From: Tetramitus jugosus
Lineage: Eukaryota; Protista; Heterolobosea
Assembly: GCA_937625935.1 (NCBI GenBank)
Contig: OW569352.1
Coordinates: forward strand, 548,712-612,711
Length of the DNA: 64,000 bases
Direction: 5' to 3'
In this document: positions 1 through 64,000 of the stretch, piece after piece
Layout: every line of letters starts with the position of its first letter
Position numbering within the stretch: the first letter of the stretch is position 1
Notes under the pieces: generated by a model
The model's database searches: none
What the model was told of the DNA's origin: nothing
What the model saw: the letters and a program-made list of their open reading frames with translations, nothing else
Translations under genes and position numbers: made by a program

Positions 1-308
1 CCGCGAAAACCGCAGCCAATTCCAATCAAAATGAGGCCCCGCATGGATCTATTTCGAATGACTGGTCCAAGCGCTTCTGTACCCTCGTCAAAGTCAGAGA
101 TCCACCTCGAGGTCATCTTTTTTCGCCAGATTCATAAGCCACTCAAACACCCATCAAAAACAAAATCAATAGTTGAAGTTCTCTCTCCACACAGTATTGC
201 TATTTTGTTGTTGTCGGTTGGAACCAGAAAACCCACCACCCTATTCCTTCATTGAACCCATATCGCCTCAAAAGCTATCATCATTGCCATTAATTACACA
301 CACAAAAA

Positions 309-692
309 ATGGACATCCAATCCACTACAACGACAACCATTAGAGCTCTACAGCAAAAGAACAACAAGCACAATAACAACATTAATAACAACCACCATCA
401 CAATTTGGACACTCATTATAATGAAAACCACACTACCAATAAGAAGTGCATTCTGTTGCCATCATCATCATCATCAACACTTCAATTGCGATTGCCCGGA
501 GAGTCTCATTCCTCAGCATTCTTGAAAAAGAATGATTGTATTATTCGTAATCATGATGATGATAATAATAATAATGATGATGAAGAAGACTATTCTTCCA
601 AATCCTCCTCTCAGTGCAGCAAGCTCCTGACAAAGTCCATCTTTTTATTGTCTGATGACCCTAGAGACTGCCCATTTAGTGACTCTTATTAG
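309..692 (+). CDS. Hypothetical low-complexity protein (127 aa)
   Basis: ATG in an A-rich context like other genes here; poly-T/N/S/D tracts; no recognisable domain. Confidence 0.4.
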   Translation: MDIQSTTTTTIRALQQKNNKHNNNINNNHHHNLDTHYNENHTTNKKCILLPSSSSSTLQLRLPGESHSSAFLKKNDCIIRNHDDDNNNNDDEEDYSSKSSSQCSKLLTKSIFLLSDDPRDCPFSDSY

Positions 693-1473
693 TAAGTGGA
701 TGGAGCTGTGAATGTAATAGTAGTTGGTTAGTTAGTAGTAGTCATTAGTTAGCTAGCTAGATAGGTAGTTAGGATAGTTGTGTAGTGTAAGTGTAGTAGT
801 TCCAATCACATTTTCTGAGAAGAGAATCTCTGCTCTCTCTCTATGTGTGTGTGTTTGATTGTTGAAGAGGTCATTAAGTCTCAAACTACCACCACCACTA
901 ATCTGGTGTATTGGTTCAAAAAAACAAGAGTCCCGTTTGATTTTTTGAGAAGCAAAAACAAACTACGGTTCAAATGTGTGGGCGCCTGTGCAATGTGTGC
1001 TGTGAGAATCGATGGCACAATGTAAGAGCACGCGCACTCCACCAAAAGAACTCGTTTTTGCCTTTCTCTTTAGGTCACCACTTGTTCACGAGGGTTTTTC
1101 ACTTGTTGCTGTGAGAACTTTGTTGAGGTTACAACAAAGAAGAAGAGCTCTGCCCTCCAAAATGGCAGAGCAAAAAGAGAGTTCATAAAATAAACATGTA
1201 CTTGTATCGAGACACTATGTCTTCGTTGAAAGAAATACCCGGTTTTGAAACTCCGTAGACACAATTTCATTTTCATGTTCTGGTCAACCAGAGTATCCAA
1301 TTACCCGGGGTAAGGTTGACCATGATTCAATTTTTTGACATCTAAAAATATGTGTTGGACGAACAACCATCCGATAAGTAAGTATAAATATTGAGCGTCA
1401 TTGATCTGTGAGATGAACACTTAACCAAAACGATTAATCTGTACATACACTAACAAGTCACATCACACAAAAA

Positions 1474-3123
1474 ATGGTTGAAGCAAGTAAATTCCACAAT
1501 AGAAAGACTGACTTTGGTTTTGAAGCCAGAGATTACGATTCTGAATACAAGCAAGAATGGCGTGAACACGTTGGTATTCCACTCGAAAGGCAACAACAAT
1601 CAATTTCCACTCCAAAAGAAAAGGAATTCTCAGAGCCAAGATCATACGAAGTGCCAATTGAAAAGAAGACAGAACACAAGACAGAGAGAAGTGTTCCATC
1701 CTATAGATATGAGAAAGAAAATGTAAAGGAAGCATATGATCAATCAAAGGAAGCAATCGTTGACAGCTATGACAAAGCAAAGGATGATCTCTGGAAGAAA
1801 AAGGAGGAATGGAAGGATAAAGCCGAGCAAACAAAAGATCGAGCCAAGGAATTCACGAGTGATGCCTGGAGAGAAACTGAGAAGGGTATTGATAACTTCA
1901 AGAAGAGTGCTAAAGAAACAAAGGATGAATGGGCAAGCAAAGCCAGGGAAACTGCTGATGACACAAGACAAAAGTTCAAGGAAGCAGGTTACAAGGCTCA
2001 AGATGCATCCAAGGATCTCAAGGAATCATATCAACAAGGAAAAGAGAAGGCAGTGGAATTGTCTGGCAAGGCAAAACGCGACGCAGAGCTCTATGCCGAG
2101 AAAGCAAAGGACAAATCCGAGGAGTATTGGGAAAAGACAAAGGATACTGCCAAAGATGCCAAGAAGTACGCCAGAGACACTGTTGATTCCGCAAAGGAAT
2201 CTGTAGAGGACTTGAAGGAGAAGGGCAAAGAGAAGGCCAATGAGTGGTCCAAGGAGACCAAGGACGCTTATGAAGGTACCAAGGAAACCGCAGAAGACAC
2301 ATGGTCCAACCTTAAGGAAACTGTGTCCGATTGGACAGAGAAGGCCGGAGAAACCTATGACCAAGTAAAGGAAACCACAAAGGAATACGCCGAGAAGGCA
2401 GGAGAAGCATATGATAAAGCAAAGGAAACAACTGCCGATGTAATTGAGGATTTGCAGGCAAGAAAGGAAGTGTTGAAGGACAAGGCTGAAGATTTGCGCG
2501 ATGAATTGTGGGCAAGAAAGGAAGTGCTCAAGGACAAGGCAGAGTATGCAAAGGAGAAGGCATCCGACATTGCAGAAACAGTCAAGGATTACACGGAGAC
2601 TGCTCAGGAGAAGATATCTGATGTTTTCGGAACAGCAAAGGATGAAGCTGAAGACATCAAGGAGAAATCTGAAGAATACTATGAGAAGGCAAAGGATAAG
2701 GCGGGTGAAAAGTATGACCAGGCAAAGAAAGAAGCAGGAAAGTTTAAGGAGGAGGCCAAGGATACGTTCGAGAATTACTCTGACAAGGTGTACGAAGGAA
2801 AGAATGAACTATCTGATCGATGGGACGAATTTTCAGGCAAGTTCAAGGAGAAGTCTGAAGATGTCAAGGAGAAGGTCGAATCCGATTATGAGAAAACAAA
2901 GGATACAGCTGATGAATGGGTAGAATCTGCAAGAGACTCCTTATCTGATGCCTATGACAGTGTTACCAGCACCAGCAAAACATTTGGTATCCAGAAGGTC
3001 TATCAGACTGTGGATGACTATGATGATGTCTTGTACACTTTTGGAGAATTGGAACCACCAGTGCACGACAAGTCCTATTCAAGTGTGAATGATAGTATGA
3101 AATCATCTTGGAGGTGGTGGTAA
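1474..3123 (+). CDS. LEA (late embryogenesis abundant, group 3)-like hydrophilic repeat protein
   Basis: 549 aa rich in K/E/A/D with ~11-residue periodicity (AKEKAxExYDKAKE); exact internal repeat ARKEVLKDKAE occurs twice; TATA-like GTATAAATA at 1382. Confidence 0.8.
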   Translation: MVEASKFHNRKTDFGFEARDYDSEYKQEWREHVGIPLERQQQSISTPKEKEFSEPRSYEVPIEKKTEHKTERSVPSYRYEKENVKEAYDQSKEAIVDSYDKAKDDLWKKKEEWKDKAEQTKDRAKEFTSDAWRETEKGIDNFKKSAKETKDEWASKARETADDTRQKFKEAGYKAQDASKDLKESYQQGKEKAVELSGKAKRDAELYAEKAKDKSEEYWEKTKDTAKDAKKYARDTVDSAKESVEDLKEKGKEKANEWSKETKDAYEGTKETAEDTWSNLKETVSDWTEKAGETYDQVKETTKEYAEKAGEAYDKAKETTADVIEDLQARKEVLKDKAEDLRDELWARKEVLKDKAEYAKEKASDIAETVKDYTETAQEKISDVFGTAKDEAEDIKEKSEEYYEKAKDKAGEKYDQAKKEAGKFKEEAKDTFENYSDKVYEGKNELSDRWDEFSGKFKEKSEDVKEKVESDYEKTKDTADEWVESARDSLSDAYDSVTSTSKTFGIQKVYQTVDDYDDVLYTFGELEPPVHDKSYSSVNDSMKSSWRWW

Positions 3124-3139
3124 ATAGATTATCATAAAG

Positions 3140-4672
3140 TTACTGTGTATTGTATTTAGACTTTCTTGCATCCATAACATTGAATTGTTCCGGAGACAGT
3201 ATCTTTCCTGTCTCTCTGCATCGGAATAAAATTCTTCTTACTTCCATTGATTTGCACTTATCAGCTAACTCTTTGTCCTTTCTTTGTTCATTTTTCATGC
3301 TCTCTGACTTCTTGGCTTCCGCGGCTTGTATTTGTTCATTCATCTCCCTGTTTCGTTCCATTCGGTTCTCAGCTCTCTTTCTTAACAAGATCTGTCTCGC
3401 CAATTCATTCTTTTGCTCCTGTCGTTCTCGATGATTCAATTCTGTCTTTCTTTCTTGTTGATTTTCTCGTTTCTTCTGAGCTTCCTTCATCGCTTGTTCC
3501 CACTCTGAATGCAACTGTTGATGAAAGGCTTCTCGCTCGCGGTTCGCTAGTTGTTTCTGTTGGTTGATCCAAATCTGATTTGTTTCTAGACTCTTCCTTT
3601 CCTCTTCCATATATTTTGTTCTTTTGGCAACTGTCAATTCCCTTTTCAACTGAATCTGTCGGTCCAGTTCTTGTGCATTGATCTTGTGCATTGCAGACCA
3701 TAATTCAATCGAAGGTACAGGAGAGGTAAATAATGGTCCAATGGAAGTATTATTGGATTGTTTACTCTCCCATTCCTTTTGTTCTTTGAGTTGTTGTGTT
3801 TTCTTCTTCTGATGACTCTCCATATGACTTCTTATTATTGCTTGATTTTGCCTCTTGGTTTCTCTTTTCCTTTCCTCTTCTTGTTGGATTTGTGAATCGA
3901 TAGTCTTGAATAGGTCACGTAAGTGCTCCTTATTTTGCCTCTCTTCTCTCTTATTGTGCTCTAGCAACTCTGTTCGTCCCCTTATTTCTGCCTTCAACTT
4001 CTCTCGAACATCCTTTCTCCTCCTCGTCAATTCCTCTTGCTGCTGTTGTATTTTTTGACGATTCTTCTCATCTTGTTCTGAATAAAACTTCTTTATCTCC
4101 ATCAATTCTTTTGCTTCTTCTTCTGCCTTCAGTTTTTGAGCTTTCACATTCTCTGCGTAGTTACACACTAGATCAACATCATGAATTTCATAAACAACCT
4201 TTCCAAGGTTAGGATCCATCTTTTCAATTTCCTGGACATGATGTTGTTTGGTTGGTACATCTCCATTTTGCTTGTCGTTGTTATTGTCCTTCAGAGATTT
4301 GTTTGTCCTCTCAACACCTCTCAGATTGTTGGTATCTGACTGGACAGCTCCATTGGACCTTTCAGGCGAAGAGTTATCCTGGCAATGATATCTTTTTCGA
4401 ATTCTACTTGTGGTAGGTAGGTTAGATATCGAATTGCGCCTCTCTTTTGTCCGTGGTACTTGGGCTCCAGTGAGTGATGATTTGAGAGCAATTTCGTGCG
4501 TATTAGTCTGATTTGATCGATTGGGAGACATAGGAGGATCAGGTATTGACACCTTGAAGTATCCCAGGAGATCAAACTCATCGGTTCGAGCTGAAACCAT
4601 TCTGGTACCAGTTGTTTTACAGTTTTTTCTTTTCCCAGAGAAAACGATCGCAGAACCCGCGTTAGTCCACAA
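3140..4672 (-). CDS. Coiled-coil protein (trichohyalin-plectin-homology-like, possibly ciliary); 5' end uncertain
   Basis: Long E/K/R/Q-rich helical C-terminal half. The ORF opens on TTG next to an ACTAAC branch-like motif, so an upstream exon from the ATG near 4807 is probable. Confidence 0.6.
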   Translation of the reverse strand: MWTNAGSAIVFSGKRKNCKTTGTRMVSARTDEFDLLGYFKVSIPDPPMSPNRSNQTNTHEIALKSSLTGAQVPRTKERRNSISNLPTTSRIRKRYHCQDNSSPERSNGAVQSDTNNLRGVERTNKSLKDNNNDKQNGDVPTKQHHVQEIEKMDPNLGKVVYEIHDVDLVCNYAENVKAQKLKAEEEAKELMEIKKFYSEQDEKNRQKIQQQQEELTRRRKDVREKLKAEIRGRTELLEHNKREERQNKEHLRDLFKTIDSQIQQEEERKRETKRQNQAIIRSHMESHQKKKTQQLKEQKEWESKQSNNTSIGPLFTSPVPSIELWSAMHKINAQELDRQIQLKRELTVAKRTKYMEEERKSLETNQIWINQQKQLANREREAFHQQLHSEWEQAMKEAQKKRENQQERKTELNHRERQEQKNELARQILLRKRAENRMERNREMNEQIQAAEAKKSESMKNEQRKDKELADKCKSMEVRRILFRCRETGKILSPEQFNVMDARKSKYNTQ

Positions 4673-4857
4673 GGGATCAGGCGAATACTATAGGCATGTT
4701 GTTCCTGATACGAACTACATTGATCGAGAGGAATTGAGACCATGGTGTCTATCACCTTTCTCAGAAGTTCGTTTATTGATTAGCAACTGATCAAGTTCAT
4801 CAATCATTATTCGTGCTAGCTACGTCAGTTCTTTACTTTGAACATCCTCCTTGGTTA

Positions 4858-6696
4858 TCAGCCGGGACTAACTGCACTCCTCATTATCTTGTGCTTGTTG
4901 GAATGGGAGGAATGAGTACCAGTGTTGTCGAGCCACAATGGATCTGCTGTTCTCTTTTGTTTGTTGAACCAGATGTTGGCACTAATATGATGCACAATAA
5001 CTGTCATAAAAATGAATTGCCATATGAACAATAGGAACTTGAGAATGGATACAAGATTCAAGGAGTGCCAAATAATATCAATTGTCAAACTTCCTGGTAT
5101 GAACAATAAGCCCATGTATCGACCAGAGGACACTCGAGATAGAACAATCAAGATCAATATGATGGGAAGAACCAAAACCAAGCCATAGACAAAATTCTCA
5201 ACGAGTGTCCGCAGAATTAGCCCACACATCGAGTAATTGAATTGAACAATATTGAACTGCAAACCGAACATTGCACATACAATGTGTATCACTGTCAGCA
5301 CCAATATTACTCCAATATCTTCTTTGCTCAGAATGGGTTTGAACGAGGGTTTGACTAACTGGATCTTATCCGTGCGAATTGATGTTGAGTCATTGAAGAC
5401 GCCTTCCACCTCGATTTCATCACCCGTCGTTGCAAATGAAGTATGAGCTTCTTTCCCTGTACTGATCAGCAGAGATGAATTTTTGGGCATGAACGGTATA
5501 TCGATAATCATCCTGTGGTGATAATGAATACGGTACAATACACCTTTCATCTTAAATCGCTTACCAAACATTTCTTGGATAAATTCTTCTCTTGGTAAAT
5601 AGTCAGAGAAACTGGTCATTCGCTGTCCTGAGTTGTTCATCATTGTTGTCATGTGTGGATAGATTCGGAGCAGGTGATCCACTGATTTCTGACTCATGGA
5701 CGTAAAATCAACATCAATCTTGTTATGACTCTTGTCCCATGGTTCTTCATCACCACTTCTCAACTGATTCACAGCACCTGAATTAGTATAGACAATTGTT
5801 GATTTCTCATTGAGCGTGTTATGACTCGATCCAATAATCGTCTTTTTGAACAAGTGAATATTGATTCTATGACAGTCCTTTCCCAGCGATTCTATACTGA
5901 CCAACAAGCCCTGAATCCTGCACGTTTCCTCCAGATTGATCCTTGCTCTATACACTTTCGATCCTCTGCGATAAACGTGCCATAGTTTGAAATGAAGACT
6001 GACATTATCATACAGAACTGGTGGTTGATCCTCCTCACACACCCAATCGATATACCATGGATACTTCAACTCGAACAACTGTTCATTGCGAAGATGAGCA
6101 CTCAAACTAGTCCCTCGAAACAACAAACGCTCCAGATCATGTTTCTGTCGAAACGAGTCGAAACATGTGCGATAATGACGATCAAACGGATCACAACTAG
6201 TGGCCCAATAAAACAGAGACAAGTAGCTCTGTTTTTGCAACAAGCGACATACGAATTTCCAGTAAAATAATTTTCTCCGATCAGTCAACCCGCTGATCGA
6301 TATACAATCAGCTGTTGAAGATGATGTCGGGCCAAAATCTCTCTCACGCCCCAGGTTCAGAGTGTACCGATCATCAACAGCTCGGTCCATGCAAAACTCG
6401 ATGAGTGACATGTCATATCGATGAATTCCAATGACACAAACCATGAACCACTCTGGCACACCATTTTGGTTGATAATTGAGTCGCTCCGTTGTTCGCTTG
6501 TGCATGGAGAGAGCGATGTGTTGTGTTCTGATTCGTCGGATGGCACGTCAAGAGCAACCGCCGCACATTGATCCTCCAACGCTTGACTCAGAATGGGATG
6601 AATACTCGAAATCTGGTGCAGAACGGCGCTCAGATCAGCGCAATAGTGAAAAATATGGTACAGTAGTTCGTTCGGAAGAGTATGGAGATTATTCAT
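4858..6696 (-). CDS. F-box protein with C-terminal transmembrane helices
   Basis: N-terminal LHTLPNELLYHIFHY F-box motif; about 4 hydrophobic segments near the C-terminus. Confidence 0.7.
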   Translation of the reverse strand: MNNLHTLPNELLYHIFHYCADLSAVLHQISSIHPILSQALEDQCAAVALDVPSDESEHNTSLSPCTSEQRSDSIINQNGVPEWFMVCVIGIHRYDMSLIEFCMDRAVDDRYTLNLGRERDFGPTSSSTADCISISGLTDRRKLFYWKFVCRLLQKQSYLSLFYWATSCDPFDRHYRTCFDSFRQKHDLERLLFRGTSLSAHLRNEQLFELKYPWYIDWVCEEDQPPVLYDNVSLHFKLWHVYRRGSKVYRARINLEETCRIQGLLVSIESLGKDCHRINIHLFKKTIIGSSHNTLNEKSTIVYTNSGAVNQLRSGDEEPWDKSHNKIDVDFTSMSQKSVDHLLRIYPHMTTMMNNSGQRMTSFSDYLPREEFIQEMFGKRFKMKGVLYRIHYHHRMIIDIPFMPKNSSLLISTGKEAHTSFATTGDEIEVEGVFNDSTSIRTDKIQLVKPSFKPILSKEDIGVILVLTVIHIVCAMFGLQFNIVQFNYSMCGLILRTLVENFVYGLVLVLPIILILIVLSRVSSGRYMGLLFIPGSLTIDIIWHSLNLVSILKFLLFIWQFIFMTVIVHHISANIWFNKQKRTADPLWLDNTGTHSSHSNKHKIMRSAVSPG

Positions 6697-6804
6697 TATT
6701 GTAGTCTCAATTTCGATTCATTTGATTTTCTTGGGTAGTTGTTCTGTTGGCTCGTGATGTTTGGCACCAACTGGAATGAGATAAAAATAGTTTACTATGA
6801 AATA

Positions 6805-8004
6805 TTATTCGTGTTTCTTGTCTGCAGCGACTGTAGATGTGGTCTCCTTTGCCTGCACAGCATATCTAAAGTATTGAGAGTCCTTCTCAACATTCATAGC
6901 TTCAGTCGTATAACGCTTGACATTCTGAACAAATGCAGAAATGACACCTTCATCTGCTCTGTCTCTGACCAAATGAGGAAACTTTGCACGGAAGTGCTTT
7001 GTGGCTTCTTCCAAGTGATAGTGAGGAACAGATGGGAACAAGTGATGAATCTGATGAGTACCAATGTTGTGCACCAAATCATGGAACCATCCATAGTGAC
7101 GATCAATCGACTGCAAATTACCAATTGTATAATTCCAGTACTGTTCACCATACCAACTGGATCCTTCATCTTGATGATGCAAAAAGGTTGTGACAACGAG
7201 CCATGAACCAAACACAAACACTGGAATCAAATAATAGACCAAAAAGCTCACCAAACTATCACTGAAATACAGTGTCAATGGAAGCCAAATGGACAATGAG
7301 ATCATACTAGTCAACACCTTATCCTTATCATTCTCAAACATTGGTTCATTGACATTGAAATGACTGACACCTCTTGGTGGATAACCCTTGACCAAATAAT
7401 ACCACCATCCAACACCCAACAAGAATCCTGCTTCGGACGGAGTAGGCAACAATCTCTTCTCAGCTGGTGACTCCTCTGGAAAATCACCTTCTCTGAACGG
7501 AAAGAAAATTTCATCCTTGTCCATGTGACCCGTGTGATTATGATGGTGCTTGTGTGAAAGCTTCCATGGATAGAACGGAACGAGAATAATCGTGTGTAAA
7601 AATTCGCCCATGAACCGATTGAATTGAATATGGCGCGAAAAACTGCCGTGACCACAGTCGTGACCCAACACGAACACTGCCCAAAACATGGTGCCCTGTA
7701 AGAACCAGTACACTGTCAACAGTGCCAAAAACACTGTTGGATGGAGCAAATGTCTTGCATAGACATCGATGCATTTCATCAACGTGTACAGTGTGATGAC
7801 AATGAGCAAATCTTTGAAGACATAGTAGACGGATGTGGAGACATTGGATTGGAAGAGATGCTTTGGGATGGATGACTTGATTTCTTGCAATGAGGGAATG
7901 GCATCGAGCTGTTGCTTGAGCCCTTGTGCGTCATATTGACTCTTGGAGCGAATCGTCTCACTTGCTTGTGTTGTTGTTGATGCTGTTGTTGTTGTTGTGG
8001 ACAT
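6805..8004 (-). CDS. Omega-3/delta-12 membrane fatty acid desaturase
   Basis: Three His boxes HDCGH, HKHHH and HQIHH; N-terminal PSLQEIKSSIPKHLF is typical of the FAD2/FAD3 family. Confidence 0.93.
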   Translation of the reverse strand: MSTTTTTASTTTQASETIRSKSQYDAQGLKQQLDAIPSLQEIKSSIPKHLFQSNVSTSVYYVFKDLLIVITLYTLMKCIDVYARHLLHPTVFLALLTVYWFLQGTMFWAVFVLGHDCGHGSFSRHIQFNRFMGEFLHTIILVPFYPWKLSHKHHHNHTGHMDKDEIFFPFREGDFPEESPAEKRLLPTPSEAGFLLGVGWWYYLVKGYPPRGVSHFNVNEPMFENDKDKVLTSMISLSIWLPLTLYFSDSLVSFLVYYLIPVFVFGSWLVVTTFLHHQDEGSSWYGEQYWNYTIGNLQSIDRHYGWFHDLVHNIGTHQIHHLFPSVPHYHLEEATKHFRAKFPHLVRDRADEGVISAFVQNVKRYTTEAMNVEKDSQYFRYAVQAKETTSTVAADKKHE

Positions 8005-8567
8005 GTGAGTGTTGTGAGTTAGTTTTCAAGTGTGTGAGATGTGCAAGAATATTCTCTCGTCTGTTTATCCATCCGGGATATGAGACCAAAAAGCTAAATG
8101 TGCCGAAGCACAGAAATCTTCCACACACCTCCATGCAAGACACACGCAGAATTTCGCCTAGCCTTCCAGTCATTTTCTGTGTCAAATCTCCTGAAATTAT
8201 GTAGACAATATTTCCGTAGTTTATCAAGTTCTGACACACACAGATGACTATAACTCTTCCAGTCAATACTCTTCCTCACATGTAGATACAAGGGTTGCTT
8301 TTCGTATCGTCCTAAACAAGTTTTTCGCTCCTTTCGGCCATGTTCTGTGGAACGAACTTTGCACAACAAACATGCGACATTTGATGACTCTGACTACACA
8401 AACAGCTCATCAAAAAAAGTTTCAAACAAAAGAGCGCGAACAACATTTCTCTCTTGAAGAAAATCAACATCATCAACAATCCAACAACAACAACAACAAC
8501 CATCAAACAAAAACTGTTGATATCCAACTAAACTCACTCATCATACTACTCTTATAAAACGACGACG

Positions 8568-11500
8568 ATGATTAAGGGAATTTTTCGATTTTTGAAAAAG
8601 GGTTTCCTGTCATCCATCACTGGTGGTATCTACTATGACAAGAGTCATTCCATGTTGTTGAGAACCGTTCATTTTTATCTATGGCTATTTCTCTTCATCT
8701 TCCCAGTTATTCTCACATTTGTATGTCAAAGCTTTTTCATCTCTTTTATGATTGATGATGATGATGATGATGATGATGTGAAATTGTAAAAAGTAGGACA
8801 TGACTAACACAAATGTACACATGTATTCAAATAGACTGTTGGAAAACGGAATTTAGCAGTTCAAATCTGTTATCCCTTGGTCATTCTCATTCTCTTCTCC
8901 ATCATCAAACTTCCCAACTATTACTTTCACTATTTTTTCGATGTGAACGAAAGAGGTGTTGTGAAAAAGTCGTCAAACAAGAAGAGTAACAACAACAAGA
9001 AGAATCAAAAAACTACGACTAATAACAATGAGAATACGAATACTAATAATCAAGTGAGTACGGTCGGAGTGTCATCCTCTGGTCATCAACGATTGTTTTC
9101 TCCGTTGAGTGATACGAACACGAATCAGTCTCAACAATTGAATAATGATCAATCTGCTGCCAACACTCCAATGGATCATGAATCACCATTGTCACCTGTT
9201 TCACCTGTAGCGAATATGAAGCAGAGTGATCAAGCAACATCACCAGATGACAATATCATTGAAGTGAGTGATGACATGTTTGGAGAACGATTTTCCAGTA
9301 TTGTTGTTGCGCAGAATCAATCACAAACCATTCCACAGTTTGATGGAGTGGATGAAGACGGAGAGAATGGTGAAAATGATGCAAATGATACGAGGGTCAA
9401 TGAACACAAATCAACGTCATCGTCATCATCGAGTGATACTCATTCGAAGCATGATAATGACGATGAAAATGCGGCCGAGGTGCAAACGAACTCGAACGCG
9501 AATCTAAAGGAGCAAAACGGCGATAGTGTAGTCATTGGTGGATTGGTGAGAGATTATGATTTGGTGCAGAATACACCAGTGGTTGACACGACGCAGGAGG
9601 ACTTGAATGAGGCGCAAGATAATAATATTAATAATGAAAATGACGAAAATGGTGATTACATTTTTAATGATGATGGCGATGATGAAGATGAGGATGAGGA
9701 TGACGGTGATATCGATCGCATTCGTACCTATCAACTTGAATTGGAAGATGTGGATGGATCGAGACATCCCTTCCTCTTACAACTCTCAAGGAGAGAGTTT
9801 CAGAGGGATTATCTAGCACAGTATCCTACTGCAATAGAAGTCAAAGGAATGGATGAGAATGAAGCAACACCACCAGAACCAGTCGCAAATCATCCCGTGT
9901 TGAACGATGATGAGTCATCTGAACGAACAGCCGAAATGCCAGCAACTCCCGTTATCACTCGAAATCGAAGCGTACGAGCAATGGGAACTATATCTGCTAC
10001 GACCGGTTCAACTACAAATGAATCACTACCAAGTTTGGACAATCATTACAAAATGGTCATTTTTAACAAAGTTGTTAACGTGCCATTCGATAGGCCACTA
10101 TTGGAGTCACTGTTTGACCGGAATCATCACATTGCAGAGGCAATATGGTGCATTGTATTTGCAACATTTATTGCTTGGGTATCGTATCGGTTGATTGAAC
10201 TGTACTACAACTTCTTTTCTGTTGTGTTCGTGTGGGTTGTGACTGCATCGTGTCACTTTTCATTGTTGAAGAGTCCACAGCCAGATGCGCACTCCCCTGT
10301 ACACTTTACGATGTGGACTGCGTACAGTAGAGCCTTTTACCTGACGATATTCGCTGGTTTGGCATTTTTAGCAGATGCCTTGAGTCCACTGTATGTGTCG
10401 CCTTTTGCAATTTGGGGCTACTCGTTCAACTATTTTATGGTTATGGTTACAATTCGAGATATTGTGCTCTATTTAATTATGTGCTTCCCATTGATATTCT
10501 TCATGGGGTGGCTACCTCACTGTGGCACATTTGTCACCTATGTTCTCGAATATGCCCATGTTCATATGTATGGAGGAACAGGAACGATTAGCTTAGCTGG
10601 TGCGATACTAGTGTTCGTGTTTGATGTCGCAGCCACAGGTATTTTAATCGGTGTTGGTTATGCATCCATGAAAACAGGCCGGTTTGGAACTGATTACGTG
10701 TCAGGAATATACGGAGCATTGGCTATCTCTCTTTCTTATTTATTAAGCCGAGCTCCAAGTAATCCTCACTATTACTATTCACCATTGTTGGATCTTATCG
10801 ATTCGATTCGAAATGCTCCAGCAAGCAAAACTAGTACGAACCCAAAAGAACAAGAATCAAAGAAGAAGTCACGAGATTTTTACTACAATGTGATGCGAGT
10901 GAACCCATTGAAGAGAACAGGTATTGATTTACTTGTTGCAGTCGCGTTATTCGCATTCTGTATCCCGTTGGAAGTGTTTGATGTTTTTAATCGTGGTCCC
11001 AATCCGTACATTACATATGTTATATCAATTTTGATACCAATGATCGGCTTCACCGCTCATTACCTGATACCTCAGTTGTCCAAACATCATCCATGGTTGA
11101 TATTCCGCCTACCACTGATTGTGCCCAACGAACTACCTGAATGGTGGACCAAGCATAAACTACTTAAAAGATTTAAGTGGGCATGGTATGAAGTCATATC
11201 CTATGTATTGAAGTGGATCGAAACTGGATTATACATCATTCTGGTCCTTGCGTCCATCAGTCCAGCCGCACAAATTGCTTCATCCAAGTATCATCCTGGT
11301 TTTGCAGCCTTCTTAGTATCAGTTGCGACCATTCGAATCATGCGAGGAGCATTTTCTGATCCCTCTCGAATGTGGCTGGCTCTATCATTACAAACGCTCA
11401 TATTCAATATTGACATCAACTACAGATCGGAATCGCTTTTATTCGATATGTTCGTGCTTTGTTGGATTATTTTGAAAATAGAGGAGTTGATGCTCAAGTT

Positions 11501-13205
11501 TAAATTTATGGTAATTTACTACACTCCTCCACTATCATGGGGAGCACCAATTCATATCATATTGCCATACTTTGTGATTCCTCATTTGGCTCTCTCAATA
11601 CTTCAAGTTGGTATATCGGTTATCCTGTCAGCTCCACTGTATCCTTTCACTGGATCTGCGAACTACATCATGTCATATCCACGTCCGCTTAAATTCTGGG
11701 AGAGAAACTATAAGACGAGTAGAAAAGATGCATCCAATATGACGATGTCTCAAACACTTGAAAACGATAGTCAGTACAGCGTGAACAATCTGAACTCTAT
11801 ATTCTATGAACATCTAGTTGTTGCACTCCAAAAGTCAATACCAACAGCGATCAGGAGAGGCAATTTTGGCAATTTGACCGCAGGCGACATTTTGATTATC
11901 ATGAACGATGCCTTGACGGCAATGGTTCATTTCACTGAAGTAGGCAATGGTGTTTGCTCTTTCCAATTGCGCGGCCTCGAATTCAAGGGAACGTTGTGTC
12001 AGGAACGTGAGCAAGACGCTCTCTTGAAAACAATTAGCAGAGAAGAACCTGGAGCTGCTCGTGACTTTATTGAACCACTCACGAGTGGATCAACATTACT
12101 ACAGAAGATTGATGATCGAATCCAATTTCTGAAGCCATCGATGATGGTTCAGTCCAGGTGGCACACGTGGCAAGTTCTACGGACTGATTTTACCTTGGAC
12201 ACCTACAATGTGATGGAAAACAATGCTGAGAGTGTGATGATTGGAAATGATCAGAGAAAGAAGGTCATCACTTTGTTCATGCGTGCGCTACTCTACTATC
12301 TTGTGCAAAGGGATGAGATAGACTATTGGATATCTCATGATTCTCCATATGCACAAATGCTGGACTCGAACGATAGCACATTTACAGATCATAGCGTATT
12401 CTTCTCGGATAGGTATGACGAGGACTATGACGATAGAACAAACTCTATTAATTATGACTCGTTCCAAGCTTGTTATGGACAATATATCGATTACTTTGTC
12501 GAAAAGAGGAAGAGTGACAAGAATATCACGTACTCTGATGAACAAGTCACTAGATTGAAGAAGTTGTCATTCATGTGCTCTTTAGCTGCCAGAAGAGCGC
12601 TTGAACTTCCGAATGGAGAACACTCTGCTGCCACACCGCACTCATTCCTACAACGACTCCATCAACTGTTCAAGGCAGACTTCCGAATTACAGCACAAAA
12701 AGATGAATGGCTATTCGGAGACACAGAAATTATCAATCGTGTGTTTGTTCCTGCAGTTCAATCCGGTCTCAAGCTCTACAATGATCAGTTTATCTTGATT
12801 GAAGTTGATACACCTGAGGAGGTGTATGAACTGTTGCACGATGACTACAAGGATACGTTTATTGGATATGAAGGCGACCCTGAATGGAGAACAAGACTCT
12901 TGCAAGAGACTCCGCAGTTGTTCTCTCTCAGAAAGAAGGTTGAAGACAACAAGGATGAACAATTCTTTATTCTGCAATTGGTGAAGAACAAGATTGACTT
13001 TAACACCATTAAATTGAACAAGGAATGTGTCAAGGGTTTATGGGCTGGACAAGTTCAAGAATTGGTCTTCCTGGGCAATGAAACAGCTGAAAGAGGAAGT
13101 ATCCAACAGATGAAATTTGTTCTCAGAAACATTATCAACTCTATTGCTGATGTTCCTGTCGGTTACCCAGTGTTCATCTCTCCACTCACAACCTCATATT
13201 GGTAA
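8568..13205 (+). CDS. PCNX: Pecanex-like multipass membrane protein (intron 8721-8834)
   Basis: N-terminal SSITGGIYYD..HFYLWLFLF; LLKSPQPDA, SYPRPLKFWER, FQLRGLEFKGTLCQ and C-terminal GLWAGQ..ERGSIQ..PVGYP motifs. The GTATGT..ACTAAC..TAG intron restores the frame. Confidence 0.93.
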
Positions 13206-13439
13206 ATTTGTCACTGTCATGTTTGAAACTGCTTTTGTGCTTTCCATTCATTCACTCTGAGCAACAAGATTACAATAAGAATTTAATCTTACAATGCAAC
13301 CAATACAATCAATACAAACACAAAACTTACAATTAAACAAAATAAGAACCAATTATATATAGTAATCGGTACAAACAACAAGTGACAAAATCTTTACTGT
13401 GATGATGTGATCACGAGCGAATCAATAAAGAGCTCGTGT

Positions 13440-14227
13440 TCAAATATCTGGGTTCGTATAATCGTACTCCAAATGATCCACATGTTGCTCAAAATCAACC
13501 AACTTGTGAAATGCTCCTCGATCCATCAAATTTCTCACATGTTCAAAAATGACTGCATCCAGCACTTCATGATCAGTCTTACTGCCCTGAACCCATGTCA
13601 TTGACACTGCCTTGTTCGATGATGATGATGATGATGAATGATCCACCAATTGCCATTGATTACCCACTGGTGCAAATTGTTTCATTGCAAAATGGGAGCT
13701 CAACTGATTCGGTTCCAACCTCAAGTTATCAATCTGTGCTTATACACCCACGAGAGATGATGAAAAAAATGACCGAAAATGACGAAAAGAATCAATCTTG
13801 TTAGCAAATGTCTGTGTCGCCTACCACACGTCGACGAACAAAAAAAGTGCAGAGAGAAACTTACCATGAACACAACGGCATCAGATGATGACACTGATTG
13901 ATGAATCTTTGTAGCAATCGCTTGATGAAAAGCACTCATTGTTTCATCTTCAAGGTGTTCATTTGCAAAATAGTAGCCAAGTATTTGATGTTTCTGTTGC
14001 TTTGATTTTAAAAAGCTTTCAATTTGAAGCATGGCTGCTTCCAACAGTGGAGTCAATGTGATTTGACTGTGGAACAATGGGAATGCATCTGTAATGTAAG
14101 TAGTGTGAGTGTCTGTGTTAAAGTATCCTGTGAATACTCCGTTGACTGCGAATTGAGGGTATTTGGCAGCGTGGAAGATGGCTTTGTGATACGCTCTGCT
14201 GTTGAATTGTATTTTTGTTGATGTCAT
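13440..14227 (-). CDS. EMC8: ER membrane complex subunit 8/9 (UPF0172) (intron 13734-13864)
   Basis: AYHKAIFHAAKYP..AVNG, DAFPLFH and C-terminal LVDFEQHVD..YTNP. A GTAAGT..CAG intron joins the two ORFs in frame. Confidence 0.9.
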
Positions 14228-14794
14228 TTTTTGTTCGTTCTTCTCTCGCTCACGGGACTGAACAGAGGAGAAAACGGAGAAATATCTCTGAGGAAGAAGA
14301 AAGGCGAGGATTGGTTTTGCTGAAGCCTTTCAGCAGATCGTTGAACTCTTCAACTCATAGGAATGATGTCATACCAACACACAGTCGTGCCAAAAAACGA
14401 ACTAAAAATTTCCCTCCAATATTCCATGATAGTTCATCAAGTCGGAGTAAAACGAAATCGCCGACATTATTTTTTGCACGCAAATATTTTCAAACGTCTT
14501 TACAAAACATCACGTTTTGTAAGCAAAGTATCATTACAATTTCACTCTATAGGTTCTCAGGAAGACAGTATTTCCCTTACGCTTAAGCTTTATTTCCAAT
14601 CAGTAAGTAAGTATGCTTCTCATCCATCTTCACGTTGGTGGTGCTCAAAAGATATTTCACTTCTTGCATCACCAACCGCTTTTTTTTGAATCAATACCTT
14701 TCATGTATGTGCAAAATGTAACAACAAAATGCTTACAACAACAACTTTTACAATGAAAATGATCATGAATGCACAGAGCACATAAGAACCAACC

Positions 14795-17700
14795 ATGAAT
14801 GACGAAGAACATTCTGCCAATGATTCATTAACTGCCAATGACTTGTCTGATTCCCTTCTGTTATCAGAGGAACCACACCATCATCACGAGGCTCAGGACG
14901 ATCAAGAAGTGCACGATCCGCACCAACACCATCACCACCATCATGCACACCATGGACATGAGGCACACCACCATCATGCGCACCACCACATTGTACAACA
15001 ACAACATTCAGGTGTGGTTGATCATGACGACGGTGGTGTCGTCGACCAACAAGAGCAAGAGGAAGGTGGCGGCGTAGAGGAAGTGGATGAGTCACAACAC
15101 GATCCAACCAAGATGATGAACACGATGGGTTACTTGTCTCCTCAGTTCTATCCTACACAGCACATGACTCTTAGGCACCCACAAGTCGCACCCTATCACA
15201 TGATGTTTGTTCCTCATCAGGCAGCATCAGGTGGTCCACAAGGTGCCCGTGCTGCTCCTGGCATGTACATGCCTGCAGGTGTGCAATTTGCCGGTAGACC
15301 AATGATGCCTAAATCGCACATCCAATACCCTTATCCCATGTCTCATCACAACATTATCATGGCCAACACGTTTGGATCACCGTATGCCATTCCAAGTCAA
15401 ATGCCATTCCAGGCACCAACGCCAGAGCATCATGCCTCGGGCTCCGTTTCTCCCACCGACAGCTCATCCAAGACACCAAAGAAGCGAAACCGAACAAAGG
15501 CAACAACCATCAACTCTGGTTCCAGCAGCTCTGGCAAAGTGAAGAAAAAGAATAGACAGCGTGCTGTGAGGCACAATTGGACACAGGAGCAGGATGATAT
15601 GCTCATCAAGGCCATTAATTCTAAGCAGTACAGTGAAAATGGTGAGAAGATTAGGTGGACAAAGATTTCTCAAGAGGTCTTTCAGAACAAGCTCACACCA
15701 CAGAGTGTATATCAAAGGTATATGCGTGTGTTGAATCCAAAATTGAACACAAAGGAGTGGACTACGGGTGATGATGAAAAATTAACAATACTATTCAATG
15801 AGATTGGTGATCAGTGGGCGTTGATTGCTAAGAAGATGAATGGAATGAAGGCTGACGTGTGGATCAGGCAGCGTGCTGTGAGACTCGGTCTGATATCTGA
15901 CGGTAGCTCCAGTAAGCAAGCCGGTTCTTCCCCATCCGACAAAAAGTCCAGAAAACGAAAGTCACCGACAGGTAGAGGCAAGCGACCTGAGAAGAATGTT
16001 TTCAATGCAGTGGCAGACATTCAGAAACGGATTGCATCTGATGAGGAGTTAAGAATGGCTGCTAGTCAATTCATTGTCAATGAATCAATTCCAACAAAGA
16101 AGCCTCGCAAGTCTACTGAGCCTCGGAAGAATGCACATGAGACGTTGGATGAGAAGGGATTCATTCCTACTTCAGATGAGGTTTTGATAGATTTGGGAGC
16201 TCGACCAGCCAATCTCTTTATTCATCGTAGACGATCCAAGTGTCCAAAGATGTATTGCAGTCTTGATGATGTATTTGTGTCCAGACAGACTGATTGTAAG
16301 AAATACTTGACAGTGAAGATTTCACATTCTTCCATTCTCCAGTGCTTCCAGGGCGAAAACGATGAGAGATTGCGTATCGATGTAAGTACTGGTTTGCACT
16401 TTGGTCTCAAGAATAACAATATATGTGTATCGTCATATCGTACACATATTGTTTCTGATTCTCAATCAGAAGAGAGAGAACTCGTCGTTCAATTCCCTGT
16501 CAATCTGATTTCAATGTATACTACACTACAGGACAAGACTCAATCTGCCAAATCTGAACTATCAGAGCGAAAGATCTTCATTTGTGTCAGCTTAAAGAAA
16601 GCACTTGGCGTCATTGAGGACGATGAATGCAAGATGGAAGACGATTCGAAAACAGCGATCGATATCTCCTCTGTTGTCAACAAGTTTGAAAAGTTTGAAT
16701 ATGGTGAGAATTACAATGCCTATCACTTGTTCAATGGTGGAAGCATCGAGGGTCAATTCTTGAGCTCACCTCACTGCCTTGAGCCGATGTCACAACTTCA
16801 TCCTATTGCATTGAACATTTCTTTTTCAGATGTTCTTTTCCAAGAAGAACGAGATGTTCATGGCTTCAGCAACACCGATTTCAAATTTTTGGAGAATGTG
16901 AAGGATATGCGGTATCTCGTACTATTGGTGAACAAGTTGAACCAATATTCTGAGGGTGCACAGTTCATGAATCTTCAATGGGATATGAATTGTCCTTTCT
17001 GCAACGATTTTAGCATACCTGAAGAGTCAGATCACCAACACGATGCTGACTTATTCGAAGGTCTCAAGCAGCACTTGAATCAAGATCATGGAGATCAGTT
17101 CAGGTGCGAGTTCTGGAACAAGTCAGAGCAAGTAGATCATTACTACATTGTAGCTACTCAGTTAATTGGTGCACTACCTTTACCAAATGCTAATTTGAGA
17201 CAGTCGTTTGTCCCAGTAGAGGGTGAAGACACTGAAGAGTCTGATGTTAAACGGAGAAGAATCATTTGCTTGGATAACGAGGTGGCTCAAGCAGAAAATC
17301 TCGCGTACAGCAACTTGAATATCACAAGTACGACCCAATATCTGAATACTGTTCTCATTGTAGATCTGGAACATGTTCGTACGGCTCCTCACATCGTAGA
17401 GAGTTGGAACTCCTACATCCTGAATGCTCTCAAGGATGGCTACCTGAAGTCATATATGGAGCTGTACAGTCTTGTTCATGCCTTCCTTTCCCAATCGAAG
17501 GAAGCTGTTCTGCAGAAGAACAATTATGATGTGATACATGAGCACTTGACCATGCTACAAGAGCACAACATGCTAGATGAAGCACAAACAAATGATTTGC
17601 GGGCTATTATTCAAAAACCTGTCTACCAAGAGTATAGCGAATACGGTACGATGCACAATGTGCAACAAATGTCTCCGCACCACCAACTCATGGCCCACGG

Positions 17701-17995
17701 CCACATGGCACACCACCCAATTCATCTGCAGCACTTTTCTCATCTCCATATGCAACATCCACAACATCTACAGCAGATCCAGATGCAACAGATGCAGCAC
17801 TCATTCCCTGACCATGTTCATGCCAACTATCTTTCTCAGGATGCCTATGCACATCAACAGAGTCAAGTAGGTCAATCACAAGCCGATCAGAGTCAAGCTG
17901 AATATGCTAATCATATGATGCACATCTATTCGAATCAACATGAAGAACATCAACAAGAGGGGGAAGAAGACGAAGAAGGCAACGAGCAAGAATAA
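14795..17995 (+). CDS. Myb-repeat protein with C2H2 finger and SUZ12/VEFS-box-like C-terminal region
   Basis: Two Myb repeats (WTQEQDDML..W..R; WTTGDDEKL..W); CPFC..LKQHLNQDH..FRCEFW finger; WNSYI..AFL..KNN..HL..L.EHNMLD resembles the VEFS box. Confidence 0.75.
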   Translation: MNDEEHSANDSLTANDLSDSLLLSEEPHHHHEAQDDQEVHDPHQHHHHHHAHHGHEAHHHHAHHHIVQQQHSGVVDHDDGGVVDQQEQEEGGGVEEVDESQHDPTKMMNTMGYLSPQFYPTQHMTLRHPQVAPYHMMFVPHQAASGGPQGARAAPGMYMPAGVQFAGRPMMPKSHIQYPYPMSHHNIIMANTFGSPYAIPSQMPFQAPTPEHHASGSVSPTDSSSKTPKKRNRTKATTINSGSSSSGKVKKKNRQRAVRHNWTQEQDDMLIKAINSKQYSENGEKIRWTKISQEVFQNKLTPQSVYQRYMRVLNPKLNTKEWTTGDDEKLTILFNEIGDQWALIAKKMNGMKADVWIRQRAVRLGLISDGSSSKQAGSSPSDKKSRKRKSPTGRGKRPEKNVFNAVADIQKRIASDEELRMAASQFIVNESIPTKKPRKSTEPRKNAHETLDEKGFIPTSDEVLIDLGARPANLFIHRRRSKCPKMYCSLDDVFVSRQTDCKKYLTVKISHSSILQCFQGENDERLRIDVSTGLHFGLKNNNICVSSYRTHIVSDSQSEERELVVQFPVNLISMYTTLQDKTQSAKSELSERKIFICVSLKKALGVIEDDECKMEDDSKTAIDISSVVNKFEKFEYGENYNAYHLFNGGSIEGQFLSSPHCLEPMSQLHPIALNISFSDVLFQEERDVHGFSNTDFKFLENVKDMRYLVLLVNKLNQYSEGAQFMNLQWDMNCPFCNDFSIPEESDHQHDADLFEGLKQHLNQDHGDQFRCEFWNKSEQVDHYYIVATQLIGALPLPNANLRQSFVPVEGEDTEESDVKRRRIICLDNEVAQAENLAYSNLNITSTTQYLNTVLIVDLEHVRTAPHIVESWNSYILNALKDGYLKSYMELYSLVHAFLSQSKEAVLQKNNYDVIHEHLTMLQEHNMLDEAQTNDLRAIIQKPVYQEYSEYGTMHNVQQMSPHHQLMAHGHMAHHPIHLQHFSHLHMQHPQHLQQIQMQQMQHSFPDHVHANYLSQDAYAHQQSQVGQSQADQSQAEYANHMMHIYSNQHEEHQQEGEEDEEGNEQE

Positions 17996-18196
17996 GAGAA
18001 TAAAAACACCATTGTAGTTACTCACCCCTGCCCGTTCGCTCGCGAATCCCCGTTTGGCGCTCTGTGAATTTTGAGCTCTTTGCGGGAAAAAAACGAACGT
18101 TCAAGCAAAAAAAAACAACGACCCGACACAAAAACAAACGACACAGGCAACAATAAGAAACGCAGCCAGTCTACTTTTAAGCTTTCAATAGAGAAA

Positions 18197-20626
18197 ATGT
18201 CTTCATTCGCCCGACAAATCTTGGTCAACAACGACAAGAACAATAACAACAACAATGGTAAACCACAAATAACATTTACACCCAAAAACAATTCTTCAAG
18301 AAATCGGTCAACAACAAGCGCAACAACAGGAAACACGAGTAGTAATGAGACGACTAGTCCTACGGATAGTAATAGTAATAATAGCAGCAGTAGTAGTAGT
18401 AGTGGTGATCAAGTTTCACAAGAGTTGATTGAAGCAACCATTTCGCATCTTCCACAATTGGACTCTCAACCATCATCATCAGCATTTAATCTCATTGATG
18501 ATTCATTTCTACTCACATCATCATCATCATCAACAGACCCATCTACATCCACCACTACCACTACCACAACAACTACTACTGCATCCGATAGTAATGATGA
18601 TGATGATATGAATTTTGAAGATTTAATGAATGATAGCAACACCAACAACAATAGTAACAAGAGAAAGAGAACGAGTGAAAATGATGATGCTGATGATAAT
18701 GATAATGATACTGGTGATGGTCAAACAACACAATCCGAAGATCAAGTGCTGTTAGCCGAAGGAAGAGTCATGTTGTTGGGCAGTATGAATTCATTGTTGA
18801 GTGCAGCAACTGAGGGTGCAATTCACGGTGAACAATTATCATCGCTGTTTACACCTCAAACGCAACAACAAGTCGAGACGATTCACACAAGACGATTAAA
18901 ACGATCAAGAAGAAGTCAACATCCGGAACAACAACAACAAGAAGAAGAAGAACACCAAGATTATGTTGACACTGTGAATTCAAATGAACAATCAGGAGTA
19001 CGCAGAAAATCAAAGAGACAAGCAGCCATTAATGCACTATTGAATCGATCGAGTAGTCGTCAGGATGACGATGATGAAGCGGATGAACTGAACCGTGGCG
19101 ATGACGATGAAGATGATGAATTTATGCTTGATGCAGAATTGGATCAATACATTAAGAAACCATCGAAAAAAAAGAGCAAAACAAGCAAGAAAAAATCAGG
19201 AGCCAACAAGAGAACACAGGAAGAAGACAATGAGGAAGAAGGGAATGAGCAGGAGGAGGAGGAAGAAGGGCAACAACAAACAGCTCGAACCAGAAAACCC
19301 AGAAGAGAAGTTCCAGTCGTCAAAGTCACACTCTCGGACTTTATGCACGATACGAAATCTGGTAGAGCCACTCGATCTGCTCGCAAAAAAGAGAAACATA
19401 TGGATCGACTCAAGAAACAGAAGAAGAGAGAGCAAATGAAACAGAGAGGAATCCCTGTGGAGGCATCGTCAGAGTCCGATGGTGCCGATTCTGGTCTCGA
19501 AGATGATTCACAGAGATACACGTATGACATTTATGGATCATCGTCATCAGGGCTTCATGGAGCACACGGGGATGCGATGGGTGATGAAGGAGAATATTAT
19601 CCATATGGATCGGGCAATGGTGGCATGTATGATGAATATGGAACAGAGTCGATTGTGAATGGAGGTGGTGGCGGTGGTGATGGAGAGTATTTGGATGAAC
19701 AGACATATGACAACTTTGATATGCCAAGCGCGTCCACTGGTGCAGATCATCGCGTTTCTGGTATGGACGATGCAGATGAGAAGGATCAGGAACTAACGGA
19801 CATGTATCTGGAAGAGGACGAAGAGGACAACAATGCAGCTGGTGGAGAGTATGATGAGGATGCAGGTGTTGATGCGACTCCACAGTTGCAGATTGATGAG
19901 AATGGTCAAGTCATTCTGAATCAGATGAGTGTGACAGTGACGAGATCTGGTCCCAAGGGTGTCAACTATGATGAGTATGAGCGTGTGACGGAGACGTTTG
20001 GAAGCCGGCATATTACTCAGGCTACATTCTCGCGCTATCGAGATCAAAAAACAAAAAAGTGGACAGATGATGACACGAGGAGACTGTTTGATGCTGTGCA
20101 GCAGTTTGGTACTGATTTTAGTATGATTGTGCGCCTATTTCCTACGAGGAGCCGGCGAGAGGTGCGAAACAAGTTTAAAAAGGAAGAGAGAGCCAAAAAC
20201 CCAAGTCTGACGCATGCACTCAAGAACAAAAAACCGATCAATATTGAAATGTTTAAAAAGTTGAGCGCCGAGAGAGATAAGGTGCAAGGTGTCGTGCGGA
20301 AAACAAGGGCTCAGATACTGGCAGAACAGCAAGAGCAGGCTGAAGCAGCTCAGGCTGTCGAGAATGCCAACCGAGTGGTGATTGAGCATCATGATGCCAC
20401 AGCAAATGATGCTGATGAGTGGGAGGCTGGAGGACTGGAGACTGGTACGACTGGTGGAATCGATGATTATGAATCCGTTGGTCTAGCGACTGGTTTTGAC
20501 GAGTACTATGCTGATGATGCGTATGAAGAGGGAGGATATGCAGAAGATGACATGGCAAGTGCATCGGCAGCCAACAGAGTTGTTTATGAAAACAATGATG
20601 ATCTCACTGCTCCTAGCAACTGGTAG
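18197..20626 (+). CDS. BDP1: TFIIIB B'' component (Bdp1) with SANT/Myb domain
   Basis: PQLQIDENGQVILNQMS followed by KWTDDDTRRLFDAVQQFGTDFSMIVRLFPTRSRREVRNKFKKEER. First ATG is at 18197. Confidence 0.9.
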   Translation: MSSFARQILVNNDKNNNNNNGKPQITFTPKNNSSRNRSTTSATTGNTSSNETTSPTDSNSNNSSSSSSSGDQVSQELIEATISHLPQLDSQPSSSAFNLIDDSFLLTSSSSSTDPSTSTTTTTTTTTTASDSNDDDDMNFEDLMNDSNTNNNSNKRKRTSENDDADDNDNDTGDGQTTQSEDQVLLAEGRVMLLGSMNSLLSAATEGAIHGEQLSSLFTPQTQQQVETIHTRRLKRSRRSQHPEQQQQEEEEHQDYVDTVNSNEQSGVRRKSKRQAAINALLNRSSSRQDDDDEADELNRGDDDEDDEFMLDAELDQYIKKPSKKKSKTSKKKSGANKRTQEEDNEEEGNEQEEEEEGQQQTARTRKPRREVPVVKVTLSDFMHDTKSGRATRSARKKEKHMDRLKKQKKREQMKQRGIPVEASSESDGADSGLEDDSQRYTYDIYGSSSSGLHGAHGDAMGDEGEYYPYGSGNGGMYDEYGTESIVNGGGGGGDGEYLDEQTYDNFDMPSASTGADHRVSGMDDADEKDQELTDMYLEEDEEDNNAAGGEYDEDAGVDATPQLQIDENGQVILNQMSVTVTRSGPKGVNYDEYERVTETFGSRHITQATFSRYRDQKTKKWTDDDTRRLFDAVQQFGTDFSMIVRLFPTRSRREVRNKFKKEERAKNPSLTHALKNKKPINIEMFKKLSAERDKVQGVVRKTRAQILAEQQEQAEAAQAVENANRVVIEHHDATANDADEWEAGGLETGTTGGIDDYESVGLATGFDEYYADDAYEEGGYAEDDMASASAANRVVYENNDDLTAPSNW

Positions 20627-20647
20627 TAAAACTATCTGGCCAATTAT

Positions 20648-22171
20648 TTATTCTTCTTCAGCAGCCTTCTTTGATGCACGTTTTTTCAACTGATTCAGCT
20701 CTCGTTTCATACCTAGCATCTCGCGATTCATATTCACGAGCACACGCATCACCTCTTTGTGCCGTCGATCATTGGCCGAGTCCAACATGCTTAGTCTGAA
20801 TGCTTCATCATCCGACTCCGATTCCTCATCATCGTCTTCATCACCATTCGAAACAGTGACAGCATTCACAAACTTCTTCAACGCACGAGATGTTGTCTTT
20901 GGATCAGCCTCGTGCCTCTGCCTCTTTGCCACATACTTGCTCATGGAACATAGACCACATGCCATATCCGCCAAAATACTATAGTTGGTCTTCTTTCGAC
21001 TAGGATCACTATTCGTCTGCAACAAACTCTCAAATATCACACCAGTGAAAACATTGAGCAAAATGAACAATGAAAAACATTCAATCGATCCAAAATAGAG
21101 CCAAATAAACGCACAACTAAACGATGACTGCTCACACATGGGCACTACGATATCAGAGCTCCAACCATCGGATGAAATGACTTGCAACATGGCAAAGAAT
21201 GAATTCTCAACATTGTTGAACCGATCTCGACAAATTTCACAATTGGCAGACGAACTACCAGAATGGAACAAATTGGGATTGAACAGGAAAAAGCTCAATA
21301 AACTAGCTCCGTACAGCAAACATGCACAAAACATTAAAACAATCAACACTGTTTCAAACGCATTCTTCATCTGACGAATGAGACTGTGCAACGCAGGTGT
21401 TGCAAGCAAAAAGATGGCAATTCTCATGGTAATAATCGATCCCAACAGAGTCGAAGTCACCATTTGATCCCTCTTTGCAATCACAACGATACTAGATGCG
21501 AGTCGTATGTACGCATACAAATCCAGTGCAAAGCTAACCCAAACAATGAAAAATTCTGCCAAGTTCCGTATCCGTACACCCTTGTTTTGGCGCCAAAAAA
21601 AATGCGCGCCATTAAAAATCATGCGCGAACTCACTTCGACACAAAACCAAGTGCTCATCAACATGTAAACAGAAGACAGAGAGAATGCCAAGTAGTGAAC
21701 AACATGAGATTTCGAAGTCGTGTTCCGTTCAAACAACGTTTTTGATATCATTGATAAACCAATGGCCAACAGTGTGAGAACAATGCTCATGAGATGAAAC
21801 ACTTGAGAGTTGATGATTCTTCGAATTCGTTTCGTGAGTTTATAAGAACAAAGTGATCCTAACAGTGATGATGATGATGATGATGGTGTTTTGGTTGTTG
21901 TGGTGATTGTGGTAGTGCGAGGAGAGTTGTATTGATCATCATCCATTTCATCATTATTGTTGTTATCAGTGTTGTTAATGTGTTGGTAGAGTCTATTGGT
22001 GGTGGTGGTGGTAGTGGTGGTTGAGTGAGATTTGATAGTGTTGTTGTTGTTGTGATTGGATAAGAGAGGGAGTGTGGAGTCGCTAGTGAGTGGAGAAGTG
22101 GTGGTGGTGGTGTCATCATCATTATTCAGATGTGAGCGACCTTTTGTCGGCGTTCGACTGTTGTGTTTCAT
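20648..22171 (-). CDS. Single-domain 6-TM ion-transport channel (CatSper/EukCat-like Ca2+/Na+ channel)
   Basis: Six TM segments; pore loop FNNVENSFFAMLQVISSDGWSSDIVVPM; S6 FILLNVFTGVIFE; C-terminal coiled coil. Confidence 0.85.
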   Translation of the reverse strand: MKHNSRTPTKGRSHLNNDDDTTTTTSPLTSDSTLPLLSNHNNNNTIKSHSTTTTTTTTNRLYQHINNTDNNNNDEMDDDQYNSPRTTTITTTTKTPSSSSSSLLGSLCSYKLTKRIRRIINSQVFHLMSIVLTLLAIGLSMISKTLFERNTTSKSHVVHYLAFSLSSVYMLMSTWFCVEVSSRMIFNGAHFFWRQNKGVRIRNLAEFFIVWVSFALDLYAYIRLASSIVVIAKRDQMVTSTLLGSIITMRIAIFLLATPALHSLIRQMKNAFETVLIVLMFCACLLYGASLLSFFLFNPNLFHSGSSSANCEICRDRFNNVENSFFAMLQVISSDGWSSDIVVPMCEQSSFSCAFIWLYFGSIECFSLFILLNVFTGVIFESLLQTNSDPSRKKTNYSILADMACGLCSMSKYVAKRQRHEADPKTTSRALKKFVNAVTVSNGDEDDDEESESDDEAFRLSMLDSANDRRHKEVMRVLVNMNREMLGMKRELNQLKKRASKKAAEEE

Positions 22172-22632
22172 TTTTTATGGGTTTTCTGGGGTGATGTCTT
22201 CCGTGATTTTTGGTTTTATTGATTTTCAGTTTTTGTGCGCTCGGGCAATCACTTTTCATGATCTTGGAATGCGCGGTTTTCTTCTCAGTGGTTAAATGTC
22301 GTCATTGGTGTCATCTGCTTGCCCTCGAACAACAATTAAGACAGAATTTTTAAGTCAAGCTGTTTGTCCCTTTCTTCCTTGCCTTCTGGTGCTGAAGAAT
22401 CCAAGAGTCTCGAGATTTCCTCAGACCTTAAAGAAGCATAGCAACAGTTTGTCAACCCTTTGAGGAATCGTTTTTCGTTTCTTCTTGGTTGACCGTCAAG
22501 TAACTGACCAAAAACATATATAGGTTTCATGCATTTACCCATAGATCAGGGAATGTTCAAGAGTTCTCAACCCAACATCGAGGTTCCCTCCTTAAGATTG
22601 TTTTATTCAACCCATATTCCGATATATGTATA

Positions 22633-24081
22633 ATGTTGGAAGTAAAATTTCTCTCCCAAAAAAGGCCGATCAACTACGACACAACAAATTTCCATCACAA
22701 CAGGATGAGTGAGATGAAACTGAGCTCCCAAGAAGAGAAACAATTTAAGAATGTAGTAACTGATTATTTGAATAAGCACGATTTGAACTTGTTGTTCAGT
22801 CAAATGATGATGCACTTGCATATCGACAAGCCTAAAGACCCCGTAGCTTATCTTCATCAATTCTTGAAGAAGCACAAGGACAACTATAGAAAAAGTTTTC
22901 GTCGAGTATTCCTTATTGGACAACCATTGAGTCAATATAACCAAGTAGCGTCAGATTTGAATGCTAGAGGATTTACAGACATGGAAGTGATTACCATGCA
23001 ACAATTGTTGCTCCAATCAGAAGCATCCTCCGTAATAGACACCTCGGACCTTGACATACCTACTGTTGTGTTTACCGGGAAAGAACTATGTACATTGTTG
23101 AGAATGTTTAATGATCATTCTGATAGTCGTGAGTCAGTTGTTCGCAATGGGTTCATCTTGAGTGGATTTCCTCAGACAAGAGAACAGGCACTTTCGCTTC
23201 AAGAGGACGGCATCTTTCCCGATCGTCTGTTTGTTCTGGAGTTTAAGGACTCTAGAGAGTATGAGAGACGATTGAAGGCCGTTGAATATGACAAGAACAT
23301 ACAGCTCATGTTTTCTCATTATGAGAAAAACAAGCTAGGATTACTCAACGCCTTTGACAACAATATTACTACCCTGATAGATGCTGGACTGCCAATCACC
23401 ACTATTTTGAACAAAATAAGTGATGTACTACAGGGAAAGACAACTTCTCCGCCTCTTAAAATCATTATTATGGGTCCTCCTGCCGGCGGCAAGGGCACTG
23501 CTAGCGAGGTAATCAAGGAGCAGTATGGAGTGATTCATCTGAGCACAGGAGATATTTTGAGAGCTGAGATTCGAGGTAAAACAGCGTTGGGCGTTACTGC
23601 ACAGTCATTTATGGACAAGGGTGATCTTGTTCCTGATGACCTGATCATCAATATGATATCTCGTCGATTAAAGGAGCCTGATTGCACTGAAAAGGGGTGG
23701 CTGTTAGATGGATTTCCTCGTACAGCTTCACAAGCTCAATTCATGCAAGAGGCTGGGATACGCGCTAATGCAGTCTTGTTGCTCGAGTGTCCTGATGATA
23801 CTGTAATAGAGAGAATTAGCGGAAGGAGATCAGATCCAGTCACTGGCAACGTGTATCATATCAAGTATAATCCACCACCAACAGAGGAAATTGCTCAAAG
23901 GTTGGTTCAGAGGTCTGATGACACAGAAGACAAGCTCAAAATTCGATTGGGAAACTATTACGCCCAGGTCAATTCCATGCTTCAATACTTCCCTGGGATC
24001 GTGCACAGAATCAACGCCGCTATCTCAATGAACGAAGTGGCGTCCTCTGTTTTGACTGTTCTGAGCAAAGTCCAGACATAA
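22633..24081 (+). CDS. Tandem-domain adenylate kinase with N-terminal RIIa/Dpy-30-like docking domain (AK8-like)
   Basis: DYLNKHDLNLLFSQMMMHLHIDKPKDPVAYL docking motif. The first AK domain is degenerate (GFILSGFPQT, no P-loop). The second has GPPAGGKGT, GWLLDGFPRT and RSDD. Confidence 0.85.
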   Translation: MLEVKFLSQKRPINYDTTNFHHNRMSEMKLSSQEEKQFKNVVTDYLNKHDLNLLFSQMMMHLHIDKPKDPVAYLHQFLKKHKDNYRKSFRRVFLIGQPLSQYNQVASDLNARGFTDMEVITMQQLLLQSEASSVIDTSDLDIPTVVFTGKELCTLLRMFNDHSDSRESVVRNGFILSGFPQTREQALSLQEDGIFPDRLFVLEFKDSREYERRLKAVEYDKNIQLMFSHYEKNKLGLLNAFDNNITTLIDAGLPITTILNKISDVLQGKTTSPPLKIIIMGPPAGGKGTASEVIKEQYGVIHLSTGDILRAEIRGKTALGVTAQSFMDKGDLVPDDLIINMISRRLKEPDCTEKGWLLDGFPRTASQAQFMQEAGIRANAVLLLECPDDTVIERISGRRSDPVTGNVYHIKYNPPPTEEIAQRLVQRSDDTEDKLKIRLGNYYAQVNSMLQYFPGIVHRINAAISMNEVASSVLTVLSKVQT

Positions 24082-24103
24082 ACAAGCGCCAATAAACCCG
24101 ATA

Positions 24104-25528
24104 GTGACTCTTCGCAGTGATTCCCCGAACAACCACTACGAAAAAACGTCTTTGAGCTCTTCAAAGAACAAATCGAGGATGCCTGCTGCTTCATCATTTC
24201 CCAGTAACTATTCGACGAACAATTCCGATCATGTTACTCAATTTAATCAAAGTATATCGGTCGTTGTTCCTCAATTTTCAGCCGCCCATTCGAATCAACA
24301 GCACAGTGTAAGGAAATCTTTCAGTGATTTTGAACCGAGGTCCCAATCAGACACGTTTAGCTTCATGAACAAGATATCAATGAACCAGAACAAAGTTCAA
24401 TTTCGTCGACAGTTGCAGAGAGAAACGCCATCCAACTATGTACCATCAGTGATGAAGAACATGACCACATGGCCCAATAATACTGGATCAAACCCTCATG
24501 CAACGTTTAGAGCGAAGAGCGAGACCTCTCTGAGACCAAGGAATCATCGTATTCTAAAATCTGAATCCACGGGTGACATTACCGCTTATTTTAGATCGAA
24601 TACAGCTGATCCTTTGCACAAGTCACAGCAGACTCTGGCAACAAAAACAAGTACTCGTACTTCATCTTCTCTGAAGCGAACTGAGTCGTTTTCTCCCAGT
24701 CGAGAGGAACATCAAGAATATGGCCCGTTACAACCTCTATCTTCGCCTACAATTCAACAGCTGATATCTCGAGCAGAAGCACCGTTCATCAAACGGATGA
24801 AAAAAGTTCAGAAAAAGTCCAGCAACCCCTTGGACTTGCCCATTGGTCTGGTATTTGACTATGTAGCACCTCAACCAACATTTCCTCATCAAACATCAGC
24901 CCCTCCCTCTCCTATGTCTAGTGCGAGGAGAGCTCTGAATGACTCGAAGAAAAAAAAGAATACGCCCATTGAAATATTGCCAATATTTCAAGAAGATCCA
25001 GTACTCCCAATAGACCATGAACAAAAGGAACAACAAGAGATCACGCTCTCCACACCTCGTTCAGCTAGAAGAATGTCATCCTCTTCATACAACCAACAGA
25101 GGAAGAATATGAGTCTCCGGGAGCATCGTCAACAGAAAGTAATAGCATCTAGTCAAACTGAACTAACAGCATTCTCCGAGAACAACCGAATGTCAGTCAG
25201 TGCAGAACCAGCTCCTCTAAACGACAAACAACCCACTCCCCAGGTACAAATCAAGATTGAGTTACCTTCGAATATTCGCAAGCTGACGGCAACCAGAGTT
25301 TCCACAGCAAATCATCAACCCAACCAGCATCATCATTCGGCAACTAAAAGGAAACTGACCACAACAAGCAACAGCACCGAAGAGAAAAGGTTCTTGAAGC
25401 TCAACCTGAGTCCCAAGTTGCAGCTGAAACCAGACTTCTCCTCTGGAGACAGCATGCTCAGTGGCTGGTCAGATCCGAACGAGGACAATCTGGACGACAA
25501 TGACATGATGCGCTTCATTCGTCCATGA
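24104..25528 (+). CDS. Hypothetical S/P/Q-rich disordered protein (first ATG near 24179)
   Basis: 474-codon ORF filling the gap between AK and NDK; no domain recognised. Confidence 0.6.
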   Translation: MTLRSDSPNNHYEKTSLSSSKNKSRMPAASSFPSNYSTNNSDHVTQFNQSISVVVPQFSAAHSNQQHSVRKSFSDFEPRSQSDTFSFMNKISMNQNKVQFRRQLQRETPSNYVPSVMKNMTTWPNNTGSNPHATFRAKSETSLRPRNHRILKSESTGDITAYFRSNTADPLHKSQQTLATKTSTRTSSSLKRTESFSPSREEHQEYGPLQPLSSPTIQQLISRAEAPFIKRMKKVQKKSSNPLDLPIGLVFDYVAPQPTFPHQTSAPPSPMSSARRALNDSKKKKNTPIEILPIFQEDPVLPIDHEQKEQQEITLSTPRSARRMSSSSYNQQRKNMSLREHRQQKVIASSQTELTAFSENNRMSVSAEPAPLNDKQPTPQVQIKIELPSNIRKLTATRVSTANHQPNQHHHSATKRKLTTTSNSTEEKRFLKLNLSPKLQLKPDFSSGDSMLSGWSDPNEDNLDDNDMMRFIRP

Positions 25529-25611
25529 ACGAGAGAAAAAATGGCGTGTCACTTAAAAGACAATCTACAGATGCAAACCTAACCAAAAAATACATTTCCA
25601 TATTTATTTGC

Positions 25612-26247
25612 TTAGTTTTCGTAGACCCACTTGTTTTGAGCTGGTTCCCAAGTGCAGACCTCATCTGGCTTGAACCACAAGGCAATCTCAGTTTGAGCAT
25701 TGTCTGTGGTGTCAGATCCGTGAATGGTGTTTCTGCCAATATCAACAGAGTAGGATCCTCTGATGGTACCTGGAGCAGATGTCAATGGGTTGGTCTCACC
25801 AATCAAGACACGAGAGTACTTGACAACTCCCTTACCTTCCCAGACCATAGCAACAACAGGGCCGCTGGATGACATGTAGTTGACAAGACCATTGTAGAAT
25901 GGTCTAGCCTTCAAGTCATCATAATGTTGAGAAGCCAATTCGTGGCTAGGAACCAACATCTTGACAGCAACCAAAACGTATCCCTTGTCTTCCATCTTCT
26001 TGATAATTTTTCCGACCAATTGTCTTTGGACACCGTCAGGCTTGATCATCAAAAAAGTTCTTTCGTGCTTGGTGCCTGGCAAGCCTTGGAATGGAATGTT
26101 CTTCTCATCAGCAAACAACAAGCTTTGAGAGTTGTTGTTGGAGGTGAACAAGTGTCTGTTGTTGTGAGCAACGTAGGCGGTGGAAGCAAGAGCAGCACCA
26201 GAGAGGGCAACCTTGGACAATGGGATTCTTCTAATGGCAGAGAACAT
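25612..26247 (-). CDS. ndk: Nucleoside diphosphate kinase, mitochondrial-targeted
   Basis: [30 protein letters not shown] and catalytic NTIHGSD; N-terminal presequence [13 protein letters not shown]. Confidence 0.96.
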
Positions 26248-26451
26248 TTTATGAGTAGTTGGTTAGATCTTTGTTTTTGTTTGTTGTTGTTGAGGGTGTG
26301 TGGAATTTTGAGTAGAGGGTGGGCCTAAAAAAGAATCGCGAAATTTTTCTCGATGCCTTCAATCAATTTCATGATTGTTCACACATCGGAAAAACAAGAA
26401 GAACACAATAAAGAAAATCAATTATCATTTTGTGTGTGAACGAGAAAGAAC

Positions 26452-28935
26452 ATGCTACACTGTCGTCACCAACACACAATCGCCATGCATCTGTGCAGTC
26501 GACGAACCATCAACAACAACAAAATACCCTTCTTGTTCACATCATCCTCATCAATCAATGCACTGCTGCTGCTTCAGTCACCATCAATTGACAAAACACA
26601 TTCTTTTCATTCATTGGTGTACAATCATGCAAGAGCCAGCACAACAACTCCTCAAGCCAAACGAGGTGGAACCACTCAAAACAAGAGAGTAGCTACATCT
26701 GATTCTTCCAAAAAATCAATCAAATCATCAAAACTATCATCATCATTCTCATCTTCGACACAGAAACAGCAACAGTCGGGAGCAACAACAAAATCAAAAA
26801 CAACAGCAGTCAAGCAAACCAAGACGATTTCATCATCCGACATGTCAGAATTTGATAAATTGTTTCAATTTGATGAATCAGGTGAATATCAAAAACCGAT
26901 TGCACAGAAACGAAGCAACAATTACAGTAGCAATAACAATAATAACAACAAGAGTGAAGAAACAACAGGTGAAAAATCAATAGTCAAACAACAGAGAAGA
27001 AGTGAACAATTCATGAACAATATTCAATTGTTGAGAACGTTTGTCAAGCACAGTGAATACAAGGAAGCCCTCAATCTCTATCAAGGACCATTCAAAGAAC
27101 AAAAATTGCACATTCCAATCGAAGATTACACTCCATTTTTTCAACTGATATCAATCAAGATGCCATTCAGTGTAACTCTGTCCATTTACAATCGAATGAA
27201 GAAGGAGGGAGTGAAACCAACGATTCAAATTTTTCAATATTTGATGAATGCTTGTTCGGAAGCAAAGATTGAACCAGGTTCTCAGCATGTTTTGCGCGCT
27301 CACAAGATTATTACGGTAGATATGGTCAAATGGAAGATTGATCGATCTGTTTTTATTGTGAATTGCTTTTTAAAGTCGTGTGTGAACACTTTGGAGTGCT
27401 TGATGCAGTATCCAATGGATTTTGCTCAGAGTGGTATTCGATTGCCTCAATTGTGCGACATGGTTGATGAAGCGTATGATATTGTGAAGAAGAGTCCGTG
27501 GATTGATCGACGTCCAAAAAAGAATGGAGCAGAGCAAGAGCACGATGATGATGAGAGTGATGATATGATAATCGATGGAGAGGAAGAAGAGGAAGGTGAG
27601 AATGATCAAATTGTGAGCAATAACAGCAAGAAAAAGCCATTTGTCGCACGTGGCAAGAGCGGAATCAACAAATATAGCTCACAAAACAATGATAACTTAA
27701 GCAATAAGATGTCAATGAGTACGGAGCGAGAAGATGGTCATCAAGTGACGGATAGAGTAGTGAATCGTGCAGATAAATTCACATACAGCTTGCTCATCCA
27801 ATTTTATTCAAAGATTGGTGATATGAAGAAGGCATTCACTGTATTTGACGAAATGAAGAAACATTTCGAGGCACAATCAAATCCGGCAGCAATGCTCAAG
27901 GATCCAGTTTCTGGTCTTCTGAGGAAGCAGTCATTCGACAAAAAGAAAGAGAATTCGAGAACTGCTGCGGACTCCTTTATTTACAACACACTCATTAATG
28001 GATTCATTCAGAACAAGAAGGATCTGTTCCTTGTGTTTGAACTGTATAGAGAAATGATTGAGCAGTCTGAGATTCAACCAACATCTCATACCTTCTCTCT
28101 TCTGCTAACAACTGCAAGAATGATACACAACACACAGAGGGAGTATATGCGAGATCAGGATAGACCTACTAGACCAAAGACAGTTGTATTGACCAAGTTT
28201 TCTCCAGATGGCCCCACATCTGCAACTGACGTGAACAATTTTGGTGATCATCGGACGTTGGGAGCAGATCAATTGTTGCTGCTAAAGGACTTCCGCTTTG
28301 ATGACAAGATATTAGCAATTTATCAAGAGATGAAGATGCGTCTACTAGATCCAGAGATGCAACAAAAAGAATCCGAGAAGATGTTTGGTAAGGAGTTGGT
28401 GAGAAGGGCACAGGCCAACAACGACCCAACCAAGAACAAATCAAAGCTCGACGCTTATCTGATCAATCAGATGGCTCAGAGCTTAGCTCAAGGTGGTCAT
28501 GTGGATGAAGCATCCAACTTGGTTATGAATGTTCTGAAACCTCAATTCATGTTAATTACGCCTGTGACTTGCGTATTGCTGCTGCGTAAGGTCATCTCCA
28601 AGAAGTGTTACTCGCTCGAGCAATTCAACATATTTGCCAAACCAATCATGGCTCTCATGAGAGATCACATGTACACTGCTCACAAGAAAATGGACATGAT
28701 AACAACTGAGGATTTGGTTCAAATCGTGTATGTCATGCTCAAGAACTTTAAGAGTCATGCGATGGTTCAGGAGTTGTGCCAATATTGCTTTGAGCACTTT
28801 AAACTCAAGCTGCCAAATGATATGGTCGACAGTCAAGTTCCTGGAGCTCTAAGAGTAGAACTGAGACAACTATACAATCCTTCCCCACACCACCAAACAA
28901 CACAACAAGCTTCAGAGACATCCACCAACCAGTAA
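26452..28935 (+). CDS. Pentatricopeptide repeat protein (probably mitochondrial)
   Basis: PPR units: YNRMKKEGVKPTIQIFQYLMNAC, TYSLLIQFYSKIGDMKKAFTVFDEMK and IYNTLINGF..YREM..QPTSHTFSLLL. Confidence 0.88.
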   Translation: MLHCRHQHTIAMHLCSRRTINNNKIPFLFTSSSSINALLLLQSPSIDKTHSFHSLVYNHARASTTTPQAKRGGTTQNKRVATSDSSKKSIKSSKLSSSFSSSTQKQQQSGATTKSKTTAVKQTKTISSSDMSEFDKLFQFDESGEYQKPIAQKRSNNYSSNNNNNNKSEETTGEKSIVKQQRRSEQFMNNIQLLRTFVKHSEYKEALNLYQGPFKEQKLHIPIEDYTPFFQLISIKMPFSVTLSIYNRMKKEGVKPTIQIFQYLMNACSEAKIEPGSQHVLRAHKIITVDMVKWKIDRSVFIVNCFLKSCVNTLECLMQYPMDFAQSGIRLPQLCDMVDEAYDIVKKSPWIDRRPKKNGAEQEHDDDESDDMIIDGEEEEEGENDQIVSNNSKKKPFVARGKSGINKYSSQNNDNLSNKMSMSTEREDGHQVTDRVVNRADKFTYSLLIQFYSKIGDMKKAFTVFDEMKKHFEAQSNPAAMLKDPVSGLLRKQSFDKKKENSRTAADSFIYNTLINGFIQNKKDLFLVFELYREMIEQSEIQPTSHTFSLLLTTARMIHNTQREYMRDQDRPTRPKTVVLTKFSPDGPTSATDVNNFGDHRTLGADQLLLLKDFRFDDKILAIYQEMKMRLLDPEMQQKESEKMFGKELVRRAQANNDPTKNKSKLDAYLINQMAQSLAQGGHVDEASNLVMNVLKPQFMLITPVTCVLLLRKVISKKCYSLEQFNIFAKPIMALMRDHMYTAHKKMDMITTEDLVQIVYVMLKNFKSHAMVQELCQYCFEHFKLKLPNDMVDSQVPGALRVELRQLYNPSPHHQTTQQASETSTNQ

Positions 28936-29121
28936 AAACATCAAGCTAGCTCCTTCCAGTTCGCCAATCACCTTCGCCTATTCTTTTTTCCCGAAACGTC
29001 AGAAAACCACACACCTTGTTCGCCAGCATCGAACAGCAAGCTCGAGACAACAAAAACCTCACACAAAATATTTATTCTTATCACTACCAACAACATCAAC
29101 AATCAAAAAAAAAATAACGAG

Positions 29122-32100
29122 ATGGGAAATCAACTGTTAAAAGAGTACACTGTCAGTGATCAACCTGTTGCGAGTGGTGGACCTCATTTCCTATGGAAAA
29201 TATTCAACGGTGTCAACAAAACAACGAGAGAAGATGTGAGCATCTTCATTTGCAACATTAGAGACATTGAACAAAAATTTGGTTCAAAAAACGTGGAAAG
29301 TGTCATTAGTCGATTCAGGCATGAATCACAAGTGTTGAGCAAATTGAGACATCCATTGATACTTCATCCGTTGCAACCACTGTTGGAAACAAAGGATCAA
29401 ATCGCAATGGTCACTGAACCTGTTCTTGGTAGTTTGTCCAATATTTTGTTGAAACAATTTGAGGGAATACCGAATGTGCCACCTGCCATGAAATCATTTT
29501 CATTATTGGATGTTGAGGTATGTGTGCATGTAGTGTTTGTGTTTGTGTGTGTGATGGTGACGGGTTTTTTTTTGACTAACAACTATTGATTTGCTTATTT
29601 GTCTGTTGATATTTTGAACAATGAATTGGATTATTGATGATTAATGATAGCTCAAGTATGGAATGTGTCAAGTGATGGAAGTGCTTGCATTCTGTCATCA
29701 AAATGCCAAAATTATTCATGCCAATCTCAATCCACAAAATATTTATTTAACACCAAAGGGACATTGGAAGATTTCTGGTTTTCATTTCTCAATTTGTCAT
29801 CCGACTACGACAGGATTCACACCTATTCCAAAACTGATTGGCAACAATGATTTTATTCCCTTTTTGGATTATGTGGCTCCAGAGTACGCACTAGAGTCTC
29901 ATCTGTCCAATGAGAGTGATGTTTTTTCGTTTGCAATGACCTATGCTCAATTGTTGGTTGCGCACTATACGAACAAATCGGAAAGCATCTTGAATACCTA
30001 TCAAGCGAGAGATACCTATGTGACGCGGATGAACTCGTTAGCGACCATTTTGGATGACAAGTTGTCCTTTTTGTACAATGAAACGTTGGCTGCTGGGTCC
30101 ATTATTGAGAGCATAAAGAGAGCTACTCTGCCGAATCACAAGGAACGAACGACATCTCAATTTATATTGAACAATTGCGAATTATTGTTTGGAGAGGAAG
30201 TGAAAGCATTACGATTTTTGAGTAATATGAACATGAGAGAGCCGGTGAAAAAGGCAACCTTTTTGCAATCTCTGCTCCCAATGTTGAAACAAAAAAAGTT
30301 GAACGATAACACGAATACGAGCACTGAGGATGACTCGGACGATGGCGACTTTTTGATACCGACAAGAACTGTGTTGCAAAAGGTGCTTCCTCCATTGCTC
30401 AATGAATGTAAAGATGTGAAGATGTGTCTGTTTGCATTGCCTAATATTCTGGCAATATGTACGAGAATATCTCAGGCTCAATTCAGTCAATTGGTTCTAC
30501 CTACTGTTCAAAAGAATTGTTTGGTTCTTCCATTGCCTGATTTGCCTCAAAAACCGATATCTGCTGCGCCTCAAGTATCACCAAAGGTGCCCCATATGGT
30601 GTTGAGACACTTGAATATTCTTTGGTCCAAAACAACAGAAGCTGAACAAAAGAGTTACATTGTTCCATTTTTGTTGCAGGCTCTACAGTATCATGCGAAT
30701 GCTGACATCCAAATGGAGGCAATGAAGCGATCAGAAGAAGGTTTAAATTCGCACTTGATTGAATCCAATACATTTAAAACAATGTTCCTTCCACCAATCA
30801 GAGATGTGTGCGAGAGAACAAACAATGAACTTGTTCGAACGAATGCAATTGTATGTGTCGGCAAGTCTCTGGAGGAGCTCGATTCGACCACTATTGTGAA
30901 TCATGTGTTACCTATGGTTGAGAATGCTCTTGTAAAGAATCCTCGTCACGCCAGTGCACCACTTCTCATGAGTTGTGTCGGTGTCATGAGAAAAATAAGT
31001 GAGCTACTAGTGCCAGGAAAATCAAGTGGTGATGGATTCGGAAACCACCAATTCCTCATTGTGATGGCCTCTCGTGTGCTTCCTGCTGTATTGCCTGTCG
31101 CTACCCAAAGAGCACTAAATTCCTCACAGTTCAAGAAGTACATGAAAGCTGTGAGATCAATGATGGATAAGATCGAAGCCGCACGTGCACAAGAGTTCGA
31201 AGAGACAAACAAACAATACCCTCTATTGTCACAAGCCAACACTCATTCAGAACCATTTGAAGACGATGATCCAACAATTGCTGATGAGATGACTGAGGAT
31301 CCATTCCAGAATTCTGTTATAGAAAGACTGCCAAGCGTGTCATCTGTGAAATCATCATTCACTCCAGCAACCAGCTCAACAGCACGGAAGACCATGGATA
31401 CGGCACCACCAACTCAGACTTCACCACAACCCGAACCACAACCTACGATTGTTCAAAGACCGGTTGCGCCACCAGCAGAGGTTCAGCTGCCCACACATTC
31501 AAACAACCCAATTCACAAGTTGCTTACAGAGACTCCAGTACCACAGAAGAAGCAAAATATATTCTTCCAGGGTGGTGACGAAGATGACCTGGATGAAACT
31601 GCTGATACAAATGTAGATAGCGAAGAGGCAGAAGCTATTCGGCGAGACAAAGAAATGGAGCGATTATCCATGCTTATTGATCGGGCTGAACAGAATCACG
31701 AGTTTGACAATTTGTTGAATAGAATAGACGATGCTCCAGATCTAGCTCCTTTGAACACCCCAGTAGATGACTTTGGATACAACTATGGTATGGAATCAAC
31801 AACCCATGCAGTAACAAGCAACAATGTCACCGATCAGATCCTGTATCCAGACAGAGGAGGGGCAATGATGAGAGACGACCATTACAGTTCACCATCACAA
31901 CAACAACAGCAACCACAACAAGTACAACAGCAACAACCTGCTCCTGAAGTGACTCAATCAGATGACCACTTTGATCGTCTCTTGAATCAGTACAATGGCA
32001 CTGGATCACAGGCATCAACTGGAGGTCTTTACTCCTCTTCAACAAATGATTTCTGGGGAGCTCCTTCAAATGCTGCTCCAACTGGCAACACAAGGCAAAA

Positions 32101-32161
32101 CAGTGGTGCTTCATTCGATTTCGATTCCCTACTCAATAGGCACTTGTCAGACGATGAATAA
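29122..32161 (+). CDS. SCYL2: SCY1-like pseudokinase (SCYL2/CVAK104) (intron 29518-29650)
   Basis: MGN start; KLRHP, IIHANLNP, WKISGF and DYVAPE pseudokinase motifs followed by HEAT-like repeats. The intron restores the frame. Confidence 0.9.
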
Positions 32162-32344
32162 AGTAAATGTACAAAGCGAATTATTTCTCTTGTGGAGAAG
32201 AAAAAAAAACTTCCCGAAATTCTCAGCACTTCGCACTTCCAAAAAACAAAATCAAACGACAACAATCAATCAATCAGACTATGTTGATATGCGCATGACC
32301 AACAACGTAGAGATCACATCAACAACAATCAACAATAACAAAAT

Positions 32345-33307
32345 ATGAGCAACAAGCATAACAATAACAATACTGATGGCTATGAGAATGATGACAACAA
32401 TGATGATGATGATGAACGGACATATGATGTCGATATGCTCGTTGCTAGACGATTCAATCACGAGAGTATGAGACACGAGTGGAAAGTTCGATGGGCACCT
32501 CCGTTCAAAAAAGCAGATGACACGTGGGAACCCATCGAATGTCTCAACTATGATTTGATTACTGATTTTGATCAGAGAATGAAGGATCAAAGAGAGAGAT
32601 ATCGAAAGATTCGATCCAGAAAAAAAAGAGAAAAATTGGAGATGATACGTATTGGATTGGAGATGAATGATCGATCGGTTCAACAATCATCATCATTATC
32701 GTCATCATCGCAACAACAACAACCATCAAAGACAACAACAACAAGTAGTGTTGTTGGACAAAAGAGAAGAGTGAATACTGTTGATGTGGATGATGAAGAA
32801 GATGAGAATGTAGATAGAAGAGTACCGCACAAGAGATCTAAACGAATCGATGAAGAAGACGAAGAAGATGAAGAACCAATAACAATAACAACGACGAAAA
32901 ACAATAACAGTGATAATACAGGGGCGCAAGGATATGATCAAAGAGATCGATTAGTATCGTCGCCTGCTGTTGTAGTCAAGATTGAACGTGCATCTGTAGT
33001 GGAGAGTGATTCAGATGATGTCACAGAATCAGTTCACAGTAGAAATCGGAGAAGAAGCAATGAAAAACAAGAACAAGAATCACAACAACCATCTCGGAGA
33101 TTGTCCAATAGTTCACTCGATGGTGATAGAGAAATTTTGTACATTGATCTCGCTGGTGATGACACTGATGAGGAAGACAACAATCAGTTTTATCATGGTA
33201 GTTCACAACTGACGCAACATCAACAATCAGTGAAGCAGGAAGATGATGAAGAGGAAGATGATGAACAATACTATGCGAACAATCAAGATTTTGATTTAAA
33301 TATCTGA
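32345..33307 (+). CDS. Chromodomain protein with acidic disordered tail
   Basis: YDVDMLVARR..EWKVRW..DDTWEPIECL chromodomain with aromatic-cage residues. Confidence 0.85.
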   Translation: MSNKHNNNNTDGYENDDNNDDDDERTYDVDMLVARRFNHESMRHEWKVRWAPPFKKADDTWEPIECLNYDLITDFDQRMKDQRERYRKIRSRKKREKLEMIRIGLEMNDRSVQQSSSLSSSSQQQQPSKTTTTSSVVGQKRRVNTVDVDDEEDENVDRRVPHKRSKRIDEEDEEDEEPITITTTKNNNSDNTGAQGYDQRDRLVSSPAVVVKIERASVVESDSDDVTESVHSRNRRRSNEKQEQESQQPSRRLSNSSLDGDREILYIDLAGDDTDEEDNNQFYHGSSQLTQHQQSVKQEDDEEEDDEQYYANNQDFDLNI

Positions 33308-33625
33308 GTGAGCCTTCGAGCGAGCAGGAGGAATAGCAAATCCAAAGGTGTTTTACCAAAATCTTGACTTTTTTGGGTCGACATTTGAGCAAATGGATGA
33401 TGTGTTGATCAGCAAATGATGTGTTGAGTGCACATTTCACAAGGAATGCAAATGCAGTGAGTGTACCTGTTGTTGAGACACGTGTTGTGTTAAACAGGGA
33501 AGACCAGTAGCGACATTCGAATAATGGATATGGAAGAGACATCGCAGAATCATTACACACATTAGTAACATTACTAAAACAAAATCTTATTCATGATGAT
33601 TCTTTATTTCATTAAATGAAATTTG

Positions 33626-34234
33626 TTACTTGGTGAAGCTGTCGATCACCTCTTGTTTCAACTCTGCAATATAAGGCAAATTTCGGTGACGCGATGCCAA
33701 ATCGAGTCCATAACCCACAACAAACTTGTCACCAATATCAAAGCCAACAAACTCTACAACACTCTCCACCTTTCTCTTGTGCTTTGGAGCAGTCAACAGA
33801 ACACAAGTCTTGAGCGATGCAGGTCTCCTCGTGGCCAGCAATCTCTCCAAGAATTGAACAGTCCAACCAGAGTCAATAATGTCCTCCAATATGAGAACAT
33901 GTCTGTCATGGATACTGTGCTTGGTGTCCATCAGAATCTTGACCTCACCACTCGACTTTGTCGAATCAGAGTAACTGCTGAGAGCAATGAAATCAATGGT
34001 GCAAGGAACAGACAATTGACGACTCAAGTCAGCTGCAAACATGTAAGAACCAGCGAGAACAGGAACGAGGACAATGGCTTCCCCTTGCTTCAGAACAGTG
34101 CGATAATGGTTGGAGATGTCATCGGCCAATTGAGCGACTCGCTGAGCAATGTCGGAGGATGTGTAGAGAACGTTGGAGCATTCATCTGGCAGAGATGGTT
34201 CACCTGTGAGTGGAAACTTTGAATCGTCAGTCAT
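33626..34234 (-). CDS. hpt: Hypoxanthine(-guanine) phosphoribosyltransferase
   Basis: VLILEDIIDSGWT PRPP-binding motif, SSY loop and FVVGYGLD..RNLPYI. Confidence 0.95.
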   Translation of the reverse strand: MTDDSKFPLTGEPSLPDECSNVLYTSSDIAQRVAQLADDISNHYRTVLKQGEAIVLVPVLAGSYMFAADLSRQLSVPCTIDFIALSSYSDSTKSSGEVKILMDTKHSIHDRHVLILEDIIDSGWTVQFLERLLATRRPASLKTCVLLTAPKHKRKVESVVEFVGFDIGDKFVVGYGLDLASRHRNLPYIAELKQEVIDSFTK

Positions 34235-34479
34235 TTTATGGTTGTTGTTGTGTGAAAGATGTTCGTTGTTGTTTGGTTGTGTGCCTCTTTTCGGCTTCGA
34301 GATTACACTTTTGTTTCGCGAGCAGGTGGCTGTGACGCAATGCTTCGCCCCGGAGATTTAAAATCAGCCCAGTGCTTTGAATTCGTTCGGAAAAGTTGGC
34401 GGAGAAATAATTCTTATGTTCAAACAATATGCAGGAGTTAGAAGTGATCATTTACATGTGATTCAACAAGCCAAAGCGC

Positions 34480-35097
34480 CATTGCGCAAGAAATGAATTT
34501 CTTCGTCGGCGAATAGGACTCTTTCGAATGGAAAACCTATTCGTTTGGTTTTGTGCTTCGAGCGAGAGCAGTTGCTGCAAGCAAAAGTATTTTTACTGTC
34601 GATCGACGAAGTCAATTAGAAGATTATCTCGGATCTAAACCTTGAAGAAATAATCTGGAGTTATTGTTAGGCAAATCAGCTTATTACAATACAGTCTATT
34701 CCACTACAGCATATTCTTAGTTGTGTTCCTCTGAGGAAAAATATGCTATTTAACAAACAGAAGCAGAATGAACATCAAAGTAATGAATCCACAGTACAAA
34801 GCATGGTCTCAGGTTACTTTTGGAAATGGTTATTCCAAGTAAAGTGCTCATACTGGTTGGTATACAAAGGATCAGATGAAACAGTTGTTGAAAAGATAAA
34901 CTGAGAAGAAAACTTAGATTATCCATAAATCTTTACTTTCTTTCCAATAACAGGTGTTTCAATCATTGTAGCACTTCTGTTCACAGTAACACTCAAACAT
35001 AAAACAAATGAACTAAATAACATGTAAAAGATCATTAGTTGGACATTTTTCCAATACATTGCGCAAGAAATTTCTTCGTCGGCGAATAGGACTCTTT
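34480..35097 (+). repeat. Pair of ~41-45 bp direct repeats (34480-34524 and 35057-35097) in the divergent HPRT-ABHD13 intergenic region
   Basis: CATTGCGCAAGAAA(TGAA)TTTCTTCGTCGGCGAATAGGACTCTTT; the copies are identical except for a 4-nt indel. Confidence 0.9.
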
Positions 35098-35307
35098 TAG
35101 TTTCCATTCTATTTATCCGCATCACTTGAAAATCGGTTTGGTACCCAAAAACAAAAAAAAACACACAAGAAGCTCACTTGCCGTCACCACAATTCTGACT
35201 TTCCTCTCGGGGTACACACAAACACCACCACCGCCACCACCACCACCACACCACGAAACAATAATAAGACAATACGCACTCATAATAATAATAATTGAAA
35301 CCCCTGC

Positions 35308-36874
35308 ATGTTTATTACCGAATTTTTATCAAACAACTACCTGTATATAATTGCAGCCATACCCATCTGCCTCGCCACACTTGCATACTACAATCAAAAT
35401 CTGTTACTGTACTGTAACTACCTGCCAAAGAATTCGCAGGGCACATACACCTATCTACCATCACGATACAATTTGCCATTTGAGGATGTGTACCTAACTA
35501 CGAGAGACAATGTAAGGTATGTGTCAGTGATATATGACGATCTTCTTCTATTGTTGTTTATTGTGTGTTGTGTTGTGAAAATTTGTAGTTTGTGTCTGTT
35601 TCTCTCAAAAACAAAATTGTAGATTTCATCATCAGACGAAAAAGCTCACACTTTTTATCAACCATTTTTCCATTTCAATTTTTCAAATGTACACACGCAC
35701 ACGTTCACAGAATACATGCATGGTTCATTCGATATCGACATGCCAAGGGATATGACTTGATGGAGGCTTATGTGAACACTCCAACAATCATTTATTTTCA
35801 TGGAAATGCAGGAAACATTTCTCATCGCTTACACACTGTAAAAGATCTATACAAACATGTCAAGTGCAATATTTTATTGGTTAGCTATCGTGGTTATGGT
35901 CAGAGTGAGGGCAGTCCATCAGAACACGGATTGATTTGTGATGCTGAAGCTGCACTCAACTTTATCTATGAGAGAAAAGATATTAATCATGATAAGGTGT
36001 TTGTGTTTGGTAGATCACTGGGTGGTGCAGTGGCATTGAGATTGGCGACACTACATTCTAACAAGGTATGAATCCACATGGAGATTATTTTTTTGTTGTT
36101 TTGAGCTTGTGTGTCATGTGAATACTCACACACGTGTGAAACTTTGTTTTTTTGTGTGTGTGTGTCATTAATTGATTGATTGTATTGATTGAACAAATGA
36201 TTTAGATTAAGGGCGTTATTGTTGAAAATACGTTTACAAGTGTGCCTGATATGATTGATGTCGTGTTGCCCTATCTCAAATATTTCAAGTTTTTGAGCAG
36301 AAACAAGTGGAGAAACATTGATCGCATCAAGGAATTGAAATCCAATTTCCCCATCATGTTCGTGTCCGGTATGCAAGATGAGCTCGTTCCACCACACATG
36401 ATGCAAACACTGATTGACAATTGTTCATCAAACGATAAGACTGTTGTTCGGTTCGAAGATGGAACTCACAATAACACTTGGATGTGCCTTGGTTACTATC
36501 GAGCCATTGCCAAGTTTATTTATCGAGAGAATGTTCGACCATCGAGACCTAGATCACGCTCCAGAAGAGATTCACTCACCATTTTACCACCGTCATCATC
36601 ATTGTCATCATCACCACTGTCCTCACCTGTGCGCAGAGACAGAAGCTCCAGTGATCCATTTGCTCGTCTTGTCAATAGCAACAACAAGAGCAACAATGGC
36701 TCTCCAGTGCTCGTTGATGACATGAATACCAAGGAAGAAGAAATGAGCATGTTGCAACAGCGACGCAACAGAGTTACTGCCAGGTCTCCAATCTCTCCAG
36801 CTGCCAAGAACCCAGTGCCTAGATTCTCTGACAATATGGACCTTATCATGACAACAAAGGACGTTGACGAATAA
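35308..36874 (+). CDS. ABHD13: Alpha/beta hydrolase ABHD13/Bem46 (introns 35517-35710, 36066-36205)
   Basis: YFHGNAGNI, YRGYGQSEGSPSE, nucleophile GRSLGG, ENTFTS, QDELVP and GTHN. Both GTATG..AG introns keep the frame. Confidence 0.93.
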
Positions 36875-37148
36875 GGAGACATGACAACAAGGTGAGTGTG
36901 CATCTTTTCATGCACATTTCTCAATGATTGAAAAAACACCATCCCTCTCCTCCTGGGATTCGCTGATTGGATTCTCGTGTGGTGGATATCCCCCTACTTG
37001 CTTTTCTGAACCCAAGGACTATCGGTGAAAATTGAACACGAATTTCAAGTTACTCCGAAGTCTCAACAACAAACATCCACACAACAACAACAAACAAAAA
37101 CAACAGTTTCAGTTCTGCTTTGTTTTATTGCAACAACTAGTAAACAAC

Positions 37149-37763
37149 ATGGCCATCTCCAACAAATGGAAGCATAAACTATCCAATTGCTGCAAACATA
37201 CCAGCTACTTCTCATTGTTCATGATTTTCTCATTCCTCACCATTGCTCTCATCAGTGTCACTACATTTTTCCTCATTGTGTTGGACAATAGTTTGGGCAA
37301 TGAACCGCGAGTGTCTGCCGATGGATACCAGAACAATGAATTCTATCGAATTATGAGAAAGGCGAGTTGCACTGTGCAAGACCCGTGCAAAAAGGACAGC
37401 AAGGACAATTGTGTTGCATCGCTACAGTTCACTGGTTATAGCGGTGTGCAGATAGTGGACACTTATCGATCATTCTCAAGCAAATCACCTTTTGCAGCCT
37501 ACACAAAGAATGACAAGGTTGATTGCTACGTTGATCCATATAATGAGAAGCTGGCAAACTATGAACCGATTACCAATGCTGACCCCAGATTCCTCACCAT
37601 TACTCTGGGACTCATTGGTGGAAGTGTAGGATTGATTCTCATCACACTCGCCTTGTCATTAGCCGTCACATGCGCCTGTGCAAGAAGAAAGAGCAAGTTC
37701 ACAGATGATGACTTGGATCGATTGATGGCACACGTGAACCAGGATGACATGGGACCACTGTAA
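37149..37763 (+). CDS. Two-TM protein with Cys-containing luminal loop
   Basis: Two hydrophobic helices flank a loop with 4 Cys; first ATG at 37149. Confidence 0.65.
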   Translation: MAISNKWKHKLSNCCKHTSYFSLFMIFSFLTIALISVTTFFLIVLDNSLGNEPRVSADGYQNNEFYRIMRKASCTVQDPCKKDSKDNCVASLQFTGYSGVQIVDTYRSFSSKSPFAAYTKNDKVDCYVDPYNEKLANYEPITNADPRFLTITLGLIGGSVGLILITLALSLAVTCACARRKSKFTDDDLDRLMAHVNQDDMGPL

Positions 37764-37816
37764 GATAAACTTCACGCCAATTAAAATAGTAATTGCAATA
37801 GAATGTTGTTTTGATT

Positions 37817-39841
37817 TTATGCCGAGTCGAATATGCCCATGTCTTTCTCGCAGATGATATCTCGAATGCCCTGCTCAGATTTTAGAGCCAATTGAACCAA
37901 AAGATCAATCTTGTGTTTGTTGCTTCTGATTTGTGCCTGAAGATCCGAAGACCGAGATGCAGTCAACACTTTGAACAACTCTTCAATCTCCAAAGCCATT
38001 GATTCCAAGTGCGAGTCGAGCTGATCGAGCACGTTATGGAATAGCCCTCGGTATATTTCCAGATTCTTCTTTTTTCTTTCTGCTTCGCGTTTTACTTGTC
38101 GCTCTATCCGAACAATCATTCTTCGTTGATGTTTCACATTCTTCTTGAGAGCTTTTGTCTCCTTGTTTACAGTAAGTTGATTGGCTAGGGTGAATTGGAG
38201 AATTTTGGCTCTCAGATTATTGAGTTGGTAGTGTTCCAGGTCAAACTCGTAAAACGCAAACACACAACAATTGATCAGATATTGTCTCAGTGAAATAAGT
38301 GTAGAGAACAGCTTAGTGATCCATCCATTCAGCTCTGAGTCATCAACCAAGTATTGTAGTCGTCTTGAATGAATCGCATTCTCTCTTTCCTCATCGATCC
38401 AATCTCGATGTTTTGAATACCGGTTGACGTACGCAAAATATATGCCAATCTTTTCCATCTCTTGTTCAAGGTGCAACACTCCCTGTTTCAATTTGTGTTC
38501 TTCACTAATGAACTTTAGCCTATCTCTGGCGCAGGATACATTTGTGTGACCAGAGAGAGGTCCCATACACTCCCAACAAAACTGATATCGACATGCGTAG
38601 CAATTCATATGAGCACAACCACTAATCTTGTCAATAGAAATCTTACATTTGGGGCACTTTCTTGCTTGAATTGTTAGATAGAACAGGGTTGCTCTATCTT
38701 CATGCAGCCTGTACTCCCAATTTTCAATCATTTCGCATGTGGCAGGCTCATGTGGTGTTCTACCACAATTAAAACACATTATCTTACCGCACTCACATGA
38801 TACATGAATCAAGTGATTTGTTGTTGTTGGGTCGTTAAGTTTTATGGCATGACCGCAGAACGGAACTGATGGACACCAGCGTAAATGAGTACTATCACTC
38901 ACGTATCCATCTGACCTCTTCTTCCTGTATCGCTTTAATAGCACTCTGTTGGATAGCGCAGAGTTTGCCGGCATATCTGCTGCCCCTCTTTTCAAAACAT
39001 AATAGATAAAGGACTGATTGAGTACGGATGCACACTTGGGATCAATACAAGGGATAAAAGAATCTGTTATACTGTCGTCGATCCTTGACTCTAGATATGA
39101 ATACCAGCAATGAGCACAGTACTGATGTTTGCATGATCCACTCTGTATTAGCTGCTTATCATCATCAAAGCAAACCATACATGTATCGCTTTCTGTTGTT
39201 TGAATCAATAGGCTCGTGTCCTTGTTTCGAAATTTGGACAGTGCATCACGTGGAACACCTGCCTTCTCCAATACATAACCTTCTCCACGATCCACAAACT
39301 CTGTAATTAGTTTCTCATTGTTCCACTGATATGCCTTCATCATATTATACACGATATCATAGAGTATATTTTTCCTGTAAAATGAATCTTGCTCATCCGT
39401 ATTGTTCAACTCCTCAGCAGACAATTGTAGTGTCTCCAGAATTTGATTCAATTGAGTCACCTGTTCTCTTAGCACTTGTTTCTCAGTCAAAACAATGTAG
39501 CTATCACGAGCAATATCATCGAGAGTGGATCCTCCTGTCAAATTCATCAATTCTCCAACACTTGTAGATAAGTCAATGAGATCAGAGGCATCTGACGCAT
39601 CCAATAGAATCTCTTCTTGTTCCTCAAAACCAGAACAATCTTCAATCTCTAGCTCGACTGCTTCTCCTTCCTCAGTTTCCTCATCATAATCATAGTCATA
39701 TTCATCACCAACATCACTCTCATAATCTTCGACTCCTTCTGCTTCTTCGTCATTGTCTCCCTCCTCGCCATATGATTCACCATCGTACTCAAGTTCATCA
39801 TTATACTCGTCATCAAGTTGGACTGCTTCCTCGTGCTCCAT
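37817..39841 (-). CDS. ARIH1: RBR E3 ubiquitin ligase, Ariadne family
   Basis: Acidic N-terminus; RING1 (CMVC..CKHQYC..C); IBR (WCPSVPFC..CFNC..HEPATC); RING2 (CPKC..GCAHMNC..FCWEC); helical Ariadne-like C-terminus. Confidence 0.9.
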   Translation of the reverse strand: MEHEEAVQLDDEYNDELEYDGESYGEEGDNDEEAEGVEDYESDVGDEYDYDYDEETEEGEAVELEIEDCSGFEEQEEILLDASDASDLIDLSTSVGELMNLTGGSTLDDIARDSYIVLTEKQVLREQVTQLNQILETLQLSAEELNNTDEQDSFYRKNILYDIVYNMMKAYQWNNEKLITEFVDRGEGYVLEKAGVPRDALSKFRNKDTSLLIQTTESDTCMVCFDDDKQLIQSGSCKHQYCAHCWYSYLESRIDDSITDSFIPCIDPKCASVLNQSFIYYVLKRGAADMPANSALSNRVLLKRYRKKRSDGYVSDSTHLRWCPSVPFCGHAIKLNDPTTTNHLIHVSCECGKIMCFNCGRTPHEPATCEMIENWEYRLHEDRATLFYLTIQARKCPKCKISIDKISGCAHMNCYACRYQFCWECMGPLSGHTNVSCARDRLKFISEEHKLKQGVLHLEQEMEKIGIYFAYVNRYSKHRDWIDEERENAIHSRRLQYLVDDSELNGWITKLFSTLISLRQYLINCCVFAFYEFDLEHYQLNNLRAKILQFTLANQLTVNKETKALKKNVKHQRRMIVRIERQVKREAERKKKNLEIYRGLFHNVLDQLDSHLESMALEIEELFKVLTASRSSDLQAQIRSNKHKIDLLVQLALKSEQGIRDIICEKDMGIFDSA

Positions 39842-39977
39842 ATCGTTGTGTTTGTTGTGATAGTCAGAACTGAGCCTGGATGAGTGTTTTTTGGTGTGTT
39901 TGTTACTTTGCCTGCTGGAACTTCCGATTGGAAGTTGAAAGATGCAAAAAAGCTGAGCGGTTCTCTACGGATCGTGT

Positions 39978-41594
39978 TTATTTGTTTCCTCGCTTTTTTC
40001 CCTTCTTGGGATTCTTTGTGGATGAGACATCATTGTGTTGTTGATTGGTCTGCTTCTTCTTTTTTGCCACCTTGCTACGTGCAGACTTCCGAGAGTTTGT
40101 CATTTCGTCACTGTCGCTCTCATATTTCAGCTCTGATATGCTGGATTGTGGTTTATCACTGACCTCCTCCCTTTCTATTTCGTCATCGTCAATGTCTTCG
40201 TTGCTGCTTTCCTTCACTGCTCTGTGTTTGTCCTTATTGTCACTTGTCGGCTCACCCATGAACACAATACTATACAAATCGCTACTCTCAAGAGATGAAC
40301 GAGCCCAAAAAGACTGCAATTCACCCATTAACCAAGCTTCAATATCTACGTCGGTCTCTTTGGGCAACTTTGATGTCAAATCTGCTAGAAAAATATGCAA
40401 GTGTTTGGAAAGAGCATTCAGGAATCTCAATGTCTTTTTGTTAGACCTGAACTCAGTAATCATCAATTTCTTCTCACTCTCCCAGAGCGAGCAGTACTGA
40501 TCTAGAATTTCGTTTTGATGTGCGTGCATCATGCCTGTTTCTTTGCATAGTTCTACAAACGGAGTAACGGCTTTAGATGATATCCGTATGAAGCGGTTAT
40601 ATGCATCTTGGCACTCCTGATGCACGTCTTTGTATGCTGGGAAGTAACTCAAAAACTCATCACCTTCATGAAATCGGACAACCTGCAACATTCTTCGCTT
40701 GTCAGTAATTTCAACAACCTTATCTGATCTCGTTGACATGTGAGATAGTGCAACGTATTGAGGTGATTTGACCTTTACACGATTGAAATTGGAGTCACAC
40801 ACGACATATCCTTCGCACTGTATAGGATTCAATGTTTTTGATGCACTCACAACTTCATCAATGTTCTTCATTGAAAAATAAGTGACACATTCCCATCCGT
40901 GATCCTGAGCGACCTGATCAGGATACTCCTCCTCTAGTGTCGTCATCTTGCGCACACCATGAAGAATGATACGCTCCGGTTGTTCATCGCTCGGTCTCAC
41001 AAGTATAATGTGTCTCTGTGTCACCATCTCAAACATGTAACACTTGCTGGTATCTTTTGGTAGTTGATACTTGAGCTTCTTGTGCCAAATGTCCCAAAAC
41101 AAATCAGAAAACTTCATTTTAGCAGAGTCAAGAAACCCATCGGCACTTGCTGCACCGGAACTGGACACCCACCATTGACCGTCATAGTAATAGAGCGTAC
41201 AGAGACTTCCATCCAATTTTTCATACACTCTGACTGGTTGATTCCAGTTTAGCTTTGCCGCAAATTTTTCATTGTAATTGAAAAACTTTTTGTAGGGATA
41301 AGCAACGACTGAATACTCATCATTATTCTTTCCTCCATTCTTACTAGTATTATTACTACTACCACTGTCGTTGTTATTCATTTCTAGAATAATGCCTCTG
41401 CATTCCTGGACAATCTGTGAGGACCATGGCGATTTGATTTGATCATACTTGAGAGAGAAGACAGACGAAGGATAGTAGCTGTGCTTCTTCATTTTCAAAC
41501 TATATCGATCGCACATTTTCTTGACAGTGTTTCCTCTTTGAGAGAGGAATTGAATCGTGTGCAACTGTTGGTGATGCGATTGTTGGTTACTCAT
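39978..41594 (-). CDS. T4 Rnl1-type ATP-dependent RNA ligase
   Basis: Nucleotidyltransferase motifs I (EKLDGSL), III (YMFEM), IIIa (LHGVR), IV (EGYVV) and V (RVKVKS); Rnl1-type ECRGIIL and YPYKKFFNY. Confidence 0.88.
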   Translation of the reverse strand: MSNQQSHHQQLHTIQFLSQRGNTVKKMCDRYSLKMKKHSYYPSSVFSLKYDQIKSPWSSQIVQECRGIILEMNNNDSGSSNNTSKNGGKNNDEYSVVAYPYKKFFNYNEKFAAKLNWNQPVRVYEKLDGSLCTLYYYDGQWWVSSSGAASADGFLDSAKMKFSDLFWDIWHKKLKYQLPKDTSKCYMFEMVTQRHIILVRPSDEQPERIILHGVRKMTTLEEEYPDQVAQDHGWECVTYFSMKNIDEVVSASKTLNPIQCEGYVVCDSNFNRVKVKSPQYVALSHMSTRSDKVVEITDKRRMLQVVRFHEGDEFLSYFPAYKDVHQECQDAYNRFIRISSKAVTPFVELCKETGMMHAHQNEILDQYCSLWESEKKLMITEFRSNKKTLRFLNALSKHLHIFLADLTSKLPKETDVDIEAWLMGELQSFWARSSLESSDLYSIVFMGEPTSDNKDKHRAVKESSNEDIDDDEIEREEVSDKPQSSISELKYESDSDEMTNSRKSARSKVAKKKKQTNQQHNDVSSTKNPKKGKKRGNK

Positions 41595-41801
41595 CACCTA
41601 TCTGTGTGTGTGGTGAGGTTTAATGTGAGTGTGTTTGTTGTTGTTTTCGTTGTGGACATGATGATCACACTCATGTTCTTGGGTTGATGTTGTTCTGTTC
41701 AGTTGCGAAGAACAATTTCGAATTGCGCGGTTCAAGCACTTGTTGGAAAACAATCTGGCGTAAAATTTTTCAGTTTCTTTTATTTCTCCCAAAGAGAACG
41801 A

Positions 41802-42785
41802 TTAGAGCAGTTCCAGTTGCTTCAATTGTTGTTGTATCACAACCAGTTGTGCATCACCTTCTTCCTTAGCAATCTTTTCGTGCTCAATTAGTTTTTTAAT
41901 TTCCTTCTCCTTCTTATAGAGAGCATATCCGAGCTCGAACCGTTTCTTCTCCTCTAGAGCCTCCTTGTACTTCTTTTTGTAGCTTGCAACATTGAGCTTA
42001 GCGTTTTTGAATGCCAGTTGTACCTTTGGTTCATGGATATAGCTGACATTATACTTCAACATTTCATCAGCAATAAAAGCAGCCTTCTCCATCACTTCGT
42101 CTCTCGTATAGACAAGTGTGTGCTCATCATTCTCTTGACTTGGTGATTCAATTCTCTTCAATTCTGCGGAACAATTCTTCAATAGATTCACAAATGTAGA
42201 CATGTTTGGCACAATAACTGATTGTGACTTAAGTTCATCATACAGCTCCAATGCCTTCTTCAATGAGTTTGTTGGCATATAGTCTTCAATGTCATCATTC
42301 ATCTTATATTGGTGGTGTGACAGAGAAAGAAGCATCACATTGTATGATGCAATATCCTTGATCACTCTACCACTATATCTGAACATTCCAAAAGCGTTCT
42401 TCAATTGACCACCACGATCGCCGACAACAAGCAAAAAGCGTCTAAAGTTTTCTCTGTCTGGGTGCACCTTTTGTTGCACCAAATTCTGGAACATTTGATA
42501 AGCTGGTTTCCAACGACGAGCAGTCTTGTACGATGTCAAAACTTGCTTCAAAAAAGTATTGTTCACATTTCTCTTTTCTTGGGAGAATAGTGTGTAAGCG
42601 CGTCTGGATTCCTTGTCCTTCTTCTCTTGGAATCTTAGGAATCGACGTTCACGCATAGACATGCATCTGAATTGAACGTTTTGGTTCAATGCACTCGTGG
42701 CAATCATAGCATTGTTGTTGATTATTGAGGATGATGCATGGACAACGCGATTGGTTGTTGTTGGTGGAAGCACAAAGCGAAGCAT
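41802..42785 (-). CDS. PPR-like mitochondrial protein
   Basis: Presequence MLRFVL..; PPR-like AYQMFQNLVQQKVHPD and ALELYDELKSQSVIVPNMSTFVNLLKNC. Confidence 0.75.
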   Translation of the reverse strand: MLRFVLPPTTTNRVVHASSSIINNNAMIATSALNQNVQFRCMSMRERRFLRFQEKKDKESRRAYTLFSQEKRNVNNTFLKQVLTSYKTARRWKPAYQMFQNLVQQKVHPDRENFRRFLLVVGDRGGQLKNAFGMFRYSGRVIKDIASYNVMLLSLSHHQYKMNDDIEDYMPTNSLKKALELYDELKSQSVIVPNMSTFVNLLKNCSAELKRIESPSQENDEHTLVYTRDEVMEKAAFIADEMLKYNVSYIHEPKVQLAFKNAKLNVASYKKKYKEALEEKKRFELGYALYKKEKEIKKLIEHEKIAKEEGDAQLVVIQQQLKQLELL

Positions 42786-43049
42786 TTTTTTCGTTTAGAG
42801 ATAAATGGAAAGGGACGTGTGATTGTGGTCGAAAAATGCACCCGATTCTCTTCCTGTGTGTAATGGATGATTGTTTTGTGTTGTGTTTTGGTGGCGCAAA
42901 AAAATTTCTCCCTTACAAGAATGAAAGTTCAATTGGTCAACTTGTGCGTGAAAATTTTGGTCGGAACATCCTTGCATGACCTTTTGCCAAAACAAAGATC
43001 AAGTATATTCACCCTGATTCACCATACGCACCATAGTTTGAATTATATC

Positions 43050-44129
43050 ATGGAGGGATCATCATCTACGTCAAACACAAGTCCAAATATCAACCAAAAC
43101 AAACGATTCATTCGTGACTTACCTCGTTCGTACTATGTGTATGAATGGATGGACTATACTGCATATGCTTGCTTATCAGGTGTATTGTTTGGTGTCTCAA
43201 AGGGACTGAGAGCAATGCGCAAGGTGAATATCACAACTGAAAAAATTGATGTTCTGAGAACGAAAATTTATAAGAAACCTGCGCTGTCTGAAACTGTGAC
43301 AATGAATGAAGCGTCTGCTAAACGGACGAGACCCCTTGAGAAAAAGCACATTATCACAGCTGGTGCTCTTCAGAATGGAGTGCGTTATGGCGTGAATTCT
43401 GCTCTCTTTGTTAGCACTTTTTGTGCTGTGGACGGATTTTTGAGAAGCAACACTGTGTTCAATGACAATTCATTGTTGAAGAAGATTAATGAACCGTTGA
43501 ATCGATCTTTGATCCCAGATGAAATATTTAATAGAATGACTGTGCCTACGACCACCACTAATGAATTCCCAGGAGAGGAACAACAGCAACAAGAAGATGC
43601 ATTGTCAACAGCGAATGAGATGAACAATGATCAACAAATATCACCGAATTCACCTGCTTTATTACGATTCGATCAACGGTTTCTCACTTCACACAATGTA
43701 GTGCACAAGATGATTGCGGGTACTGTATCGGGCACATGTTTGGGCGCATTGGCAGGATTATCAGTATCTGGAGGTGTACTTGGAATGATACTCTATGGGT
43801 CAATGATTGGTCTGGGTATTGGAGCATGTGCTTCTCCCGTGCTCATACCCATTCAAAATCTTTTTACCTATCATCAATTGAAGCGATACATGAAGAAGCA
43901 AGTACCTGTGATTGAGAAGGAAGAGGAAAAGGAAGCGATTGAGACTGGAGTGATCGAACATAGCATGAGAGACATGGTGTCTGATGAATCTATTTTCCTG
44001 AATGAGCTCGATCGCGTCAAGAGCAAGTTGGATCTAGTGATTGCAGAGACTGAAGAATTGCGTAATCAACAGAACCGAAGAGAGGAAGCCAATGATGGAT
44101 CAACTCGTCAAGTTTCTGATGATAAATAA
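43050..44129 (+). CDS. Tim17/Tim22/Tim23-like membrane protein
   Basis: Gly-rich TM segments (NVVHKMIAGTVSGTCLGALAG; GMILYGSMIGLGIG; SALFVSTFCAVD); first strong ATG at 43050. Confidence 0.55.
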   Translation: MEGSSSTSNTSPNINQNKRFIRDLPRSYYVYEWMDYTAYACLSGVLFGVSKGLRAMRKVNITTEKIDVLRTKIYKKPALSETVTMNEASAKRTRPLEKKHIITAGALQNGVRYGVNSALFVSTFCAVDGFLRSNTVFNDNSLLKKINEPLNRSLIPDEIFNRMTVPTTTTNEFPGEEQQQQEDALSTANEMNNDQQISPNSPALLRFDQRFLTSHNVVHKMIAGTVSGTCLGALAGLSVSGGVLGMILYGSMIGLGIGACASPVLIPIQNLFTYHQLKRYMKKQVPVIEKEEEKEAIETGVIEHSMRDMVSDESIFLNELDRVKSKLDLVIAETEELRNQQNRREEANDGSTRQVSDDK

Positions 44130-44177
44130 TGGTGTATCATATGATGAGATACTTGGACAGTCGTAGTATATTATTTA

Positions 44178-44763
44178 TTATTCTGATGGCACAATTGAGC
44201 CAATGACATCTAATCGATAGATTGTGATTCTACCATAGAAGTCTGTACTGTCTAAAAACACAATTTTTAGTTCGGTTATGGGATTGCTGCTGTCTGATGT
44301 AAGATCAAATTTCTACACAATGCACGAATAGGAAACAATGTACATATACATATGGATTCGTTAGATTATTCTTGTGTCACACAATGATTCTTATATTTGG
44401 GAGAGTTGTTCGAACAAGGCACGGCACACCGCACACAACAAGAATAAAACGACATACCTGCATGGTGTTCTTGTCCTCTGGATAGAATGATTTGAGCAGT
44501 GTTAGGTTGTCTTGACCACACGTTCTGACCCAAAATTCGCAATTCTTCCCCGTAAATCCACCCTGGAACATGATTTGAACATTGTTGAGAATGGATGCCT
44601 CTTTGAATTCCATGGAGATGCTCTGTGGACTGCCCTGATGACTGTTCCAGCATGTCTCATCATTGCCATCAATCATGAAATCCTTACCAAACTCTCTCGT
44701 GTTCTTGTTGAGTGTTGAACTGACCCGCAATCTCTTGAGATTGTTCTGTGTGAGTGATTGCAT
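44178..44763 (-). CDS. NR2C2AP: Nuclear receptor 2C2-associated protein (TRA16) (intron 44313-44457)
   Basis: RVSSTLNKNTREFGKDFMIDGNDETCWNSHQG, FQGGF and FYPED; the second exon reads ..STDFYGRITIYRLDV. Confidence 0.9.
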
Positions 44764-44785
44764 TGCTTCTCGTCTATGTTTTGTT

Positions 44786-45943
44786 TTATTTTTTGGAGGA
44801 CTTTTTTGATTTCTTGGAGGACTTTTTGTCATCGTCAGCATGCTTTCTCTTCTTGCTGGATTTGACGTCCTTCTTCGACTTCTTCTTGTCGTCTGAGCTC
44901 TTCTTCTTCTTCTTCTGCTTTTCTGGTTCTTCTGTGCTTGCAGCCTTTTCATACAGTGGAGCTCTGCTGATCACTGGAGGCAGCACAATGTCTGTCTCGT
45001 TTGGATCATAAGGACCTATTGGCAGATACTTGTGAGTACATACTGTCTCTGTAAGAGTCTTTCTCTTCTCCACAACCTTGGTCAATTGCTCCTTTTGTTG
45101 TTTTAGGATAGATTTGATATCTACGGATGGCACATCGATACACTTCTGAATTCTGAACGCTCTCTTCACAGGTCTTGGATGATACGAGTGAATAGAGTCT
45201 TCCTTTGAACGGATGACTGGCAAGAATTGTTGAACATTCTTCTGAGGGATTTGACGCAGTTGGAAGCCCTTACTCAACTGTGTCCTATGACCCGAGTATT
45301 CATTCTTCGAGTTCTCAGTCACATCCACAGAGCATGTCAATCGATTCAGTTGTTGAATAGGATAATCCTTTGGATACTCAATCAACCATAGTTCCTTGTT
45401 TGATCCTTCCAAGTTCAAGGACTTTAGAGTCGTTGTGGATTTGATTTGAGGCCACGTGTATCCACCGGGAGGAGTTGTTTCATTCTCCATGTCCGATGTG
45501 TATTCATGAGAGGTGTACTTTATGGGTTTGTTGGAGTTGAATGGTAATAGTCGACTATTGGTGGATGATGCACCATTTTCATCACTATCATCATCACTTT
45601 CATCATTGTCGTTTAGAGTTTTTCTTTGGTGATTGTTTTTTTTGATTTTTTCACTGCTTTCCTCATCACCTTCCTCTTCTTCTCCATTGTCCTCTTCATC
45701 GTCATCATCGCTCAACATTTTACCCTTCTTCATTTTGCCATTGCTTTCTTCTTCTTCTTCTTCACTGTCGCTAGCATGACCATTCTCGTCCTCTTGTTCT
45801 TCCTCATCGTTATCACTGTCATCGTCCTTTAGAGCTTTTGTGGTTTTCTTGGTGATTGGTGTTGTTTCTTCTTCGACTGACTCGCTACCGCTATCGTCAT
45901 CTTCGTCAATCTTTTTGGTGACTGCTTTCTTCGATTGCGCCAT
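44786..45943 (-). CDS. RNA polymerase I subunit RPA34/PAF49-like
   Basis: Acidic N-terminus, KELWLIEYPKDYP core motif and K-rich C-terminal tail; ATG at 45943. Confidence 0.65.
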   Translation of the reverse strand: MAQSKKAVTKKIDEDDDSGSESVEEETTPITKKTTKALKDDDSDNDEEEQEDENGHASDSEEEEEESNGKMKKGKMLSDDDDEEDNGEEEEGDEESSEKIKKNNHQRKTLNDNDESDDDSDENGASSTNSRLLPFNSNKPIKYTSHEYTSDMENETTPPGGYTWPQIKSTTTLKSLNLEGSNKELWLIEYPKDYPIQQLNRLTCSVDVTENSKNEYSGHRTQLSKGFQLRQIPQKNVQQFLPVIRSKEDSIHSYHPRPVKRAFRIQKCIDVPSVDIKSILKQQKEQLTKVVEKRKTLTETVCTHKYLPIGPYDPNETDIVLPPVISRAPLYEKAASTEEPEKQKKKKKSSDDKKKSKKDVKSSKKRKHADDDKKSSKKSKKSSKK

Positions 45944-46183
45944 TTTCTTGCTGTTGTTGTTTCTGCTTGTTGTCTTGCGGTGTGAAATTTTTTCGACGCA
46001 GAAAATTCGTTGAACTCTCACCAAATTTATTGAACAGGGACTTTCTGCTCAAACTCCCTGTGCAGAATCCGCTGCTGTACATTGGTTCTTGTTCATGTAC
46101 AGCCACAATATGGTTCCCACCATGATTTATTGTCACAGACGAGTCCAATCATATTTAGTGAGAGATGAGCAAGTTCTTTTGCT

Positions 46184-49100
46184 GTGTCGGGCAAAATCCA
46201 GGAAATCCGCGATGGCATTTACAGAAGCGTTGCGAGAGGAGAACAGAAAAAATTTCACTCAGCACAATTACTGAATAGATCTATGATTGAAAGGATCAAG
46301 TTCGCCATTCAATCTAGACTTCCATGGAACCAGATCTCAACGAAGCCCCGGATAATTGCCATCAATTTATCCTCGCTTCAAACAACAGAGAGATTCCCTT
46401 CGAACCATATCGTTACATCCAAGTATAACATTTTTACTTTTCTTCCGAAGAATTTGTTCGAGCAGTTCTCTAGGTTGGCCAACGTTCTATTCCTCTTTAT
46501 CATGTGTCTACAATTGTTTACTGGACTGTCACCCACTGGTAGATATGGTTACTTGATATCCTTGTGTCCTCTGGTGGCAGTACAAATGTTAAAGGATGGA
46601 GTTGAAGATCTTGTGAGACATTGGAACGATCGGAAAACCAATACTCAAAAAGTTTTGGTGTTGAATAGAAATTCTGGTTTCTTCGAAAGAAGGTCGTGGA
46701 AGAGCGTAAAGGTTGGAGATTTAGTTCAAGTTAATGGCGATGAACAAATTCCAGCTGATATTGTCGCCATTCATGCTAGATCTAGTGACACCGAAGGAAA
46801 GTGCTTCGTTGAAACAAGTCAACTGGACGGCGAGACAAACTTGAAGCAAAAAATGCCTCTCTACCTTTCCCAAAAGTTCTTCACATGCGAAACAGATTTG
46901 TTGGACTTATCTGCAGCGATAGAATGTGATCAACCAAACAAGAATCTATATAGTTTCAATGGTACTGCCACCTTTTACTTGGCTTCATCCACTGAAACCG
47001 AACCTCAGAAGATAGCCATTCTGTATGACAATTTGTTGCTCCGCGGAACGAGATTAAAAAGCACAAAATACATTTATGGAATAGTTGTGTACACTGGTGC
47101 TCATACGAAGATTTTGATGAATAGTCGGGCTTTAGCACATAAGAGATCAAAACTGGAATACATGATTAATATCTTGGTTATTACAATGTTTATCATACAG
47201 TTCACAATGTCAGTTGTTGGTGCCATAGCCGCAACGGTTCTTGGAGAGCAATCAGAAGATCATTGGTATCTGAGTACCCTTTATGACAGAAAGAATAATG
47301 TGGGTTACAGCATTTATGAAGGTTTAGTGACATTTTTTTTGTTGCTGAACAACTTTGTGCCTATCTCTGTTTTGGCAAGTTTAGAGATGACAAAGTTAAT
47401 ATTTTCCAAAATATACATTGATAAGGACGAAGAAATGAAGTGTATCGAGACAGGAATATACTCTTGCGCGAACAATTCTCAAATTCCAGAAGAGTTGGGT
47501 CAGATCAAGATGGTGTTTAGTGATAAGACGGGAACATTGACCAAGAATGTAATGAATTTTAAGAAGTTCTGGCTGCCAAGCAATGAACGATATGGTGTAT
47601 ATGACGATGTTTTGTCAGAGAGAGAGGATAATTTTGTTCACATTTCACCAGAAACTGCTCCTTCGTTTAATGACGACCGAGTAACTGGAGGAAGATGGAG
47701 ACTCCAGGATAATGCTGACCAATTTTTTGACATGTTTCTCTTGTTGGCTCTTTGTCATACTGTTACTCCGGAGATAAAGAACAATGAGTTAGTTTATCAA
47801 GCTTCATCTCCTGACGAGTTATCACTCGTTCGATTTGCGGCAGATATGAACTTTAAACTAATTGCTCGAACGGAACACACAATCACTATCGAATGCTTAG
47901 ATGAGTATACTCAAGAACCCAGAACAGCTGAATTTCAAGTTCTAAATATACTTCACTTCAACTCAGATAGAAAGAGGATGTCAGTTGTAGTTAGAGTTCT
48001 TGACGTATTCAAAGAGTTTCAGAATAGAGTACCCGTTGGACAAATTGTATTGCTCACGAAGGGTGCTGATGAAGTAATGATAAAACTGGTAGATTTCCAA
48101 GACGAATACGAAAGAATGCCTGTCAATGAGGCATTGGACGAGTTTGCCACAGAGGGTTTAAGAACCCTTATTTGTGCGAAGAAAGAATTGTCTGATGAAG
48201 AGTACTTTACTTGGCTTGAGGATCACTTTACACCTGCAAATCTGGCGCTAGAAAATAGACAGGAACTCCTCGATTCTGCTGCTTCAAAAATAGAGTATAA
48301 CATGGAACTAGTGTCTGTATCTGCCATCGAGGACGAATTACAAGATCAAGTAGCTCAAACAATTGAACAATTGAGGAAAGCCGGAATTCAAGTGTATATG
48401 CTCACGGGAGACAAACAAGAGACAGCAATTACGATTGCAAGATCGTGTGCTTTAATTGATGATAATATGCGGTTAATATTCATGACTGCGGATGATTTAT
48501 CAGGTTCAGACAAATTCTTTGATAAGAGAGATGCTTTCATACGATTAAAATCTCGAATTGAGTTGGAGATTGAAGCTCTGGACAAGGCTCGAAGGGTGGA
48601 TCCAGATATCTCAGAGGATATTGCGCTTGTTACTAACGGAGCAACTTTAGAATTGTTGTTTACTCCATTTGATATCGAAATAGAACGTGTGAAGCCAATA
48701 ATTTACGAAACATTCATGGATTTGTGCATGCGTTGCAAAACTGTAGTATGTGCTCGAACATCACCGAGTCAGAAGGCAAAGATTGTTATGCTCGCCCAAA
48801 CGTATGTCAAAAACAACAGAACACTATCCATTGGAGATGGCTCCAATGATATACCAATGATCCAATCAGCGAATGTCGGAGTCGGTATTAGAGGAAAGGA
48901 AGGTTTACAGGCGAGCAGAGCTGCGGATTTTGCAATAGGAGAGTTTAGGTTTTTAGAAAGACTTCTATTAATTCATGGGCGAAACAACTATCGCCGAATA
49001 GCCAAATTGGTTCTGCATACAGTTTATAAGAATGTTGCAAATCAGAGTGTGCAGTTCTTCTTTGCTTTTTTCTCGAGATTTAGTGGCTCAAGTGCCCAAG

Positions 49101-49774
49101 TGGGAATTCTATTGCTTTTGTTCAACTTACTTTTCGCTACAGTACCTATGACAGTTCATTCGATATTTGATAAAGAGTTACCAGATGAAAAAGCCAAAGC
49201 GTTCCCAGAACTATACAGAGAGGGACAAAGAGATATGCACATGAACATCAAGGTCATTCTGTTTTGGATAGCCGATGGTTTTTATCATGGACTTATATGC
49301 TTTTTCCTACCATATGCCATGTTTACGGCAATGCCTATCGATCCATCGAGTGGTAGAGAACTTGATTGGCAATATTTTAGTTTGATTATATCAACGAGTA
49401 TTGTTTTGGTTGTATCTCATAAGGCTGCATTAGAAATGTACTCTTACAATATGATTTCAGTTTTGGCTGTGTTGAGTACATTGCCTATCTGGTTTACGTG
49501 GCTCTTCTTCTGGTTTAGCATTCCTAAGTTGGCTAAGGAGAACAGTAACATGGTTTATGAAGTACTACAATCACCTCTTTTCTGGTTGGGATCCTTCTTA
49601 ACTTCGACAGTCGCGATTTTACTAGATTTAATCTGGAAATGTGTGTCTCGAGCACTTCCATTTTCAAGAAAGTTGTATCATGCGGTCCAAGAATTACCAG
49701 ACGGTTTAACTCATCAAGACATGAGAATCATAATTGAAAAGGAGTTTGATTTGAGAAATTATGCTCTCGAGTAA
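46184..49774 (+). CDS. P4-type ATPase (phospholipid flippase); first ATG at 46283
   Basis: TSKYN..FLPKNLFEQF, LDGETNLK, PIS, DKTGTLT, YQASSPDE, RKRMS, TGDKQETA and GDGSND. Confidence 0.96.
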   Translation: MSGKIQEIRDGIYRSVARGEQKKFHSAQLLNRSMIERIKFAIQSRLPWNQISTKPRIIAINLSSLQTTERFPSNHIVTSKYNIFTFLPKNLFEQFSRLANVLFLFIMCLQLFTGLSPTGRYGYLISLCPLVAVQMLKDGVEDLVRHWNDRKTNTQKVLVLNRNSGFFERRSWKSVKVGDLVQVNGDEQIPADIVAIHARSSDTEGKCFVETSQLDGETNLKQKMPLYLSQKFFTCETDLLDLSAAIECDQPNKNLYSFNGTATFYLASSTETEPQKIAILYDNLLLRGTRLKSTKYIYGIVVYTGAHTKILMNSRALAHKRSKLEYMINILVITMFIIQFTMSVVGAIAATVLGEQSEDHWYLSTLYDRKNNVGYSIYEGLVTFFLLLNNFVPISVLASLEMTKLIFSKIYIDKDEEMKCIETGIYSCANNSQIPEELGQIKMVFSDKTGTLTKNVMNFKKFWLPSNERYGVYDDVLSEREDNFVHISPETAPSFNDDRVTGGRWRLQDNADQFFDMFLLLALCHTVTPEIKNNELVYQASSPDELSLVRFAADMNFKLIARTEHTITIECLDEYTQEPRTAEFQVLNILHFNSDRKRMSVVVRVLDVFKEFQNRVPVGQIVLLTKGADEVMIKLVDFQDEYERMPVNEALDEFATEGLRTLICAKKELSDEEYFTWLEDHFTPANLALENRQELLDSAASKIEYNMELVSVSAIEDELQDQVAQTIEQLRKAGIQVYMLTGDKQETAITIARSCALIDDNMRLIFMTADDLSGSDKFFDKRDAFIRLKSRIELEIEALDKARRVDPDISEDIALVTNGATLELLFTPFDIEIERVKPIIYETFMDLCMRCKTVVCARTSPSQKAKIVMLAQTYVKNNRTLSIGDGSNDIPMIQSANVGVGIRGKEGLQASRAADFAIGEFRFLERLLLIHGRNNYRRIAKLVLHTVYKNVANQSVQFFFAFFSRFSGSSAQVGILLLLFNLLFATVPMTVHSIFDKELPDEKAKAFPELYREGQRDMHMNIKVILFWIADGFYHGLICFFLPYAMFTAMPIDPSSGRELDWQYFSLIISTSIVLVVSHKAALEMYSYNMISVLAVLSTLPIWFTWLFFWFSIPKLAKENSNMVYEVLQSPLFWLGSFLTSTVAILLDLIWKCVSRALPFSRKLYHAVQELPDGLTHQDMRIIIEKEFDLRNYALE

Positions 49775-49828
49775 AGACTTTATGTTTGATACAAAATATC
49801 CATTGTCAGGCAACTCGTTTTCGTGCTT

Positions 49829-50311
49829 TCAAATGCCATCGTCATCATCAGTACCCCAGAGAGCTTTTTGTTCCTCCTCGTTTGCTAAATAATGCTCTCC
49901 CAACACTTGATCCAGTGTTCTGTAAGTAATCTGATCCGATATTCTCTCTTTCCTCTCCTTTTTCTCTTTCAGAGCCTGTCTCGCCTGAGTTAGTCGAAGT
50001 CGTCTTTGCTCTGCAAAAAGTTGCTCAATAGATTTTTCCTGTTCTTGATGTGTATTCACTACTACATTGTCAAAATTTAGTACTTTCTGAATAGCGGAGG
50101 GTTGCACTATGGTTGAGACTTCCTCTTGAAACTTGTCTGAATCTGTATAGAATGCACTCAAATCAGCATCGTTTACTTGTTTGGTCATGCGAACAGATGG
50201 TCGGCTTGGTGTGTCATCGTGCTTTGATTTGAGGTTTCGTCGCGATGGTGTTGCAAGTAGATTCTGTGCTATGTGGGTTCTCATCATTTGTTTATTTCCA
50301 AACAAGAACAA
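49829..50311 (-). CDS. Hypothetical protein (start uncertain)
   Basis: 160-codon ORF with a charged C-terminal helix; non-ATG start in the ORF track. Confidence 0.45.
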   Translation of the reverse strand: MFLFGNKQMMRTHIAQNLLATPSRRNLKSKHDDTPSRPSVRMTKQVNDADLSAFYTDSDKFQEEVSTIVQPSAIQKVLNFDNVVVNTHQEQEKSIEQLFAEQRRLRLTQARQALKEKKERKERISDQITYRTLDQVLGEHYLANEEEQKALWGTDDDDGI

Positions 50312-50565
50312 TATGTCTGCGGAATCGTTTTCTTGAATTTTGCAACATATTGTGGTTGCTTCGTCTGTTGTTTATTCATGGGAAGATGAGACCACTACAA
50401 CCATCACTGAGGCCCAAGACCTTGATTTGGTGAGCTCATTCTTATTCTACTTATTCTTCTTATTCTCTCAAATTTTGACTGGAGACTCTCTCGTCGGAAG
50501 TGAACACAACAGAAGGATTTATAAAAACGAACATTCCAGGAAAAAAGAGATCTATCAACGTTTCT

Positions 50566-51135
50566 TTAATCAGAGGTTTGAGGGACATTCAGTTGGGCAG
50601 TATCTGTCTCTGGTTCTTGTTGCAATGCTGGGCTCCATACCACTCCTTCGGTCTCTGTGTTAATTGCTTCTTTCATTCTATTCTCATAAGTAGCAGCTCC
50701 TCTTTTCTGTTTTATAATAAACCATACGAGAGCCATCAAACAACCGAAACTAACGAAGCAAACTGAACCGCTGGTCGCAAAAATAGTAGCCAACATAGTT
50801 TTGTTTCCATCCGGAGCCAAAACCTCTATGAAAGAAGTACCGACACCTCTTGAAGAGCTAATCACTTGAACAAGTAACTTACTGGTCACAAATTTTCTTC
50901 CAAAGTTTGGAACATTTGTAAGAATTGTCTTTGAATCAACAACTGTAAAAGTATTTGTTGAAAGTGATCCGATTGTGACACTGGTGACATCTACAAAGTT
51001 ATTCCCTCGGATTTCAATCTGGGTACTGAAATCAGCTGAAGATGGTATGATATGTGTCACACTGGCATCAATGTTGTACATTATCTGTCCCTCCAAGTAA
51101 TGGATAGTTGCTGATGAGCCATCTGCACTGCACAC
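50566..51135 (-). pseudogene. C-terminal fragment of a surface protein with IPT/TIG domain and TM anchor
   Basis: VTHIIPSS..IEIRGNNF..VTIG..ILTNVP IPT/TIG pattern plus a TM helix. There is no proper start and the upstream frame is broken. Confidence 0.55.
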
Positions 51136-51449
51136 ACTGATATGGATCCTGATTGTATAAGTTTGTGGTATTGTTGCCGGACAACTAATTTATCCGCTTT
51201 TCTGAAAGAGGACTAGTCCAAAACAGAGATAAGAATTTCCGTCTGGAGAGTTAGGGAGGTCAGCAGCCATTATCGGAAGGAAACGATTGAAAAACAAGTT
51301 ATTTCAATTGTTCAAAACAATTCACTAACATCTGAACTCCCTATATTCAGACCATATGGAATGCCAAAATATGACTTCCTCAAAATTCCATTCTTCATGA
51401 TCGCAGACCAACCCGAAGCCAAAATAAAAAAAATCTGGCATGCCTAACA

Positions 51450-52100
51450 GTAAAACTTGGGTTTTGAAGTTCACCATCATTTTAAGATAATCCAGTCGTA
51501 CGAATACCAAGAAAGTCACACCTGGAACTGTTCCAATATATCCTGGGAATTTCAATGATGAAAGCCGATGAGATGGCACGCATCGTAAAGAATAGACCAA
51601 TCACAGGTATGAATGGGTTATGAAGAGACAAATCGGAGTGCATAATTACCTTTTTCTTGGGTTTGAGCAACAATGAATAAACGGCGGAACGACGGTGAAA
51701 AAATCAATCCAAAAACATCAAGGTAAGACATTCTATTGGTACTGTATTTTAGCATACTGACTGGGGAGTTACAACAAACATAACGGATTCCCCAACCTAA
51801 GGAAATGATTTCCTTCGATGGAGATTTTTTTTGAGAGTCTTTATTGCTTTGGAAGCTCCAGCAAAATGAGGCACAGAGTAAAATTCTGTGAGACAGTGAA
51901 ATAGTGATTATTCCAATTTGAATCGTGTTTAGAGGCGAAACACCAGACCCAATCCATCAGAAATCCAGAGTAGCGCTTTTTCTGAATGACAATTCAGTTT
52001 TACGAATGGACTGAAATCCTTGGGAACTCTAGGAACCTTTATGCACTCTTGAGAAGGTTTTCACTCAGTGGTTGGTTGAATTTTACGATATATCAACTAC
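51450..52100 (-). pseudogene. Possible highly decayed tyrosine recombinase remnant
   Basis: Frameshifted fragments KRYSGF, HYFTVSQNF and FFTMRAISSAFI fall in the same order as GRHVGW, HLYLVAQNV and RYTMRSLRSGHI in the intact YR. By-eye match only. Confidence 0.3.
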
Positions 52101-53635
52101 ATCAACTCTTCTTCTGTCAATGAATCGTAACGATATATACAGATATCATTCAATTTTCTATTTGCTGAATTGGATTCGAATATGGTTATAGGATCCATTG
52201 ATTGACCATCATTCGATTCCAGTTATCCTAGATCTACAACAGGTTGTATCACAGTTCCAGCTGCTTCACTGTCCTCTTGTTCATTCTGCAAAGCATTTTT
52301 GCTCGAGAAATGCTGGGTGATCTATCGATCATAGAGTTTCACCTTCCAGTTGACAAAGTTAATGTATCACCTCGAGAATGAAGACCAGAAGAACATAGCT
52401 CATTGAACAAGAATATATTGCATGATGGTCAATCAATGGATGAAACAAGACACATGGCTATTCTGAACAACAAAGGATCCATTCACCTGGACCTAATACT
52501 GCGAGTGGTAATTGTTATATTGTGAGAGATAATGAGCACGAAGATCAGGCAACAATTGTTCAAATTCTATTGAAGAAGAACAAGCGATACTTGATCTGTA
52601 ATTGTGAGGAAAAAAATGTCTGGTCTGTTTGGGAATTCTATGATTTTTGGGCTATGCAGATTGATATTTGAGTCGATTATCCATTCAGTTTACCAATTGG
52701 TAAAATCATTGAGTCTGCGAAAACAAAAAACACAAGAAGAGGGAAGAAGAAGAATCGGGAGAGGCGTAAGGATAGAAAAGATACTAAGTATCATGATAAG
52801 CGTCAATCTAAGATAGATTTCATGGACAAAGTAGATCATGCGTGTGAAGATGATGTGGAGCTGATGGAGATGATTCTGAATCTGATTCTGGTAATTCTGA
52901 TTCTGATGATGAGAGTGATACTGATATGGATAATGATTTCAACAAAGGAGATTGTCATCATCTAGAACGTCTACTCACAAGAGTCAATGTGCACCATCTA
53001 CTAGTTCAAATTCTGCTACAGTGAAAAAATCAAACAGGAAGAATTTGATCAGCAATGATGGATCTAAGGTTCAATCTGAGAGCAATAATGATTAGTGAAG
53101 ATAAGGGATAGCTCTCTTCATATCTGATTTCAATCTTTCTTTGAGTACACCATACTGGCTCTCTATTTGGGTTTTCAAAGTGTCAACAAGGGTTCTTGAC
53201 TAACTGAACAGTAGATCTTCATTGACAACTAGTTCGACCAGAGCTTGAGAATCCGAGATATGATTGCATTCTGTAGGCTCCTTTGTGGATCTCTTGGATT
53301 AACAATCCCATGCAGTCTTTCTAGATGAACAATCAAGCGATTGGTACTACCATTACCTTTATTCATAGATAATACCAGGATTGACAGTCTTGGATTTTAC
53401 ATCGAACATAGTATCTTTCGTTTTCTTGCACTCTCCATATGTTCCCAGACGAAACTTCAGTTTAATTTTCTTTCTGGCTTTATTCGTGAGTGAGATGTTG
53501 TTGTTAGTTGTGATATATTTACGTGCAACACAGGTATTCGGGCTGGACGCAAATCTAGTGCGGTTCCTAAACATGAGCACTCTACACAACTTTATTATTT
53601 ATACTAAAAGTCAACTGCCCTGCACAAAAGTTTTG

Positions 53636-53765
53636 AACCTCGGAAGGTTGCAATTGCCATTGGGCCAATTAAATGGTCCTTAGGACCATTTCAATTGGCC
53701 GTTGGTGAATTGCCATTGCAGTTGAAGCCGTACCCCGTACGGTTATCCACTACACTCCTCGTGGT
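53636..53765 (-). other. Cluster of hairpins immediately 3' of the Penelope-like ORF
   Basis: GGCCAATT-AAATGGTCCT-T-AGGACCATTT-C-AATTGGCC long stem, plus AACCT-CGGA-AGGTT, CCGTAC-CCC-GTACGG and CCAC..GTGG stems. Confidence 0.7.
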
Positions 53766-55480
53766 TCAGTACTTGTAGTCCATGCTGTCAAGTTTGCGTT
53801 TCTTGATGCGGGGTGCACTCTGCATTAATGTGCAACCTGTTGTATCTCTCACTCTCTTAGATACAACAGTTGTATTCACATTGCAGGAGTCCCATGTGGA
53901 CTGTGAAGGAGTTGCTTTCTGTCTTTTAGCCATTGCGGCTTCGACAGCCTCCTTTTCCCTCAAATACCTCTTGTTCTGGGTCTTGGGTGGGTTTGGGCGC
54001 GGGCGCGTTGCTGACTTCCCCTTTCCGAAAATGATCGGATCAGTCGTTGTGCAGCAAATGAAGTACGCTGCCAACGACGTTTGTGATTACCAACAACAAC
54101 GTCCATTAGTTTCCTAGCTTCTTTTTATCTTCGTTTGGCATTGGATCACATTGTTGCACCCAAGTGTTGAATTTGGTTTTGCATGTGTGCAGCACTTCTC
54201 TGATGTTGGGAAGTATGACATTTGCAAATGACCAATTCCTTTGGCAAATCAATCTCATTGAAGAGAGAAATGGCATTGATCAATTGTCGATAATTGATGC
54301 CACTGCCAGAGTGAAACACTTTCCAAATTGGTGGAATGTTTGGTTTGTGTTGCAAGTCCAACTTTTGTTGGTACTTGTTCACTCTAGCTTGCCAGTCAAT
54401 AGGTTTGCAGTATCGTTCAACGAGTGCAAAGTAATTGTTCTTTGTGAACATTCGTTGTATGAAGTGGTGGTCATGTCCTCTTCTTAGACGAGAGGTAAAC
54501 AATGTTCGCATTGAATCAAATTGTTTGAAATGATCAACAAGGCGAGCGTATCTCACCCGTGATAAAACCTTTCCTTGCTGCAAAGGAAGACGCTGATTTG
54601 TACATGGAGTACATGTACTTGTTCAATGGTTTCTGGTAAACATTGAAGCAAAAGCGCCGTAATGGAACTGCCTAGTTCACGTAGTATTTTTCCAATTGGA
54701 TGTGCAAATCCAGGAAAACATTGCGATCTGCTTTGCAGAGTTTTAGATCCGAACCATTGTATGTTAACAATAGTAGGTATGCACTCTTTTGTGCACGCAA
54801 TGAAGAGGTCGTCGATGTATCTCACAACAATGCAGTGAGATCTGTTGACCTTGATGAGGTGTTGCAACTCATATGCAAGTAACACAAGGTTGGCTAATTC
54901 CGGTGCACAGTTTGTGCCCATTGGAAGGCCAATTACTTGCTTGAAAATGGTATTGTTCAATTCCTCACATCTGATGTACGTGCAGGTTAGCACGAAGTGC
55001 AACAACAATTTCATTGCACCAATTTCTTGTGTTGTCCAAGTGTTTGGTTCTAGTTTTTGCATCATTTCAAAAATGTACTCCATGTTTGATTTGATGATGT
55101 CATGTCTCAAATTGGTGTACAATGCAGTGAAGTCATAGCTGTGGGTTTGTAGCTTTGGATGCACTCTAAATTCCCACGTTGCTCCGTTTTGTAAACACCA
55201 TCTGTTAAGGACCAGTTTCGCCTCATATGAGGATGAAACAATAGGCATTACTGGTAGTAACCCTTGGGAATGGATAATTCATTGATCTCCTCAATTTGGT
55301 TGTACGCAGGTGTTCACCCATAGTTGGAGTCTTGTCTGTATTCATTTGTTGTATGTAAAAATTTTTCAAAATGTGGTTGATTGTCATCAAAACAATTTTC
55401 ACCAGGGGCGGAAAAAATTATGGTTTACAATCTTTTATTGTCCGGTAGCCTCATTAATTTGTGCACAACCACCTGGTCGT
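53766..55480 (-). mobile_element. Decayed, 5'-truncated Penelope-like retroelement (PLE) reverse transcriptase; no endonuclease visible
   Basis: VVHK..R; SYDFTALYTNLRHD; FKQVIGLPMGTNCAPELANLVLLAYE; RYIDDLF; then in shifted frames VFLDLHI, YQKPLNKYMY, KGFITGE..RYARL and SRLRRGH (PLE thumb). Several frameshifts and stops. Confidence 0.88.
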
Positions 55481-56600
55481 TAGGGGTTAAGAATTTGGAA
55501 TGAACATTCTCCACAATCGAATGTAGACAAGATAGAGTGCTAAGTGACATTTGGGATGAGTGTTTGAACCAAATATTGACCTGAATGAATACCAACGCCT
55601 CCAAAAGAATCTCAGATCAGACAGACATACCATCATTCTTTTGATGAGTTGCAGAGGATCCGCAGATTCTTTCAATTCGAATCTCCTTTGAGGCTCTCTT
55701 GCTTGTTTGTTTCGATAATATTACTCAATACTGCACCGATTCTTACGATACTAACTACTACAACAATTCCTTTAAATCTGTTGTTTACAAGAAATACCGG
55801 AGAACTACCGAAGAAATTTGCGCTCCCTCACCCAGAAGTAATAGAGCGTTGGGTGTAACAACGATGCTCTTGGAGATGTTTCTGATGGAAGGAAGAAGGC
55901 ATCTTTAATTCAAGATAAGAGAGAAAGTGCTGAGAAAAATTGTGAGATGGATGCTGCTAGACAAAACGCGAATTCAGTTCAACATTTGGTTGAAACAGTG
56001 TTGAATTCGTGGTGTTGGGTGCTCCGCTATCTTGCGTTTTGTGAGACATTGACAAAGTTCAAATCCTCGTCAGTCTTTGAAACTCAGACATCACAGTAAA
56101 CCTTTCACTCTAGGAAGTTCAGAGAGGGGAAACAACGAAGGTTGTAGGACAATGTTCATGGACAACAAATTCAGGAGCATGTTCTCTAGCTGCAGTATGA
56201 GCTACTTGTGCAGTGTCTGCTTTCGAAAACAGGATTCATCAGAGGTTCAACTTTGAACTTATCATTGCCAAACTTTCTCAGAGTATTCTTGATATCAAGA
56301 GGGAATTCTTCAATAAAATGAAATGATGTTGAAATTCTTAAATAGACAGAGGTAATCTTTTAATCTTGAGATATAAGGCGGGACAGACTCAATGTCGATG
56401 AATCGGAAGATAATTCAGTTCCTCCCACTGAACAAGTAGACTCAGTAACTGATGGTCACTGTTCCCTTTCTGTTACACCTGTCGTTTCTAGAAAGGATAG
56501 GAGAAGACGACCTAGACCTCAGAGAACAGATCCAGTGAGTCCAGCCGGCACTTCTCCTCTCTCAAAACTAACGAGAAAAGAGTAGGATGCCGAAAATAAG
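55480..56600 (-). pseudogene. Decayed paralogue of the tyrosine recombinase at 60137
   Basis: Minus-strand LRKFGNDKFKVEPLMN (~56235-56282) versus IRKYGNSKFKVCPLLN, followed in colinear order by HTAARE/HVGWRG, VSQN/VAQN, EGAQ/EGAQ and RWYSFRSI/RYTMRSL. Confidence 0.65.
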
Positions 56601-56937
56601 TCTGGTTTGTTTGATTCCGTACCCAAGCAGCGAGCGGAGAATTAACCCGAAGGCGACAACTCTTTTCCCATTTTCTACTGCCTGCAGAGCAGATGGGTTC
56701 TCAATGGTCACATTCCAGTTATGTGGATCAAAACGCTGTTTTGTACGTATAATAATACAATGTATATAATACAATATTACTATTTCTTCTCGTCCGGATA
56801 TCGAACAAAGATGTGGTTTGTTTGTGAAAAAAATTTTTATGTCATTCAACCAAAAAACCACCAGACATTTTTATGTCAAGTCTCCCCTACACGTGTGAAA
56901 GATCTGTTAATAAAGTGTAATACAGTGGCATCCCGAT

Positions 56938-57009
56938 CGCAATCTGCCGGGATTCGAACCCGGGTCGCAGCGATGGCAACGCTGCATGATACCCCTACAC
57001 TACAGATGC
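56938..57009 (-). tRNA. trnG-GCC: tRNA-Gly(GCC) with an altered 3' acceptor strand (possible pseudogene or insertion-site remnant)
   Basis: GCATCTG TA GTGTAGGGGTATCAT G CAGCG TTGCCAT CGCTG CGAC CCGGG TTCGAAT CCCGG CAGAT(T)GC. Anticodon and T arms are perfect; there is an extra T in the acceptor 3' strand. Confidence 0.85.
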
Positions 57010-57699
57010 CCATATCACAGCTAGATCTTGCTTAAGAATTTTAGTAGTCCCAAAGAATTTATTGAATGGTTCAATTGCAGAAATATGTTGAATGGTGCGC
57101 AAGATGGATTTGATACGACGCACAAGATGTGGTGCTGGTGGGAGCCGGTAAGTCCAGTGTTGAGGAGATTACAAAATGGGCTGGACATTATGCGGACCTG
57201 AGACAATTCGGCGATATCAATAAAAAAGGACCTAGCTGAGGTATTACTGGGCATAACTCCGATGAACAATACCACAACGAGAAAGTACGTTCACCATACT
57301 CAAGATCCTATCTACCTCTCATCGAACGAAACATCATAACACAGAGAAGAAATTATTGAGGAAACTAACTAATACTTCAACCACATTATGAATCAATCAT
57401 CAAAATCTGGGATATCTCAGTAAACACATTATTAAGACCTCGACCAACAAAAGTACATTCTCCACAACAAAGTGAAATGACCCTCTTCCTTTGACCTCCA
57501 CCACACCTAAGGAGCACAACTCAAATCAACAAGGAGGATCTATTGTGAAATGAAGGACAATTGATTTTAGCTTAGCCTTGCTTCACATGATTACCAGAGA
57601 GATTAATATTACAAGATGAGCTAAAGCACGTGCGTAGAGTGATTCTTTTCAGTTTATTCCTTTTCAATTAGGTGAAATATTTGTTTAGGAGGTTGGTAC

Positions 57700-58700
57700 A
57701 GGGGCTATCAGGACTGGAGTCGAACCGTCCGGTTCCCTATTATCATAAACTTAATGGAGATTTGGAGGTTCAACGAAAAAGTCAGGTTCAGGGTCTACAG
57801 ACACAAATCAGACAGTAACGAAACAAACTCATCATCAAGTAGTAATGAACAAGAGATCCCCAAGTTTGCCGTCAAGAGTTTACAAGATTCTCAGCTTCTA
57901 TCCAAGATATGACGAAGATGTCCTTGTTCTTGTGACCTTAGTGCTTGATGAAGAAGAAGAATCTTTGAAACCTAGAGGGCATTACACAGCTTTCAAGAAG
58001 GCTTAAGGAAACCGCATCAGCATGGAAGGCATCAAGACTGAGGATCTCAATTTTGGTTGTTTCATGATTTTGCTCCACATTTGGATCAATGAGAAACGTC
58101 CAGATGATCAGCCTTTGAATATTGGAGTTCCTGAAAACTTAATCAAAGATGGAACTCGTTAGTTCGTCAAGTGTCAAACGACTCATTTTCAGGGTATCCT
58201 GGATAACTGGATAACATCAAGGAACGTCTCAGTGATTTGTTGATCGTATGCATACAATTATTTAAAAAATATATTTTTAGGGGAGATGGATGGGGTTACC
58301 GTTACACTTTACACTCTTTTAAAAGGATGAGTTTGTCTCTGACTCGGAAAACAAAGAATGTACAACCAATCACTAACATACCAACCCAGTGGATGGACAG
58401 TTTGCGAACAAGTGGATGACACAATTGAAAGATGTTGAACTCTACGCTAATGATGTAGATGGGGTAGTGATTTTATTGTATTTGCTATGTTATCCCCGGC
58501 TTCAAGCCGAGTAAAGACTAACGATCAACGCGTATTCGATGTTAAATCAAGGTGAGAGCAAGTCACGCTAAATGTCGCACATCTTTACTCATTTTTTACT
58601 TGTTCGAAATGATGAAGAAAACTATGATTCGGTTGTCACTCGTCTGCGGATCTTCAATCGATATGCCAAATTTGAGTGGATAGCAAATGACAGGAATAAA
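57700..58700 (+). pseudogene. Possible decayed YR-family remnant
   Basis: Fragments PKFAVKSL, RISMEGIKTEDLNF, CIQLFKKYIFRG and DSVVTRLRIF..WIAND are loosely colinear with the intact YR; DNA homology to 62536-62785. Confidence 0.3.
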
Positions 58701-59235
58701 GGTCGACAATCCTCAGAATTGCAAAAAAATACACGTATTTTTTGAATTTAATAGTCCAACTTCAAATTTCAGCCATCAGTACAATGAAAATATCTCCAAA
58801 AAACAAAACAAACTGGTCCTTTATGTCATTGCTGTGTAAACGACAATTTTTTTAAAATTGGATAATGTCGTAAAAATCTACGAAGGTCAAAAAAAATTCA
58901 ATGTCACATTTTTTCTTCTGTGCAAAATTAACATCCGTGTTGGTGAAGTCCTGGAGGTTTTTTTGTGCTTTTTTTGGGCTTTGTTGTTCTTTTTTAGTTC
59001 TTCCTTCATTGAGCTTTTTCTTGTGAAACTGACCACACCGGCGTGTTGCTCGTGGTCAGTTCGAGGTGCTGACCACCATTTATATAATTGTTTCCAATTT
59101 TTTATGGATGATGAACTTAACTTGGCACGTGTAACGAGTAGCTGCACAAATAAACAAAGTTTTTCCTTCCGGATCTCGGAGTTTTGATCAAAAACAAACG
59201 CAATCAAACCAAATCACAAGGTCATCAACTGCATC

Positions 59236-60131
59236 ATGTTTACAAGTACTGAAACTAACTCAATTTCTTTTATTGTTTCTAGTGATATTAGAGAGAAGTT
59301 ACCAACAACTGGTAATAAACTTGTTATCATCTCCAAAGTTGGTAACAACTTCTTCATCGGTGAAGATAAAGAAGGAGTGAAGGAGGTGAGTAAGGAGATT
59401 GAAGACTTGAAGCAAAAATTGGAGGAAGAGAAAACTTCCAATAGTGACCTTACAAGCCAACTAAGAGATGCTTTATTGAATCTCAACAACAAAAAGCAAG
59501 AGATTGAGAAGCTCTCTGAACTGTGAAGAATTGGAGATTGAAATTCCACCAACTGAGTCTGCAAAGAAGGCTTTGAATTGGCTGGAGAAATCTCTGGTCA
59601 TTGTGGAGACTGAGGAAAGGCCTCCCAATTCTCAAGAAACGGTTGGTCAAATGGCCAAAATGAGTGACCATGAGTTTGAACGACTCCGAAAACACGTGTC
59701 CATCGTTGCGTGTATGAGATATGCGATTCGGAAGAGGGAGACCGGAGAGGAGGGAACTGAAGAGTTTCCTAAGATAGATCCGAGTCGGAGAGTTCTTGGT
59801 CCATTTAACCCTTGTCTTCAATGAGAGAAGTTCAAATTTGGAGACTACTTCCATTATGAGAAGTCCAAAATTGAGGGTAGAATCTATGACCGCTTTAGAA
59901 GCCTTCCCCTATTGGGTCATGTCCCAACATAGTCCTTCTACAATTGATGATAACATCAAGAAGGAATTGTTGTCTCAGGATAGAATGCCTTCCAGAATTA
60001 GACAACTCCTTATTAAGCTGAGAGAAAATGGAGACGATAGTGCCACGTCACCTTCCACCTCTACCTCTGGTGGTTCCAAGAGACGAAGCTCGTCCAGCGG
60101 TCCCAAAAAAAAAAAGAGTAAAACCAACTAA
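59236..60131 (+). pseudogene. Frameshifted coiled-coil ORF upstream of, or N-terminal to, the YR
   Basis: Three overlapping ORFs (59236-59526, 59504-59824, 59796-60131) read as one protein with single-base indels; ACTAAC..TTCTAG splice acceptor at ~59254-59282; NLS-like PKKKKSK. Confidence 0.55.
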
Positions 60132-60136
60132 TCTCA

Positions 60137-62407
60137 ATGACAATAGAAGAAGAGTACTCCAATCAGTTGGAAAGAATAAAAAAGTCTCCTTCTCATCCTT
60201 TTGTTTCTAATGGTCTAATCATTGTTGAAGACTCTTTCGAAACGCAAGAGGTTGATGGTCCAACGATGGAAGACATTGACAAGGAGCTTTCAATGTTGGC
60301 GGGAAAAACAGGAATAAAGAAGGTGACTGATGACCTATCGGTTAATCCTATCAAGAGAATGGAGAAAACAGACCGAGGGGAAGATTTTTGCCGTCAAGTG
60401 ACCGTCAGCATCGATGAGAACCAATCAATTGAGGATCAAATGATTCAATTGATGAATCTATTAGAGTTATCCAAAGCTCCTGGTACAAAACTGGTTCAAG
60501 CCTATGCCTGGAGGAGTTGGATTAGCTGGCTAAAGGAACAAGAAAACAATCACTCAGAGTTGACAACAGTTGACCCATACAACCCAAACAAGTTTGTAGT
60601 TGGGTTATATCTCTTGCATATGCGAGTGATACACAAGTACAGTCATAGTACGGTTGTCAACTGTTTCTGGAATCAACTTTGTTCGGTTTTGAAGGAAGAA
60701 AGAGCAATCGACTTGAAGAATGAGATGAAGGATTTTATCCATAAACTCTTCCGAGCTTTGATACGAAAGTACGGTAACTCTAAGTTTAAAGTGTGCCCAT
60801 TGCTCAACAATGATTTAGAAAAATGGCAGAAAAAATTGCACAAGAGAGACAACAGAGAACCACAAATTAAGTTGAGAGCTCTCATAATGTTTGGTAGACA
60901 TGTTGGGTGGAGAGGAGACACTCTTTCCTATATGAAATTGAGACACATCACCTTTTCAAGTTTGAAGAACGATGAACATCTGTATTTAGTTGCCCAAAAT
61001 GTGGGATACAAGAACAAAGGTGTTGGAGGACATGAGTTGAGAAATACTGTATACGGCAGTAGTGACTTGAATCGATGTCCAGTGTTTGCACTTCTTTGGT
61101 ACCTCTTTCACATCAGGAAGGTTTTTGTTTCACCAACGTTAGAGGAAGTGATCAATTCAGGTGATTATAGATTAGTTGAAGGAGCCCAAGACGAATTTTT
61201 GTTCACCCAATCGACTAGTGAACAACCAATGACATCCAAAGATATGTCAAACTTGATGAAAAAAAGTTCTGCAGAGGAATTGAAATGCAGATACACTATG
61301 AGATCATTGCGAAGTGGTCATATCTGTCAAGCACTCCTAACTAGCATCTTGAGATACGGTATCATTAAGGACAGTGTAAGACAGGCAATCAAGAGGCATG
61401 TGGGTTGGAACTCAGATGAATCAATCGACGCGTATGAACGAATGTCAATATTCTGTTCTCAAAATGTCGCCAACCTACAAGATCTTCAGCAACACACAGA
61501 TGCACAAGAACTGGTCAAATATTTCTGGAAAATGGATCAACCACAACCAAACAGTCTCACACCAATCAGAACCACAATGAGGCAAGTGCGAAGATCCTCG
61601 GTGCATCCTAAGAAGTCTCCATCATCAGTTACAAAGTATGTCTCATTCAGAAGTGTCAAGAAGAGAATTTTAGCACTGAGACCAAACTTGAAAAAGGTTT
61701 GCGAAGAAGAGGATTTATCAACAACAGGTAAGAAACATCAAACAACATGGATGACTTATCATCAAAAGTACATCAGGAAATGGTGTGAAAGTGCGGACGA
61801 ATGCAGAGAAATCTTGAATCAAAATAAGGAATATCTTTATGGTAGTTCTGATCAGAAGTCATCTGTACTTCTAAATGTTGGGAAGAAAATGTTCATCAAA
61901 CTGGCTGTTGGCTCTCAACAAGATGAATATATCAAGAAGGTATTTTATGAAGACTATAGAAGGAAAGACAAACAAAATGATAGAGAAGAACCCAATAGCC
62001 CGGCAGCAAGTAGATTCCTTCCTAGAGGAGTGAAAAGAAAACTTAACTTTGTCGCAGAGCCTGATGAACCAGAAGAGAACATACTTCAATATCCGCGCAT
62101 TCATATCCCATCGTTCAACAGACCAACCAATCCTATTTTCATGACTGAACTGCAAACTCAAGATTCACCCAAGCCAACAAGCAACGAACATGAGACCCAT
62201 GAGAGAAGCAATAATCAAGAAGATGAGATGGAATTGAATGAAGTCGAACGTCAACAACAACCAATGGATGATACAGATGACATACCTCAACAATTTCAGA
62301 ATGAGCAAGCACCAACCTCCTTCGATGATTACATTAGCGAGCGAGAGTACTTGGGTTGGGTTTGGGTTTGGGTCTGTCTTGTTGTTAAGGAAAACCCGAG
62401 AATTTAG
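60137..62407 (+). mobile_element. Tyrosine recombinase (Crypton/DIRS-type YR) ORF, 756 aa, uninterrupted
   Basis: SAM-like core-binding region (APGTKLVQAYAWRSWISWL; YSHSTV); catalytic R (GRHVGWRGD); K (YKNK); RCPVFALLWYL; xSLRSG box (RSLRSGH); HVGW; Tyr (IDAYER). Confidence 0.88.
62351..62373 (+). repeat. Interstitial telomere-repeat tract inside the 3' end of the YR ORF
   Basis: TTGGGTTGGGTTTGGGTTTGGGT, translated as GWVWVWV; same orientation as the terminal array. Confidence 0.9.
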
Positions 62408-62929
62408 CTGTATTTGGTATCAGAGCGTTGAAATTTACAGTTTAGTGTAAAAACAAAATTTAGTTCGGTTGAGTTGTGGCTTATAGGTTGAGGGAGTAAA
62501 AAGAAGACATATAGGACAAGGGTTGAATGGATTTTGGAGTCTATTATCAGATCGGAGATATTGAGGTTCAACGAACAGGGAGGTTCACGGTCCAGGACCG
62601 TGAAATGATTTCCTGTATTTCATCTCAGGTCATTTGTCAGTGGAGCTTTTTGGATCCAGCAAAGAATTTCGACCAATGAGCGAAGTGATTACAACGAATT
62701 CAGAAGGAATACAATACAGCAACATGAATATAACAGAAGACTTGTGAAGGAGTTCAACCTGAAATACAATGGCAGTCAATAGTTAACTATATTTTGTCTT
62801 GATCATGATCTGTGACTACTAATTACGATTTATAGATACGCCGCAACCTGATTTTTAAGTAGTTTGATTTGATGTCTTTCTGATCTATCTGTACTAAAGT
62901 GCAAGTGCTTCTGTTGAAAAGCAGATTTC

Positions 62930-63153
62930 GGTTGCATCGACCTCCAACCAGCATATAAACCCAAATCCCACCCTTTTTTACTTTTTGATTGTATATCTAC
63001 AGAATAGGTCGTAGGGGACTCTGTAGTCATTCAATGAATCTTCAATTGAATCTCTGTTGAATCGCGAACTAATTATGTCAAAAGTACATTTAGGGTTGAC
63101 TTCTCCTCCAACCAGTGTATAAACCCTTACCCAACCTTTTTTCTTTTTGACTG
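62930..63153 (-). repeat. Pair of ~60 bp degenerate direct repeats (~62930-62992, ~63094-63153), probably a coding remnant
   Basis: CCTCCAACCAG..ATAAACCC..CCTTTTTT.CTTTTTGA.TGT occurs twice. On the minus strand the copies read QSKSKKGWDLGLYAGWR versus QSKRKKGW..GLYTGWR, with third-position differences. Confidence 0.75.
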
Positions 63154-63227
63154 TTCAGGACTCAGAGCATTTCTACGTCAAAATTATCATATCTGTTCGT
63201 TATCTATTGGTTCTGAAGTTATTTACA

Positions 63228-64000
63228 TGGGTTTGGGTTTGGGTTTGGGTTTGGGTTTGGGTTTGGGTTTGGGTTTGGGTTTGGGTTTGGGTTTGGGTTT
63301 GGGTTTGGGTTTGGGTTTGGGTTTGGGTTTGGGTTTGGGTTTGGGTTTGGGTTTGGGTTTGGGTTTGGGTTTGGGTTTGGGTTTGGGTTTGGGTTTGGGT
63401 TTGGGTTTGGGTTTGGGTTTGGGTTTGGGTTTGGGTTTGGGTTTGGGTTTGGGTTTGGGTTTGGGTTTGGGTTTGGGTTTGGGTTTGGGTTTGGGTTTGG
63501 GTTTGGGTTTGGGTTTGGGTTTGGGTTTGGGTTTGGGTTTGGGTTTGGGTTTGGGTTTGGGTTTGGGTTTGGGTTTGGGTTTGGGTTTGGGTTTGGGTTT
63601 GGGTTTGGGTTTGGGTTTGGGTTTGGGTTTGGGTTTGGGTTTGGGTTTGGGTTTGGGTTTGGGTTTGGGTTTGGGTTTGGGTTTGGGTTTGGGTTTGGGT
63701 TTGGGTTTGGGTTTGGGTTTGGGTTTGGGTTTGGGTTTGGGTTTGGGTTTGGGTTTGGGTTTGGGTTTGGGTTTGGGTTTGGGTTTGGGTTTGGGTTTGG
63801 GTTTGGGTTTGGGTTTGGGTTTGGGTTTGGGTTTGGGTTTGGGTTTGGGTTTGGGTTTGGGTTTGGGTTTGGGTTTGGGTTTGGGTTTGGGTTTGGGTTT
63901 GGGTTTGGGTTTGGGTTTGGGTTTGGGTTTGGGGTTTGGGTTTGGGTTTGGGTTTGGGTTTGGGTTTGGGTTTGGGTTTGGGGGTTGGGTTTGGGTTTGG
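63228..64000 (+). repeat. Telomere (TTTGGG)n
   Basis: About 770 bp of near-perfect TTTGGG hexamers running to the window end, with the G-rich strand 5'->3' toward the end. Confidence 0.98.

Follow-up and report, generated by a model that had tools for sequence, protein, structure and literature searches.

Telomere-truncated tyrosine recombinase elements of possible Crypton affinity at a chromosome end of Tetramitus jugosus

Eukaryotic elements carrying the gene for a tyrosine recombinase (YR) are scarce, and it is difficult to tell where they begin and end. Cryptons encode a YR, carry direct repeats of 4-6 bp at their termini, and are proposed to pass through a circular intermediate (Kojima and Jurka, PMC3212892). 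Two systems have been described in which YR elements insert at telomeres. TATE, a retrotransposon that combines a YR with RT/RNase H and has split direct repeats, is inserted at one fixed position of the telomeric hexamer (PMC6681497), and the telomere-inserting endogenous nimaviruses are large viral DNA genomes with telomere repeats on both sides (PMC10871703). The original prediction for the DNA described below took telomere-inserting YR elements to be unknown, a premise that these published systems remove.

The window analyzed here is a stretch of 64,000 nucleotides from the heterolobosean Tetramitus jugosus. Genes fill its first 50 kb, in which no significant YR match was found, in agreement with the prediction, and the (TGGGTT)n telomere extends from 63228 onward, also as predicted. 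Between them lies a mixed subtelomere made of YR copies, a Penelope-like reverse transcriptase (RT) relic, a tRNA and a multicopy terminal unit:

51785..51975, + strand: second multicopy unit, other copies of which have joints with telomere tracts
52010..52521, - strand: decayed YR piece B, P0013 subfamily (tblastn E 1e-6 and shuffles)
53769..55269, - strand: Penelope-like RT relic, 5'-truncated and frameshifted (RVT_1 E 1.8e-5)
56222..56344, - strand: decayed YR piece A, N-terminal domain/linker, P0013 subfamily (tblastn and shuffles)
56938..57010, - strand: tRNA-Gly(GCC)
57537..58762, + strand: 1.2-kb segment, borderline YR-like, that one X1 contig leaves out (joint 57536-58763)
59117..59136, + strand: element left end, a TTAA core at 59117-59120 followed by an arm of 16 bp (59121-59136), predicted recombinase crossover site
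59236..60131, + strand: putative upstream ORF1, about 290 aa (three-frame translation)
60137..62407, + strand: tyrosine recombinase ORF, 756 aa, native sequence to about 62350
62351..62372, + strand: short internal telomere-repeat tract, translated as GWVWVW, within the YR ORF at its 3' end
62373..63227, no strand assigned: multicopy terminal unit, headed by the telomere tract and cut by telomere at 63228
63228..64000, + strand: terminal telomere array (TGGGTT)n, 128.5 copies

Catalytic motifs and a predicted Cre-like fold identify the 756-aa ORF as a tyrosine recombinase. All six catalytic positions are conserved (R259, K292, R389 at the His position, R392, W424, and Y433); in a 47-row alignment, of the rows that have an amino acid in the column, 36 of 37 agree for R259, 37/38 for K292, 35/36 for R392, and 30/31 for Y433, and the 389 column has His in 2 of 38 rows. 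The predicted model has a mean pLDDT of 69, with a core mostly above 85; an earlier model from 6 sequences (pLDDT 41) was set aside. Cre is the best structural match (Z 21.0, rmsd 5.5, 287 residues aligned, Foldseek E 2.9e-7), spanning YR residues 62-452 with an identity of only 10-13%, and the Foldseek matches also include viral YRs. Ndc10, Flp, and protelomerase are absent among the 50 structure matches listed, which excludes nothing. The resemblance to Cre/loxP extends to the inverted arms around a short core that are described below, but about 300 further C-terminal residues and the nature of a eukaryotic multicopy element separate this recombinase from Cre.

In profile searches, the ORF matched no Pfam family above the cut-off, NCBIfam and PHROGs gave none or one weak integrase match, and sequence searches against solved structures gave nothing useful. 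Weak Phage_integrase matches were found in 5 of 32 relatives, as were weak matches, below the cut-off, to the Crypton-derived NDC10_II in 2 of 32 (P0017 and P0014, best 2.6e-5). Together with the catalytic tetrad, the C-terminal extension, and the short boundary core, the NDC10_II similarity recalls CryptonF, S, A, and I (PMC3212892). However, Pfam found no GCR1_C or DUF3504 in the relatives of the YR, and in 35 of 38 rows Arg stands where the first His would be. This element also differs from Cryptons in its extra upstream ORF, its 16-bp imperfect inverted arm, and its repeated truncation by telomere, and the heterolobosean host lineage is absent from the table in PMC3212892. No RT or DDE match was found in the 32 aligned relatives, nor beside the YR in this 3'-cut copy. 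In Starships, a captain YR with DUF3435 heads the cargo genes; here, the 12 Pfam families matched by the 32 relatives at E 0.05 do not include DUF3435, the YR is the second ORF, and no cargo is seen.

Three features of this locus are new, the first being the short telomere tract that forms the 3' end of the ORF. The ORF had been predicted as one intact YR; the ORF and its identity stand, but the word intact needs a caveat, because the last 18 codons derive from the telomere tract and the unit behind it and because the upstream ORF is broken. The GWVWVW peptide recurs in P0002 and P0003, and a telomere tract ends the YR ORF in 2 of 7 close homologues as well. Among close-clade proteins with a visible C-terminus, 3 of 8 end in such a tract, stopping 44, 104, and 108 residues past the common motif, and the other 5 have a natural C-terminus. 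The X2 contig 61046-62379 spans the tract, with 28 letters past the junction, just below the 31-letter bridging rule. In X1, there is a telomere junction at 60939 (codon 268), the shorter side of which has only 21 letters; in an X6 paralogue, the junction follows just after 61673; and P0068 starts with telomere-coded peptides, followed by a truncated YR. The position of the junction differs between copies, including those from two other samples. A protelomerase-like hairpin at the tract was rejected (weak fold, -3.1 kcal/mol).

The other two new features are a left end at 59117 and an inverted-repeat flank. Contigs from samples X2, X3, and X6 share sequence with the window from 59117 onward. 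In comparison with the Crypton boundary, a TTAA core is found at the left and the right end is missing, having been lost in the window copy; with the 3' part of the element gone, no long repeat pair that might represent split direct repeats was found in 50000-63230. Compared with the reverse complement of the arm, the alternative flank in X2/X3 agrees at 11 of 16 positions (3/16 for the window's own flank), a score reached by 1.8e-4 of window 16-mers; this flank comes from a single loose end of 34 letters in one sample (X2 = X3). With it in place, TTAA is surrounded by an imperfect inverted repeat of 16 bp, which resembles a recombinase crossover site and is a candidate for one; the flank itself may stem from the junction of a circle or of tandem copies, or from a target site. 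Neither flank left of 59117 is telomeric. The putative ORF1 behind this boundary is coiled-coil-like with a basic C-terminus. In this copy frameshifts and a stop interrupt it, and across the region indels distinguish the paralogous contigs. ORF1 has no Pfam match, and one 114-aa piece found no longer homologue. An intron at its start was dropped because the paralogues lack the donor and acceptor bases.

These YR elements form a family common to this chromosome end, Naegleria, and Willaertia, and likely represent an undescribed DNA transposon family. The named relatives are hypothetical proteins of the two latter genera, and X2/X3 loose ends reveal several diverged paralogues. Contigs of three uncut close homologues measure 4.0-4.4 kb (contig ends may be breaks), and the named distant relatives sit on contigs of 29-591 kb. 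Viral contigs, metagenome contigs, and phage records yielded no related loci. The prediction is borne out in part: a multicopy YR family, with copies of different ages found repeatedly against telomere repeats, is supported.

The explanation that we favor, with somewhat better than even confidence, is that YR elements are present at this end in one nearly whole copy and one or two decayed ones, that judged by their features they are likely Crypton-like DNA transposons with a likely circular intermediate, and that chromosome ends likely retain, spread, and trim them, the telomere repeat itself not being their aim. As we infer it, the recombinase would bind the two inverted arms and cross over in the TTAA (or GTTAAC) core, and the excised circle would reinsert at AT-rich sites with the same core. 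In a gene-dense genome, insertions would survive mostly in the gene-poor last kilobases. End erosion or breakage would cut copies at random points, telomerase would heal them, and the common terminal unit would be copied onto the healed end via recombination between ends or, alternatively, in trans by a Penelope-like RT that lacks an endonuclease. The candidate inverted-arm site makes the long-proposed circle model of Crypton-like elements testable, the YR and its site could yield a new Cre-like recombinase/site pair, and from the repeated telomere truncation one can read, in a lineage that has received little study, how chromosome ends broke, healed, and were capped.

A point against a Crypton-like reading is ORF1, which lies outside the basic Crypton plan. 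It is unlikely, but conceivable, that the element is instead a YR retrotransposon like TATE or VIPER, with a gag-like ORF1, a YR, and RT/RNase H, whose third ORF was lost by trimming. TATE is telomere-associated in another lineage of Discoba, and the window copy is cut right where the YR ends at 3'. The kinetoplastid elements have in common with this one a telomeric YR and, before it, an ORF without known domain, and the order ORF1-then-YR fits the gag-YR-RT plan of TATE and VIPER (PMC6681497). However, the left end resembles a DNA crossover site and not a split direct repeat, and since the uncut homologue contigs are so short (unless their ends are breaks), they leave little room for a 2-kb RT ORF. 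In addition, the sole RT found in the region is of the Penelope-like type and lies upstream of the YR on the opposite strand. In contrast to TATE, the flank is non-telomeric, junctions fall at varied codons, and no RT/RNase H is seen in this copy, which is truncated at 62351.

Active targeting of subtelomeric DNA or chromatin, or breaks made by the recombinase and healed by telomerase, with the family driving end turnover, seems to us improbable. Telomere-tract junctions do recur across several paralogues and samples, two subfamilies occupy one 12-kb end, and the N. gruberi relative P0029 carries a chromodomain (E 4.7e-10). Passive retention nevertheless predicts the same pattern, the junction positions are scattered and not at one site, and the window YR has no chromodomain match in Pfam. 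We hold it equally doubtful that a heterolobosean clade of YR DNA transposons targets chromosome ends, its own cuts making new ends that telomerase would heal and the terminal unit would cap. If targeting were true, a small DNA transposon would join the short list of telomere specialists.

There is very little chance that an endogenous virus (Polinton-like, virophage, or giant virus) once stood here and lost all but its integrase, the YR. Viruses of these kinds do carry YRs, and viral YRs are among the Foldseek matches, but they match no better than Cre, no viral gene was found in 92 stop-to-stop segments (only RVT_1 reached a meaningful E-value), and viral contigs and phage records yielded no relative. 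The nimaviruses are likewise YR-bearing DNA elements associated with telomere repeats; here, in contrast, there are no viral genes and the left flank is non-telomeric. Least probable of all is site-specific integration into the telomere hexamer, as in TATE or nimaviruses: YR-mediated telomere insertion has precedent and 3 of 8 close-clade proteins have a tract next to the YR, but insertion at the telomere repeat is unsupported because the left flank is non-telomeric and the tract lies inside the ORF at codons that vary between copies, which largely refutes it for the window copy.

The proposal that the subtelomere was built from one family is not supported, because the YR clades are separate and because the RT relic, the tRNA, and the non-YR terminal unit occupy much of it; the intact and decayed copies, which are 23% identical, fall in well-supported distinct clades of the tree. 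The paralogue placed at 55480-56600 (-) is indeed a decayed YR of the P0013 subfamily, with significance confined to piece A (56344-56222): it matches the distant relative P0013 at 71% over 31 aa (tblastn E 6.5e-7), and its frameshift-aware score was equaled by 0/40, 0/20, and 0/50 shuffles. Just one of the colinear motifs reported downstream was found (55579-55490), and it is weak (2/50 shuffles as high). Piece B, missing from the original prediction, is significant at 52521-52208 (-), alignable to about 52010, and covers the R-S-x-R box, the catalytic Tyr region, and the start of the C-terminal part. The proposed tBLASTn and frameshift-aware check thus yields two significant remnants by way of P0013, whereas the window YR itself gives only E 0.018 (tblastn) with the 56 kb piece, which a housekeeping stretch outscored in hmmsearch (9.8 vs 6.9 bits). 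The two pieces do not overlap on the protein, and B may be the distal half of A's copy, split by the Penelope-like retroelement.

Two of the fainter remnants did not hold, shuffles scoring as high in 43/50 and 6/20 cases at 51.45-52.1 kb (-) and in 18/50 and 18/20 at 62.5-62.8 kb (+). The third, at 57.7-58.7 kb (+), is borderline: no shuffle scored as high (0/50, 0/20), but 3 of 98 housekeeping windows scored higher, and its two best alignments disagree on the part of the protein to which this DNA corresponds. A YR motif noted by eye at 57.2 kb was discarded (shuffles as high in 38/50 and 12/20), as was an N-terminal remnant at 53595-53304, which beat 50 shuffles but was surpassed by 2 of 98 housekeeping windows and equaled by 15/20 shuffles in a second test.

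The relic at 53769-55269 is presumably Penelope-like, an assignment made on RT motifs, and its GIY-YIG-less homologues indicate an endonuclease-lacking RT. It is 63% and 54% identical to P0079 and P0080, in which Pfam finds no GIY-YIG domain, and its 5' end points to the telomere. In both respects it resembles Athena and Coprina (PMC8557442), to which the short telomere tract at the inner end of the terminal unit is possibly a further likeness. Elements of this kind carry, at the 3' end, reverse-complement telomere repeats together with a hammerhead ribozyme; Rfam and pattern searches found no hammerhead here, in a relic that is decayed, and the terminal unit has no similarity to the RT relic. 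A G-rich stretch at 53983, considered as a telomere remnant, is RT coding sequence common to P0079.

The terminal unit has no YR similarity in shuffle tests. In sample X2, its summed contig depth is ~20x the single-haplotype level, depth being a hint only. In other copies it extends beyond 63228, and elsewhere a different sequence lies upstream of it (joint 56682 to 62352; shorter side 44 letters). X1 joints at a low depth of about 50-60 (61601 to 62353, and others) were left out of the junction count. Sample X5 covers the terminal unit and leaves the YR almost uncovered, which is not taken as absence because no contig joins across. The 1.2-kb segment at 57537-58762 has a 55-bp motif in common with the terminal unit (DNA alignment to 62541-62592, z 17). 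The second unit, which has no YR support in shuffle tests, forms joints at 62372-51785 and 51969-62343 in X2, where depth is raised over 51563-52071.

The tyrosine recombinase (YR) elements at this chromosome end are a real and apparently undescribed family, Crypton-like in character and assigned by us to no named Crypton clade, with a candidate crossover site and repeated truncation at telomeres. No description of this heterolobosean family was found in the literature searched; subscription papers, supplements, and Repbase may already list it. The window covers a eukaryotic chromosome arm that is dense in genes and poor in introns (in 1-50 kb, 23 ORFs reach at least 200 aa, and 19 of these were scanned); it is closed by a (TGGGTT)n array that starts at 63228. 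The candidate telomere repeat given for Naegleria gruberi is TTTGGG (PMC3622300); together with the Naegleria and Willaertia origin of the YR's named relatives, this makes it likely that the host is a heterolobosean.

The intact 756-aa YR ORF (60137-62407, +) has no significant match in Pfam, NCBIfam, PHROGs, or PDB sequences. Sequence search identified five close homologues (54-61% overall identity), and their profile retrieved 66 representatives (E 0.001 or lower), among them full-length proteins with 17-27% identity. Catalytic YR columns are nearly invariant in a 47-row alignment (R259, K292, R389-S-L-R392, W424, and Y433). Among 32 aligned members, five matched Phage_integrase and two NDC10_II, all below the cut-off, and the structure predicted from 32 sequences has Cre as its best match (E 2.9e-7; Z 21.0, rmsd 5.5, 287 aligned). 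Of 20 relatives whose records were consulted, seven bear species names; these come from Naegleria and Willaertia and are all hypothetical or predicted proteins. The family member P0029 (N. gruberi) carries a C-terminal chromodomain (E 4.7e-10), possibly a chromatin-targeting module, and the C-terminus of P0038, a Willaertia-like YR copy, is fused to unrelated host-like sequence, which may reflect gene-model fusion or domestication.

The left end of the element, at 59117, is the exact start of shared sequence in contigs of X2 and X3, which are one sample, and of X6. Telomeric sequence is absent from both flanks seen to its left, the window's own and an alternative in X2/X3. Compared with the 16-base arm that follows TTAA in the element, taken as its reverse complement, the alternative flank agrees at 11 of 16 positions and the window's own at 3 of 16; the share of window 16-mers scoring at least 11 against this arm is 1.8e-4. 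According to Kojima and Jurka, a YR site consists of inverted repeats of 11-13 bp that flank a spacer of 6-8 bp; Cryptons carry terminal direct repeats of 4-6 bp, and a circular intermediate has been proposed for them (PMC3212892). In our reading, the alternative flank is the right end of the element itself, linked to the left end in a circle or tandem junction; alternatively, it may be a preferred target site. A broken ORF of ~290 aa, for which no homologue was found, separates the left end from the YR.

At 62351, the YR ORF enters a 22-base telomere tract translated as GWVWVW, a peptide also present in the family proteins P0002 and P0003; P0001, P0004, P0005, P0007, and P0010 have natural C-termini. 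Such a tract ends three of the eight close-clade proteins with a visible C-terminus, 44, 104, and 108 residues past a shared motif. Telomere-coded peptides occur in 3 of 78 family proteins, as read from protein sequence only. In X1, 60939 is joined to the tract (21 letters on the short side), and in X6 a paralogue runs into telomere repeats just past 61673. An X2 contig crosses the 62351 junction with 28 letters beyond, slightly under the bridging rule. Because X1 departs from the window at single-copy positions on which X2 agrees, it is another strain; X2 and X3 are one sample, possibly the window's source, and so do not provide independent support. In P0002, P0003, and P0068, a G-strand telomere peptide is followed by a short spacer and a C-strand-like repeat peptide, which at the protein level suggests head-to-head telomere junctions, by end fusion or through a capping element that itself carries a C-tract.

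Most likely, the element would excise and integrate through YR crossover at the TTAA core, and its insertions would persist mainly in gene-poor chromosome ends, where copies would be severed at random points, healed by telomerase, and then capped by a common terminal unit. A rival is active targeting of the subtelomere by the element; the association observed is recurrent truncation at telomere tracts, and targeting is putative. Alternatively, the element might be a TATE/VIPER-like retroelement whose RT has been lost, or its YR might be of viral origin. TATE of Leishmania is described as a YR retrotransposon that is inserted at one set position within the telomere hexamer (PMC6681497), and several nimaviruses are described as inserting into telomere repeats and having a YR family in common (PMC10871703); since both are published, the occurrence of a YR at telomeres has precedent. 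Site-specific targeting of the hexamer is argued against by the varying junction positions and the non-telomeric left flank.

The 62352-63227 unit reaches ~20x single-haplotype depth in X2, contig depth being no more than a hint at copy number; other copies are attached to different upstream sequence and extend past 63228. In X1 contigs, internal points of the terminal unit (62440, 62571, and 63111) are linked to the tract again, an arrangement like that of tandem arrays whose copies are cut at varying points. Within the unit (62373-63227) there is also a direct repeat of 49 bp (62930, 63094), the cores of which are C-rich and resemble telomere sequence. A second multicopy unit, 51785-51975, is likewise joined to telomere tracts. 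One join sits at a short match between unit and telomere repeat, which hints that the telomere overhang served as primer for copying, and another has an 8-base word in common with the YR/tract junction.

Alongside the YR sequences, the arm carries:

55269-53769 (-), RT relic, 5'-truncated and frameshifted, matching P0079 and P0080
56938-57010, tRNA-Gly

The original prediction had the subtelomere built from one YR family, with a decayed paralogue and up to three fainter remnants besides the intact copy. Remnants were evaluated with a purpose-written frameshift-aware aligner, calibrated on shuffles and housekeeping windows, in four rounds of 14, 12, 14, and 6 region-strand tests. Two pieces passed clearly, 56344-56222 (-) and 52521-52208 (-), the alignment of the latter being extendable to about 52010. 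Both match best the P0013/P0016/P0068 subfamily (E 6.5e-7 and 1e-6, respectively). This subfamily shares 23% identity with the intact YR, and a 29-row tree places it in a clade of its own (rows with <220 core residues excluded). What stands of the decayed paralogue near 56 kb (-) is the first piece, as a relative of this subfamily. The two pieces correspond to separate parts of the protein and so may be a single copy that the intervening retroelement has divided. The remnants proposed at 51.45-52.1 kb and 62.5-62.8 kb were unsupported in this test, and that at 57.7-58.7 kb scored at the borderline, its two best alignments falling on different parts of the protein.

The decayed pieces contain two pairs of short inverted repeats (26 and 25 bp; 55561-55997 and 52193-52441), which may represent small insertions or duplications by template switching. 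In the upstream region of the decayed element, just downstream of the tRNA-Gly, a TTAAC + CACGTGTA pair at 56885-56912 (minus) resembles the intact left end, 59117-59133, with different spacing; it is possibly the decayed element's left end, adjoining the tRNA gene.

The RT relic resembles endonuclease-lacking Penelope-like elements, a clade label that we presume from sequence motifs. P0079 and P0080 gave no GIY-YIG match; these homologues have no endonuclease and bear a conserved C-terminal extension at their ends. Endonuclease-lacking Penelope-like elements are described as confined to chromosome termini, in an account that does not mention Heterolobosea for this group (PMC8557442). Just beyond the end of the relic's ORF lies a near-perfect palindrome (53657-53705).

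What the first reader, a model, noticed from the sequence alone, without database searches (positions are those of the whole stretch)
62340..62407. Intact YR ORF runs without a stop into an internal (TTTGGG) tract
Seen: the YR frame passes through TTGGGTTGGGTTTGGGTTTGGGT (GWVWVWV) and stops 34 nt later, and about 850 bp of further sequence separates this tract from the terminal array. Inference has two options. (a) The tract is the recombination core or target of the element, because YR integration uses a short sequence shared by element and target. (b) It marks an earlier chromosome end where the element was broken and healed by telomerase, then extended by a later addition.
Basis: partly seen in the sequence, partly recalled or inferred. 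Interest (0 to 1): 0.75.

Follow-up and report, generated by a model that had tools for sequence, protein, structure and literature searches.

The report
Buried old telomere truncates recombinase gene
Near a chromosome tip, likely of a Naegleria-like amoeba, a gene for a predicted Cre-like DNA-recombining enzyme runs into a short patch of telomere repeats and then into an 854-base piece found in many copies; the patch likely marks an earlier broken and healed chromosome end onto which that piece was later added, not the enzyme's own target site.

Summary
In detail: a 23-nt TTTGGG-type tract (62351-62373) lies in frame in a 756-aa ORF with a predicted Cre fold (Z 22.5), 854 bp inside the terminal array. 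The evidence favours option (b). Five of eight close family members with a visible C-terminus end in a shared motif; this copy and two others lose it at a GWVWVW tract, 44-108 residues past a landmark. In runs of the same organism, telomere tracts also join this element at about codons 271 and 489. The 854-bp stretch is a multi-copy unit whose fixed left end joins at least seven other upstream sequences through short tracts or directly; it has one shared right end plus truncated, telomere-capped copies. The stop codon is polymorphic in the unit. No telomere tract marks this element's left side. Best reading: a Crypton-like YR element was cut in its acidic tail and healed, then a non-autonomous telomere-primed unit was appended (MoTeR2/Athena-like); a nuclease-less Penelope-type RT relic lies 7 kb away. 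How the unit moves (RT, break-induced replication or YR) is not shown. Family-level telomere targeting by the YR is not excluded (about 0.2).

The parts
60137..62407 (+). Tyrosine recombinase ORF, 756 aa, Cre-like core-binding and catalytic domains (about aa 105-450), a helical domain (about aa 500-605), then a KRKL motif and acidic tail; 3'-truncated and read through into tract and unit
   Evidence: motif residues R259, K292/K294, R389 (in place of H), R392, W424, Y433 assigned from family conservation, not from a structural superposition
62030..62350 (+). Basic motif plus acidic low-complexity tail, cut after codon 739; the natural C-terminal motif (Y-x-L-x-Y/F-L-L-x-L/F-D/N-F/Y-like) is absent here and from the rest of the window
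62351..62373 (+). Internal telomere tract, 3.5 units, first unit with two T; likely an internalised former end and the junction to the added unit
62374..63227 (.). 854-bp non-coding multi-copy unit: fixed left end, a shared right end, truncated copies capped at 62440, 62571 and 63111; longest ATG ORF 66 aa; no terminal inverted repeat; two ~163-bp-period repeats (62917-62992, 63080-63154)
62405..62407 (+). Stop codon of the YR frame; it lies in the unit and reads TTG in many unit copies, so it is incidental
   Evidence: 62406 A>T: X1 80,670 of 325,636 depth, X3 1,250 of 2,647, X5 74 of 80
63228..64000 (+). Terminal (TTTGGG)n array, 128.5 units to the window end
59117..60136 (+). 5' part of the YR element: multi-copy, with a broken upstream ORF in three frames (59188-60131) of no known family; no telomere tract at its left side
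53766..55278 (-). Decayed Penelope-like RT ORF with no GIY-YIG domain, 3' end pointing away from the telomere; candidate trans-acting RT family (inferred)

Best explanation
The tract is likely a former chromosome end: a Crypton-like tyrosine-recombinase element near the tip likely lost its distal part inside the acidic tail, a few telomere repeats were likely added at a G-rich seed, and a non-coding 854-bp multi-copy unit was likely then copied onto that short end and capped by the present array. Shown: tract, junction, loss of the family C-terminal motif, variable tract positions, and the unit's high copy level, fixed left end and many upstream partners. Inferred: the order of events, and that telomerase made the tract. 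I commit to the unit being a non-autonomous telomere-primed retroelement (MoTeR2/Athena-like, RNA 3' end towards the centromere) copied by an endonuclease-less Penelope-type RT such as the decayed one at 53.8-55.3 kb. That last step has odds of about 0.4, against break-induced replication about 0.25 and YR about 0.2. The YR catalytic region is untouched by the cut, so the protein may still be active (untested).
For: (1) Of 8 close homologs that reach the tail, 5 end without a tract in a shared motif (strict pattern met by P0002, P0003, P0008; P0006 and P0011 by eye) and 3 (P0001, P0004, P0005) lose it at GWVW, 108, 104 and 44 residues after KR[KR]L, with unrelated sequence before and after. 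(2) Other copies in organism A join a telomere tract at 60939+8 nt (X1 depth 1,504, X3 43) and 61601 (X1 98, minor), codons ~271 and ~489; contig depth in X3 falls from 172-180 on the 5' half to 102 on the 3' half. (3) Non-YR DNA joins the same tract: 56682 to 62352 (X1, X2), and at least 7 different upstream sequences in X1 and X3 among the 19 of 29 loose-end rows shown, one with no tract. (4) Unit contig depth 753 against 43-45 for unique neighbours in X3; right end at 63227 shared (X3 311); caps at 62440, 62571, 63111 (X1 1,641-1,922, unique contigs 805-1,415). (5) The stop codon is polymorphic. (6) The shared WVWV frame is expected from GG seeds across acidic codons, P about 0.27-0.29. (7) A distant homolog, P0069, meets telomere-derived peptide inside its catalytic domain in the opposite orientation. 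(8) No tract between 54000 and the ORF start. (9) The same anatomy is described for MoTeR, FoTeR and EN-minus PLEs; PLE homologs P0075 and P0076 carry RT but no GIY-YIG hit.
Against: All 3 near-full-length truncations fall in the last ~110 residues and share a frame and a GW start, which a break at random does not predict (partly a length filter: one search covered only 415-1,323 aa). The joints at 60939 and 61601 rest on 21-22 letters, the tract alone, at 85% likeness; the tool warns about such joints, and they do not show that the unit follows. No hammerhead was found in the unit (Rfam; motif scan), and the window's PLE relic has no telomere tract at its own 3' side. The unit is flanked by TGGGT on both sides, as a YR insertion would be. 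Contig depths are not copy numbers. No DNA around P0002-P0011 could be fetched, so their junctions are read from peptides only.
Confidence: 0.65

Rival explanations
1. The tract is the YR element's own recombination core or target: the element recombines through a site in the 3' end of its YR gene into telomeric repeats.
For: 3 of 8 close homologs run into GWVW in the same frame within the tail. Precedents: TATE inserts at one register in telomeric hexamers; some CryptonV target microsatellites.
Against: Tract position is not fixed; no shared sequence upstream of the three tracts; 5 of 8 homologs are intact without a tract; no left-hand tract and no displaced C-terminal motif in the window; non-YR DNA has the same junction.
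Confidence: 0.1
2. The YR gene was broken and healed, but the 854-bp unit is a non-autonomous DNA element that this YR family inserts into telomere repeats through a shared TGGGT core.
For: Both unit ends recur in several copies and both are flanked by TGGGT; Cryptons have 4-6-bp terminal direct repeats. A weak relic of the unit's first ~250 bp lies at 57536-57800, upstream of the YR gene, and could be the autonomous element's left end (nhmmer E 0.005; alignment score 305 against 298 for the next window).
Against: Any insert in telomere repeats is flanked by TGGGT. The would-be circle junction has no inverted arms (best 7 of 13) and no terminal inverted repeat (6 of 30). Short proximal tracts are common, which random insertion into a long array would not give (though 31-letter contigs only reveal short ones). 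The relic is marginal.
Confidence: 0.17
3. The unit is a passive subtelomeric repeat spread by break-induced replication: a newly healed short end invades the internal tract in front of the unit on another chromosome and copies it (as seen in MoTeR arrays; yeast Y' is recalled, not checked). This shares the break-and-heal step with the best explanation and differs only in how the unit is copied.
For: Needs only host enzymes; explains short tracts and a fixed left end; BIR is documented for MoTeR arrays; no ORF or ribozyme in the unit.
Against: One junction starts at the unit's first bases with no tract (62382 rows in X3 and X5), and a single-copy contig shares only the first ~72 nt before running on into different sequence (X3 record 11); both suggest an element-defined end shared among families.
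Confidence: 0.25
4. Assembly chimera joining a YR copy to another chromosome end across the short repeat.
Against: The 23-nt tract is shorter than the 31-letter words, and a contig at depth 59.5 (X2) and 102 (X3) passes from YR through the tract into the unit; P0004 and P0005 show the same kind of junction in other records.
Confidence: 0.04

Closest known systems
MoTeR1/MoTeR2 of Magnaporthe oryzae (PMC7367193, passages read) and FoTeR of Fusarium oxysporum (PMC12857005, abstract and section 19 read)
   Same: Acquisition internalises a short telomere tract; 5' end faces the chromosome end; distal truncations are healed at 1-7-nt seeds; FoTeR 3' ends carry 3-7 repeats; BIR also moves copies.
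   Different: No MoTeR-type RT was seen in this window; the unit is 854 bp with no ORF; its RNA polarity and mobility are inferred.
Endonuclease-deficient Penelope-like elements: Athena, Coprina, Terminons (PMC8557442 and PMC6431247, passages read; PMC1890498 not held)
   Same: Short telomere tract at a fixed proximal end, variable distal truncation; an RT-only PLE family sits in the same subtelomere in the expected orientation.
   Different: No hammerhead found in the unit; no similarity shown between unit and PLE; the PLE relic lacks a 3' telomere tract.
Crypton DNA transposons, including microsatellite-targeting CryptonV (PMC3212892, PMC8869645, passages read)
   Same: YR gene with no RT in the element; Cre-like fold; homologs in Naegleria and Willaertia.
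   Different: R in place of the tetrad H across the family; an extra helical domain and acidic tail of no Pfam family; a broken upstream ORF; element ends and direct repeats undefined.
TATE of Leishmania braziliensis (PMC6681497, passages read)
   Same: YR-encoding element associated with telomere repeats in a discoban protist.
   Different: TATE is a YR retroelement in tandem clusters at one register of the hexamer; here there is no RT in the element, no left tract and no fixed tract position.

Membership tests
Tyrosine recombinase superfamily | Core-binding plus catalytic lambda-Int/Cre fold | tested here: met
   Cre Z 22.5, rmsd 3.3 A, 293 aligned; Foldseek E 2.5e-7; Phage_integrase matches 5 of 45 family members, best E 7.7e-6
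Tyrosine recombinase superfamily | Catalytic R-H-R-(H/W)-Y set | tested here: inconclusive
   R259, R392, W424 and Y433 present; the H position is R389, and R in all 20 aligned members; assigned by motif, activity untested
Crypton | YR without RT in the element | tested here: met
   No RT hit in the 5 ORFs scanned between 57.7 and 62.4 kb; the only RT seen is an opposite-strand PLE relic
Crypton | 4-6-bp terminal direct repeats | not testable with these tools
   Right end lost, left end undefined, no genome held, no related loci
Crypton | Placement among Crypton YR clades | not tested
   No reference Crypton proteins were fetched; no tree built
TATE (telomere-targeting YR retroelement) | Insertion at one fixed register with telomere repeats on both sides | tested here: not met
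   No tract left of the ORF from 54000 on; tract position varies
TATE (telomere-targeting YR retroelement) | RT encoded with the YR (RT content recalled; DIRS-type classification seen) | tested here: not met
EN-minus PLE / Terminon (for the 854-bp unit) | Short reverse-complement telomere repeats at a fixed 3' end | tested here: met
   strand assignment is inferred
EN-minus PLE / Terminon (for the 854-bp unit) | Hammerhead ribozyme next to the repeats | tested here: not met
   No HHR family in the Rfam scan at E up to 5; no CTGA.GA...GAAA core in the unit; divergent minimal HHRs could be missed
EN-minus PLE / Terminon (for the 854-bp unit) | RNA intermediate and PLE RT dependence | not testable with these tools
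   No RNA holder listed
MoTeR2-type non-autonomous telomeric element | Termini shared with an autonomous partner | tested here: inconclusive
   A single-copy contig shares the first ~72 nt and then diverges (X3 record 11); its other letters were not shown beyond 30
Protelomerase | TelA/TelK-type fold acting on hairpin ends | tested here: inconclusive
   Z 6.4-7.1 against 22.5 for Cre; the chromosome ends in ordinary tandem repeats

The most novel reading that the evidence does not exclude
A heterolobosean family of RT-free, Cre-like recombinase elements homes to telomere repeats, and the 854-bp unit is its non-autonomous derivative, inserted through a TGGGT core at many chromosome ends, even onto broken copies of its own master element. 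This would be a DNA-only counterpart of TATE and telomeric retrotransposons.
Probability: 0.2. Interest if true: 0.7.

Novelty: new member of a known kind. Interest (0 to 1): 0.4.

Why it matters
It shows that chromosome ends in this likely heterolobosean amoeba are rebuilt in layers: YR elements, a nuclease-less Penelope-type element and a short non-coding cap unit, joined by vestigial telomere tracts. That anatomy is described in fungi and rotifers; my searches of the held library listed no paper describing it in Heterolobosea, though I read only passages of a few. If the YR proved to mobilise the unit into telomere repeats, it would be an RT-free telomere-targeting transposon with a Cre-like enzyme that reads a simple repeat. 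As it stands, the junction is best treated as a scar.

Tried and rejected
No whole genome is held, so other chromosome ends could not be read directly. No related YR loci in viral, metagenome or prokaryote contigs (75, 299 and 123 pattern matches, none confirmed), and no match of a 21-nt unit pattern in metagenome or viral contigs. No RNA holder listed. The ESM Atlas gave no result. Pfam and PDB sequence searches with P0001 or the 6-sequence alignment gave nothing significant; the first AlphaFold model was poor (pLDDT 44). The helical domain at aa ~500-605 was not folded alone, so a telomere-binding role is neither shown nor excluded (best row Z 5.6). Rejected: the 53977-53997 tract as a PLE junction, because it is coding (RPRPNPPKTQ is conserved in P0075). 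Rejected: an SSV-type split integrase, because the missing C-terminal motif is absent from all six frames by a relaxed pattern that itself misses P0006 and P0011. Rejected: the same-frame coincidence as proof of a site. A minus-strand hairpin exposing the CCCAAA tail folds at z -2.76 over 70 nt but z -1.76 over 120 nt, with the window chosen after the fact; not used as evidence. No YR copy with a different 3' continuation at 62343-62351 appears among the 19 of 29 loose-end rows shown; this is no proof of absence. The sigma-70 scan is irrelevant to a eukaryote. PMC1890498 is not held; bioRxiv 10.64898/2026.06.24.734286 has no occurrence of Crypton, DIRS, Penelope or recombinase in its main text (supplements not seen).

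Full report
Observation. The tract is at 62351-62373, with a first unit of two T and then two canonical units. The ORF (ATG 60137, 756 aa, P0001) reads through it as LGWVWVWV and stops at 62405-62407. The terminal array begins at 63228, leaving 854 bp. Sixty order-3 Markov copies of the window body gave no tract of three or more units. The host is likely a heterolobosean: TTTGGG is the candidate telomere repeat of Naegleria gruberi (PMC3622300, passages), and named distant homologs of the ORF come from N. lovaniensis, N. gruberi and Willaertia magna. No genome is held.

The protein. P0001 has no significant Pfam or PDB sequence hit. Five proteins at 54-65% identity were found, and a profile search returned 66 at E up to 0.001. 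A model of residues 91-611 from 45 sequences (pLDDT 85.6) matches Cre at Z 22.5, rmsd 3.3 A over 293 residues; protelomerases score 6.4-7.1. R259, R392, W424 and Y433 fit the catalytic set, with R389 at the usual H position in all 20 aligned members. No RT was seen in the element. It works like a Crypton-type YR; its termini are undefined, so membership is not established.

C-termini. Eight close members reach the tail. Five end without a tract in a shared motif (strict pattern: P0002, P0003, P0008; by eye: P0006, P0011). Three, P0001, P0004 and P0005, lose it at GWVW, 108, 104 and 44 residues after the KR[KR]L landmark, and continue in unrelated peptides. Of 73 proteins scanned for telomere-derived peptides, 4 had them: these three and P0069, a distant fragment that starts inside the catalytic domain after GLGLG and PNPN repeats. 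Many of the 73 are fragments. So the frame is open but truncated, and truncation at telomere tracts recurs. The shared reading frame looked like a sign of a fixed site, but in acidic tails about 65% of expected GG dinucleotides straddle codons, which gives three equal frames with P about 0.27-0.29. P0004 and P0005 are unnamed NCBI records on 6.4- and 4.6-kb contigs; their DNA could not be fetched, and their species is unknown.

Read evidence. Three runs of organism A (two samples, one study) hold the stretch; they may include the assembly's source, and all are short-word contigs. A contig 61046-62379 crosses the tract into the unit at depth 59.5 (X2) and 102 (X3), against 30 and 43-45 for unique neighbours. 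It has 28 letters past the junction, just under the tool's bridging rule. The YR 5' half is at 172-180 in X3. Other copies join a telomere tract at 60939 plus 8 nt (X1 1,504; X3 43) and at 61601 (X1 98), about codons 271 and 489; these rest on 21-22 letters. Non-YR DNA at 56682 also joins 62352 (X1 side 44, X2 side 28). Twenty-one further joints were not shown.

The 854-bp unit. One contig inside it has depth 753 in X3, about 17 times the unique level; depth is only a rough guide. Its left end meets at least 7 other upstream sequences in X1 and X3, counted from the 19 of 29 loose-end rows shown, through short tracts, several with a 2-T or 1-T first unit, and once with no tract. Its right end at 63227 is shared (X3 311), and copies are capped by canonical repeats at 62440, 62571 and 63111. 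The YR stop codon lies in the unit and reads TTG in many copies. The unit has no ORF over 66 aa, no terminal inverted repeat and no inverted arms around a would-be TGGGT core, and no hammerhead.

Surroundings. No telomere tract lies between 54000 and the ORF start, and the missing C-terminal motif was not found in the window. A decayed Penelope-like RT lies at 53766-55278 on the minus strand; its homologs P0075 and P0076 have RT and no GIY-YIG hit. Relics of a second YR subfamily lie at 56231-56311 and 52199-52363. A weak relic of the unit's left part lies at 57536-57800 (E 0.005).

Mechanism. Inferred order: the end was cut inside the YR tail; a few repeats were added at a TG/GG seed; the unit was copied on and capped. 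MoTeR acquisition internalises telomere repeats in this way, truncated copies heal at 1-7-nt seeds, and BIR also moves copies (PMC7367193, passages). FoTeR 3' ends carry 3-7 repeats (PMC12857005, section 19). EN-minus PLEs attach to G-rich overhangs through short complementary repeats next to a hammerhead (PMC8557442, PMC6431247, passages). I put break, heal and append at 0.65. For how the unit moves, I commit to telomere-primed reverse transcription (about 0.4) over BIR (0.25) and YR insertion (about 0.2); these odds overlap the 0.65 and are not additive with it. The missing hammerhead and the PLE relic's tract-less 3' side count against RT.

Against this reading. Three of eight homologs are cut in the same ~110-residue region, which suggests this family lives at chromosome ends and may prefer them. 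TATE inserts at one register of telomeric hexamers (PMC6681497, passages) and some CryptonV target microsatellites (PMC8869645, passages). An unreviewed note on another piece of this genome also reports a cut, telomere-capped YR copy and leans to targeting; I could test only the part that concerns this window, where the left tract that targeting predicts is absent.

Verdict. Real and recurrent, most likely a scar of telomere healing plus an added cap unit. New member of known kinds; interest 0.4. The YR-mobilised telomere-homing reading stays at about 0.2.

Noticed in passing
window 53766-55278 (-): Frameshifted Penelope-like RT ORF with a basic C-terminal tail and no GIY-YIG; homologs P0075 and P0076 at 63% and 54% identity. 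A 38-nt near-perfect palindrome (53663-53700) lies just 3' of it.
   Followed up: partly
window 56231-56311 and 52199-52363 (-): Relics of a second YR subfamily (P0014 type), tblastn E 4e-7 and 3e-6.
   Followed up: partly
window 56000-57204: Multi-copy region with a tRNA-Gly(GCC) gene at 56938-57010 (-), one extra base in the acceptor stem; another locus is cut at 56682 and joined to the same tract. Possibly a tRNA-linked repeat.
   Followed up: no
window 57536-57800: Weak diverged match to the first ~250 bp of the 854-bp unit, starting at the unit's first bases, with no telomere tract (nhmmer E 0.005).
   Followed up: partly
window 59188-60131 (+): Broken upstream ORF in three frames, coiled-coil-like then basic, multi-copy with the YR; other copies carry indels at 59288, 59318, 59521 and 59526; no Pfam family.
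   Followed up: no
window 62351-62356 and junction rows: The first unit at proximal junctions often has two T (or one), whereas the three distal caps at 62440, 62571 and 63111 start with canonical repeats. Unexplained; may reflect how copying is primed.
   Followed up: partly
window 62392-62399; P0004, P0005, P0069: An inverted telomere-like motif lies shortly after the tract in the window (AAAACCC); peptides after the tract in P0004, P0005 and P0069 (PPNPT, TLTQP, PNPNPTQP) could encode similar motifs. Inferred from peptides only.
   Followed up: no
window 62584-62604; 62917-62992 and 63080-63154: A 10-bp-stem hairpin and two 78%-identical ~76-nt repeats holding C-strand telomere-like motifs inside the unit.
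   Followed up: no
P0030 (Naegleria gruberi): A distant homolog carries a C-terminal chromodomain (E 4.7e-10), which could direct such elements to heterochromatin.
   Followed up: no
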